This document shows positions 1-64,000 of a stretch of DNA of 64,000 bases, piece by piece (position 1 is the first letter of the stretch; each line of letters opens with the position of its first letter). Source of the stretch: Adineta vaga. Lineage: Eukaryota; Animalia; Rotifera. The notes beneath the pieces are model-generated. The model worked only from the letters and a program-made list of their open reading frames with translations. It was not told where the DNA came from and searched no databases. The position numbers and the translations under genes are program-made. The stretch spans positions 5,766,001 through 5,830,000 of the forward strand of contig CP075495.1 in assembly GCA_021613535.1 (NCBI GenBank), read 5' to 3'.

Positions 1-1096
1 TCATTTGGATATACTTAAATATATATTCTAAAATTATCATCTTATCCATTTCTGATTGAATGAGCAACACAAGAGATTACATATTGTTATTCATGTAATA
101 GAATGATGATCTTTCTTCATTCAATGATTGAAAGCGTGAATTGCAGTTCTAATTGGATATAGAAAAGGATCTCCTGCAATGCAATTGACACAGCGGGTTA
201 GATGATGCATTTTGTCGAAGATGCGTTAAAATTTTTCTTCTTTTTATTTTCTTTCTTGAAGATTATGTCACGCATGCAAATTCAATTGTATTGTCATTAT
301 TTGAAAATTCAAAAGTCAATAGCGTTTTTTCCTCGACTACATCTGTACGTTTATTTATATAGAGATGAACATGATTGCCTTAAAGCAAGTTCAAATATGC
401 AGGTGAATAGTCTTTTAAAGATCATTTTATCATTATAAGATGGTGTAATTATTGACCATCTGCATTGATGAGCATGTGTATACGTGTTTTCTATCTGTAT
501 GGATAAAGAATGCGAAAATAAGCTTCTAATCATATTTAGATTTTTATTACATGTTGAAACAATAAAATGTGTCGATCTACAGGTGTGACTTTCACATGAA
601 CATCTGTGAGATAAAAATATTGACAAAAACAAAGTTGCAAGTCTTTTTCTAAGATGCTGTTGCACATTTACCTAGAACAGATACAAGAAATATTTAAAAA
701 ATAAGAAACAAGAATACTTTATGAATTTGATTCATACGAAACTGATGTTTTTATAGTTTTCCTGTAAGACAAAGAACTTACGAGTCAATGTAGTAACTAA
801 AATTGGTACAAGAATGACTGCACCTATACTGACAATAACAGCAGTTGCTGCCATAGCAAACAATAAACGATGATGCCGATCACGTATTTTTGGTTGTCTT
901 ATGTCACTAAAAAATATAATTATGTAATACATTCATTCTATTGAATTTCTTTCAAATATACCGAGATGCTAAATCACTGAATGTGAATGGACTTAAAATT
1001 TCCGTTCTCTAGAAATATCAAAGATGTTTTCATTAAAATTTCAAAAACAAATACATAACTTACATAGGCAGGTGAAGATGCTATTGGGGTAACCAT
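1..1096 (-). CDS. Multi-exon gene (or relic) for a single-pass membrane protein of unknown function; 3' part uncertain or off the window
   Basis: ATG at 1096. GT-AG exons 1096-1064 (MVTPIASSPAY), 1008-962 (RTEILSPFTFSDLASR) and ~907-783 (DIRQPKIRDRHHR followed by hydrophobic LLFAMAATAVIVSIGAVILVPILVTTL) join in frame. Downstream exons could not be joined cleanly. Confidence 0.35.
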
Positions 1097-1625
1097 TTTA
1101 GTTCGTATAATATATACTTGTATTTTATGCGGATAAGTACTTTGTCAAAATGCTTCTCGTTTCAAATGAATGCTCACTTTTAAGAGCACAACGTTAGATA
1201 GAAACTGTAACCTATTAAGCAGCTGCCGTAGACTTTGTATTGCGTATAAAAGTATTTTTTACCTGCTCTGAGAAATTGAAAAAAGTCCTTTTGAATATCA
1301 TGATGAAATACTGAAAGTTAATTATTTGTAGAAGTATTCTTGAGTAAAACTGCGTTTTATCATAAAGGGAATTGATTTTAGAAAGCTTAAATGAAAGTAC
1401 TAGGACAGTTGAGGTTTCAACTGATGAGTATATACATATATACAATATAAATACATATTCCATGCTGTATAGTTAAAACGTCAAAATGTTTTATTGAAAA
1501 TTTTTTATATATTTGCTAACGAGTTTATACGCTTCTGACAGAAAGAACAATGAAAATTTAAATAGTTTTCTAATAACTTCTGCTTCTTACATACATGTCA
1601 AGCTTGAAATTTATATTCAATTGAC

Positions 1626-1809
1626 AAAAAGAGTTTCACCGAACCTTATCGAGGAGAAGATCCTTTGGGATTCCGTATCGATTTACTGAACCAAAAAAAG
1701 TTCGGTAGAATGTTCACCAATCTTCTTCGAGTTCGGCAAATCGATACGGAGTCCCAAAGGATCTTCCCCTCGATACAGGTTCGGTAAACTCCTATTTTTT
1801 TACAGTGTA
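1626..1809. mobile_element. Palindromic MITE-like element
   Basis: 1626-1691 (aaaaagagtttcaccgaaccttatcgaggagaagatcctttgggattccgtatcgatttactgaac) is the imperfect reverse complement of 1731-1800, with a ~40-nt spacer. The right end reads ...ttttttacagtg-ta. No ORF. Confidence 0.7.
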
Positions 1810-2116
1810 TCTCCAATCAAACAGTTCAGTTGAAAAACAGAATTTTCAATTGAATTCAAGTTTCCAGTTAGACACTACCGACTTTTCGACACGTGCAATG
1901 AATGATTTACTTAGACATATTGAATAAGATCATAATTCTGAATATAACAAAATGGTTGATGAGCGACGAAACTCCATGAAGATTTTAAATGAGGCTGTTA
2001 TGTAGTTATCCGACGAGGTAATATATTTCCGGATTTTTCATTGATCATTTTTTAAATAGGATGAGATGAATTTTGATTTTCAACCAATATCAACATAATC
2101 GAATATTAACCAACAA

Positions 2117-2376
2117 CCCAGGTCTAAGAAAACGACGTCGTAAACTGCCTTAAACGACGGGAAAACGGCGAAAACCGGCACTAATACGCCACCGTAATCC
2201 GTTAACCCAGAAATGTATAGAAATACAGTGTAAAAAGATGGTCGTTTCGCAGCAAGAAACGGCGATCGTAGTCCGAAGTGCCGGATAACGGCAAAATACG
2301 GTCAAAACTAAGGCAGTAAATTGCTGTTTTCTAACCGTTTTCGGTTGTTTAAGATGCCGTTTCCGACCACCTGAAT
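2117..2376. mobile_element. GC-enriched MITE-like element with degenerate terminal inverted repeats
   Basis: The start cccaggtctaagaaaacgacgtcgtaaac resembles the reverse complement of the end (attcaggtggtcggaaacggcatcttaaac). Internal aaaacgg/ccgtttt motifs recur. GC is well above the flanks. Confidence 0.5.
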
Positions 2377-3574
2377 GATCGTCCTGAGAATATTCTTCAA
2401 TAAATAATGATAAAAATCATCTCGTCTTATCTTCATCATCTTCTGTAGAAAAAAAAAATACTCCACTGAATCTAATAGTTCATGTATGTATGTATGATAA
2501 TCAAATACCTATCGGCATGCAATCTTTACTATTTAGTACTTTCTTTTTCTAAATATTTTTTTCCAATAGAATGATGATAACAGATTATTTGATCGTCAAC
2601 AGTTATTGTCAACAAATTTGAATACGATTCCACAAAGTGATGCAAATGTTCATATTCAATTTTTGCACGGTTCAAATATCGAAAGCGATGTTCAAATGAA
2701 TCATCAGGTTTGTTTTATAACTTGAAAAAAAGTTAAAATGACCTTATCAGTTAATTATCGTAAGATAAAATAGACATTGTTAGTATTGACGATTATACAT
2801 TTCTCTTTTCTTAATCGTCGGTATTGACAATGATTTTGAATCATCGTCAATTCAACGACATTTATCTATTCATTACTATTTCATTTCTATTTTTCTCTTC
2901 TATGTAACAATACAGCATGTTTTTCTTTATCATTTTATCGCTCAACTTTGATAGTTCAAATTAAAAAAAAAATGTCTCAGAAAGAAGATGTACATACTCT
3001 TTTTTATTTACTATTAATATGTTATATGTATTTTTTTTATAGAGTAAAGAGGATCAAGCCAAAGTTGTAGTGAATCAGCTAAACTTGGATCTTCAATAGG
3101 AAAAAATAAATTTGGCTCAGTTTTCTGCTGCCATGACACATGCACTGCAAACTCCATTATTCAAGTTGAACAATATGAGTTAAAAATATTCTCATGTTTA
3201 TTTAAAAGATGAACTTCACAGCGTTTCACTCGATTAAGATTTTTTGTTAGTCATCTTACAGGTTTTTTTTCCAATAAAATTTATTTTGAAGATCTATGCA
3301 GTGAATAAAAACACACACATACCCGCATCATTAAATCAAATAAGGATTTGGAATTGCACTTGAAGAACATGATTGACCGTAGTTTGAATAAAGATCAGTT
3401 GAATATTGATATCAATTTGAGATAATCGACATTTATTAACATCTAGATGAATGAAAATTATTATGATAGAAAGATAAGTATATTTTAAAGACATGGTTAG
3501 TTGCAGAAATATAAGTGAACAAATTGTTTTTTATGATATATTATAGAGGAAGATAGTCGACATATAATTTTCCA

Positions 3575-5180
3575 TTGTGTTGTGTTAATTCTAGTAGATA
3601 TTGTATTCATAATGATTTCATCTGTGATGGTCTTTTAGATTATTCAATGGGTGATGATAAAAATTGTTGTTATAATCTCAAATCTAGTCATTTGTCTATG
3701 GACGATTGTGTTCCATTAGCAGAGAAGACTTTAACTAAAGAAGAATATTTCATCTGGACATTTTTGATAGAAGACGATCACCATCGAAATATTTCCTCAT
3801 TGATAATCTATCTGTATATCTCGATTTATCTCATTCTTCTTCAATCGAAACAACTGATGAAAACAATTTGACAATTACTACTGATAATGATATTATTATT
3901 CGAATAAATCTATCTATATATCTTGGTTATAGATGTCAATATCGAAGTCAACGTGTTAGTTTAACAGTACGTATAAGCACAGCAATGCAATGGCGAGAAG
4001 TGTTCGCTATTGTATTTTCATTAGTTGATTCGAATGAAACCGAACAAAATGAATATTTAGGAATTCGTGATTGTCATACAAAATTCAATATTAATTTATT
4101 ATATGTTAATCGACCTAAAGATCTTCAATCAACAAATGATTCTATTATAATCAATGCTTTTATGAAGAATTCTAAGACAATTAAACACCCTATGAGTTGG
4201 CAATTTCCGATTTCATTTTAATTTTACCTGTAAATCGAATGGCATTTAATATTAGTATATCTGTTCAATCTAATAATCTTCTCGTATTGAAATCCAATTG
4301 TACTCGAGAATGTGAACCAAATTCGTGTTGTTTCGGAAAATTATGTATTTGTTTGCTAGATAAAGTAGGTTCACGTTGTCTACTTTCACATTCTATATGT
4401 TTTTCTAATCCATGTCGAAACAGTGGTACATGTGTTCCTACAGATTTACGTATAACTAAACGTAGTTTTTATTGTATTTGTCAAATAGGTTTTTCTGGAC
4501 ATCAATGTCAAATAATTGATACTCGTATTGATATATTTTTTGAAAAACATATAAATATTACTATAACAAAACAACCATTTATTATTCGAATTTCAATAAT
4601 GATCGCTATAATTATGTTTCGTATTTCTTTTACTAGTAGTATTTTATCTTTAATTACTTTTCGTAGTAAACTTTTACTTACAATTGAATGTCATTATTAT
4701 TTACTAAGTTCAACAATAACATGTTTATTTATAATGATAATATTTAATTTAAAATTTTTTCTCTTAATTATATTTCAAATGGGTTTAATTACATATCGTA
4801 CTTTTCTTCTCATTCATTGTATTTCAATTGATTTTTTTCTACGAATTTTTCTCAATATGAATGATTGGTTACATACATGTGTATCTATTGAACGCGTTAT
4901 TACAGTTATAGAAGGTATCAGTTTTAATCAACCAAAAAGTCGACAAATAGTTAAATGGATTATTGTATCACTCACATTATTACCACGTCTTATTATTTCT
5001 CTTCTACCAGATTGTATGGAAACAATAAGAAATCCATGGCTTCGTTTGATTACTTATTGGTTTTCTTTTATACCATCGATGGTTATTTTTCCTATATTTA
5101 TTTTACCTTCGAATATATATAGAAACGCTTTCAAAGATGCTGTAAGACATTTAGTATTCAAACGAATGTGTCAGCGATGA
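3575..5180 (+). pseudogene. Degraded LDL-receptor class A / EGF / rhodopsin-type 7TM gene
   Basis: LDLa-like CIHNDFICDGLLDYSMGDDKNC; YRCQYRSQRVSLT segment; EGF CFSNPCRNSGTCVP...CICQIGFSGHQC; 7TM with CVSIERVITV (DRY-equivalent) and a TM7 FILPSNIYR. The sequence is spread over three frames with no usable introns, and internal blocks (ectodomain, TM5-6) are missing. Confidence 0.7.
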
Positions 5181-5468
5181 ATTATTACATGTCGTATGTA
5201 ATTAGCCAATTATTTTGTTGGATAATTTCATATTTGATATCATCGAAATGTTTTTGTCGATCAGAAAACCAAATAACACCATTATAAATATATTCCACCC
5301 ACCCTACGTTAGTTTCTTAAAATGGTTATTTTAGTTTGACAAAGAATACGAAAACATATTGAATCAGGTGAAAACACATCGTGTTTATTGAAAACAAAAA
5401 AATCAAAACTAACAGAAAACATAATTCAATCTAGATAGGTAATGAATTTCAACAAATGAAATTTTCCA

Positions 5469-7794
5469 TTATACTAAATGATCTAGAATGAAAAAGTTAA
5501 AAGGATAAAATAATACGTTATGCAAACAAGAAAATTTTTATTTACCTCGATTAGGTAAGACAATGGGGTCAGTATCGTTATATAGCACAGTATGTATTTG
5601 TGATCGAAGAGAATACTTAATGAACAAAGACTTTTCTTCACCTATACATGGATCATAAAAACCGGTTAAATTTGATTTTGATACTGTTGTTCCAATTCTT
5701 AATGTAGAATCTTTCACAAGAGCTTGTAACGGAACAGTAACATCAATGATTTTTATTGGATTTTCATGTAGTGTTGTTGTTGATGATAGTGACAATTGAC
5801 CATACCTTGCTTCCTGTATAATCAAACCTTCTGAACCTTCTCTATCTTTAATTTGTTCAACAAGTGATCGTAATACTTCTTGAGCATTCATTGCTTCTCG
5901 TCGTCTTTCTGCTTGTTTTTCACGTGCTTCATCTTCATGTTTTTTTTGTTCACTAAAAACAAAAATATTTCATAATAAATGATTAGATGAAACATTTCTT
6001 TACCGTTCTCGTTCCGATCGAGTAAATGGTCGAATAATAAGACGATCAAATATGAAATAAGCTAATACTGGTGCAGTTGTTGCATAAAATACTGCACTTG
6101 GAATAATTTCATTTGAAATTTGAAGTGGAAATGTAAATGTTTGACTACCACGTATGAACCTAAATTGATTTATATTCAAACGATAGTTTTCTCTTACATG
6201 AATGATAATATAGAAGAATCTGAAGTAAAAAGAACATACTTCAATCTTAGTAGTACACCCATTCTGGAACTGATTGCGACAGTTGCCGAACCCTGAGTGT
6301 ATTTGGTTAATTGACGATCAATGCCATACTCTAACCATGGTCCAAATACAAATAATCTGTGAAAATAACCAAAGAATGTAAAATAAGTTAGTTTTACATC
6401 TCTCTTACTTAAGACTACATCTCATATTACAAACATTGGGCACGCGATATACACCATCAATAGCACCAAAGGTATTCACGAATCCAAGCTAAAACAATAT
6501 CTAATTTAGTGAATGATCGATTTTTCTTATCAATAATTACTTGAACAGCACTTGAGACTGCTACCTTTTGATTATCATAATGAAGACCACCTTTCATAAA
6601 TGAATCAGCACCTGTTTTCCATTCCAAACTACTTGTTAAATGATGACTTAATTGATAAGAAATCGAAAAAACAAATCCTGGTGTAGCTATAGCTGAACCA
6701 CCATCAACAAGACCGATTGTAGCAGCAACACTTGCTTGACTAAACTGACCAAAAAATGTCACGTAAATGAACAGATCTATCAAATGTTAGTCTACCTACA
6801 CTTTTTGTGTTAAACGACGAAAATAACGAAAAGCGGCCAAATTATGTTGACCAAAACTTAAATCAATCTGAAATACTTCATTCATGAAAGAAAAAGAGTA
6901 GATTAATAATAAAATTTAACATACACGAAACCAAGATAGGTCAGCAAGAACACGACGAAATGATGTTGTCAATGAACCTGTACCACGTCCATTTTGTGTA
7001 GATACTGCAGCAGTTACATTAGCTGTATCTTGACTTGTTAGTGGTATATCAATGCCTTGTGCAACTGTAAATTCTGTCATTTCAATAACAGGTGAAAAAT
7101 CACTGAGAAAAAAAAACACGAATATAATGGCAATTATGATATTCACTTCGAATTTACCTATTTTCATCGGATGAATTCATTTGATCTAATACATCTGTTA
7201 AATTTACTGTCATATGTACAGAACCCTAAACATAAAATAAGTAATCTTTCATAATATTGCATCATACTAACACTTGGATTAGTTATTTGATTAAAACGTC
7301 GTTCTTCACGTTCTTTTGCTAATCGTTCATATTCTTCAAGAATTTCACGAGCTGTTTTGGTTCGGCTAACAACCTAATAATAAAACTATGATGTATTTTG
7401 ATTTTTTAAACGAATATGATTTACCTCCCATCCTTCTGCTTTTAAACCTTTCATTCCAACAACATCATAGATAGCCCGTTTTTGTGGATCGTTCAAAATA
7501 TCATAAGCTTTCTTCACTCGAATGAAAAGATCCATTGCTAATTGTTTATTTCGAGGATCTGTATGTTTATCAGGATGATAGAGTAGTGTTAATCGGCGAT
7601 ATGCTTGTTGAATTGTTGCTACATCTGCCTAAAATATATACTTCTGTGGTCAAGAATTATTGATTAAATAAACATACATCTTTATTAATGTGTAATGTGG
7701 CATATAAATCACGTTCAGTATCATGTACATCAAGATCATCAGAGAAGAAGTCGGATGAATTATCATCATGATTTTCATTATCACCCGATGCCAT
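5469..7794 (-). CDS. DNAJC11: DnaJ homolog subfamily C member 11 (mitochondrial), multi-exon
   Basis: ATG 7794. J-domain LYATLHINKD/ADVATIQQAYRRLTLLYHPDKH...KAYDILNDPQKRAIYD; EILEEYERLAKEREERR; C-terminal GLIIQEARYG...IDVTVPLQALVKDS...GFYDPCIGEEKSL. Last micro-exon DHLV* ends at 5469. Confidence 0.93.
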
Positions 7795-8821
7795 AATTTA
7801 CCGAGGAAAATAAACTAAAAATTGCCTAAGTCTAATTATGATCAAGTATATAGTTATTGAAAAATTCGTTTAATGAGATTGAGATAACCGACATACAATC
7901 ACTCTCACTCGCCACAATTATATAAAAGTGTATGCAATGCAATTTATTCTTAACCATACAAACCAATCAAATTACACTCCATGGTATACCGTTTTCCTTC
8001 TGCATTTTCGTTATATTCATCCATGTAGGACAGGACAGGACAGTACATGTCTTGACAGAGTAAAGAAAAATGAATATAGAATAATCGAACATTGTAATGT
8101 AATAAAAATTTTATTCAGAGTCAGATATGAAATTTAGTTAGATTTCATCATTTATCTACTTGATAGAATGTTGAATCGTACGGCTGCTATCTGATTGAAA
8201 AATTCATTTCATATTTTTGCAAATTATTATTTTTTCATAACGACAAACAATTGAGTTCATGGATGACAGATCATCATCAATTACTTATCATCTTTTAAAG
8301 TTATATTTACCTGAAGAAAAACAAAATATGCTTATAAAAGAATGATAAAACACAAGATATTTAGATCTTTGTATTTTCTATCGTGCTTATAGTTTATACT
8401 AAATTAATAAGAGATATAGCATGTTGAAGAGTCCGAATAATAGAAGTCAAGGATAAATAGATACAGATGGTCAATGATCATGAACAAACAAAAATAGAAT
8501 TTGCTCAATATGCACCTGTTTATCACAGCATGTACATACTAGAGAGAAAAAAAATGCACTATTCAATAAATAATGAATATAAAGCTTAATCATATTTGTA
8601 TAAGCAACATTCATACCAATGGTATTCTACTCTATTTTGTGCAATTCTGTCTGGCTTTCCATGAATAGTTGTACAAGACTGTTACTTTTACATATCGACT
8701 GAAGATGAACGACAAACAAAAAGTATTCAGAAATAAACTTATATCTGAATGTTTATGATGATATTTTATTGAATAAAAGTTCGATTATGCATAACAAAAG
8801 AATTCACTTTTATTTATTTAT

Positions 8822-9364
8822 TCAAACTAAAAAATCTTGGTACGGATCATTGGAGGTAACATATTTCACGAATTCTTCGCGCGTAACTTTAGCTTTATCA
8901 GTTCCATCACATATTTCAAGCCATACTTGTTCAGGTTCATCGACTTTTTTAATCCCATAAAATTCTTTGATACATTGCAAAATCTTTTGTCCATATTTAC
9001 GTGAAACATTTTCATGATCTGCACCCTTCGGATTATGTGTATCGATGACATACGAAAGTCGAGAAGCACCATCCATAGTCTCACTTAACATAACAACACA
9101 AGAAAAAAGTTGTTCAGTTGATAATTTACCATCTTCTTCGAAAAATCCCAATGCCGTATCAACTTGCTTTTGATTATCAAAACCTACACCCATTTGATTG
9201 ATGAAATGACGACAATCAACTCTGCTAACAAGAACTGGATTTTCACTTCCATGTTTACGTTTGCTCTCTTCGTGCATATCCATAAATTGTTGTCGTTTGA
9301 TACCTGTAATATCTTCTAAACGTTTCATTTCCAAAGATGTTCGATTGCTGTTTGAATTTCCCAT
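8822..9364 (-). CDS. Intronless 180-aa N-myristoylated EF-hand-like protein (NCS/recoverin/calcineurin-B-like, degenerate loops)
   Basis: MGNSNS myristoylation motif; EF-like loops EEDGKLSTEQL and DGTDKAKVTREEFVKYV; size typical of NCS proteins. Confidence 0.65.
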   Translation of the reverse strand: MGNSNSNRTSLEMKRLEDITGIKRQQFMDMHEESKRKHGSENPVLVSRVDCRHFINQMGVGFDNQKQVDTALGFFEEDGKLSTEQLFSCVVMLSETMDGASRLSYVIDTHNPKGADHENVSRKYGQKILQCIKEFYGIKKVDEPEQVWLEICDGTDKAKVTREEFVKYVTSNDPYQDFLV

Positions 9365-10052
9365 CGTATTGCTTACACTTTCTCAATATGATGTTCGAAA
9401 AGAAATGAATAAAAGAAAAGTTACAAATGCAGATGAATGTTTATTGAACTGTGACGAAGTATTATTTCGTCCTCATATATGATTTGATGATTATATAGAA
9501 ATGATAGTTGACTGACTTTAAGGATGTACTGGATATTTTTTTTTGCTATTTATTGAAGATTTTCTTTATGGAGCGATATTGCTTATTGAGTAGCTTTTAT
9601 ACATCGAATGAATTCTTTCATGAAATATCAACACCATGAAAATTCACTACGATCAATAATACCTTTCTATTTAATGTGATCACAAGGAATTCGATCGTAT
9701 TTAATATTAAAATAAAGCAATTATTTTTCGATCAATAGAAAGGATAGAAATCGTATTAATAACTTTATTAATTACCTCACTCGGATACACTTATGCAACG
9801 TTATCATGCGTTCTTTTTATGTGTAATATTTCGCTTCATTATCAGCTGATATATGATAACGTACGATAGTAGTAGTTTTTTCGTTGAAGCGCTCTTGAGA
9901 ATTTTGTACGTGCAGCTATCCGCATCAGTAGTGACATCATACCTTCTGCTATTGATAAAATTAATCACCAATCAAAATACAATGCTGTATATACTACATG
10001 AGTAAGAAAAGAAAGCACATGAGCTATATATGTCATCTGTTATTCGTTTAAA

Positions 10053-12642
10053 ATGTCTCTACAAGATACTCGTAAATTATCTTCTGTATTACGATCAATT
10101 GAAGTAATTGAAAGTAAGTTAAATTAAAGATTAAAATCGACCTAATAAATCATTGTTGTATAAATTTTAGATAAAGCAAATATACTTTTTACTGACTATA
10201 CAACGTCGAACAATGAGATTGATCATATACAATCGATACCGATTGATGACACAAATATGCATTTACAAATATTTTTTCAACATCTTGAAAAATTATTACA
10301 AATTGATTTACGAAGTATGATATAGAAATACTTTTGTTATGGTAAATTCAAGTTAAAATAATCATATTTAGGTCGAAAATCATTATTAAATAATCAACGA
10401 AATTATTGGGATTTCTTTCTTCGTACACTTAAAGAAAGTAAAGGTCTCTATGATACCGTACTCTACGTTCTCAATAGTCAAGAAGTAAAAACATCGATCG
10501 GTCGTGGTCGATTATTTCTTCGATTTTGTTTGCAAAATCATCGTCTTGGTGATGTGATACAACAAAGTTTTATGATTACAAAATTTGTCCAGTAAGATAC
10601 ATGATATCAAACAAAATAAATCTTTCAACGAATTTTTTTCTTTAGTCATTTCTATCATGATGATTGTTTTTGGAGAAAAACTATGTATATAAATCGTATT
10701 ATTCAAGCATTATATCAATTAAATGATGCACAATTCGATCTTCTTTCAACTTCACAATATCAATTGGATGTTTGTTGGCCTACATCAGAGTAACATGTCT
10801 TGCTACTTTCATTGTAAAAATTTTATTTAAGAAGTTATCCTTTTATAGATCAGTTGATTTACGTTCAAAGCATTTATCTGATGCTACATCACGATTACGT
10901 ACTAATAGCATTTCAAGCTATATATCAATGGTATGAAAACAAGATTTCTTTGTTTGTTTTTTAAACAAAAAAGTGAAATTTATTATAGGATAGTATTTCT
11001 TCTCAATCGATGATATCATCTTCTTTTCCGATGGCAATGTCATATATTCATGTAAAATCAAAACTTATGATTTAATGAGAAGAAGAGATCAATTGCATTA
11101 ATTTCATTTTAGAATCTTGAATTATCGATGAATGATGGTAATTCACCTTGTTCAATTTCATCAATTGATGAATATCCAGAAAATACATTGAATTATTGGA
11201 AAGACCGGTAAGAGATTTATGGAAAAATATCTTTTTTTGAAAAACTTTGTTTTCTTATTAGCTGTCATCAATTAGAAGTTGAATTACAAGCAAATCATGA
11301 ACATCCTCCATCGAATGATGTGCAAATACAGTGTTCAGTTGATAAGCATGATGAAATCAGTCAAACAATCGATAATAACATTATTAATAACGATGAGAAT
11401 CTCAAACCTGAAAACGATCTATTAAAAAGCGAAATCAATGATCTCAATTTTCAACTTTCTACTCTTATTATTCAACGTACAACGACGGAAAATGTAAGAC
11501 CAAAAACAAACGACAGAAATTAATCCGTGATAGATCGACATTTATTCATATTTTTAGAAAATAAAAGAATATGAACGTGAAGTAACAAAATATCAAACAT
11601 TATTAGAAGCAAAAGCAAAAGTTTCAAATGAATTACAACGTAAATTCGATGAACAAACCAATCAAATCAAATCAATTGTATATATTTTCTTTATCGGAAA
11701 AACAAAACAATCTTAGTTTATTATTTCATCTTTTCAGCAAGAACAACATTCGATTCATACAAATAAACAAGAGAAACGAATTGATCAACTCGCAAATGAA
11801 GTACAAAAAGTAAGACATACGTGTTAAATAATGGTAAGAAATATCAATGATTTAATTTAGACAACAAAATTACTTGAAAATGAACGATTATTAATTGAAA
11901 AAGAACGAGTAAGAAGAAATAACAAGAGAGATGATTTCTTTTTCAAGATAATTTATGATTCTTTTAGAATGAACATAGTAAAATTCAAGATCAATTGGAA
12001 GCTTCTATTCAAGAAAAGACACTCGATTTTGAAGAAATGAAACGTCGATTGATTAAAGCAATTCGGTAGAGGAGCAAATAAATAATCATTTTCAAACTCT
12101 GAATTTTCTTTATATTTTAGTGAAAAAGCTGATTTATTCAATTCAATTTATTCTTACGAAGTTAAACTTGAAGAAGAACAAGCAAAACAATGTGTACATG
12201 AAGATGATGTAACAAACTGTACAAAATGTGACACAGCATTTGGATGGACTTTAAGAAAAGTTTGTTTAGTCTTTTCTTTTTTCATTTCATCTTTAATTAA
12301 GATTATCTTATTTCAGTATCGTTGTCGTCATTGTCAAAAAATCTTCTGTTATTATTGTTCAAATCATTGGCAACCAGGTTCAACGCCCAAGTTTGTTTTT
12401 TGAATATCTTATTAAAAGAAATAAATGAATAAGACAATGTTTATTTTAGTATTCAACATCGTTTATGTGATTTTTGTAATGAAAAATATGTCAAAGAATC
12501 TCTCATGTCTAATTATACCGTGCTTGATGATCCTGAAAAAGATACTGAAACAAAAAATGATGTCGATCTCAAATTTGAAGTACGATCTGAACGATTAGAT
12601 TCATCAGCAGATGCTTCTTCGTTACCTGCAGAACAATCATAA
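10053..12642 (+). CDS. RUN + coiled-coil + FYVE domain protein, FYCO1-like, multi-exon
   Basis: Spliced RUN domain FFQHLEKLLQIDL...NYWDFFLRTLK...EVKTSIGRGRLFLRFCLQNHRLGDVIQQSF resembles FYCO1. Coiled-coil exons follow, then FYVE CTKC...CRHC..IFCYYCS...RLCDFC. Stop TAA at 12640-12642. Confidence 0.8.
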
Positions 12643-12873
12643 CGAAGATCTTCTTTTCCTTCTCATTGTAAAAATTATACTTTTGTAAATTATTTTACTT
12701 CTTTTTTTTTTTTATAAATTATCATAATATTGATATATGAATAAAAGATATACGGGTAGTTTTATTAACTTGAATTATATTTTTTGCGAAGCGGAATGAA
12801 TATTTTATATTGCTGTATTGAAACAAATATAAGAGAAAAAGGAAGCACACGAAGAAGATTAACAAAAAAAAAA

Positions 12874-15241
12874 TCATTTCTCTAAAGCAGCCATTTCTTT
12901 AAGTTTCGACATTTTTTCATAAACTTTTGTAAAATATTTGACTGAATGTCCGACTTTTGGTCGATAAAGTGTATCTACATAATGAAAAAGATGATTTAGT
13001 GAAAAATCAACATTTTTCATAATAAAATTCTTCAATTGTTTATCATTGCTTGTTTGTAATTTTTGTAATGCACGTTCATAATATTTCAAATGTAATTTAA
13101 TTAATTCAACGAGTGCTTCGACAACAGTTTGATTTATTAATGAATAATGAATTTTAAATAAATCACGTGCAAATGTTAAATATGCTTTGGCGAATAATAA
13201 TGTACTTGGTGCTAAACGAATTTGTGTACTTTCATTTGTTGTTGTTAAAAATGGTTGAAGAAATTTTTGACTATCAAGACCTAATTCACGAAATTCAAAA
13301 TATAATTGTTCTAAACGATCATTTGTTGGTAATGTTATTGGAATCCATTTTTCATCTCGATGTCTTTGACGTAAAGTATCAATAATTACATCTTTTTGTG
13401 TATTAATTATTTGAATTAATAATTGTTCAAGTTTCTCTTCGAACATAAATTTTACATCGATTAATTTCGTTGAAAATTCATTTGCTTTTGTTAATAAAAT
13501 ATCGATATTTTTCATTGAAAAAGTGAAATTTTTCGTACTTATATATTGTTGATTATGTAAAATTGTTATTAATTTTTCAATTTCACTTGACATCCAAACG
13601 ATGAATTTTGTAAATGTAGATTTTTGATCTTTAAATATTTGCACAAATTCATAATAACTATCGACTAATCGAGTAAAAAATGTATTAGCAAAATTTTCAA
13701 CAAAAACAACATTTAATTCTTCCAATTTAGTTTGTTTAAGTGTACTTCTCATTAATGATAATTGAATAGCAATAAATAAATCACTAGAATATCAATGAAA
13801 AAGAATAACAACAATTTGTATTCATTTTTAAAATGACTTACCAAGCTTTTGGAACATAACCAAGTTGTTTTAATGTTTGTATATGATGATAATAATGTTT
13901 TAAGAGATTTGTTGAGCAACCTCGATCACAAATATTTTGAATTTCTTTTTCAATTAATTTACATAATTCTTGTTCTTTGATTTGTACACCTTTGATATAT
14001 TCATCCACGAAATGCATAGTTTGTTGAGAATGATCTTGAACAAATTGTCGAGTATGTTTTCTTGCACGAAGAATCAATTCTAATGCTTGATCGAAATTTC
14101 TTTCTGCAAGAAGAATAACAAGATTTTCTTGAGTATCAGTAACCCAATCTTCGGAATAGAAATCTTCTTCAAATAATTGTAATTGTTGTTGCTGTTGTTG
14201 TGGAACAGATGATCGATCATTGGCGGATGGTGATAATGTAATCGATGATGGAGATGCTGATAGTCGATCTGTATGTAATAGAGAACCACGTCTTTGTCGA
14301 GGATAAAGTGCACTTTCAAACATTTCCATCCAATGTTTTTTACTTTGAGCATTTTCACACATGAATGTATGTGTTTCTAAATCATGTTTGATAGAGAATG
14401 AATTTCGTAAAACATCATCTTTCACATTGATGATTTGAATTGCTGATGATTGAATTTGTTTACTTTGATCATTATTACGATTATTATTAATGCCACTTAA
14501 TGGTTGATGTAATTTGATAACTTGATCAACATCATAGGCAGTAGCTGTACGAATATTTGATGATTTAGCGACTATAAAACAATCACTGAATAAAAGACCA
14601 TAACATTGATGAGTAACATAAGATGCTGGTAATTTTGTTGATGAATGTCCTTTACTTTGTGGTTTTGTGGAAATATTCTCTAATTTTACTTCAAGTAATT
14701 TACCACTATGAATTAAACGACGATCAGAATTCACTGAAACAAGACCTAAACTTTGACAATGATGTAAAAGAGTTTCCCATGATTCATTATCGGATGTATC
14801 GGATGAATTTGTCTAAAATATTTCAAATACATAATAATTTTTTCTCTTGAAAATCGTTCGTTTCTTCTTACTTTATTTTCAACATTTAATAATTCTTTCA
14901 CAGTATTTAATAATTGTTTTTCATCAGCTAATAATGAATGTAATTGATAAACTTCGGATTCAAGTGATGAAACTTCTTTTGCTGTTTCAATAAATTTTGT
15001 ATGATTACGATAAACATTTTGTTTTAATTCGGTTTTAGCTTCACTAGATATAAGATGCATTCGTCGTTTCATATTCGTTAAATCCGTACTACCAATTGAT
15101 TTAGATGCTAAAATAAAAACATTTGATTCGAGTTCTATATGCAAATTTTCATTTACCAATCGATTGTACAAATGATTCGGGTTCAAATTTTGGTTCGAGA
15201 AATCGAGCACGAAAGCCATGATCTGCATCACTAAATTCCAT
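12874..15241 (-). CDS. EXOC8: Exocyst complex component 8 (Exo84)
   Basis: ATG 15241 MEFSDADHGFRARFLEPKFEPESFVQSI; Vps51-like ELKQNVYRNHTKFIETAKEVSSLESEVYQL; PH domain RRLIHSGKL...LFSDCF...KKHWMEMF; helical C-terminus with AERNFDQALELI. Confidence 0.92.
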
Positions 15242-15321
15242 TTTTTCTTATATCTGAAAAGTATTCGAAGAAAAAGAAAAAAGTTTATTTTATTTTTTTT
15301 CTGTCAATAGAAAGTAAAGAA

Positions 15322-16029
15322 TCAATTTCGAGCACCGAAGATTAAACTTCCAACGCGAACAATCGTACTGCCAACTTGAATTGCACGTTCATAATCATGT
15401 GACATGCCCATGGAAAGTTCAATGTCATTTAAGGCAAGATTGTATCTTTCACATAACTCTTTTCGACATTGAACTAAAACATGAAAATCTGAATCATCGT
15501 CAGCATTCACATTATCATATAAGCCAATCGTCATTAAACCTTGACAATTTAATTGTGTACAATTCGATTTAATATGTTCATATAAAGCTAAGAAATCTTT
15601 TGTAGAAACACCGGATTTTTGTTGTTCTTGACTTGTATTGATTTGTATAAGTATATTCAATGTTTTCGATTGTTGTTGAAGATTATTATTGATACGATCA
15701 GCCAATTCAATTGAATCAATCGTTTGTATACAATAAAGATTTGGTATACGTGTTAAAACACGATTTACTTTATTACTTTGTAAATGACCAACAAGATGCC
15801 AACGTATATCAGGACATTGTGTTAGAATTAAATCATCATTTGCTTTTTTTTCTAATTCATCAACATAATTCTCTCCAAATTCACGTTGACCAGCTTGATA
15901 AAGTTCGAGAATATTTTCAATAGGTTTCGTTTTTGATATGGCAATTAAACGTGCAGATGATTGATTTGGTAGTGTTAATTCTTGAATACGTTGAAGAACG
16001 GCCTTTAAATTATCAGATAGATGACTCAT
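15322..16029 (-). CDS. PLPBP: Pyridoxal phosphate homeostasis protein (YggS/PROSC family), intronless CDS
   Basis: LIAISKTKP (PLP lysine), FGENYVDEL, WHLVGHLQSNKV, GLMTIG, LSMGMSHDYERAI, VRVGSLIFGAR. The likely start MSHLS at 16029 lies 10 nt after a splice acceptor. Confidence 0.95.
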   Translation of the reverse strand: MSHLSDNLKAVLQRIQELTLPNQSSARLIAISKTKPIENILELYQAGQREFGENYVDELEKKANDDLILTQCPDIRWHLVGHLQSNKVNRVLTRIPNLYCIQTIDSIELADRINNNLQQQSKTLNILIQINTSQEQQKSGVSTKDFLALYEHIKSNCTQLNCQGLMTIGLYDNVNADDDSDFHVLVQCRKELCERYNLALNDIELSMGMSHDYERAIQVGSTIVRVGSLIFGARN

Positions 16030-16470
16030 GGTGAATATTCTGTAGAACAAAATCAACAATTTCTCATCTGAAAATAGATATTTGGATGAGAGTGGTTTGT
16101 ATCTTTTAATTTTGAATAAGAGTATCTTCTTTCTTTTTTGAAAGTACACATGTATGCTTGTATGTCATTCTTATCTATTTAAGCTATCTATCTTTTCTTT
16201 TTCTTTCGTTTGTTATTGAATGCTGTCGAGAAGCTATTGCAGGTGCAGTATGCTATGGGCAATTTACATGTTAATGCTTGCGCGATGATTCTAATATAAA
16301 CAAAGAGCAAGAGACCGGTAACACCTGATGGAATAAAGACAAAACGAATGAGAGAAAAAATAAATTGGTCTTCAATCGAGCATGAAATCTCCCTCTGGTT
16401 ATGAGAGAGAAGAGAGAGACAGAGACAGACGGAACGATGGAGACGCTCATCATCTGTCCCAATCAAAGAG

Positions 16471-16485
16471 TGAAAGAGAAAGAAA

Positions 16486-16516
<31 letters not shown>

Positions 16517-16523
16517 AAGAAAA
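16471..16523 (+). repeat. (GA)n / purine microsatellite
   Basis: Run of gagagaga... followed by aaag repeats. Confidence 0.85.
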
Positions 16524-17650
16524 AGCAACGATAGCAACATTAGATAAATTATCCTGTTTACATAGATCTATTCCTTCAATGTATGATACTACGATTAAAC
16601 ATTAGTATTAGTCCACTTGTAACGATATTGGGTAAGTTCGCTGTTTTTTTCTTTTTTTTTGTACTTAAACATAAACCAGTACCATCATAATGTCCATACA
16701 GGCCTACACATGTCAGATAGAAAGATAGATACGTTGCACAGTTGTGCGCGCACACACACACACACACACATCCCATCTTTTCAATGTCGGAAGCAAAAAC
16801 AGCAACAGTTAACTCGCACATACACACACGCGCGTATGGTGTCTGCATCGTATCAACTGTCTTCTTCTCGTCTCTCTTTTTTTCATATGCGTATATAACT
16901 TAGACGAAAAAAAACGGTACAGCTGTTCAAAACTCAATACTCATCATCATCATATAGCGGGTATGGTTACATATTTGAAAAAATTTCAAAGCAAGATGTA
17001 AGTGTCCATCTGGTCACTAGTTCAGATCCAGTTTTGTACACATAGAAAAAAAAACGTATCCACGTTTTCTCAAGAGAATAAAACGACAACTTATGACCAA
17101 AAATAGAAACATATGCCATGCAATGAGATAATTTTTAACTCATGTCATGCGCCTGTGCACATAAACAGATGTCCATTTTCGAATCATTTAGTAAATATGT
17201 ATATATACACACATACATATTGAGAATGAAAGCGATACGATCGATAAAAAACAAACTTCTAAACTTCGTCTTTTCCTTCTCATCATCAGAAAAGTAAGGT
17301 TCATTTTCTATTTATCTATTTTGTCACATTGTAAGATATTACAAATGAATAGAAAGATCATCTTCTCTACAAAAGCAAACGTGCTTATAATAAAGAAGAA
17401 TAATAATGATAGATTAGATAGCATATAATATGTATGTGTTTTCTCTTTTTCTTTTCTTTTCCGACGATCGACAGACATCCAGATAGAATAGATATGCAGC
17501 TGGACAAAAAAGGGAAAAGAAGAGGAAGAAGAAGAAGAGACAAGATTCTATTGAATGTTGTTGTAACTTGAGTAGTAGATACAAAAATGATCGACAATCG
17601 CTAGCGGTTATCTTTATTTAGTTTTGTTTCTTTAGATTAATAATCACAGT

Positions 17651-18016
17651 ATGACTTCTTCATCTTCTAATTTATATAATGAGGATGATCATAATCATAA
17701 TCATAATAATAATGACGACAACGAATTGGATGAAGAATTTCAAAAACTTGCATTACTCGTTCCAACAATTCCAAAAAATGAATGTTTAACTGAATTAGAA
17801 TTTCTCGAATTTGTTATTGCTTATATTCAACAATTACAAGAACTATTATCTCACGATCAATGGAATGAATGTCTCAATCATTTAACAACGTCTATGAAAA
17901 ATTCGTTTCTTTCTACGTCAACTAATATAAAACTTTTAATTAAAAATGAAAAATATCCTCATCGAAATCCATTATCAACAATCAATCTCGACACAAATAT
18001 ACCTCATCATCAATAG
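17651..18016 (+). CDS. Id/extramacrochaetae-type HLH protein lacking a basic region
   Basis: DEEFQKLALLVPTIPKNECLTELEFLEFVIAYIQQLQELL matches the Id/Emc HLH and is preceded by an acidic, not basic, segment. An acceptor ttctttag lies 15 nt upstream of the ATG. Confidence 0.75.
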   Translation: MTSSSSNLYNEDDHNHNHNNNDDNELDEEFQKLALLVPTIPKNECLTELEFLEFVIAYIQQLQELLSHDQWNECLNHLTTSMKNSFLSTSTNIKLLIKNEKYPHRNPLSTINLDTNIPHHQ

Positions 18017-18799
18017 AACAGTTTTCTTCCTATTAAGAACATAAACATTATTCGTTCTAATTTCGCTTGCTTCTATTAATAATATTTTTCATTTACAATC
18101 GTACAAACTTCATGGAATGAAGAATCATCGAAATAATGTTCTAAACTCCTACGTAGAACATTTTTTCAGTTTCTATTCATAATTGCTATTATTCATTATC
18201 AATCCTGACTGAAATGATCAGAAAGATTTTGTGGATTTTGTTTTTGCTTATTAAATAAATTGATATTTACCAGTTCGAATATTTACAGAAAATCTTTCTT
18301 TCTGTATGATGAGTATAATGAAGATAACACAAATTTTAGTGTAACTAACTTTCGAGATCCCATTTGATAATAGGTAATGTTCATTTTCAGTTATCTTATC
18401 CCAAAAATCTAAATGAAACTAAGCTTTTTTATTTAATAATTCTTACTGATAAAAATAACATCAATTCAAACGAATAGATATTGTTTGTATTAATAGGAAT
18501 AAATTCCACTCCATCAGTTGTATTACTAGATGTTTTTTACACTCTTGAAGTTGATAAACGGCTCTTCAATATTCTATAAACTTGAGAACAATACAAGCGG
18601 ATTAAGAACACATGAATACAAAAAAAACAATTCGTCTTTTAACATTCATGATATTAGCAAACGAGAAACAACACAAGTGACATCTATAAGTTGATTTCTA
18701 ACCAGTCAGATGCTATTACTAAGGCCACTATTTACCATAATATAGCCATGTTTTAATCGCAGAATATTAGTTCTTAAAGATCATATCATCGAGATCAGC

Positions 18800-21559
18800 A
18801 TGTCCAATTCAGTTGATAATGATGTGAATTGTGCTGTCTATCGTTCCAATGATTCAATAAATAATTTTAAAATTAGGTATAGATAAAAACCTACGAAAAT
18901 TATTTTTTGAACTCAGTTATTCTATGAATTTTAATTTAGAGTTAAATTAGAACGTTTAACATCAAATGCACTATTACCTAGTCTTCAACGATTGAAAATC
19001 GAAGATGATCTATCACGTCTACTTGGCGATGATGGTAAAAAATTGGAGAAAGCAAAAGTCAGTCGAACAGAAATGGCTCAAGCATTAGATGAAGCGAAAA
19101 GATCTGAATATGAAGAAGTTGTAATTAGTTGGCAACAAAAACTATTCAGTCGAGTATGAACATCTGTCTTGCAGTTGCTTGTTGATATATGAATATTCCA
19201 TTTTTTTCGTGTTATCAGTTCGAATTTGAAAGATATGGCAAAGGTGTTAGTGAAGCAAGTACGGCATTAGATCGAAAATATTATGATGATATACAAAAAA
19301 TGAAGTAAATAATTAGTGATATGTGAAGAAATATTCATAGATTATTTTGTTTGAATTTGATTTTAGAGCAATTCGTAAACAACCAGGACGAATCTTCACT
19401 TACATCGAAGGTGATCCTCATTGTTTTGCCAACGATGTAAGTACAGATAATCTTTGATTTACATTCATAATCTTTGATTTGAAATTTAGTTGGAATATTT
19501 TACAACGGATTCGCCAAATGATGAACCAAGTCAATTGGCTTTAGCATTAAATCATATTCGTAAGAATTTTTGAAATCAATCTTCATGTTATTAGAAATTC
19601 TATATTATCTAAAAACGATTCGTTATCATTTCTAGGAAGACGTGGTACAAACCGAACACGTTTACAAAAAAACAATTTGGTCAATGAAAAACCAACACTT
19701 CCCGAACTTCGCGAAGAACATTACGCTACTAAACCACATCAAACGATGTATATCATGGCGGATTTAAGTGATAAAATTGAGGTAGCTTCAGCACAACTCG
19801 TTGTTGTACCTCAAGCACCAAATGAACGTGTTCTATGTACAGTACGTGTTTATTCGCATGGAACACTTATTCTCGAGCCAGATTTTAATGATGGTAAAAT
19901 GGCATATATTGTGGAAACAGGAAATGTGAATAATGAAGTATATCATTATTATTTGGAACATGGTTCTCAATCAATTAATATGGATGATTTGATTAAAGAA
20001 CGAAAATTATTCAATGAAGTTTGTTTTAGACAACAAACACATCTTGCACAAATTGTTGGAAATGAATTTGATACCGTAAGTTGTTGTCAATGAATTTTGT
20101 CAAATGAAAATTTCGTTTGGTTTTAGCCACCGCCAGCTGTACTTAAATTGAATGTTTTCGGAGAAATTATTAGTGGAAAAAATTTTGAATATGACGATAT
20201 CTATGTTTATTATTGTTTGGATTTACCCGATAGTAAGTGGAAGGAATGTGAAATATTGAATGTTTGTAAGAAATTCTTTTAGATTGGTATGCAGAACCAT
20301 CGATGATATTCTCAGGTTATACACATACTGCAAGTGCAACAAAATCAAGCAAGCATGTAAGAAAGATAATGGGAATGAGGATGATATAAATTGTTTTTTT
20401 CAGAATTTATTAAAATATGAAGAAAGGAGTTTAAAGTAAAGGCTCGCTGATGTTTATATTTGATTATTGAGTGAAGATTGGATTTAAATACAAAGGTCTA
20501 GCCTATTTTTCCATGTTCGCGAATACTGAACAGTAAATTGAATTAGAAGATTTGCTTGAATCGCTAATAGATATATTTGTCGTAATGTTTTAAAAAGAAT
20601 CTTGATCTTTTCAGGATGATATTGTGTATTATTCACATCCATTTGAATTCGAACTCTGGTATAAACCATCACCTGCTTCAGCTGATCATGGTGAATATTT
20701 CATATATAATCTTTTTTAATATCTATTTTTCTTGCTTTCGAAATAGAACTTCCTCGTATGCCAAAAATTTATTTTCAAGTGGCCTCACAAGATTCATGGA
20801 GCCGTCATCGAACCGAAGGATATACCTATATTGATATTCCTAGTTTACCAGGTTTGATATTGAATTTATTGCACTCAAATAAAAAATAAAAATTTTCTCA
20901 TCATTTAAAAGGATTTTATGATGAAGAATTAACATGTTGGCGACCACGTGGAGATTCTATCTTTAATGAACTTCGACGATTCTATATAGGCGGATCAAAT
21001 GAATTAGAAGACATTAATTATGTTTCAATTCCAAAACAATTTGAAAGTGAAAAAGTATTTAAAAATAATTTTCTTCAGATATTTTAATTAAATCTCCATG
21101 TTTTAATCTAGAATAAGAATCCATTAAGTCGTTTTGGTTTTCGTACTGTAACAACAGGAACATTAAATATTCGACTTAATGTTGTTTTTCAATCACAGTA
21201 TGTTTACTTTCTGATCTTAGATAGTTGTATTTGTTTGTTTTTCCAATAGAACTATTGCTGTAGAACACGCAAAACATCGTAATGCTTACGCTACAAATCG
21301 TTATGGGTATGAAATTGAAAGAAAAATAAATAAAATAAAATATTCTAAGTTGAACTTATTTTGCAGATTCGATGCTTTTATGTCCAATATCAATAGTGTT
21401 ATCGGTAAGTATTTCCTAAAATAAATATAAGAGTTGAAAATTTATTTTTGTTTTCATCTTTCATCTTTAGATGCATTCCAACAAGCTAAAAAACGTGCAT
21501 TAGAAGTACGAGAATCAACATTACAATTGTTGACACCGAAAGCACCTGTATTTGAATGA
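18800..21559 (+). CDS. MKS1: Meckel syndrome type 1 protein (B9-domain ciliary transition zone), multi-exon
   Basis: N-terminal AVYRSNDSINNFKIRVKLERLTS; EEVVISWQQKLFS; B9 domain VFGEIISGKNFEYDDIYVYY...HPFEFEL...SQDSWSRHRTEGYTY...LRRFYIGGSNELED...FGFRTVTTGTLNIRLN. Stop TGA at 21557-21559. Confidence 0.92.
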
Positions 21560-21788
21560 TTCTATTTATGATTAACAAAACTGAAGTACCAGTCAGATGA
21601 CTTCATTTAGACACAATGACAACCAAAATATACCGTCCATAATGAACTATTCTCTTGTTTTTGAATGTTTATGCTATAGTATTGTGTTTTACTAATCTAT
21701 AATTAATCTTCTTTTTCTTTTTTTGTATTAAAAATAATTTACATGGTAATGCATAAGGGAATGAATTTTTCTTTCTAGAGATATAAAA

Positions 21789-24700
21789 ATGCATCTTCGA
21801 TCGATTGTTCGACATCGAACTGTATTATCAACATCTTTACGTATTTTACAAAGTTATACACCAACTGTTACAAGTAAATACATTATTTATTTTCTTCTTT
21901 TATGAAAAGAAAAAGATCCGAATGTTATGTTTAGATCAAACGCATTATCATCAATGGATTATGCAAAACCCAGTTGGTCGTACATCTATACCTATTCGAC
22001 GTTATTTAGCTACAAATGTTGAACAAGCAACATCTGAATCAGTATCTCGTAAAGTTTCTAAAAAGAACTTTTTATTCGAGAAGATTATGATTTTATTTTG
22101 TTTAGGTATAGAAAAACATCACTTTCAAGCTGAAACACAACAATTATTACATATTGTTGCTAAATCACTTTATTCCGATAAAGAAATCTTTGTTCGTGAA
22201 TTAATTTCTAATGCCAATGATGCATTAGAAAAATTACGTTATGTGCAATTATCAGCCGGTGGTGAACAAGTTGACGATGATAAACGAGAAATCTATATAA
22301 CTGTTGATGATATTAATAAAACATTAACAATTAAAGTTAGTTTGTTGGAAAGACTTTTTCAAAGAATAGAAAACGAAAGAAAATTTATCTGTAGGATACT
22401 GGTATTGGTATGACAAAGAAGGAAGCAATCGACAATTTAGGTACAATTGCTCGGTCAGGATCAAAATTGTTTCTTGAAGAATTAAAGAAGGATAAAGGTA
22501 CTAATGATGAAGGAAAAATTATTGGTCAATTTGGTGTCGGTTTTTATTCGGCCTTTATGGTAAATTATTCTATTTACTATTTAGAGATGAACTATTTTAA
22601 CGATCAATTTAGGTATCGAATTCTGTTGAAGTTATCACACGATCATATAAAAAAGATGAACCTGCCTATCGATGGACATCAGATGGGTATGTTTTGGAAA
22701 ATATATTGAGAAATTATTTCGAAATAATCGTTTTTTATAGATCCGGTTCATATGAAATCGAAACAATACTTGATGATGTAGATCGTGGAACAAGTATTCG
22801 TTGTTATCTACGAGATGATTGCATTGAATTTAGTAAAGAAGAAACAATCAAACGTAAGAAAGATTAGAAAAAGAAAATCAATCGATGTAGTTTTAACTTT
22901 TCTTTAAATAGAAATCGTGAAAAAATATAGTAATTTTGTTGCTGCACCCATTTACATCAATGATGTTCGTGTCAATAATCTTCGTGTAAGTTCCTTTGAC
23001 ATTCATTTTATTAAATGTCCTTGTCATTCAATAGGCCTTATGGATGGAAGATGGTAAATCAATAAAAGAAGATGAACATATCGAATTTTATCGATTTGTT
23101 TCTGGTCAATATGATAAACCACGATATACATTGCAATACAAAATTGATGTACCAATCAATGTACGAGCATTGATTTATATACCACAATATAAACCAAGTA
23201 TGTTTAAGATCTTCGAAAGATGGATGCATACAAAGAAGAATTCTTTTTAAGCTTATAACTTGACACTTATTGTTTTTCTCGTTTTATTTAATAGATATAT
23301 TCGATGTTACTCAGGAAGCTGATGTTGGTGTTGCTTTATACAGTCGAAAAGTATTGATTCAATCGAAAGCGAATCAACTTTTACCACGCTGGCTTCGATT
23401 TGTCAAAGGTAATTTCAATTAACATCCTATCAAATAGAAAATAATCTTTATTGATGATTTATTTCAGGTGTAGTTGATAGTGAAGATATACCATTGAATT
23501 TAAGTCGTGAACTTTTACAAGATAGTAATCTTATTCGGTTCGTTTCCTTTTTTCTTTCTATACCTTTGACAAATAAAGTTTTTTTGTTTAGAAAAATTCG
23601 TTTATTATTAACTCAACGAATTCTTCGATTTCTTCAAGAACAATCGAAAAAAGATAAAGCTAAATATCAAGAATTTTATGAAGATTATAAATTATTCTTC
23701 AAAGAAGGTATTGTTCGAACAGCTGATCAAGGTGAAAAAGAAGATATTGCAAAATTATTACGTTTTGATTCATCGCGTGAAGAACATGGAAGTTTAATTA
23801 GTCTTGAAGAATATATTGATCGAATGTTACCTGAACAAAAACATATCTACTATCTAGCCGGTCCATCAAGAGAATTATGTGAAAATTCACCATATTATGA
23901 AGCAATAAGACAAAAAGGTTATGAAGTCTTGTTTGTTTATGAATCCCATGATGAAGTTTTATTAATGCAATTGGCTGAATTTGATAAGAAAAAATTGAAA
24001 TCAGTTGAATCAGAATTGGAAACTGATACGAAAAAAGATGATACAATTCTTGAAGGAGGTAAGAAGGACTATCGATATTATCGGATATTATTTCATACAT
24101 CAGTAATTCAATCGGATTGTTAAATATATACTTTAAAATTTGAAAATGTTCTATAAATCGTACAACTAAAAGATTGTTAGCAGTATACATTTATGTACTG
24201 TTGATTTGAGCATTAAATCATGTCTTCTATCATAAAACTATCTTGTCAGTACATAAATAACACTGATCCTAAAGTTCGTCGAAATTTAAACGACGGTCTT
24301 CTATGATGATATTTGTGTTTAGATGCTCGTAGTTTATCTCAAGATGAAGCCAATACTTTGAAACAATGGATTCTTAAACAATATGGTGATAAGATTAAAA
24401 ATGTTAAAGTAAATTGCTTTTGATTTTTGAAAAAAACTCTGATATGTCAATGTTTTTCTTTTAAAGATCAATACGAAACTTGATCAACATCCATGTATTA
24501 TCACCACAAATGAAATGGGTGCTGTTCGCCATTTCTTAAAAACTAATTTACTTCAACGAAATAAACAACAAGAAATTTATAAAGTTCTTCAACTTAATTT
24601 CGATATTAATCCAAAACATGTTCTCATTAAAAAACTTTATACACTTCAAAAATCGAATAATATAGATTTAGCAGTTATGCTTGGTCAACAAGTATGAAAT

Positions 24701-24850
24701 TACTTTTGCATATTATCTCAACAATTGCTATGAATATTCTTGTTTTAGTTAATCGATAATGCAATGGTTACTGCTGGTCTTGTCGAAGATCCACGTTTAA
24801 TTCTAACTGGTATGAATAAACTATTAGAAAAAGTTTTGGAAAAATATTAA
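21789..24850 (+). CDS. TRAP1: Mitochondrial Hsp90 (TRAP1/Hsp75), multi-exon
   Basis: Arg-rich transit peptide; [40 protein letters not shown]; [11 protein letters not shown]; [14 protein letters not shown]; [12 protein letters not shown]; no C-terminal MEEVD. Confidence 0.95.
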
Positions 24851-25018
24851 ACAAAACTAAGAAAAAGAAAACAAAAAGATCAAAATTATGTTTTTTGTGT
24901 CTTTTGTTCTGAAATAAAAAAAAAGAAAGAAGTAATTTCAACAATCCTATCAGACAAATGTTTGTTTTTTTTTCTTTTTGGAAAGACATTAAACAAAGCA
25001 AAAGAAATAACTGTTCGT

Positions 25019-26367
25019 TTATGAAGTTTTATCATTTCGATGTATGGTTTCATCCCAACTAAATGAAAGTAATTCAACATGTGTTGGAAATTTATATTTT
25101 TGCATCGTTAATATTCGACGCCAAATTTCACGCATATTATTCATTGATCCAGGCTAGATAAAGAAGTTTGGAAATAGATATTTATTCATTTCTTTTCTCT
25201 ATCAACTTACAAAATGTCCAAACATAATCGTATAAAACGATTTTGATGACATAAAACGAGTATGTGCTAATTGTTGAGGTATCGTATAGAGTGAGCCAAG
25301 TTGGGCATATGTGACATTAGCAGCACTCGCTACAGCTCCAGTAATGTAATAGTCATCAACCCAAAAGAATGGTACATAAAGACTGGCATTATACCTAAAT
25401 GAAATCGAATGGAATATATATTGGATTAATAACAAAAGATAATATTACATCTTTGCAGGCATATCTCCCGTGAGAATAAAAGCTAGAAAGAAAAGAAAAA
25501 AACTTGAAACTAATTATAGATTCTATTATTTTCATGTATTTTTCCATGAAAATAAAGGAAATTCCTTTGAGATTTTTCATGAAACATTGATATTTACCTG
25601 AACCACTACAATAGGGTGGAAATTTATCTAATGGAAAATCATCTCGACTTAAATACCATTTTGATTTACTAAAATGAAAATACATGATGGTTTTTTTTCT
25701 CTCTTCAATCAAAATCAATATTTGCATTTGCTTACCTATCTCTCATCACGCCCATTGCTTGCCATAATAAACAGAGTATAGTACTATGCTTATTTGGATT
25801 ATGTTTATCAAGAAATTTCAGATGATTAATCAATGTAAATGTATTGACAACAATATCATCATCAACTTTCAAAACATATTTCGTTTGTGGACAATAAGTT
25901 GAAATCCATTTCATCGCCATAACTCCTTTGTATGAAAGATTCTTATATGCATCAATAAAATCTTCTTGAACAATATCTTGATAGATTTCATTTTCATATT
26001 CAATAGCTTTCATAATATTTTTATCAAGTGTTTGTCCAATCATAAATACAAGACGTAAATCAGGAAATAATGTTCGTGTTGACCATGTTTCTCGTATAAC
26101 CGTTCGACGTTGATAATTTGTTGGACCCGAATGAACATAAACTAATAAATAAACAGATGAATTACTATTATCACACACTGAATGTCCCGGATTAAGTATA
26201 TAGGAAAAATTATGTGGATTAACGATGTGATCACGTGGATAATAAGGATTAGTTACAGGTATTGGTGTTGAAGTTGGTTTTGTTGAGACATTTTCTTGCT
26301 TTTTCAAACTGTTTAAGAAACCAATATGAAGAGATAGAAGTAGAAGAAATATGTAAGAGTATTGCAT
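25019..26367 (-). CDS. GT31 beta-1,3-galactosyltransferase-like protein
   Basis: N-terminal signal anchor; RRTVIRETW, DIVQEDFIDAYKNLSYKG, LKVDDD (DxD), FPPYCSG, WVDDYYITG. Four downstream exons end DKTS* at 25019. Confidence 0.9.
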
Positions 26368-28582
26368 GTGTTATTCGATCTAAAACATAAAATATGTTAT
26401 TATGATTCTTTTGTATGTTTCCATTTCTCGTGTTGTTACATGATACCAATCAAATTTGTAGACGACTAATTTCTCGGGAAACATTAGATTTGTCGAATAT
26501 AAAGAATGTCAACTGAATGAACTTCATTTTTTTTCAAATTCCGTAAGAAAATCGATCTTTGTCTTTTGATTGAAGATGAATTGAGAATAGGTGTGACTGA
26601 AGTTAGAATTCAGTGATAGAAGATTTGAAAAAACTATTTTATTCAGTCGATATTTTTTATATTCGATACATTTATAGATACGCGATTTTTCATTTGAGCG
26701 GAAAATCTGTCGTTTTGTTTCCTCTTTGTTCTTATTTTTTTCATCATCTGGTTTGCTTCGAAAAACTGACAGATAGACATTCATCCTTCATCATTACTCT
26801 ATTAACACTGGAAGAGTAGCGCGAAGACAAAAAACTAGAGAGAATTAAGCAGAGGAAACATCATGTAGAAAAAGAAAAGATCTGTTCTTATATCATTGTG
26901 ACGATTTTTGATGGAAGAGATGTATGCGCTGATGGAACTACGCCTTTATTTATTTCTTCCTCGTAAATCGCATCGTTCTGATACAAAACACGTGTTTATA
27001 TATTCGTCCCTACAGAAGACAACGCACGAAAATATTCTATCAAAGTACATCAGAATGTACAGAGATAAGGATAATCCATTAGATGAGGAAAACCGTATCA
27101 TGCGTACAGCGCGTGTCAGAGAGATTGTCACAATCATGAAGAAAAATTTTGCTTTCATTCGATTTCTTTTCTTTTTCGTCGCTTTTTTTTCTCACGTCAA
27201 ATCTTTCCTCTTCATCATACAGTCAATAGTTTAATGTGTGCATTTATTTCTCTCTGTGTTGTTATTACCTCTTATGTTTTATTTGTTGTCATAAAATTAA
27301 AAAGAGAAAGAATAAGAAGAGAAAAAAGAACTCCGAATAGAGGAGAAAGTTGATTTATTTCTGCTGCTGGCATCTATTAGAATGTATATATATATATATA
27401 TACGTCTGCGTTTATTTGTTGTTGGTTTTTTCTCTTCTGCTCGTTTCATATGTAGTGAGAAAGACGGTATGTAGGTGTTAATGTCGAAAAGATAAATATG
27501 CTGAAAGAAACCGAAGAAATGGATATGTTCAGAACTGACAATCGTGATCGATAGAGGAAGAAGAAGAATATTATCATGTTCGAACTGATCGAATGAGCAT
27601 CATTCAAGAAAAAAAAAATTGACTCAGGAAATGGAATCTCTCGAGCATAGTTGAGATCTAACTTGCTTGTTCTCTAATGACAAATGAAGAAAAGGCATTG
27701 ACTAGAAACTTATGTCTATGGACGACCGACATTGATAGTATATAGTCGTACTATTTTCTCTCTCTCTCTCTCATTCTACTCCTTTCTAGTTCTTCTTCTA
27801 GCAGCTGATGAAATAATACGAGAGATGCTTGTTATTATTATATCTCGATAGAGAGATAAAGAGGGAGGCAATGAAGAAAAAAGAAGAAGAAGAAGACGAA
27901 GAAAGCGAAGCAGATTTCTTGCTTTTTCTTATACTGTTATATTCGCGAGAAAAACAACAACGGATGTCGATCTCTCATTGTTTTGTTCTTGACATCGACA
28001 AAGAAAAACTATTATTTGATCAGTAATGTAAACGATAAAAAGAAAACCTAAGAAAATTACAATTTATGAAATAATAGACTTCTGTATACTTACGCAAAAG
28101 AAGATTTCTTTCTTTTTTCCACACAAACAGATACATATATATATATACATTCAAAAGAATAGCATAAATAATTAGATTGACTGATGATGTTGCCTCTTGC
28201 ATAATAATTTCTACATGAAATGTTCCTTTCTTTTTCTAATCATATACAAATGATTTTGCAATTAGTTTCTGTTAAAAAAAATAACTAAAAGTAAAGAATA
28301 GCATGTATGATACAATGTAAATATTAGATTTCCTATATGAAAAAGTTTTCAGAATCTGTTGACAATCGTTTCGACTACTTTTGAAGAAGAATAGCATAAT
28401 GAACGATGTGAATCAAGATGAAGGTCAGATATCGAACTTTGGCTCGTACTGTTGTCATATTGTATCAACAATGAAGATAAAAGGCAACAGAAAGGAATCT
28501 TCTCATAATATACTACTGACTGATTTGTTTGCATATCTTCAATATTTATACGTGCATATATACATCATTTATAATACGTAAA

Positions 28583-31500
28583 ATGATGTGTATGTATTGT
28601 AAGATGATCTTCATTCTTCTGATACACATAATTATTTACATATCTAAATCAGGTAATGGTTATGATGGGAAAATCAAGTGTATTTGATATTAATGTATAT
28701 ATTTGTATTAGATGCATTTCGTGTTCATGCTGAAGAGTGTTGCGAATTGGGCCGACTTCAAGCTGAACGTACTCAAACATGTAGTGTGACGTCACAATTA
28801 TTTTTGTTAGAAAATAAAATACATCTTTCTACTCATTGTCGTTTGTTAACACATGTTTGTTGTCTGAAAAATTTACGCGGTTACTTCTGTGAAGAAGGTT
28901 TAAAAACGGCGCTTCAATTATTACCATGCAATGAAACAAAACTTGAATTGAAAGATTCGTATCAGGTTTCTATAGAATTTTTGCTAAAATATTTTGAATC
29001 AATGAAGAATGTTTATCTAGATCTGTTGTAAATGTTGTGAATTAGGTGTTCGAGCAGGTCGAGATCAAGAAGATTGTGAACCGTTGACTGTAATTGATAA
29101 AGGATGTGGTCAACAATTTAATGATTGCTGCAAAAAGGCAAAATCATGTATGAAGATGAGTTTGATTTTAAATTTGTAAACTATTTCTTTTTTAGTAAGT
29201 TGTCATGCTGGTTTTGAAATGAATGACGATCAACGATGTCAAGGTATGTACATACATAATGTTTATATTATTTTTAGTTAATAGTTTGAATATAGATATT
29301 AATGAATGTCTCTCAAGTCCTTGTCCTAAAACAATGATGTGTAAAAATACACCTGGCAGTTTTCGTTGTATAGATGGATGTGAAATTGGTTATACTTGGT
29401 CAATAAAACATGGTCAATGTCGAGGTAGTTTACTGTCTGAATTCTTTTGTAGGACTGTTTTTGAAAGGATTGATTCTGGTTAGATATTGATGAATGTGCA
29501 ATTCATAAGCATAACTGTACGTTCGGACATCGTTGTGAAAATATGCCTGGATCATTTAGGTAATGAAAATGATAATCTAGAAAAATTGTTATTGAATTCT
29601 TTTAAGATGTATTCGGGAGAGAAATTGTGGAACTGGATATCAAGTTGATTCGATAACGCAAACGTGTGCAGGTAGGAGATATAGTACACGAATGATTTTC
29701 AGTTTGTTTCTTTATCCATTGATTGATGTTTAGATGTTGATGAATGTGAACAAGACATTCATGAATGTGGGTAAGTGATCATTTTTTTTTTATAGATTAA
29801 ACATCATTTTCAAACCTTTCTCTTGAGTAGACCGGGTTATATTTGTAAAAATGTTCCTGGAACATACAGGTACTATATGACAATTTTCATTAATATTTAA
29901 AATTCAAGTTTTTTTTTATAGATGTGTACCACAAAATTGTACGTTTGGTGAGAAATTTAATGCTTTTTATGGTCGTTGTGAACAAATTCAATGCCAATCA
30001 GGTTTTAACGTAACATCAACAGGAAAATGTCTTGGTAGAAAACACTCTAATTATACAATACAAAACATATTCAAAATCTATTTTAGATATAAATGAATGT
30101 ACTCAGAAACCAAGTCCATGTAAACTTGGTGAACGATGTGATAATACGCCTGGTTCATATCGTTGTGTACAAACACTGATGTGTTCAAGTGGATTGGAAT
30201 TGAAAGATCTTCAATGTTTAGGTAGATTTCAAATGACTTTTTCTTTTCGATTATTTTGTTTGAAAAACTCATGATAGATATCGATGAATGTACTATTGGA
30301 AATCATACATGTCCTCCATCAGCAACTTGTAGAAATACTCATGGATCATTTTACGTAAGTTTTATATTATTGATAGTTGCTTTTCAAAGTATTCGACTTC
30401 TAGTGTCAATGTCAACAAGGATACATCTTTGAAGATGGTATTTGTGTTGGTATGTATTGTATGTAAGTAAGGTATTTTTGTGTAGAACTATTTATTACTA
30501 GATGAGAATGAATGTTCAAAAGAAAATTCGATTTGTCCAATGAATTCATTTTGTCGAAATACTCCTGGATCATATGTTGTATGTGAACTATTTATTGCTG
30601 ATGAAAGTATTGGAAAAGAAACTCTTTTGTTTACCTTAGTGTGATTGCCCAACTGGTTATAAAATGTTAGATAACCGACGTTTTTGTGAAGGTAAATATC
30701 ATACATGATTTGTTTTTTCTTTGAAATTTCTATTCAATTAGATATTAACGAATGTGAAATATCACCAAGTATATGTGAACAAAAATGTATTAATGTTCAA
30801 GGTTCATATTATGTATGTTTCATTAGAAAATCAATGATTGAAAGTTAGTTTTTGTCTTCTTAGTGCTTATGTAAAGAAGGTTATCGATTGAATAGTGATA
30901 AACAAACATGTCGAGGTGAGACTCATGTTTCATTTTATTTTCTTCTTTTATTGAAATAATACGCCTTTAGATCTTGATGAATGTTCGATGATCACAAACC
31001 TATGTCAATATCGATGTATTAATACGCTTGGATCGTATAAATGTGCATGTCCATCAGGTTTTTCACTTGAACGTAATCGTCGATGTCGAGATATAAATGA
31101 ATGTCAACTTGGAACACACAATTGTTCGAACAATGATGTTTGCGTTAATATTCATGGTGGTTTTCGATGTATTCATATTGATTGTCCCAATGGTTATGAT
31201 AAAATTGGAAATCAGTAAACAAAACTTACAGCTTTTTTTTCTCTATGAATTATCTATTATGTTGTTTATAGTCGATGTCAATTGAATACACGATGGTGTA
31301 TTGAACATCAGAATGATACGACTATGCGTTGTACAATTGATAAACCTATTCGATACGTTTATTCTTTCATTGCATTACCAGGTAATTGAAAATGATTCTA
31401 TTCAAATAAACTTTCTCTTTCATTTCGAAAACCTTTTGTTTTTTTAGCTCGAATGCAAATACCAACTGAAATCTTCCGTCTACATAATAGTCAATTAAGT

Positions 31501-31761
31501 GAAAATCAATATGTCGAATTTGATTTACAATCTATGTCAACAGATCATTCACAATTGAATTCTACTCAAATGATTCTCGATAAATTTCAATTGAAACTTT
31601 ATCCAACATTTCACGCACATTTGTATTTAATTGAAGAGCTAAATTCATTTGAAGAAATTCAATTATATATTTCAATGAAAAGTTTCAGTAATAAAATACT
31701 TTCTTCAATTTCTGTCATGAAACTTTTTATTTATGTTAGTCAGTATGATTTCTCTCCTTAA
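28583..31761 (+). CDS. Fibulin-1/2-like extracellular matrix protein
   Basis: Signal peptide exon (MMCMYCKMIFILLIHIIIYISKS); anaphylatoxin-like modules ECCELG...CC...CEEG and CCKCCELG...CC; tandem cbEGF (DINEC/DIDEC/DVDEC); fibulin-type C-terminal beta domain ending LFIYVSQYDF. Confidence 0.9.
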
Positions 31762-34043
31762 TATGAACATTTTCTTATCGCATGCTATTCGTTTGTCTTG
31801 CTGTTATATACAAGAATATGTTTATTTTTGTAAGAATAAATTGACAAAAACATAAATTGGTTTCCTTATTGATCATTTGTATAGAAGTGCAGGTGTATCT
31901 ATCAATAATATATGATTTTGTACCATGATATATCTAACTCTTAGCACTTCCGTTTAATTCCAATCAGAAACTATTTGTTTCTCATGAGAATAGAGTGATA
32001 CTCATCTTTCTAGTTCTTATTTTCTCAGGACTTTACAAAAAATAGGATCGAAAGTGTTCTGTGTGTTCATTTTGAGAATATTCTCCAATAAAATTCCAAT
32101 TTAGTAAATGAATTTTAGCACAATCGTAATTGATTTTTAAATAATTGAATACAAAGAAGTGTTTTTTTTTGAACTTTTTCTATCTACGTCAAAAAAGTAC
32201 CGATTTTTGAATTCTAATAAAGACAACATTACTTTACGGTTTCTTTTGACATTACCAACTAAGATTGTGATAAAGTAGATCATTATCGTTCTATATTCAT
32301 ATCCACAATGAATCTTACATCAAATGTCTGCTCTTTTTATCTATTTACAGTACAAAAACAAAAAAAATAAGGTAATTAAAATATCTGTCAAAATATGAAA
32401 ATTATTGTTTCCTGCTAATTTTAATATTTGAATGCATAAAGACTGATGATTTTATGAGAATTGTAAAGAGTATTGAAAAAAAAAAGAGAAGACTATTTGT
32501 TAATTAAAAGACATCTTATCTCTGACAACTTGAAAGTTTGATTGAAGGTGTTCATCTGTCAAAATTTATGAAAATAAAACGTAGGAGTGAAGAGCAAGTC
32601 AATCGTTTATTCAACAAAGAAATGTAATAAATCTCTATCGACAAACTAATAGTTGAAAGGACTATGCCAATTTATTAAACAAAAACTCTATATTCGATAA
32701 AAGTAGATTTATCAGTCACGAACATAAATCTCATTAATTAATCGGCATAAATACAATCAATTATTTGAATTCAATTATTATACTTTTGTTTTGATAAGTT
32801 CTAAAACAATAAGTTTCTTTTTCTTAGATTTATCGATACTATGATTTATACATCTCAATATGTCATCAAAAACGGAAATGTTTACAAATCAGTATAACTA
32901 AGAAAGAAAAGAAAACAACGGAAGAAAGGTGATCCATTTTCTATTGATTGTTTTCTCTTTCATCAGAAATCTTTACCTATACAATAAAAACCATATTCTC
33001 ATGAGACTAAACAAGAGAGAGAGAGAGAAAAAAGGTATTAGTAGTCTTCATAGTATGAATTAGCAATAGTTAACAATTTATCAATATTTTTTCAAGCATA
33101 AGTATAACTAATTCCATACAGAGTAATAAATTATGTGAATATGAATTTTTCTCTTGTTTTTTTCCATTAAAATCATAGAATAATATTAGATTGATCTCTG
33201 TTCTGTACCCGAAGAATGTAATCACTTGAGTTTTGTGAACTGTTAGAAATAGGACTAATGAATTGAATAATCGAACGAGCCTATTAGTACTCGGATGGAC
33301 TAAAGCGAAAAAAGATGATGGACTAGTGAAGTTAATTAGATTAACAACTAGAATAGATTCAAGTAAAATAATGTATCTATATCTCTCGTTTTCTCTTTCT
33401 TCTCAACTAGTTTTTTCTTCTTCTTTTCTATCTAGTAAACTACGAACTATAATGTTCACAATGAGTTTTCTCGTCTTTGTTATTATATTTTTTCTTCATC
33501 ATCATCATCATCCTCTTCTTCTTCTTCTTCTTCTTTTGCGATCGATTATTAATTGCTGTCGATGGTTTTATGTCGCCTTTTAGTGTCGAACATGTTTTTG
33601 CTCTTCGTCTATCTTCTTTTCCCACTATCATCATTCGATTTTTCGAATTGTTTTTGATGGTATGAATCTCTTCGTTGTTTTTCTCTATGCACCAAAATAA
33701 GATCAGATTTATAATCTTTTTCTTCATTTTGTTTTAAAGAAAAGAGTGGGTTGAGATGGAATATTGCCTTTAATATTAGATTTGTCAATACAATAAATCT
33801 ACTCTTATACAATCGAATGCGTTCATTTGTCAGAAGTGGATGGCTATTGCAAGTAACAAGAAGAAAAGAAGAAAAGAGAAGAGAGAGTGAGAGGAAAATG
33901 CAATAACTATGTGAGAATAGTGAATAAAATTTAAAAAGAATGAAAATATTTATGACAGAATTTTATTCATCTTCGTTTTTTCATTTCTAGATTTACATTT
34001 CCTTGACGTCAAATTGACATTTGTCTGTAAACTAGCTAACGAT

Positions 34044-34397
34044 ATGCATCCGATCAATATTCTGTTCGTGTTTTTCGTCGGGTATTTAACTTTATTGTCA
34101 ATGACTTATGCTCTTTCGATTAATACTCATCAAGTAATAAAACTATTCATTTTAATGATCAGATTATTTTTTTTCTTCATTTCATTATAGGAGCATCAAC
34201 CATCATCACTCGCTGATATGCGTATTAAACGTTCATTAGAACATAAACGTTTCTACGATTTTGGTTCTCGTTCCATTCATAACGATGATCTTGAACAATT
34301 CAATGATGAATTCAATCGTCTCCGTCGCTTCTACGATTTCGGTACAAAGAAACGTTTTTATGATTTTGGCTCAAAAAAGAAGCGTTCAAATGAATAA
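34044..34397 (+). CDS. 98-aa neuropeptide precursor with three FYDFG(S/T) peptides; exons 34044-34133 and 34191-34397
   Basis: Spliced translation MHPINILFVFFVGYLTLLSMTYALSINTHQ/EHQPSSLADMRIKRSLEHKRFYDFGSRSIHNDDLEQFNDEFNRLRRFYDFGTKKRFYDFGSKKKRSNE*. It has a signal peptide, dibasic cleavage sites, an acidic spacer and a 57-nt phase-0 GT-AG intron; AATAAA occurs at ~34558. Confidence 0.88.
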
Positions 34398-37044
34398 ATG
34401 AATTTAATGAACTTTAATACAACATCTCTTTTTTTCTTTCTTTTCTCTCTCATACATATAATATCCTCATTTCCCAAAGGGTTATCTAAGATATACAAAG
34501 AAAAACTACATCATTAATGGTTCTAATACGGATCGAAATTCATCATTAAACAGATCGAATAAAACAAAATAATATTACATGATTTTATCTTCATTCTTTT
34601 TTCAATTAGATTCAATAAATCAGTACGAAAGAGAGACCCAAAAAACCCGATATAGTTTAGAGTACCAGTAGTGAAATATATATATATATATATTATTTTT
34701 AGAAGTATTCACTGAAGTTGTCTTTAAGCAAAATTTTTTGTCAAGTTTTCATTTATTATTCATCTATATATATATAGAACATACGCATATTTTTATTAAA
34801 CTGATCACCTCAAGCTAGAAGATAACAAGAACTAGAATTGACTGGAAGGTTTTTACATACAGTAAAAATATATTTCTCACCACAAGTTATGTCTTAACAA
34901 GACGTTTTCTTCGCTAGACAAAAAAGAAATCTTTATTAATTTAATATCAAAACATAGAACTGTAATTTTTCATGATAAACATTAAAACAATTTCTCTAGT
35001 ACTTCATATTGTTTAACATTATATCATTAGTAATGTCAAATTTCGAAAAATCTGATTTATTCTGACAAGATAATAATAAATGAAATAACAGAAAATACAT
35101 TTTCTGTCATTTCTATTTAGTCATCTGAAGTTGACAGTTTAATTATCAAGACTATTGAATTGTAGATGTTAGTTGATTTTTGTTCAATAATATATATACA
35201 TTTATAAGTATAGAAAACAAATTCGATTCAATGAATAATACATTGATTAATTGAAATAGATTCTTATTTAAATACGAAAGTATTTGAAAATAATTTTTGT
35301 CATTAACGAAGAATGCTTTTCTATTAACAACATTGATACTTAAATTGGCTGTATGAGATAAGTCAAGAAGATATTCTGAAATGGAATGGATAATGTTAAT
35401 GACAAGAATGTATAGAAGAAATGTAATCAATGTTATTTAACCTTTGAAAAACAAAATAACGAAGAAATGTCATTGAAATATGTACTGAAAAATTACTAAT
35501 TTGATATGTATTCAGAACTAAAATAGTTCTTTAATTAGTTAACACAATCTATGAGGATTTTTTCCTTGTATTCATTGATTTCTATGCAAGAGATAATAAT
35601 AGATTTTTTCATGAATTACAATTAAATTCAGTATATTCAAGAATATAGGTTTCCTAATCTCGAGTTCTTCTTCTAAGAAGAAAAGTCAATAGAATTTAAC
35701 ACGTTTACTTATTGCGAACATAAATATTCTAATAAAAATAAACGAGAACGTGACAAGATATACAGTTGATATTGATAAATTTCGTCAATTTGTGTCAGAA
35801 GGATGTGCACTTGAATCGATACAGTGATAACGAGAGCAATTATTTACACTTGTATGATCGATAGAATATACGTCAAAACAACACAGATCTCATAATCTTA
35901 ACTTGATAAACTATTCCTTTTCTTTTCGTCAAATCTATCGATATAAATTTCATTTCACTCGACCAGATGATATTCAAAATTATTATACTATTTGAACTAA
36001 TTTAATTTTGATTATGGTTGAGAAAATCTTTTATTAATCTATCTAATCTCAATAATAGATAATGACATCGATGTTTTCTGTCTTGTTATTTTTATTACAA
36101 AATCTTTTTGATAGAATGTTTGTTTAATTTACTGATGTAATAAATGATAAATTATTTAATAAGAAGTAATTCTATGATATTTTCTTTTTCAAAAATAAAT
36201 CTCTTAAAATAACATAAAATTTATTTTAAGAATGTTTGAATATTGAATATCAACAGGAAAATCATAATTTTTCTTTTCCTGTTACTCTGAATAATCATGT
36301 TGTCTTGATTATCATAGATCTTCCTCATTCAAAGGTAAAGAAATAGAGAAATCCATCATGCAATCATATTCGATTTATTTATCGGTTGGAAAGAAAAGAA
36401 AACTGAAAGATGAAAGTATTCTCATCGATGAATGTACATCGATCAGCGTCTTGAGATAATGATTTGATAAGTGAATAAAAAAAAAAGAAAACAGGCGAAA
36501 AGAATCAAGATGGGTGCGCTTGAAAAGCTTGCCATTCAATAGAGAAAGTCGAGTAGCAGATCGTCAGATACATGTTTCTCTCTCTCTCTCTCTCTTTTTC
36601 ATGGTGTTTTGTTTGTGCTTGTAATACTTTTTCTTCTTTTCTTTGGTAGTAAGAAGGCTCATTTAACGAGTACAGAGATCCGGTCTGTTTACCTCATCAT
36701 TATCAGCAGAGAAAAAGAGAACGGATAGCAGAAGAGTATATGTAAGGAAAGAAGTTACAGCGAACAAAAAGAGAGAAGACGAAGAAGAAGAAGAAGGAAA
36801 AGGTACACATATAATACGTCTGTTTCATCTCTTTCATTACCCCCCATCGGATAGAAAAACTGAAACGAATAAGGAAAGAAAAATACTATCGACACAAAAG
36901 AGAAAGAAAATGGATTACTGTAATCGTTACTTTCAATTATTTTCGAAATAAGCTTTACACAATATCATTATTTAATTATTTCCTAGAAAATATAGAAGTA
37001 TATTCTTTTTTCTTCTTTTTTTGTTCTAGAAAATATAAAAGAAG

Positions 37045-38665
37045 ATGTCAGAAGAAGGAACAAATCGAGATTTGAAAGTGATTTTATTCATATCTGTATC
37101 AACTATTTTAATTATTTTGATTATTGTTGGACGATGGTTAAATTTTCATTTATGTGCCTGTTGTTTTCATTGGTTACGAAATAAGAAAACGTCAACAATG
37201 ACACCAACGATTTCCGTTCGCGAACAATCTCTTCAAGTAAAATGAATTTTCTGAGAAAAAAAGGAAATCAACCTAATTAGATCTTCTAGGAACCGAGAGC
37301 ATCTTTTATTAATCTCAATACCATTGACGAACCGCTTAAAAATACTAATGACAGAAGTTTATGGACGGCTGCTTTTGGATCTGTTTCATCATTGGTTACA
37401 AATGACACAACATATGATGATATATTAATGCGTTCGTTAATTTCTTTCTCTATTTTCTGAAGTATCTCCTTTACTTTCTCACTAATCTAGCTAATAGTAA
37501 TAGTGCATATGATATTGTTTCTTATGCTAATAATATTAAATCAACATTGAAACAAACAATTCTTTGTGAATCCGATGATGAATCAATTACAACATCAATG
37601 AATGATTTGTATTTAACGGAAGAAAATCTCGGTTGTGGAAAATTACAAATAACAATCAATTATAATGCGTAAATTGTTAAAATGAATAATTCTATTTCTT
37701 TCGTTCGTCTATGACTTTATAGTTTAGAAGAATATCTAGAAATTTTATTTATTCAAGCTCGATATATAACGATAAGCAAAGAAAATCAAGAACAAATACG
37801 ACTTTTCATAAGTGCTTATTTAGATCATGATCGACGGCAAACTCAACAAACCCAAGTAAGGAAACTTGTATTGACATTCTAGTACTTGAACTTTCAATTA
37901 TTTCTTTGTTTGTTTGATTGTTTACAGTTGATTTCGTATTACCATAAGCAACCTATTTTATTTGAATCATCTATGAAATGGAACGTAAATGATGATCACT
38001 TACCGAGTACAGTACTACATACAAGTTTATATACTCATCAAGAAAATAATATGGAAATTTTAATTGGTGAATGTTCATTTACAATTGGTGAAATTTATAT
38101 TTATCAACCATTGACAACATGGTTAAATTTACACGAAAGTGATGAAGTAAATTAAAATAATTTATCCGGATTTCTTTTCGTATGACTTTTGTGTAACTAA
38201 TAGGCATATTGGTATCGTGGTGAGATAAGTATTTCTCTTTGTTATCATCCAACAGCCGATCGTTTAACTTGTTCATTAATTCAAGCAAGAAACTTGACCT
38301 TTTATAAACGCGAATCTATCATCACTGATATGATATCAACAGAATGTTATGCTACAATTTCTTTACTTCATCGCCATCAAGTTATAAGAAAAACGCGTAC
38401 GAGTTATCATCATGCATCAGATAGAAATCCTGTTTTTAATGAAACATCTGTATTTAATGTTTCAAGTAATGATCTTCTTACTTCGTATATACGTATTGTG
38501 ATCTATGAAATAATCCCATCACCATCATCGACAACAACAAAAACATTCGAAATAGGTCATTGTCTTATTGGTAATCACGATCGTACACAGCATATGTCTC
38601 ATTGGCAACAAATGTTACGTGTTCTTCGACGTCCTGTCATCGTTTGGCATCCACTAAAATTGTAG
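37045..38665 (+). CDS. Divergent synaptotagmin-like protein (N-terminal TM + tandem C2 domains)
   Basis: TM VILFISVSTILIILIIVG, then a Cys cluster (CACC); C2A GCGKLQITINYN...LEIFIIQAR...ILIGEC; C2B GEISISLCYHPTADRLTCSLIQARNL...NPVFNET...HWQQMLRVLRRPVIVWHPL. Confidence 0.8.
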
Positions 38666-39678
38666 AAACATCTATATCAGCAATGTTTAGACAGAAGTAT
38701 TTTGTCGTCAATAAACATATTTACTACAAGCTATTTGTCGTCATCAGATATTCTTTATGAAAATATATCGATTCGAAAATGAATGACTCAATCAATCATT
38801 ATGTAAGTCGTAAGATTCTATGATGAATAAATATTTATTATTATATGTATTTTAGATGAACATATTTTGCAGATAGTTTGTGAATGACAGATTTTTTTTA
38901 TTGATATACAATATTTTATATATTTTTTATACTATTATTACTAACAAATTGTTATCTGTACTTTCTTTTTTTTAAATTTATTATATAATATAAAGTGATC
39001 GACAAGTTGAGAATTTACAGATATCTTAATTATGTTATTGTTTTTGAAGTACAGGATGATTCGATGATTTTGGTTTTCGTACAGTAGTATCTCATAATAA
39101 ATCCTCGTCTATAGAATGACTCATGGTGAAAGTGACAATAGAAAGGTGCGTACTATACAAACGAACTTAAGTTATACATATATATATATAGCTAGCTATC
39201 TACCTAAAAAGCAGATTTATATTTTAGTTTTCTTTATCACAGATTGATTCATGATTTATATATTGGTTACTCTAACTTTAGTATAAAAATTCTACATAAA
39301 AACTGAATGTTTTCACATTGTATTATTAATACTTACGTACATGTTTGATATGTTTATACTCTTTATAGTTTTATTTCAATAAAGCATTATGTTGTAAACA
39401 TTTAATCATACATTTATTAATCCTTTACATTGTAATAGATGTGCTGACTCCTTTTGCGTCTTTAAGATATATTTTACGATAAGTGTGCTTACGTATAATA
39501 TCGTATGTGATTACCTTGTTGAAGAAGGATATTTGATAGATATATTCACGCATGATTTGTCAAGCGATACAATAATAAGGATGATGGAGATAATTTAAAA
39601 CCAAACATAAACAGTGTATATCATCATTTTCTAGCGATAAAACAAACTTGTGATTATTATAATCGTCTAAATAATAAC

Positions 39679-40474
39679 ATGGCTAACGATCCTGTTGTTG
39701 CTCAATTAAGACCTGATCAGGTTCAAGAAATTACTACAGCTTTTATGGAATTTGATATCAATCGTAATAGTTACATAACAGCACAAGAAATGAAAGAATG
39801 TCTTCGTCGATCAAATATTCAATATCAAGATGCTGAAGTTGATCGTGTTATTTCAAATATGGATACTAACCATGATGGTACAGTTTCTTATGATGAATAC
39901 ATGAAATTTATGGCTCGTGTTTATACTGGACAATTTGATCAATTTCAGCGTCCAGCAGCACCAGGACAAAATCCTCCGTACAATCAGAATCCACCACCTC
40001 CAAATCAGCCACCATATAACCAGAGCCAACCACCCTATAACCAAAGTCAACCTCCATACAATCAAAATGCACCACCACCATCAAATCAACCACCCTACAA
40101 CCAAAGTCAACCTCCATACAATCAAAATGCACCACCACCATCAAATCTACCACCCTATAACCAAAATCAGCCACCATATAACCAGAGCCAACCACCCTAT
40201 AACCAAAGTCAACCCCCATACAATCAAAATGCACCACCACCATCAAATCAACCACCCTATAACCAAAGTCAACCTCCATACAATCAAAATGCACCACCAC
40301 CACCAAATCAACCTCCTTATAACCAAAATCAACCTCCATACAATCAAAATTCTGCTCAAACGTAAGTTTCCTAACTATAGATGTATTACATTTATTCTAA
40401 TGTTTTTTCTTTTAATTTCTTCTAGCAATTATCCACCACCACCATCATCAGGTTATCCTCCACGTACTTATTGA
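39679..40474 (+). CDS. 243-aa protein: EF-hand pair plus Pro/Gln/Asn/Tyr low-complexity tail; exons 39679-40361 and 40426-40474
   Basis: Loops DINRNSYITAQE and DTNHDGTVSYDE; 14 PPYNQ repeats; a short phase-2 intron leads to TNYPPPPSSGYPPRTY*. Confidence 0.85.
39968..40350 (+). repeat. Coding tandem repeat (21-nt QPPYNQS units nested in ~60-nt higher-order units)
   Basis: Recurrent caaccaccctataaccaaagtcaacctccatacaatcaaaatgcaccaccaccatcaaat blocks. Confidence 0.9.
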
Positions 40475-41320
40475 ACTTAATAGATGTACTTTCGCACAGC
40501 TAATTTTTTTTCCTTATCCATATATTGTTAATTCATTCTTTTTCTCAGTTCTCTTCATTCCTTTCTACGAGTTTATTTGATGTATCGTCGTTTTTATACG
40601 ACATTTTCAATAAAAGAAATACAAGCATTAAAATACAAAAGCAAAAATGCAAATATGATGAAGATCTTTTTTCAGCGATCAATCTATCTTTGAAATCTCA
40701 TTACGAGAAATGAACAGACTTTTTTTTGTAATTTCCTTCGAGTTTCATCCTCGATACACAGAAAGTCAATATTTATCATAAGTATGCATTATCGAAAGAA
40801 AAACGTGGATGGTGTTTATCTGTTTATGAAGGTCTATCTTTGTTTTCAACCTTGAATTAATGTTTACAAAATAAATTTGACAGATAGATCAAACGTGAAA
40901 TACCTTAATCGTATGAAATAAATAATTATTCTTTCTGCTTGACTTACACAAATAAACGAACATTTATTCACTCTCATTATATGTATCGAATTGATAGAAA
41001 AAAAGAAAGAAAAACTTGAAGAACTCGATGACATTTTTATTCTACTAATATGTAAAATAAGATTTTTATATTGCTCATTATCAAGAAAATATAGTAATGT
41101 ATTGTTTGAAAATTAATGAGAGTTATTCTTAGATGGAAAATAATCTTATATATGAAATAGAATATTTTATCTAATGATAGCTCTTATGTCGATCGAAGAA
41201 TAAAGATCTAATATAGTACTAAGAACAATAGATTTTATTTAGAAAAATCATTAGTTTTATGTTATCATATACATAAACACAAACACAAGAAAACGAGAAA
41301 AGTTTTCAATGTTTAATAAT

Positions 41321-44300
41321 TCAGAGCACGATAAGTGCAACACCTCGTTTAATCCAATATTTTTGTGATTTTGATGAAGGTACTTCAATTGTAAAGACGA
41401 AATTTGTTGAATGTCCAGTTGTTGATAATGTACCAGCACGTGTCAATGTTTTATATACAGGACACATATAAATTCCTGATGTTGGAATTTGTCGATTTTG
41501 TTCCGGTTGTAACCATATAATTGGCATATCAGTAAACAATTCCTTCGGTCGAGATTCTCCAAGAACATGTGCAGCATTATCCCAACGTGCACCTTCAACA
41601 AATAAACCTCGGATATAACAACCATCTGTCGGTGCTTGTGTAATATCTTTGACTGCTTGTTTCATTACCTATAAAAGAAAAGATTTCGCTTGTTTTTGTT
41701 TACTTTCCTAAAATTCATTCGACATACTTGAAAACCAAAACTGACTGTATCGATTGAAATAACAAATTTTCGAGCATAATTTTGAAGTGTACCCGTAAGA
41801 AATGCTTGTGGAAAGAAGAAACCACTAATCCAAAATATGGTTGGAATACCATTATCAACCCATCCTTGAACAAATTCGACACGTTGAATCAAATCAGCTA
41901 CCCAGGAAGCTAATGGTTTTAAACTTGGATATGCCTAAAAAAATTTTGATATATTTTTATCCAAATAACAATTCAAAAAAAGACATAGTGAAACATACGG
42001 CTTTACTCCACATAACAGGTACTGCATTATTAAATAAACTTTTCGACATTTCTTCTAATGCTTGAGAAAGTACTACTAAACCTTTCATTGCCTTGAGTAA
42101 TTCTTGTAAAGATGTATGAATAACATTTAATAATTTATTATATCTAAAGGAGAAGACTAACGATTAAAGGGGGAAAAAAAGGAAAAATTTCAACGTACCG
42201 AATAATTTCTTGTGTTAAAACAGTATTCATAGACTAAAAATAGAAGATTTTTTTCTTTTAAATCAATACTTCCGAAAAGAAATATGAATATTCGATTTGT
42301 AACTAATTAAGATAAATTTTCTGTTCTAACCAACTGATACAAATGATGTTTTCTATCTCGATTAGACTCATTGCTTTACCTGTTCATACATAACCGGATA
42401 TTTTTCCATTACTGTTGCTAATGGTATTGGTTTAGGCACACGCGAAAGTACATCTTTAACTATTTTTTCAATAACAACATCACGATTTTCACCGGCTGTC
42501 GCTGTCTTCGGTTGTAAATCAAGTAAATCTTTTAATGTACGATAAGTTTCATTTTGTGCGAAAGTAACTAAAAAGAAAGATCGAAAACGTATTTTTTTTT
42601 CTTTATTCAAATTAAAATATTTCTTCATTTACTATTTGCATTTTCATGTAAACCGAAAATTTCCGGTGTATCATTGATTGGTAAACTACGAATATAAGCA
42701 AGATAGGCTGGATGTTCTGATGTTGGTGGTAATTGATGATAAACTTGTGATTCATCATAACAATAATTCGAATCGAGCACTTTTGAAGCATAGAAATCAT
42801 CAAGAACATTCATTACACAACGTCGATCCCAATCATCAGTAACACGACCACCTATAAGAATAAAAATAAATTCCATAGTTTTCATTTTATCGATCATTAT
42901 TCTTATTTACCATAATTGATTTCACCCGCTGTATATTTCAAAACCTATGAAAAAAAATTACATGTATTACTTTCATGAAAAACAAAGAGATCTATTTTTA
43001 TTTTTACTTTATAAGCAATTTCTGTATATTCCATTAAAAACATTCGTAATTGACTCATACATATACGTAAATCACCATCTGTAAATTCATATGGAATGTT
43101 AAAACCCAGTGGACCTAGTCAGAAGATATTTGTATATATATATATATCTATGTCATGAAATGAATTGAATCTCCTACCAAATTTTCGTCGTTCAAGTAAA
43201 ACGGCATGGAATAGACAAAGCGATAAGAGTAAATGTTTAAATTCATCAGCCTAATTTCAAATCATAGGTTCGTTTTTTTTTTATATAAAGGAGAAATTAC
43301 GTACCTTTCCTGTACATGACGTGAGAAAATCATCGTTAAGAGTGATATATGATCTTAGTAGATTTGCTTTAATACCACGAGGTGGTTCAACTGTCATTTT
43401 ACTTCCATTTTGTAAGATCATCACAGGAAATTGAGGACTTGGCATACTTGTTAACCATAATCGGAAATCTTTATGCACCTATGAAATCAGAAGTAGAGTA
43501 AAATGAGATTTTCTCTTTCCTATTCGCTATTTAATCACATTCTGTAGAATAGGAAAAGAAGAAAAGAAGAAATTATTATAAATCTTTTGCATTTCTATTT
43601 CTCGGATATTTATCGCTTGATAGATCAAATGATCTAATAAGCATCTCTCGATAAGAAATGATCGATGAAATAGAATTCACTTCTCTATACATAGATACAT
43701 ATTGCTCTTACATGATCTGGATCGACTTGTTCGACTAATCGTTCTAAAGTTGGCATCCATGATGGTGATAAATGGCAATTTTGAAAAAATACCCATTGTC
43801 CTTTTTCCATAGCTGCACGCATCATTGCTTCAGCTCTAGGACCCTAATAAAAAGAATTCATGTATGTATAATGATTTTATTTCTTGATAAATTCTTACCT
43901 GTCCTTGACCTAGTGAAATTGTATTGAGACGTTTAGCAAATTTCATTTCTTCAGCAAATTTATATAAATCAGCAGCTGGATCTGTACCGACAGATAAAAC
44001 AAAGATTAACGGCGTTGTTGCTGATGAATCACGAAAGACAAGATGTAAATCAGCCGTCTATAACAGAAACAGAGATAGAAAACAAAATATTGATTGATAT
44101 TAGTCAGATACGATTGACAGTATCTCAATTTTTTTTTCTCTCTTTAGATTTTTTCCTTCTATCATTTACAGTAGGAAAATATCAATGTATTTTTTCGAAG
44201 GGTGATATATTGACTCGCTTGAAATAAATAATTTATCTAGTTTTGATAGATAGATCGATCGATCAATAGATATATACATACTTGAGGCTCAATAAATTTT

Positions 44301-47300
44301 TGACCAAGATTCTGAGACACAAAATCTTGCATGGCATTTGTAACTTTGTCAGGACGGAGACATTTGAGAAACATAATTTTTTGAAAATCATCCAAACGAT
44401 CCGACCATTCTTGAGGTAGACGAGCTCTATGATAAGATACATAAAGAGATAGAAGAAAGTGTAATAAGACTATGTTAAATCACATGCATATTTGGAATAG
44501 TTACAAGTAGCAATCAAAAAAGCGAATAGCCGCTCCCTGAGGAAGAATATCCGCTCTTATGTCTGTTTTCTCGTTGTTTTTCCTTTTTTTTCGTTATATT
44601 ATATGAAAACGATCTCATCATCATCATCATCATCATCATCCTCGTCAAATACGAGCATAAAACACATTCATATATATGTCTGAGAATACTAGAAATCATA
44701 GTCTTTTTGCTATCGTTTATATAAACTATCGTCACCAGACATCATATATCTTATTCCCTTGAATATATCCAAAGATAAATCTAGGGAAAAGTTTTATTTG
44801 ATAACGTATCGCCTTATAAATATCAATATTGGTCTTGGAAGGTAATTGACTTTTGTTCTTTTCTTCAGTAATCTTGAATAAGAATCGATGATTAGTTTGT
44901 CATTTTCTATAGTCATATTGTTGCTTAATTTCGTATCCACAAAAAGATATATATCTGTACATACATATTTTCTTCACATAGTTCATCATTGTATTAAAGC
45001 TTCTATTCTCAATTGACAATAAAAACAAATATATGAGCAATATGATGACGATAGAAAATCAACGACAATATTAATCATCAATACTATTGCTTTTTTGGAT
45101 TTATTCATTGATTGAATGAAAATACTTCTCTGTAGGAGGGTGTTGTCTATTGATTCAATCGATAAAAGAAAAGAAAAGGGAGTAGGAAAAGAATTTGTTA
45201 CTCTTTATTGTATTGTCTTTTCTATTTGCTTTCAAATATATTATTTCTTCATTATACATGCACATCTCTATATTATTACCTTAGAAAACTTAATTGATTA
45301 TAACATCGACATTTTCTTTTCTGACCTTGTCGATCTTTTTTCCCAACGATAGAGACTTAGAAACATTAACAAGCAATGATTTCTGAGAAAACAAATATGC
45401 CCTATGGGCTAAATGTTGTTGACGTGTTCAACATTACATATATTCACAACCAACCGATTTCTTATCTTTTCATTATAGACAATAAGAGGTAGATATTTCC
45501 ACTATTCCTAATGCATCTTTCATTACAGATTAAAGAATGTCGACTAACCCCTGCTGAACTAAGTAGTATATATGCCTGCCTATTTTCGAATAAGTTTCTC
45601 TTTTTCTTTTTTTACTAACTAAAATTTCACGTCTCTCATAAATTAAATAAATAGACATAGAAGTATTTTGCTCGAAGCTATTTTCTGAGTTATTAGTTTT
45701 TTTTATCTTAAGTTGTTCGATCAATAACTGATTTGATTAATTCATCGATGAAAACAGTATGTATTGATATATTTCTACGTACTTTTCTGGTTCACTACTA
45801 TCGAAGATTTGTTTGTAATCTTGTAAATGATTACGAAAGTTTTGTGCAAAATTTTTGAATGGTTCCAGTGATTCAAGTGTAAGAATTTCCAACCAAATAC
45901 GTTCTGTAATCCACTTTGGTGCTGGATTCGGTACATCAACAGGACGTATTGAACCGCCGGCCAAAAAGAATCGATATTCATTCTAAATAGAATTTATCAT
46001 ATATAGATATTTTTTCTTGTTCTTTTCATTTTAGACAAAACGAAATAAAAACTATCATGAGTAAAAATCCATGTTTATTAAATGTAAATGGATCGATTCG
46101 TTTCGATACATTACATGATATTGAAGTTGCTGGTTATCGTTATGTGATGTTAACAATATGTATATTTGGTGTGGTATGTAATATACTGAATTTATGTGTT
46201 CTTCTTCAACGTCGTCTGAAAGAATCACCTTATACTTATCTAACAGGATTAGCTTTTGCCGATATGTTTACATTAATTTCTATTTCACCTGTTTCAATCG
46301 TACGTGGTGATTATATTCGACATGAAAATATTTTTTTTACTTTAACACGTCTTGAAGCTCAACTTTATATGCCATTAGCAAATTATTTTGGTCAAGTCAG
46401 TATTATGATTACTGTTGCATTAACAATGGAACGTTATTTATTTACAACTTATCCATTACGTACACAAAGTTTTTGTAAACCAAGCTATGCACGACGTGTT
46501 ATTGCTATTATTGTTGTATTTTGTGGAATTTTAAATATTCCACGATTTTTAACCGAAACAGTTGAAAAAAAGATCGCATCAGGAACAAAATTTAATACAT
46601 CAAATTGTATAACACATCCATTTCAAATAAAATATTCATCAACAAATCTCTCACATATTGGTCAATGTTTTTGTGTCATTGGTCAAACAAAAGAAAGTTT
46701 TGTACCATTTCAAAATTATTATTATTATACAATGTTAGGTATTAATCAAATAATTCCATTTGCAATCTTACTTTTCTTAAATTTAAGTTTAATAACACGT
46801 GTACAAACATCGAATCGTTATACATTGGCTGAATTAATTGCTCGTCAGCATCATAATTTAAATTCGACTACACCAGGTATGAGTGCTGCTGCACAAAAAC
46901 GTTTACGTGAAGAACATCGTCTAACCAAAACTCTTGTTGCTGTTGTTGTTGTTTTTCTTATATGTAATACATTTACAATTATATCTTATCCTGGTCTCGT
47001 ACGATTTTTAACAAAAAACAAGTATCCAACTTATTTCTATGTCGGTTTTCGTATACAAAAATTAATTACAAATATTATGTTACTACTAAATTATTCAATT
47101 AATTTCTTTTTCTATTGTGCATTTAATGAAAAATTTCTTTCAACTTTAAAGAAAACGTTTCGATATGACAAATTATTTTGTGGATTAATATCTTCACAAC
47201 ATCGAACATTAGCTACGATGTCAACAGCAACTTTACAATCAAATATCTGTCAAGCAGATCAATGTATTTCAACCTATCATACACATACAGAGCAATCCAA

Positions 47301-50300
47301 TCGACGACGAAAACAATTTGCTAATAAACAAGAATATGAGAAGATATCTAAAGATGAATTAATTATCAATGATGATTTATAAACAAAACTATCAAGATTA
47401 TTCTTTTTTGACAATCAATGTACTGATCAAGTATTACATTGATATAAAACAGTTCTTATACAAAATTAGAATAGAATAATCAGTATGTCGAGAACAATTT
47501 ACATCAATGATTGAAATAAAAACCATGTCAGAAGATATTCCTTTCTTATTAAATTCAATTGAAAATAGTCATTGATTTCTTTAGATATAGTCAATAAAAG
47601 TTCATAAAATTGAACTTACCATTGAGATTTTCTTTTGATTCATTAATACTCGTACAGTAAGTAAGAATGCAAATAATAACTTATGTTTTTCAAATAAACT
47701 TCGACATACATTGCAATAAAGATTATATGTAAAGTAATCATTGATATTTTTAATACGATTTTCCAAATTATCTAAAAAGAGAAAAAAAGAAAGATTCTTT
47801 CTATGAATATAAGTATACAAAGGTATAATTTTACCTGCACGTGGTGCACCTTGTATACTTGTTAAAAAGATATTTGTAAACCATTCTAATGAATATTGAT
47901 ACATAGGATCAATATTAGCTAAATCAGATACACAGAAAAATAAGATTTGTGTATTAACAGCAACAGGAACATATTCAGCACGAGTCATATCAATGTCCTT
48001 TTCTGTTTGTTCGGCTGCTTGCATTTTAGTCTAGAAGAAGATGAAGAGAAATGAAATATTTTCGAATAAAGAAATAAACGAACTTTGATTTCAGTTGATT
48101 TTGATTTCGATGCTTCCAAAGCTGTAATCAATTCAATATCATCGACAGGATTTTCACTTGTACTTAATTTTTCAAGAATCGTATCTTCTAGAGCTTTTAA
48201 TTCATTACGCATTGTTGCATTTGATATAATTAATGTATTCTTCATTTCTTCTAAATCTGGACGTTCTTCAGCAACGACACGTGCTAACATTTGATCTTCC
48301 AAACCACTGAAAAAAATACGCTTCATTGAAAAACACTAACGAATTCATTTCTTTTCATTTTACCTTGGTGATAATGTAAAATTAACTAATGTAACTTTAA
48401 CAGAGATTTCTGGTGTATAATGTGGATTTGGTAACTTAGTTGTGATATAAAAACGAAAATCATCATGATAAGGTATAACAGCATCACCTAGCTTGATCAC
48501 AGTACTACCCGATTGACGAAACGTCTATTTAGAAAAGATAGATTGAAAGTTTACGAGCATTATTTCAAATATTTACCTGTCGTAAGAGAACAGGTTCAAG
48601 AGCTAAAAATAAGAAAAAAAAACGAAATAATTCTAGAATATCATTGCAAAATCGAATACAAACCAGGATCTATATCTGTCCCAACATTTTCTAACAAGCA
48701 TGGTTTACCAAATCGAATGGAATTTTCTAATGTTCGTAAATAATCACGCTCAGATAATTTCATTACATCAAGTCCAGTATTTTTTTCCTAGAATAACAAT
48801 ACAAAATGCTCTTGTTATTTCTAATGTTTTCTTTTTACCATATTTTTAATCCATTTATTAGCTTGTCCTTGTGGATCAATAAATAAAGGCCAACGATTTG
48901 AATATTGAACAATAACACCATTCTGTACTGATAAATTATCCTTGGGTAAACCAGCTAATTGCCAATTACGAATTTTAACAGCATCACCAAGAACTCGAAC
49001 TAATTCAGGATTATCCGAATGTGGAATATTATATGCTTTTAGTTTTGTGATCCATTCTCGAACCATATTTTCACGATATTCAGTCTAGGCAATTAAAAAG
49101 ATTCGTAACAAAAACAAAAAAAAATAAAACTATAGATTTACTGTAAATGGACCGAGATAAGCAATAAATCCCGAGCAAACCAGTACATCACCAATGACAT
49201 TGCCCAACGAATTATCTAACATAGCAACATTTTCTTGCCAACGAATTTTTTCATCACCTAAACCAGTTGTTAACTATTTGAAATGAAAATATGTATTTAT
49301 AGAGAGATAAATATTCATTCTAATGAAACTTACTCGTTCGGCACGTGCAATACGTTGATTACATTCATCAACTTTCGTTTCATATTCTGTTTTCTTTCGT
49401 ACAGCATCTTCATATTTAACTTGTAATGTTCTTAAACCTTCTTCTAATTTCTTTAATTCACGTTTTTTCGTTGCTAATACTTCTTTAACAACAGCTAATT
49501 CGGCTTCAGCATTTGCTAATGCTTCTTTACGTGGTGCAACTTCTTTATTGATCATATAGAATGCATACATAGCTCGACACCACATACATAAAGATTTGCA
49601 TGCTTTGGATGTTTTTTCAATTTTAAGTGGATCAAATTCTGGACTATCGATATGTTTTTGTAATTTTTGTATAACAATTTCCGGAATATTTTCTTTATCA
49701 AATTCTCTTAATGATTGAAGGAATTTACCCGCATCTCCTAATAAACCACGGCCTGGTTCCCAATAATCATCTTCTTTCTTTCCCGGTTTATTCAGTACAG
49801 GTACTTTTAATGGTTCAACTTGTTTCAATATACAAACAGCTTCCATAGTTAATTTGACACCTTGTGGAGGTCGTTGTAAAGAACGCACTTCATTGATATC
49901 ATTTTTCGATAAAACTTCAAGACTTTGTAAAGCAGCTTCAAGTGCTGGCATAGCTTCAGCAAGACGTTCAGAGGCTTCACTTGCAATAGCACGAGTTTCT
50001 TTGACTTTCGTTTGAACTTCTTCTTCTTCAAGAGCTACTTTTGCTTTAATTTCTTCTGTACTTGATGTATCTTCAGCAATTTTTGCCATGGTTTCATTCG
50101 TTTCTTCAACAGCTTGATCAAGTAATGGTAACATTTCATTTAATTCTACACGTAATTTAGCTACATCTTTTTCTGTCGATAATAGTTTATCTAGACCAGT
50201 TTTCGTACGTCGTTTTGCAAATACTAATTCATCTTTTTTCTTGCCAAAAATTTTCGAAAATATATTTAAAAGTTCAAGATATGATGTAGGAGTCACATAA

Positions 50301-53300
50301 TTATATCGACTCATTTCTTCACGATATTTTATTGTCATTATAGCTGCTGATTGATGAATTTCTTGACATAGTTTAACTAAACCTTGAACAATTTTATCAT
50401 CAGCTTCTAATGTCGGCATATTATTCAAATAAGTCTCCGAAACAGCTTCTAAAGCATCTTTTGGCCATTCAGAATACCAATCAATTGTACAGCAACTAAA
50501 GTGAAAAAGATTACAATTATTGATTAGTACTATCGTATTCATTTATTAGAGGTTTACTTGACTAAAGCCGGAAATTGACGAAGTCGAGCACGAAAAACTT
50601 CACCAATAGGACTATAAACAATTGAAGAATGAATTTGTTGTTCGAAAAAATTATTTTCATTTTCTAAATTTACCTCATACAAACAACAGTATGTAAATTT
50701 TGACGTACACGTTTGGTATAAGCCGAATAAAGATTTGTTTTTGTTGGTGGTAAGCCAGCTTCAGATACAACAGGTTTCATCATCGTATAAATTTGTTCAA
50801 GTTCATCGAATTGATAAATATTTGGTACATCACCACTGTTGAGAATATTATTGAGATCTTCAAGAAAGGATTCACTTTTAATCTATATAGACATACATAT
50901 ATAATTCATAAGAAAACTATAAAAATTAGTCTATTACTTGTGTGTCCGAGAAGAGAAAAACAGTTGGTGTATTACGAAGACCAGCATGAAGCATAAATTT
51001 TTTCAAATCATCTTTCCATTCACTCATACCTATGATAAACAATGACAACATAATAGAAACAGATATCGTACAATCGAATTCATTTACCATAACTTTTCGA
51101 TAATTGTATAGAACGAAGTTCATATTCGGAACTAAATAAAAATACATTAATTCAACTTTCTTCTTCTTCTTTTATAATTGTATTTTGTTTAAAGACTTAC
51201 ATAAATGCAGCAAGTCGTGTTAATGATTGTCGACCAGAACCTCCAACACCTAATAATAATGCATTGCCAAGTGGTTGTTTAATAATACGTATAATTCTTG
51301 AAATATGTTTCATTGCGTCCATAAATAACACTAAATTCATTTTAGTAGTGTTAACTTGATTATATTCTTCTAAATATTCATCTAGACGTTTCTTCATCTA
51401 CAAAAATAAATAAATATTTCACAAAATTTTCCTTCTAATATGTTTACCAATTTCACATCATCCAATTCTTGATAGGCTTTATCAGCAGTTTGAGCAACGA
51501 AATCTCCATAGAGTACAGGTTCTTGTACAGCATTATCAAAATTAATATTGAAATCTGATTTCATATGTTCACCAAGTAAATTACGAAACCAATCTCGATC
51601 TTCATCATTAATTAATCGATCTTGAAATACACGACAATTTTCATGATACCATAAACGAAGTAAACTTTCGACATTCTAAAACATAAATTATTCAATAAAA
51701 ACTTTGCAATCAAGTATTATTGTTCTTCTTACGTCAACTCGTTTTGCTTCCATCATTAACATTCCTTGAAAAACTTTCGATAAATCTCGTAAATTAAATG
51801 TATAATGTGATTTGCTCGGTGTTGGAAGTAATGATGCACAAACTGTTTTATATACTTCAATCGATGACATAACTAATTTATCACTAAGACTTAGAACAAA
51901 TTCATTTTGTCTTGTCCACCAATTGAGTATAGTTGAAAAGATTTTTCTCATACTATCATTTTCAAGTTCAGTAAAAGATAAGAAATTAAAATGACGTGTT
52001 AGACGTGGCGTGACTGGATTACGACCACCACTGGATATAAATGAAAATATCAAATAATGAGTTCCGTTTTGAAAAAAAAAACAATGTCTTTACCCTGGTG
52101 GACCCATCGCACAAATAAAATTGATATCAACTAATGTACGAAATTCACCGACTACTTTTCGATCATACCATCCTTTAAAATCCATATATTGTCGAATTAA
52201 TTCAATTGGTGGTTGAGCACCGTAAGTTTCCAAGGCTGGCATGTTCAAATCATCGATAAAAAATAGAAATACTTTGCCTAATGGTGGACCATAAATACCA
52301 CGACGTCTAAAATGAAAATAGTTCAACTTTCGAATTACGTTTACGATTGACAAAGAAATAATCTAAACCTTTTATCTAATTTTGAATCAATTAAATCTTG
52401 TGTTTGATTTGCATTTGTTTTAGCTGAAAACACAATAAATTCTGGACTGAATTCTTTTGGCATTGAACGTATTAGTTTATCTGCAACAGTTAATGTTTTG
52501 CTTGTTCCTGTCGGTCCAACACAGAGAACTGGTCGATCCATTCGAAGTAACATTTCTATAATATGTGCATTACGAATATTATCAATTGTTGGTACGAGTA
52601 TATCGGAAAATTTTGCATCATTAGCAATTTGAAATGGTGGTAAATCAGCTAACCAATGTTTCCAACGTGGTTGACGTTTTTTATTTTCATCACCACCTTC
52701 TTCTTCATTGGCTTTTTGTTCTTCTGTCGGTTGAACAATACCACCATCATCAAATACATAATCATAAACGAGTCCATCAGCAGGTAATGCAAGTTTGATC
52801 TACGAATAAAATTTTATATGATTTAATACAATTAGAAAATTTGTTTAGAAAATCTACTGGATTATGTTGAAGTTTTTGACGTAACCATTCGGAAAATTTT
52901 CGACGTGAATCATTATCACATGAAGCACCCACTGACCAGATAAGTGAAAAAATAAACCATGGTTCGATAAGATCAGCAACACGTTCGGTTGCTTCAGGTG
53001 GAGCTGGTTTATCAGACTAAACATAGAAAAAGATTGAATTATATAATTGATACTTATTTATAGATATATGTATAAAGCATAATGCAGAAGCGAAAAATCA
53101 AGCAATTCAGTTTATTACTACGATAAATATTTATTATAGCCATAATTAGTTAATAATAAGATTAACATAGAAAAACGTCGAACTAAGACTACTTACACGA
53201 CCTTGACGTTGACCTTTCTATTGAAATAAAAAGTTAAAAAAATATCGTATTTTGCTGAACTTTTTTACAGAAATTTGAATAGAAGTTTTTAAAGATTTAA

Positions 53301-56300
53301 AAATGAGATTTTATTATCATCAACTTACCTCTCTGGGTCGAAATGGTTGAATAAAACAATCAAGCATTTTAATTAAACTAAATGTTAAATTACTATCATA
53401 TGTTGGAATAATTTCTTTAACATTCTTTCTAATAAACTTTAATGATGGCTAAAGAAAGGAGAAAAAAAAACAGATGTTATCAGAATGAAACAGGTATACA
53501 TTTGATAAATTACTTCAAGAAAATTGGCAAATAGTTGATTAATTGCTTCATAATGTTTAAAGACTGGATCGGGTAATTTTTTTACCCAACATTCAACAAA
53601 TGGTTGTAAACCAAGAATCGAAGGTTCTAAATAAACCATACCACAACGAGAAACAGTAGCAGGTGATGCTTGAGATAGATCAGCAACTTCGAACATCATT
53701 GTCATTGCCTGAAAAAATTCAAAGAAAATTTATCTTATAAGTTTCAAGATTCGTCTTTATCTCTCTCGATCTCATTACTTCAGTCATTTTAATAATTTCA
53801 CCACTACTTAAACATAATTTTTTGTTATCATCCAATACTGTATTCATATTTTCAATCCATACAGCATCAACAGGACCTAAAATTGTTATAATTTATACAA
53901 TGAATTTTATTCAAAAGAAAAAGTCTCACTTACCATCAAATAAATACCATCGTTTATCATCATTTTCTGCTGCAACACCATGTCGCATCAATGTTGAAAG
54001 TATACCATCCGTCCTAAACAAATGTTTTATTTGTTACTTATAATTTCTAAATTAAGATTTATCATTGAAATTTACCATTCATGAGTTAAATCATCGAATG
54101 CACCATATAATTGACCCATGGTAATCGATTTTGGATTGAGAACATAAGTATGTACAGGTTTGAATGGTGAACCAGCAGGATTGATTTTTCCTTTCATATG
54201 TGTCATAGCAATTTGTAACGATTCATAACTTTTCGTTTTTCCAGAACCTGTTGGACCAACAAGCATCAGACCTACACGAATAGATAAAATCGCATAGTAA
54301 ACGAGTCAATTTAGAAAACGCTCAACATACCATGTCGAACAATTGTTGTTTCGAATAATTGAATGCATTTGAGTAAAAAGCCAGGTACATCTTTAATATT
54401 AAGTTGACGACATGCATGTCGTAAACCTTCTTCAAGTACTTGATAATCAATTGGTTCTTCTCTACAAAAATATACTCGTACAGAGTTGTCTTTTGATATC
54501 AAATAAAGTCTTACTTAATTTTTGGAAATAAATCAGAAACAATACCAGTAAATAATTTTAAATCATCTTGAAGAAATTTCGGAATGTTAACATCACGAAT
54601 AGCTCGAAGACAAATTAAATCCTAAGTTATAAAACAAAAATCTTTTGATTGAAATATAAGTAATGCGATCGATAACGAACTTCATTCATATTTGGATATT
54701 GACGTTTTAAATTACCAGCGGCTGAAATAACAGATTTGACAGCACGCATACCAAAATCGTAATGATCTTGTGAACTCAATTGTTCAGATGACAATTTGAA
54801 GGTTTGTACAATCTTCTTCGATAAAGGTTTTGCCTCCGAAAAACCAAATGAAAATAGAGAATTTTCAGCAATAAGACCATAATCAGGGACCATCATAGCT
54901 AGAAAATAGATATTCATATCTATGCATTCATGTTTTCTTCATTACTTACCAACTGGTCGAAAGAGAGCTTTAAGATTGTCAGGTAATTCAGTACTAAAAA
55001 TGGATGATAGAATCACTTTTAATCAGAGCAAGGTTTACATACCGTCCAGCATAACCTGGATTCATGGTAATGAAAACAGCGCAGGATGATTTGAGAACGA
55101 TTTCTTTTCCTTCGAACATGAAACGTTCAGCCTAGACGAGAAGAAAGAAAAATGGTAATTTTAGAATATAGATTTCAACAAAATTTTCTCAAGATTATAA
55201 TTAGCAAAAAGTATAAAAGAATTTAGAAATCATATTATTAACTCAATCAATATACTCGTATACGAAGAGTTAATTGAATTGTTAATATTTGATTTGCCAC
55301 TACAGATAAGACTTCGATATCAATACGCTATTATATATAACATATCTTCATAGATTGGAATTTTATTTTTTTTCTCTTATACGAACATTAAATTCATCCA
55401 AGCAACACCAACAACCACAACTGATAAATAAGTGTATTAGAATTCGTTGTATTGGTTATTATTTTTTGAATAAAACGAAACAAAAATCATTGAATTACCT
55501 TTTGCATAAGAGCCTGATTAATCACTTGAATTTGTTGAGCGACTACTGAGAGTACTTCAATATCAATTCGATTAAATTCATCGAAGCAAGCCCATGCACC
55601 AGCACTGAAGAAAGAGAGAAAGAGCAGAGAATACTAAATGTTGAGCTAATAGATTTTGAATCAACAAAGAAACCCATCGAAATCAATCTAGCAGAGCCCA
55701 ATTAATCATAAGAACAAGAAATGGAAAGAAGAAATCTAGATTTTGTTTTGTTTATACCCGTAAGTGACATGCACGAAGAATTGTCGATATTTGATTAGCA
55801 ACAACACTCAATACCTCAATATCTATACGATTAAATTCATCAAGACACGCAAATGCACCAGCACTTTACATATTTTGATGATATTTTATTATAAAAACTA
55901 TCCCGACAATCAGTTACTGTACTCACCTTGCCAAACCACAGAAAAATTTAGCCATAGCCTGAAATAAAACATATGATGAATGACATATTCAAAATAAATG
56001 TTGATGATATTACCATGAAATCTAATTGATCAGAACAATTGAACACGACACATTGTACAGCCATAGCTTTAGCTAAATCTTTAGTTGTTTCGGTTTTTCC
56101 TGTACCAGCGGGTCCAGCTATGGAAATATATTCAATCGAAAACGATTTTAACAAAGAAAATCTACGATTTCTTCAAATTTACCTGGTGCACCACCAAATT
56201 TCAAATGTAAAGCACCAGTTAATGTTAAATAACAGCGATCTGTTAATGGTGTAATAACCAATCGTGGTGTATTACCTAAATATTCATAACCATAACGAAA

Positions 56301-59300
56301 TTCTGCATTTACAGCACGAATATATAAATGATCTTCCTTCCAATAATAACGTAACTAGAATGAAAATTTGTACAAAAATTTTCTTTCAATAAAAATTTTA
56401 ATGTTTTGTTTTACTTGTGAAATCCATTCGAAATCATTGACATTCATTACTTTTTCTTCAATTAAATTAATCACTACATCACGTGCATGTACTTCAATAA
56501 CAATCAATGCTTTCAATGTTTCACGTGCATTATCTGTTAATTCACCACGTACTAATTCTCTCAATTCATCTAGTTCATGTAATTGTTGTTTATGATATTT
56601 AACAATTTCTTTTTTTTCTAATGCATCCGAAACTTGTTTAGTCCAAAACGTTTGTGAACCAGCAACAACAACTTGACCAGGCCAATATTGAACCCATTCT
56701 TTACGTGGTCGCTAAAAAGAAGGTAAAAAGATACACTAGATTATTTCGGTTTTTATTCCTCTATTTACTATTGTATAATCTTCTAAAGCATCACGAATAA
56801 TTTGTCGTAAAGATTCACGCATGACTCGTTCAATTTCACACATCCAATCTTCAACATTACCAGTAGGATAGATTTCTTTACGAAAAGCAACTTCTTCTTG
56901 TTCAGCTGAATACATTTTTGATATACGCATATCATCTTCAAATTTAACCTTGAAAGAAAAAGACAATGGCATGATTTATTCGTTCTTTAAAAAATGAAAT
57001 CAATGAATTTACTTTCGTTATATTTTCAAAACATTTTCTTAAATGTGGTTGAACAGCTTTTGGATCTTTTGTTTGTGATAAAATTTGAAGTAATTCATCA
57101 TCGGATAAGAAATAAAAGCGTGGAAATGCCATACGTTTTGTTTCTAAATATTCACTTAAACCTTTTTGAACTTGTTCAAGTAATTTATTTGCTTCACGTA
57201 AATTATCACGTAAACGTGCTTCAGGACACAATGAAATGACTTCAGGATTTTCTTTAGCTTGTTTCATTACTTTACGCCATATACGTTCCATTGTTTGGTA
57301 TCTTTTCGATTCAACAGGTAATTGTCGAATAATATCTTCCGATGAAAAAATCGGTTCAAGGTACTAAACAGACGGAGAAGATCAATTCTTAATGATCATA
57401 TTTTATGATGATTACTCACCAGCCATGAACGTTGACAAGCAAGCCATTCATCTAAAACTTCTTGTGTAATCTTTAATTTATTTTCCCATTGAGCAATACG
57501 TTCTTCAAATGCTTTTTTAAATGGTGAAAATGACATTGATTGTGTAGCAACAATATGATCATCAAGCATTTGAGATATTTCTTCGGATGCTTTGATAATA
57601 TATGTACCCGTTTGTTTATAGGGTAAAACTTCAAATCGAATAGGTTTCCATTCTTGTTCCATTTTATCAAGTTGCTGTTCAATAGAAAATTCTTTTCCAG
57701 CTTTTTCTGCTACTTTAGAGATAACATCGATATGTTTTTGTAAACCCATTTCTATACACTTTGCAAATGTTAATTCTTTTTTTGGTCGAACAGCCATTTT
57801 AACCAATTCAGATAGCTAAAATAAATCAAATTGTCTGAAATATTGAAAACAACAACGAAACAAACCTCTTCCCAATGACGATTACGCATACCAGGTGCAC
57901 GTAATGCTTGAATTAATGGAATGGAAGGTTTAAAATCTTCAATTTGACCTTTAATTGTTAATGCAATCTGTTGAATACCTATTTGAAATGAATACAAAAC
58001 CAAAAATATTAGACAAAATGATCATATATACATTAGGATATACATTAAGACAACATCGTATACAAAACAACAATCATGCAATCTTTACATTCATGCAGAA
58101 CAGAGATATCAGAAGAAAGGTTTTTTTTTATCAATTGTAGATTTTCATTGTACAAAGAGAGATGCATATAGAAAAACCTCGAATATCTGTAATATCAGGG
58201 TCCTGAATTTTAGCGAGTAAAATCAAATTTGCTGAAAATATGAATATATAAGTAATCAATTCATTTTTATTTATCTTACCTTCATTGTCGGCAAAAGTTT
58301 TTATCGATCTATGTGTATTTTTATACCTAGAATAGAATTTCACTCGTATAACTATTCTATTTCAAAGAATAATCACATACATTTCAGTAACATTCTTTTC
58401 AATATCTTCAGCATTGACTGAAGTAATCGGATCGTTCATCCAACTATCATATGAACGAAGCCAATCGGATGTTGTTGACCAAAGTACACGATATGGTTCA
58501 AAATCTTTCACAAGTCGACTTAATTTTTCGTACTAAGAATACAATCAGAGAAATGATGAGAATAATTTCTAATCTGAAAAAAAAAACAAGTACTCACATT
58601 TGTCACAGGTAAACCAAGTAGACGTTCACGATTATTATATGTTTGTGATGCTTCAACACATTCTTTCAATGATTTATTCAATTTACGACATTCATTTGCT
58701 ACTTCATGTGCACGATCCATACTCATATGTCCCGAAAGACCAGCAACAGACATCTATTATAGAAATAAAGTATAAAATTGTTTTAAATTGAATAAATATT
58801 TCAACTCACTATCAATTGATCGATTTTATCATTAAGTGCACCTGTATCTTGAACTTGCAATTTTTTAAATCGTTCTTCATCTTCTTTATGTTGTTCTTCA
58901 ACTTGTTCGAGCATAGTTCGTATTTTCCATGGCCATGATAATAAACCATATCTTAAGAATAGATGAAGAATTACATTTGAGAAACTTGTTTTTATTTTCG
59001 ATTACATACTTCATGCCAAAATCTTCATTGCTTAAATTATAAAAGAATTCATCAAGTACGACATATTCTTCGAGTACTTTTACAATATCATCCTAGAATT
59101 GAGAAAATCAAAATAGTTGAAAATAAAATTTATAAATCATCAAAATTGACTGACGCGTTTATCTTCGACTTGTTCAGGTACTGATTTCATCCATTCACGA
59201 TGTTCGGATAAATCTTCCGCATTATTTGCTTTTTCGTATAATTTTCGTTGAATATCACGAAACGTATCATTTAACTAAAAAATCAATAGATAAGTTCATA

Positions 59301-62300
59301 TCATGAGCAAACGTAGAGGTATATCAGAGAGTCAAGTAATCAAATAAAATCTCTACTTGTTCTTTGGAATTTATATTCATACTTCTTCTGTTCTTGTTCG
59401 TGCTTTTTTCGTTTGACTTGATAGTAAAGCTTCGATTAATGCTTTTCTCTTATTCGATAATGCTTCACGTAGTTTTTGAGCAAATATAAAATACGGACCA
59501 ATAATAATCGATGTTGGTATACTTTTTTCGAGTTTATCTTTTTCATGTATATGAATTAAAATTTCATTTCGATAGTCTTCAATTGATTTTTCTGTTTTTT
59601 CAAAATCTCTATAAATATCAATCAACAAAGGTAATCAAAATCATTTCATTTATACTCTCAACTTACTTAATATAATGATCAATATTTAAATTCATTATTG
59701 GTACATATGATTCATACGCTAAATAATACGAGAAAATAAATCGAATTTTATAATCAATCAAATAAATTTTACCATCAGCATAACCTTTTAATGGAATTAA
59801 TGATGCATAAACTGCTCGTTGTAATGTTTCTCGCCATTCAATGACTTTCTTTTCTTGTAAAGCAACTGATTCTAATCGTAACATTTCACCACCCCAAAAG
59901 ATATTTTCCATCACATCCTATAATAAATTAAATCTCATCAAAATCATCAATTTTTCTTCTGTCAATTACTTTTTCAATTTGTGGTATAGCGTGAGTTTGT
60001 AAGATGGCACGATCGAATGCACCCAAAATAATATTCGGAAAAGTTTCGTAAGTTGTTACATAACGTGGACCAACTTGATCAATAGTTAAATCCAGATGAA
60101 ACAAGGGATTTTTCGGTGGCCTATTGATAACAAGAAAAATCATCAAAGGCAATTTTAAAATAAACGAATACATACTTATATGGACTAGTGATTAAATCAT
60201 CTTTTGGCCATTGAAAACCTTCTTTCATATGTAAAACTGGTGAACAAGCATCGACAATCATTCGAACATAATTTTGACAAGATTCTTGGACAAGAAATCG
60301 AAGAGTATCTTGCATCATAAATTTCACACGTTCAATAAATTTTTTTAATTTTGATACTTTATATATATGATAATCAGATTCATTGATATTATACCTAAAT
60401 AAGAGAGAGAATATGAATTTATTACACGAAGAAATTTGCATAATTTACCATCCACGACCAACATCGATAAATTGTGTTTTAATACCTTGTCGAAGATTAT
60501 TTTTCCATGTATCAGTTAGATACATATGTGTCTAAAAGGATGATTATTTTCTTATAAACAGATAAATGTATGAAATAGAAAGAAACTTACAGTCGATGTT
60601 TGATTAACTTGCATACTTTCAAATTCATCAAGTTTTACATGTTTTGGAAAATTCTTTTGTAATAAACTTAAATTATTGACTACATAATCACATTCTGTTC
60701 GAACGAGTCTTAATGCGTCAATAGCTGATTTGGATGTTAAGAGAGAAATAAACTAATTGCAAAGAAAAATGCGAGATATTTTCATAGAGATATTGAACTT
60801 TTAACAAACTTTAAATTGATCGAAAACTTCATTGAAAGAATAATCAGGAATATTTACACAGCCAGAAGATGGTACAGGTCGACGTTGTTTTGTTGGTAAA
60901 GTAATAAATGCAAATGATACTGGGTCGGATTGTGTTACATTCTCAAATATCATTGAATTCATTGTTCGAGCATAATCTAAATTAACTTCTTCTACGATTG
61001 GTGTCACATATTCGTCTTTACTAAATTAGAAGAGAAAAATAAGCATCGAGAATGAAAAAACAAAATATTTCGAATTTTTCATACATTGTTTTTGAAATAA
61101 CACTTGTTTTAGTTAGCTCAATCATTCGTTTAATACGTTCATCATCGAGTTTACCAATACCATCTGTTGGCATACAATCAATAAATAATGTTGAACGAAG
61201 TTCGGCTTCGGTACGTTTTCGATCATGATAAGCTTTGGCAACTCGATCAGCAAAGATACGTGGATCTTCAGCAAGAAAATGTAATTGAATACGTGGTATC
61301 CAATAACGGCCATGCGTACCATTAGTTGAATAATCATCTTGATGTTGATGACCTAAACAAATCGAAACTAGGAATTTTGAATTCAAGACTTCTATACCAA
61401 CCATTCGTAGCTGAGTTAGCTCCAGATCGTTGACCTCCTTCAATAGCTTCCATTTGTTTACGACTTTTCTTTGCTGGTCGATACATATCGAATACATCAT
61501 GTTCTCGATCATCAGGTATTACAAGCCATAATTTTTTTTCAGCATCATAATCATGTATACTAACATTATGCCAATGAAAACGCAAATTACTATCTTTAAT
61601 ATCAGCTAGAAATTGTTCAATATTTAATTATTATATGAATATGAAAGTTAAAAGAATTGATTACTTACTGATCTGTTCAGCGGGTACATTTGGTAAAAGA
61701 GCAACACCAGGTAATGGTTTATTCAAACCTGTAAATGGATCATGACCTAGAGCAAGCCATGATTTCGGTGTCCAAATTTCAAAATCAATATCATCAAAAT
61801 AATATAGTGGTAAGAAAGGATCAAACGGTGCTGGATCCTGAAAATATTCACGAACAAGATATTTCTTACTAGATATGTTTTGTCAAATTTTTAATATTAC
61901 TTCATCTGGAAGATTCAGTGTGACAATTTTATCAGCAGGTACATATTTGGGCATAAGTTTATTTGTATCAATATGTCGTTCTTCGAGTAATGATGGTAAA
62001 TCAAGTGAAAGATAAAGGCGTTTTCGTCTACAATCAATCAAATCATATTATTATTCGGTTTTAATTAATATTTACCGTTCGATTTCAACCTTTCTTGGCA
62101 ATGTATGTGGTGCCGTATAGAATGGCATAAAAACTTTTGGTTCATATGTTTTTTCCAAATAGACATCACTTCGTTTATATTCAGTAGTAAATTCTCCTTC
62201 TTTACTATTGGCCAATATTTGTGCAATATCAATTCCTTGTAAATCGAATACACTTGCTACAAGTAATACAAATAGAATTTAGACTATTGAATAGTCATTT

Positions 62301-62611
62301 CAAATGAATATACCTCGAGCTGTATTTGACATTCGAAATGTTTCACGTAAAACGTCAGTGTGCAACTGGTGCTTGTCGAGCGATCTAAATTTTCGTTCTG
62401 AATATAAAAATCAATATAATTTCATAAATTTTACTTCAAATCTTGAATCTGGATCAATAGTTGCTAATTCGGAATAATATCCACGTTCTCGAAGATCACG
62501 ATTTTGTCGATGTCGATCAGTTCTATCATCATTTTGATTCGTACTAGCACGTGAAACTGCAGATCGACCAGAATTCTGTCGATTTGCATGATATCCATTC
62601 TCTTGAGGCAT
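41321..62611 (-). CDS. DNAH1: Axonemal inner-arm dynein heavy chain 1, many short introns
   Basis: DNAH1-type N-terminus [18 protein letters not shown] and [21 protein letters not shown]; linker [16 protein letters not shown]; P-loops [32 protein letters not shown]; stalk/MTBD; C-terminal [23 protein letters not shown]...WIKRGVAL. Confidence 0.92.
46057..47382 (+). CDS. Intronless class A peptide GPCR (FMRFamide / sex-peptide / myosuppressin receptor-like), nested antisense in a DNAH1 intron
   Basis: GVVCNILNL (TM1), YLTGLAFAD (TM2), ALTMERY (TM3), NIPRF (TM4), [11 protein letters not shown] (TM5), [11 protein letters not shown] (TM6), [10 protein letters not shown] (TM7). Confidence 0.9.
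   Translation: MSKNPCLLNVNGSIRFDTLHDIEVAGYRYVMLTICIFGVVCNILNLCVLLQRRLKESPYTYLTGLAFADMFTLISISPVSIVRGDYIRHENIFFTLTRLEAQLYMPLANYFGQVSIMITVALTMERYLFTTYPLRTQSFCKPSYARRVIAIIVVFCGILNIPRFLTETVEKKIASGTKFNTSNCITHPFQIKYSSTNLSHIGQCFCVIGQTKESFVPFQNYYYYTMLGINQIIPFAILLFLNLSLITRVQTSNRYTLAELIARQHHNLNSTTPGMSAAAQKRLREEHRLTKTLVAVVVVFLICNTFTIISYPGLVRFLTKNKYPTYFYVGFRIQKLITNIMLLLNYSINFFFYCAFNEKFLSTLKKTFRYDKLFCGLISSQHRTLATMSTATLQSNICQADQCISTYHTHTEQSNRRRKQFANKQEYEKISKDELIINDDL
55256..55863 (-). other. Cluster of three alternative versions of the DNAH1 AAA1 Walker B exon
   Basis: A 55863-55758, B 55604-55499, C 55420-55387 + 55327-55256. Each totals 106 nt with AG/GT boundaries and encodes ...[15 protein letters not shown](N/Q)QI. 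Confidence 0.88.
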
Positions 62612-62731
62612 TACGAAATTTTACACTGTTTCGTACAAAATGTTTTTTTTCTCTGTTTATACCGTTGTTCAGTGCAAAGTATTTCTTTCTCGTCGATTCT
62701 ATACAGACATTACTATTTATATGTAAATTAC

Positions 62732-62745
62732 GTTGTCATAACAAT
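62732..62745 (-). promoter_or_regulatory. Candidate RFX X-box upstream of DNAH1
   Basis: Minus-strand ATTGTT-AT-GACAAC fits RTHNYY-WT-RRNRAC, ~120 bp upstream of the DNAH1 ATG. Confidence 0.55.
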
Positions 62746-62913
62746 AGAAGTCTTTCTTCTTTTTTTCTCTGTTCTCTAAATCATCAAAGATGTCAGTAGT
62801 TTTTCGTGTCGAACAAATCGATGATGTAAAGAGCAACAAGATTAAAGTACTATCAATTGACATATACGTATATATAAAAGATCAAAGTCGTGTATCACTT
62901 CATACAATAAGTA

Positions 62914-63922
62914 ATGAAAATAACGGTGTTCATCCTTCTGTTGATTCTCTTTGATTTGGTTTTATCCGATTCATATTCCACTGAATATTATACTTATGGA
63001 TATCGAAAATCATCGAAAATGTTGCGACGTCATTTAGCGAATACTAATATTATTATTTCCTCACCACATGCTGGTAGTGAAATGCCTGATGATGTACCTG
63101 ATCGTACTATTGGTGGATGTCAACGAAATTCTTCACAGATATGTACATTTCATTATAATGATACATGTACAGATGGAATTCGATGTTCTATTACAACAGT
63201 ACAAGATTTTGGTAGTTTTGATCGATTTGCTGAATGGATAGTAGAAGAATTGTATGAAACATATGATATTATACCCTTTGTTATTATAGGTAATTGGAAT
63301 CGAAAAAAAATTGATTTTAATCGTGATAAAATGGAAGCGACATTTCAACATCCGAAAGCAATTAAAGCATACAATGGTTATCATAATTATATTGAGAAAG
63401 CAATTAGAAGAATTAATAAAAATTTCAATGGTAAAGGTTTATTACTTGATGTTCATCAACATGCACAAGGAAAGTATGTTGCAAAAATATAATTAAATTT
63501 GAAACTGAAAAACAAATTCACTTTTCTTTAGTTATACTATGGTAGGAATACGTTTATCAGCTGATCAATTGAATAGAAATAATTTATCGTTTACTTCAAT
63601 TGAATCATTAATAAAAGATTCTTGTCCAGATGATCGAAATGAATGTATTCGTGGTTCAAAAGCGTTTGGTACTATTCTTGAATCGAATGGATTGGGTATT
63701 TCTTATCCTTCGTTGAACAACCCTAAGCCAAATAATAAAACATTCTATAAAGGTGGTTATATTACAAATTATTATTCTTCAAAAATTAATGTTATTCAAA
63801 CAGAACTTTCGTTTGTTGTACGAAATGAATTCGAACCAAAGCTTTATGTACGAAAATATGTTCAAGCCTTATTACATTTTATGAAAGTTAATCAACTTTT
63901 ACAGGACGATGATTATATCTAA
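62914..63922 (+). CDS. Secreted N-formylglutamate amidohydrolase-like (Zn-hydrolase fold) protein, 316 aa; exons 62914-63473 and 63532-63922
   Basis: Signal peptide MKITVFILLLILFDLVLS; IIISSPHAG, NRKKIDFNRD, YHNYI...GLLLDVHQH, YKGGYIT, IQTELS; one 58-nt GT-AG intron joins the two ORFs in frame. Confidence 0.8.
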
Positions 63923-64000
63923 TGCTTATTTCTATTTTCTCTGTTATATTGAATTGCACCCGTTAAAATTTTTTTCCATATCATTACTTCACCTGGATTT

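Follow-up and report, generated by a model that had tools for sequence, protein, structure and literature searches.

A cluster of Walker B exons in a dynein heavy chain gene

The stretch of DNA analysed here (the window) comprises 64,000 nt of an Adineta vaga contig (CP075495.1, positions 5,766,001 to 5,830,000), and its minus strand carries a dynein heavy chain gene. Exon-sized open frames on this strand returned, in gene order, the Pfam domains DHC_N2, AAA_7/lid, AAA_8 plus MT stalk, AAA_lid_11 and Dynein_C. The class of the gene was assigned by comparing exons one by one. When the 422-aa exon was compared with solved structures, DNAH1 gave the strongest match (3.9e-125), ahead of Chlamydomonas DHC2 (8.6e-94) and of DNAH3/7/12 and other inner-arm classes (1e-83 or weaker). 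Because DNAH1 is the best solved-structure match of this exon, we assign the host gene, on the grounds of protein similarity, to the DNAH1 type (inner-arm dynein d, or IAD-4 class). Within the gene lie three homologous units, named A, B and C, and the last of these is divided into two exons, C1 and C2. The features of the region are listed below, where X1 and X10 denote RNA sequencing runs.

41321-61512, minus strand: host gene, assigned to the DNAH1-type axonemal inner-arm dynein heavy chains; approximate visible extent, the N-terminal end may lie further upstream
56117-56014, minus strand: constitutive exon with the AAA1 Walker A motif (P-loop) GPAGTGKT; X1 and X10 contigs splice it to the adjacent exons
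55958-55927, minus strand: upstream constitutive exon, 32 nt, ending in phase 2 after AG; joints seen in X1 and X10
55863-55758, minus strand: unit A, 106 nt; Leu before the Walker B Asp-Glu, Asn-Gln in the next helix, weak AAG acceptor
55604-55499, minus strand: unit B, canonical Walker B exon and probable default, 106 nt; spliced to both neighbours in X1 and X10
55420-55387, minus strand: C1, first part of unit C, 34 nt; Cys-rich strand before Leu-Asp-Glu, GTTCGT donor
55386-55328, minus strand: intron within unit C, 59 nt, GT..AG
55327-55256, minus strand: C2, second part of unit C, 72 nt; phase 0 at both ends
55131-55043, minus strand: downstream constitutive exon; starts with AERFMFEG and includes the sensor-1 strand FITMNPGY; X1 and X10 contigs splice it to B on one side and to the next exon on the other

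This layout, with three homologous units of 106 nt each between the constitutive exon at 55958-55927 and the one starting at 55131, was checked by script, which reproduced every coordinate given for A, B, C1 and C2 in an earlier note on this DNA. The 106-nt totals, shared phases, intact AG/GT sites and synonymous divergence reported in that note were likewise recovered from the minus-strand sequence and the codon comparison. The first base of each unit completes a Ser codon opened by the AG of the 32-nt upstream exon, and each unit ends in phase 0. Every unit is preceded by AG and trailed by GT. In pairwise comparisons, the units share 67-68 of their 106 nucleotides and 22-24 of their 35 amino acids, and the differences fall mostly at third codon positions. 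The copies have reached saturation at their silent sites (pS 0.67-0.83), yet a core of 15 residues from Asp-Glu onward is identical. When the same number of substitutions was placed at random, the observed amino acid identity without a stop was reached in none of 20,000 simulations. The likeness among A, B and C is far beyond chance. The units are adjacent, equal in length and phase, bordered by splice sites and homologous, which are the properties used to recognise mutually exclusive exons by Pillmann et al. (2011). A protein-level self-comparison of the window revealed no second duplicated exon in the DNAH1-type gene.

Walker B (hhhhDE), the principal ATP-hydrolysis motif of the motor, combines four hydrophobic residues with a succeeding Asp-Glu, and all three units carry it, both in the window and in the four related genomes described below. 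The earlier view that A, B and C are homologous and stand in for one another at the AAA1 Walker B strand is upheld by our comparison, which adds that they also cover the helix that follows. Unit B aligns to residues 1626-1660 of DNAH1, and its first 25 residues are identical to mammalian DNAH1. Therefore, B is the canonical Walker B exon, as had been proposed. The three units agree in Asp-Glu, in the Asn-Arg that follows and over half of the helix, from its beginning, and the greatest divergence between units is found in the last ten helix residues. In unit A, Trp is replaced by Phe or Ile. Two changes are common to units A and C, from Phe to Leu before Asp-Glu and from Gln to Asn in the helix, and the comparison of five genomes bears out the earlier observation of both. 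A Leu before Asp-Glu occurs naturally in the Chlamydomonas I1 dynein 1-beta. The strand of unit C contains four to five cysteines that are conserved in the five genomes; to arise, they required three Ala codons to change at two bases each.

No second (homoeologous) copy of the cluster or of the gene was found in the same genome. The other 16 Walker B matches were considered as candidates for such a copy; they lie in other dynein genes, and each of these has the region only once in the stretch examined. As a separate observation, the dynein paralogues of this genome pair between its pieces, 1 with 4, 2 with 5 and 3 with 6 (6 pieces, 100.8 Mb), as would suit a bdelloid rotifer.

Reading frame, splice signals and RNA contigs

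The length of the units locks their use to the reading frame. Since 106 is a multiple of three plus one, any second unit falls one base out of frame. When B follows A, a TGA arises at its own GATGAA (Asp-Glu) codons, and the same holds for C. With two units included the downstream exon opens with TGA, and with all units skipped a stop is reached 22 codons into that exon. An open frame is left by exactly one unit only; inclusion of none, two or all three leads to an early stop. The computed stops support the earlier statement that none or two units disrupt the frame. They contradict the accompanying statement that A, B and C in tandem (318 nt) would remain in frame, as the TGA in B is already met once A precedes it.

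The splice signals of the units differ in strength. The acceptor of B, with a pyrimidine tract of 17 out of 17, is the best in the region. The acceptor of A is AAG after 47% pyrimidines, a weakness that is conserved, and that of C2 has 41% pyrimidines. The splice signals of A and C, though weak, are usable, because the GTTCGT donor and the AAG acceptor are each employed at RNA-supported introns nearby.

We compared RNA contigs from four runs (X1, X10, X5 and X11) over one stretch of 3,501 bases. Spliced contigs of X1 and X10 lead from the 32-nt exon into B and on into the downstream exon (joints 55604>55927 and 55130>55498), and both runs also contain the joint between the Walker A exon and the 32-nt exon (55957>56013). 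These contigs show GT..AG borders at 13 introns of the stretch, and eleven neighbouring introns are confirmed. In the same contigs, A and C have zero depth, with depths of 13 and 20 for the contigs of the gene. Because contigs drop rare variants, this value bounds the usage of A and C without excluding it. Hence, the X1 and X10 samples contain mainly the B form, with A and C minor at most. Of the three catalytic-core isoforms envisaged in the earlier note, the path from the upstream exon through B to the downstream exon is seen in full, and the junctions of A and C are absent from the X1 and X10 contigs. The sole contig of run X5, from a close relative, is unspliced; it spans 151 nt over C1 and its intron and is uninformative. 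Run X11 resembles DNA.

Protein databases were also searched for products of the alternative units. A spliced A or C product was not found among short database proteins in an exhaustive representative search with the 35-aa exon A query. When short proteins were searched with a second A-type query, a 41-aa straight genomic frame of L032 (one of the related genomes), the sole match was one genomic read-through frame.

Neither RNAalifold on the five genomes nor fold shuffles revealed a conserved RNA structure governing the choice among units. The RNAalifold consensus had a covariation term of +4, and compensatory changes were present in 7 of 171 pairs. A long C1:C2 helix over the C intron, suggested by RNAalifold, was no more stable than dinucleotide shuffles in three genomes (z +0.09, -0.71 and -0.16). 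Conserved complementary intron elements with covariation, the mark of a docking-site and selector system, were not found.

Conservation of the units and competing readings

A cluster of A, B and split C is also present in four genomes from metagenome assemblies (L028, L030, L032 and L033), and in all of them the lengths, phases, AG/GT sites and C-internal intron are kept. L028 was reached with the exon A protein query through P0001, a 96-aa protein frame that runs unspliced from B across an intron into C1. The other three were found by scanning metagenome contigs with the 99-aa exon at 56415-56711 as anchor. L030 and L033 are close to each other, and the five genomes represent fewer than five fully independent lineages. 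The protein sequence of the Walker A exon, the 32-nt exon and unit B is identical in the five genomes, and the C1 peptide is identical in four of the five.

The comparison with L028 spans a large distance. Its contig of 57.9 kb has a GC content of 0.50, versus 0.30 in the window, and shares the GTTCGT donor; its C intron is 62 nt long. Introns of the window and L028 are 49-58% identical and carry indels, which we take as about the random level, judged without a shuffled control. Constitutive exons differ between the two at silent sites only, and these are saturated. Between the same two genomes, dN/dS is 0.094/1.65 for A, 0.044/saturated for C and 0/0.58 for B.

For codon counts and for the unit tree, C1 and C2 were set side by side, and so were sets of exons. 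Calculated over the five taxa, pN/pS has the value 0.14 in A and likewise in C (C1+C2), 0 in B and 0.04 in the constitutive exons (229 codons). The constraint on A and C is thus about three times weaker than that on the constitutive exons. Even so, synonymous changes per site in A and C exceed replacements about seven-fold. This comparison of orthologous exons, which the earlier note had suggested, reveals purifying selection on A and C in the five genomes, and shows that both are protein-coding sequence kept by selection across species. We hold that A and C are likely translated somewhere, chiefly because their conservation is codon-aware despite randomised introns. In unit B, silent sites are conserved in excess: 19 of 33 conserved degenerate codons are identical in the five genomes, compared with 59 of 202 in the constitutive exons (Fisher p 0.0024). 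Splicing enhancer content is a possibility behind this pattern. A local fold in B or A was tried as its cause and rejected (z -0.67 to +0.36, with one A copy at -1.29).

In a tree of the units (35 residues), there is one clade of A copies (support 92/91) and one of C copies (88/88), the B copies group together (96/91), and A and C are weakly united (80/85); with only 35 columns, the deeper branches of this tree are poorly supported. Since the copies group by type, the duplications predate the species splits. The two-exon structure of unit C, described in the earlier note, extends to all five genomes. Its intron lies at the same codon boundary in L028, L030, L032 and L033, and the intron sequence itself has diverged. 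As all other copies of the 106-nt exon, and those of distant relatives, are undivided, we consider that unit C probably gained this intron once the duplication had taken place. Inheritance from paralogues was rejected, as the nearby intron of four paralogues sits inside the Glu codon, 7 nt upstream.

Four animal-like contigs of greater distance (L029, L039, L067 and L098) contain the 106-nt exon as a tandem pair bordered by AG..GT. Their copies have pS of 0.54-0.98, near saturation, and pN mostly of 0.02-0.15, the exception being the divergent first copy of L029 (pN 0.33). Both copies are under purifying selection in these pairs.

These data bear on what A and C are. One alternative holds that both are unused relics of duplication, that is, pseudo-exons, and that the mRNA only ever contains B. 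Spliced contigs with B alone and zero depth over A and C, the weak acceptors of A and C2, and the failure to find a spliced A or C product among short database proteins all fit such relics. Relics, however, would not be expected to keep their exact length, frame, AG/GT sites and internal intron against L028 when introns have fallen to 49-58% identity, nor to hold a roughly seven-fold synonymous excess per site over five taxa, nor to retain an identical 15-residue core in paralogous copies saturated at silent sites. The earlier note had itself named, as what would speak against its reading, splicing of B only combined with A and C being unconserved or decayed in related species; only B is spliced in the available contigs, yet A and C are conserved and undecayed in the related genomes. 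We therefore regard the relic explanation as very unlikely.

Alternatively, A and C could be poison exons, whose inclusion together with B would bring a premature stop and decay that tune the dynein mRNA, without either ever being translated as an alternative. Double inclusion does give an immediate stop, weak but conserved splice sites suit a regulated minor event, and unstable transcripts would be missing from contigs. A reading frame is not required of a poison exon, though, and the substitutions in A and C are codon-aware (pN/pS 0.14). Asp-Glu, Asn-Arg and the helix core are kept in precisely the frame that is used when the unit replaces B, and the same pattern recurs in the two-unit clusters elsewhere. 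This role, too, has little chance of being the correct one. Finally, that all three units are spliced in tandem, for which one could point to their combined 318 nt being a multiple of three, or that the cluster is an assembly artefact, is almost certainly wrong, as the RNA contigs skip A and C, B out of register meets a stop, and the same arrangement is found in four independent assemblies.

A probable switch in the catalytic core: interpretation and known parallels

Altogether, the DNAH1-type inner-arm dynein heavy chain gene most likely contains three coding units that are mutually exclusive, locked by the reading frame and conserved as a cluster. B is the probable default, and the use of A and C as alternatives is probably minor or restricted to some cell types. 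B would be chosen by default because it has the strongest acceptor. Units A and C, with weaker but conserved signals, would be picked in a minority of transcripts, perhaps in certain types of ciliated cell, at certain life stages or under certain conditions. Motors built with A or C would have the same catalytic residues, but an altered hydrophobic core beside the catalytic Glu and an altered helix surface; that such motors tune ciliary beat by tissue, as the earlier note suggested, is conjecture. Mis-spliced combinations would be cleared by nonsense-mediated decay, by analogy with other genes. A more far-reaching proposal, which we put forward tentatively and consider rather doubtful as a whole, is that inner-arm dynein d has an old switch, with two units in several invertebrate lineages and an expansion to three in rotifer-like genomes, by which its Walker B strand and the next helix are exchanged. 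ATPase kinetics would then differ by ciliated cell type or physiological state, and the conserved Cys-rich unit C could be a redox-sensitive variant in animals that survive desiccation.

Mutually exclusive exons in dynein motors have precedents. A mutually exclusive exon in the motor domain was described for the cytoplasmic DHC1 of Schistosoma mansoni (Pillmann et al., 2011; PMC3228551), and alternative splicing within the motor domain has been noted for some DHC genes (Kollmar, 2016; PMC5100056). The S. mansoni case resembles ours in having equal-length, tandem, homologous exons with split border codons in a dynein motor, and in that exclusivity is judged from length, frame and homology. It concerns a cytoplasmic dynein with two alternatives, placed only at 'the middle of the gene' (PMC3228551). 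The present cluster, in contrast, lies in an axonemal gene of DNAH1 type at the Walker B of AAA1, comprises three alternatives, one of them split by an intron, and is conserved across genomes. Full-text literature searches, including ones on dynein alternative exons, yielded no description of a Walker B exon cluster in a DNAH1-type gene. Exclusive exons in dynein motors were already known, and the DNAH1-type Walker B cluster appears to be a new case, with an unusual split alternative.

Other gene families offer parallels for separate aspects of the cluster. In the Drosophila Mhc gene, swaps of homologous exons in the ATPase and converter core change kinetics between cell types, as has been demonstrated experimentally. 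The rotifer gene is similar in that a single motor gene would swap a homologous exon in its ATPase core; here the swap is predicted from sequence. The exons IIIb and IIIc of FGFR2 are exclusive exons enforced by the reading frame and policed by nonsense-mediated decay. They share with A, B and C a unit length that is not a multiple of three, so that none or two units give an early stop; in the dynein gene, the decay step is presumed. In Dscam exon 6 and 14-3-3 zeta, the choice depends on RNA pairing between docking sites and selectors. As in those genes, more than two alternatives are clustered in one intron. Unlike in them, conserved complementary intron elements were not found in the dynein cluster, and its helices are no stabler than shuffled ones.

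The split unit C is of interest in two respects. It provides a clean case of intron gain in one copy of a duplicated exon, and it represents an exclusive alternative that requires the co-inclusion of two exons. Moreover, A, B and C offer three natural versions of the Walker B strand and helix of AAA1, tested by evolution, that can be compared biochemically. The diversity of dynein isoforms is normally ascribed to duplicated genes, as each genome has numerous genes for heavy chains. A conserved splice switch in the main catalytic site would add a second route to the tuning of ciliary motors. The two-unit clusters in other animals suggest that this switch may be widespread and has been overlooked in annotation.

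Silent sites of the cassette

Of the three homologous 106-nt alternatives for the AAA1 Walker B exon, the default unit B (55499-55604) shows unusually high conservation at silent sites when compared with the metagenome contigs that carry the same A/B/split-C cluster (L028, L030, L032 and L033). Among codons of conserved, degenerate amino acids, 19 of 33 are identical across all five genomes in unit B, versus 59 of 202 in the constitutive exons (Fisher p 0.0024). We found no stable local fold accounting for this conservation in unit B. At C1, the first part of split unit C (window 55387-55420, and its orthologues), the GUUCGU donor is able to pair with the adjacent upstream Asp-Glu codons, and this 6-bp hairpin is present in the predicted folds of all three genomes tested.

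Surroundings of the dynein gene

Other features of the window
46057-47382, + strand (opposite to the dynein gene): open frame of 441 aa with a rhodopsin-family 7TM receptor domain
40000-40320: tandem repeat of near-identical units, immediately past the dynein gene at its 3' end
29260-31210, + strand: series of open-frame segments, each roughly 40 aa long and related to the others at 31-54% identity

The 7TM receptor gene is nested within a dynein intron, bounded by an exon at about 45740-45982 on one side and one at about 47605-48030 on the other. This intron is unusually long (about 1.6 kb), the introns of this genome being mostly 50-65 nt. Units of the tandem repeat are spaced about 60-100 nt apart and share 84-100% protein-level identity in several frames. 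The series of segments at 29260-31210 suggests a gene made of repeated domains.

Related dyneins and Walker B exon pairs

Across the whole genome of the window (six pieces), several dynein paralogues are paired between pieces 1/4, 2/5 and 3/6; no partner copy of the DNAH1-type gene was found there. The database protein frames P0002 and P0006 are straight genomic frames from a different organism and a different dynein class. In both, the Walker B exon is followed by a short intron-like stretch and then by a second copy of the helix part only (starting VLSVIAQQL), which might serve this other dynein as a partial alternative.

Tandem pairs of 106-nt DNAH1 Walker B exon versions in more distant, animal-like metagenome contigs
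L029: 2528-3114
L039: 1882-2431
L067: 2381-3363
L098: 3241-4395

Both exon versions have AG..GT borders in all four contigs. Within these pairs, silent sites are near-saturated and replacement divergence is low, except for the divergent first copy of L029. The DNAH1 Walker B splice switch may be widespread.
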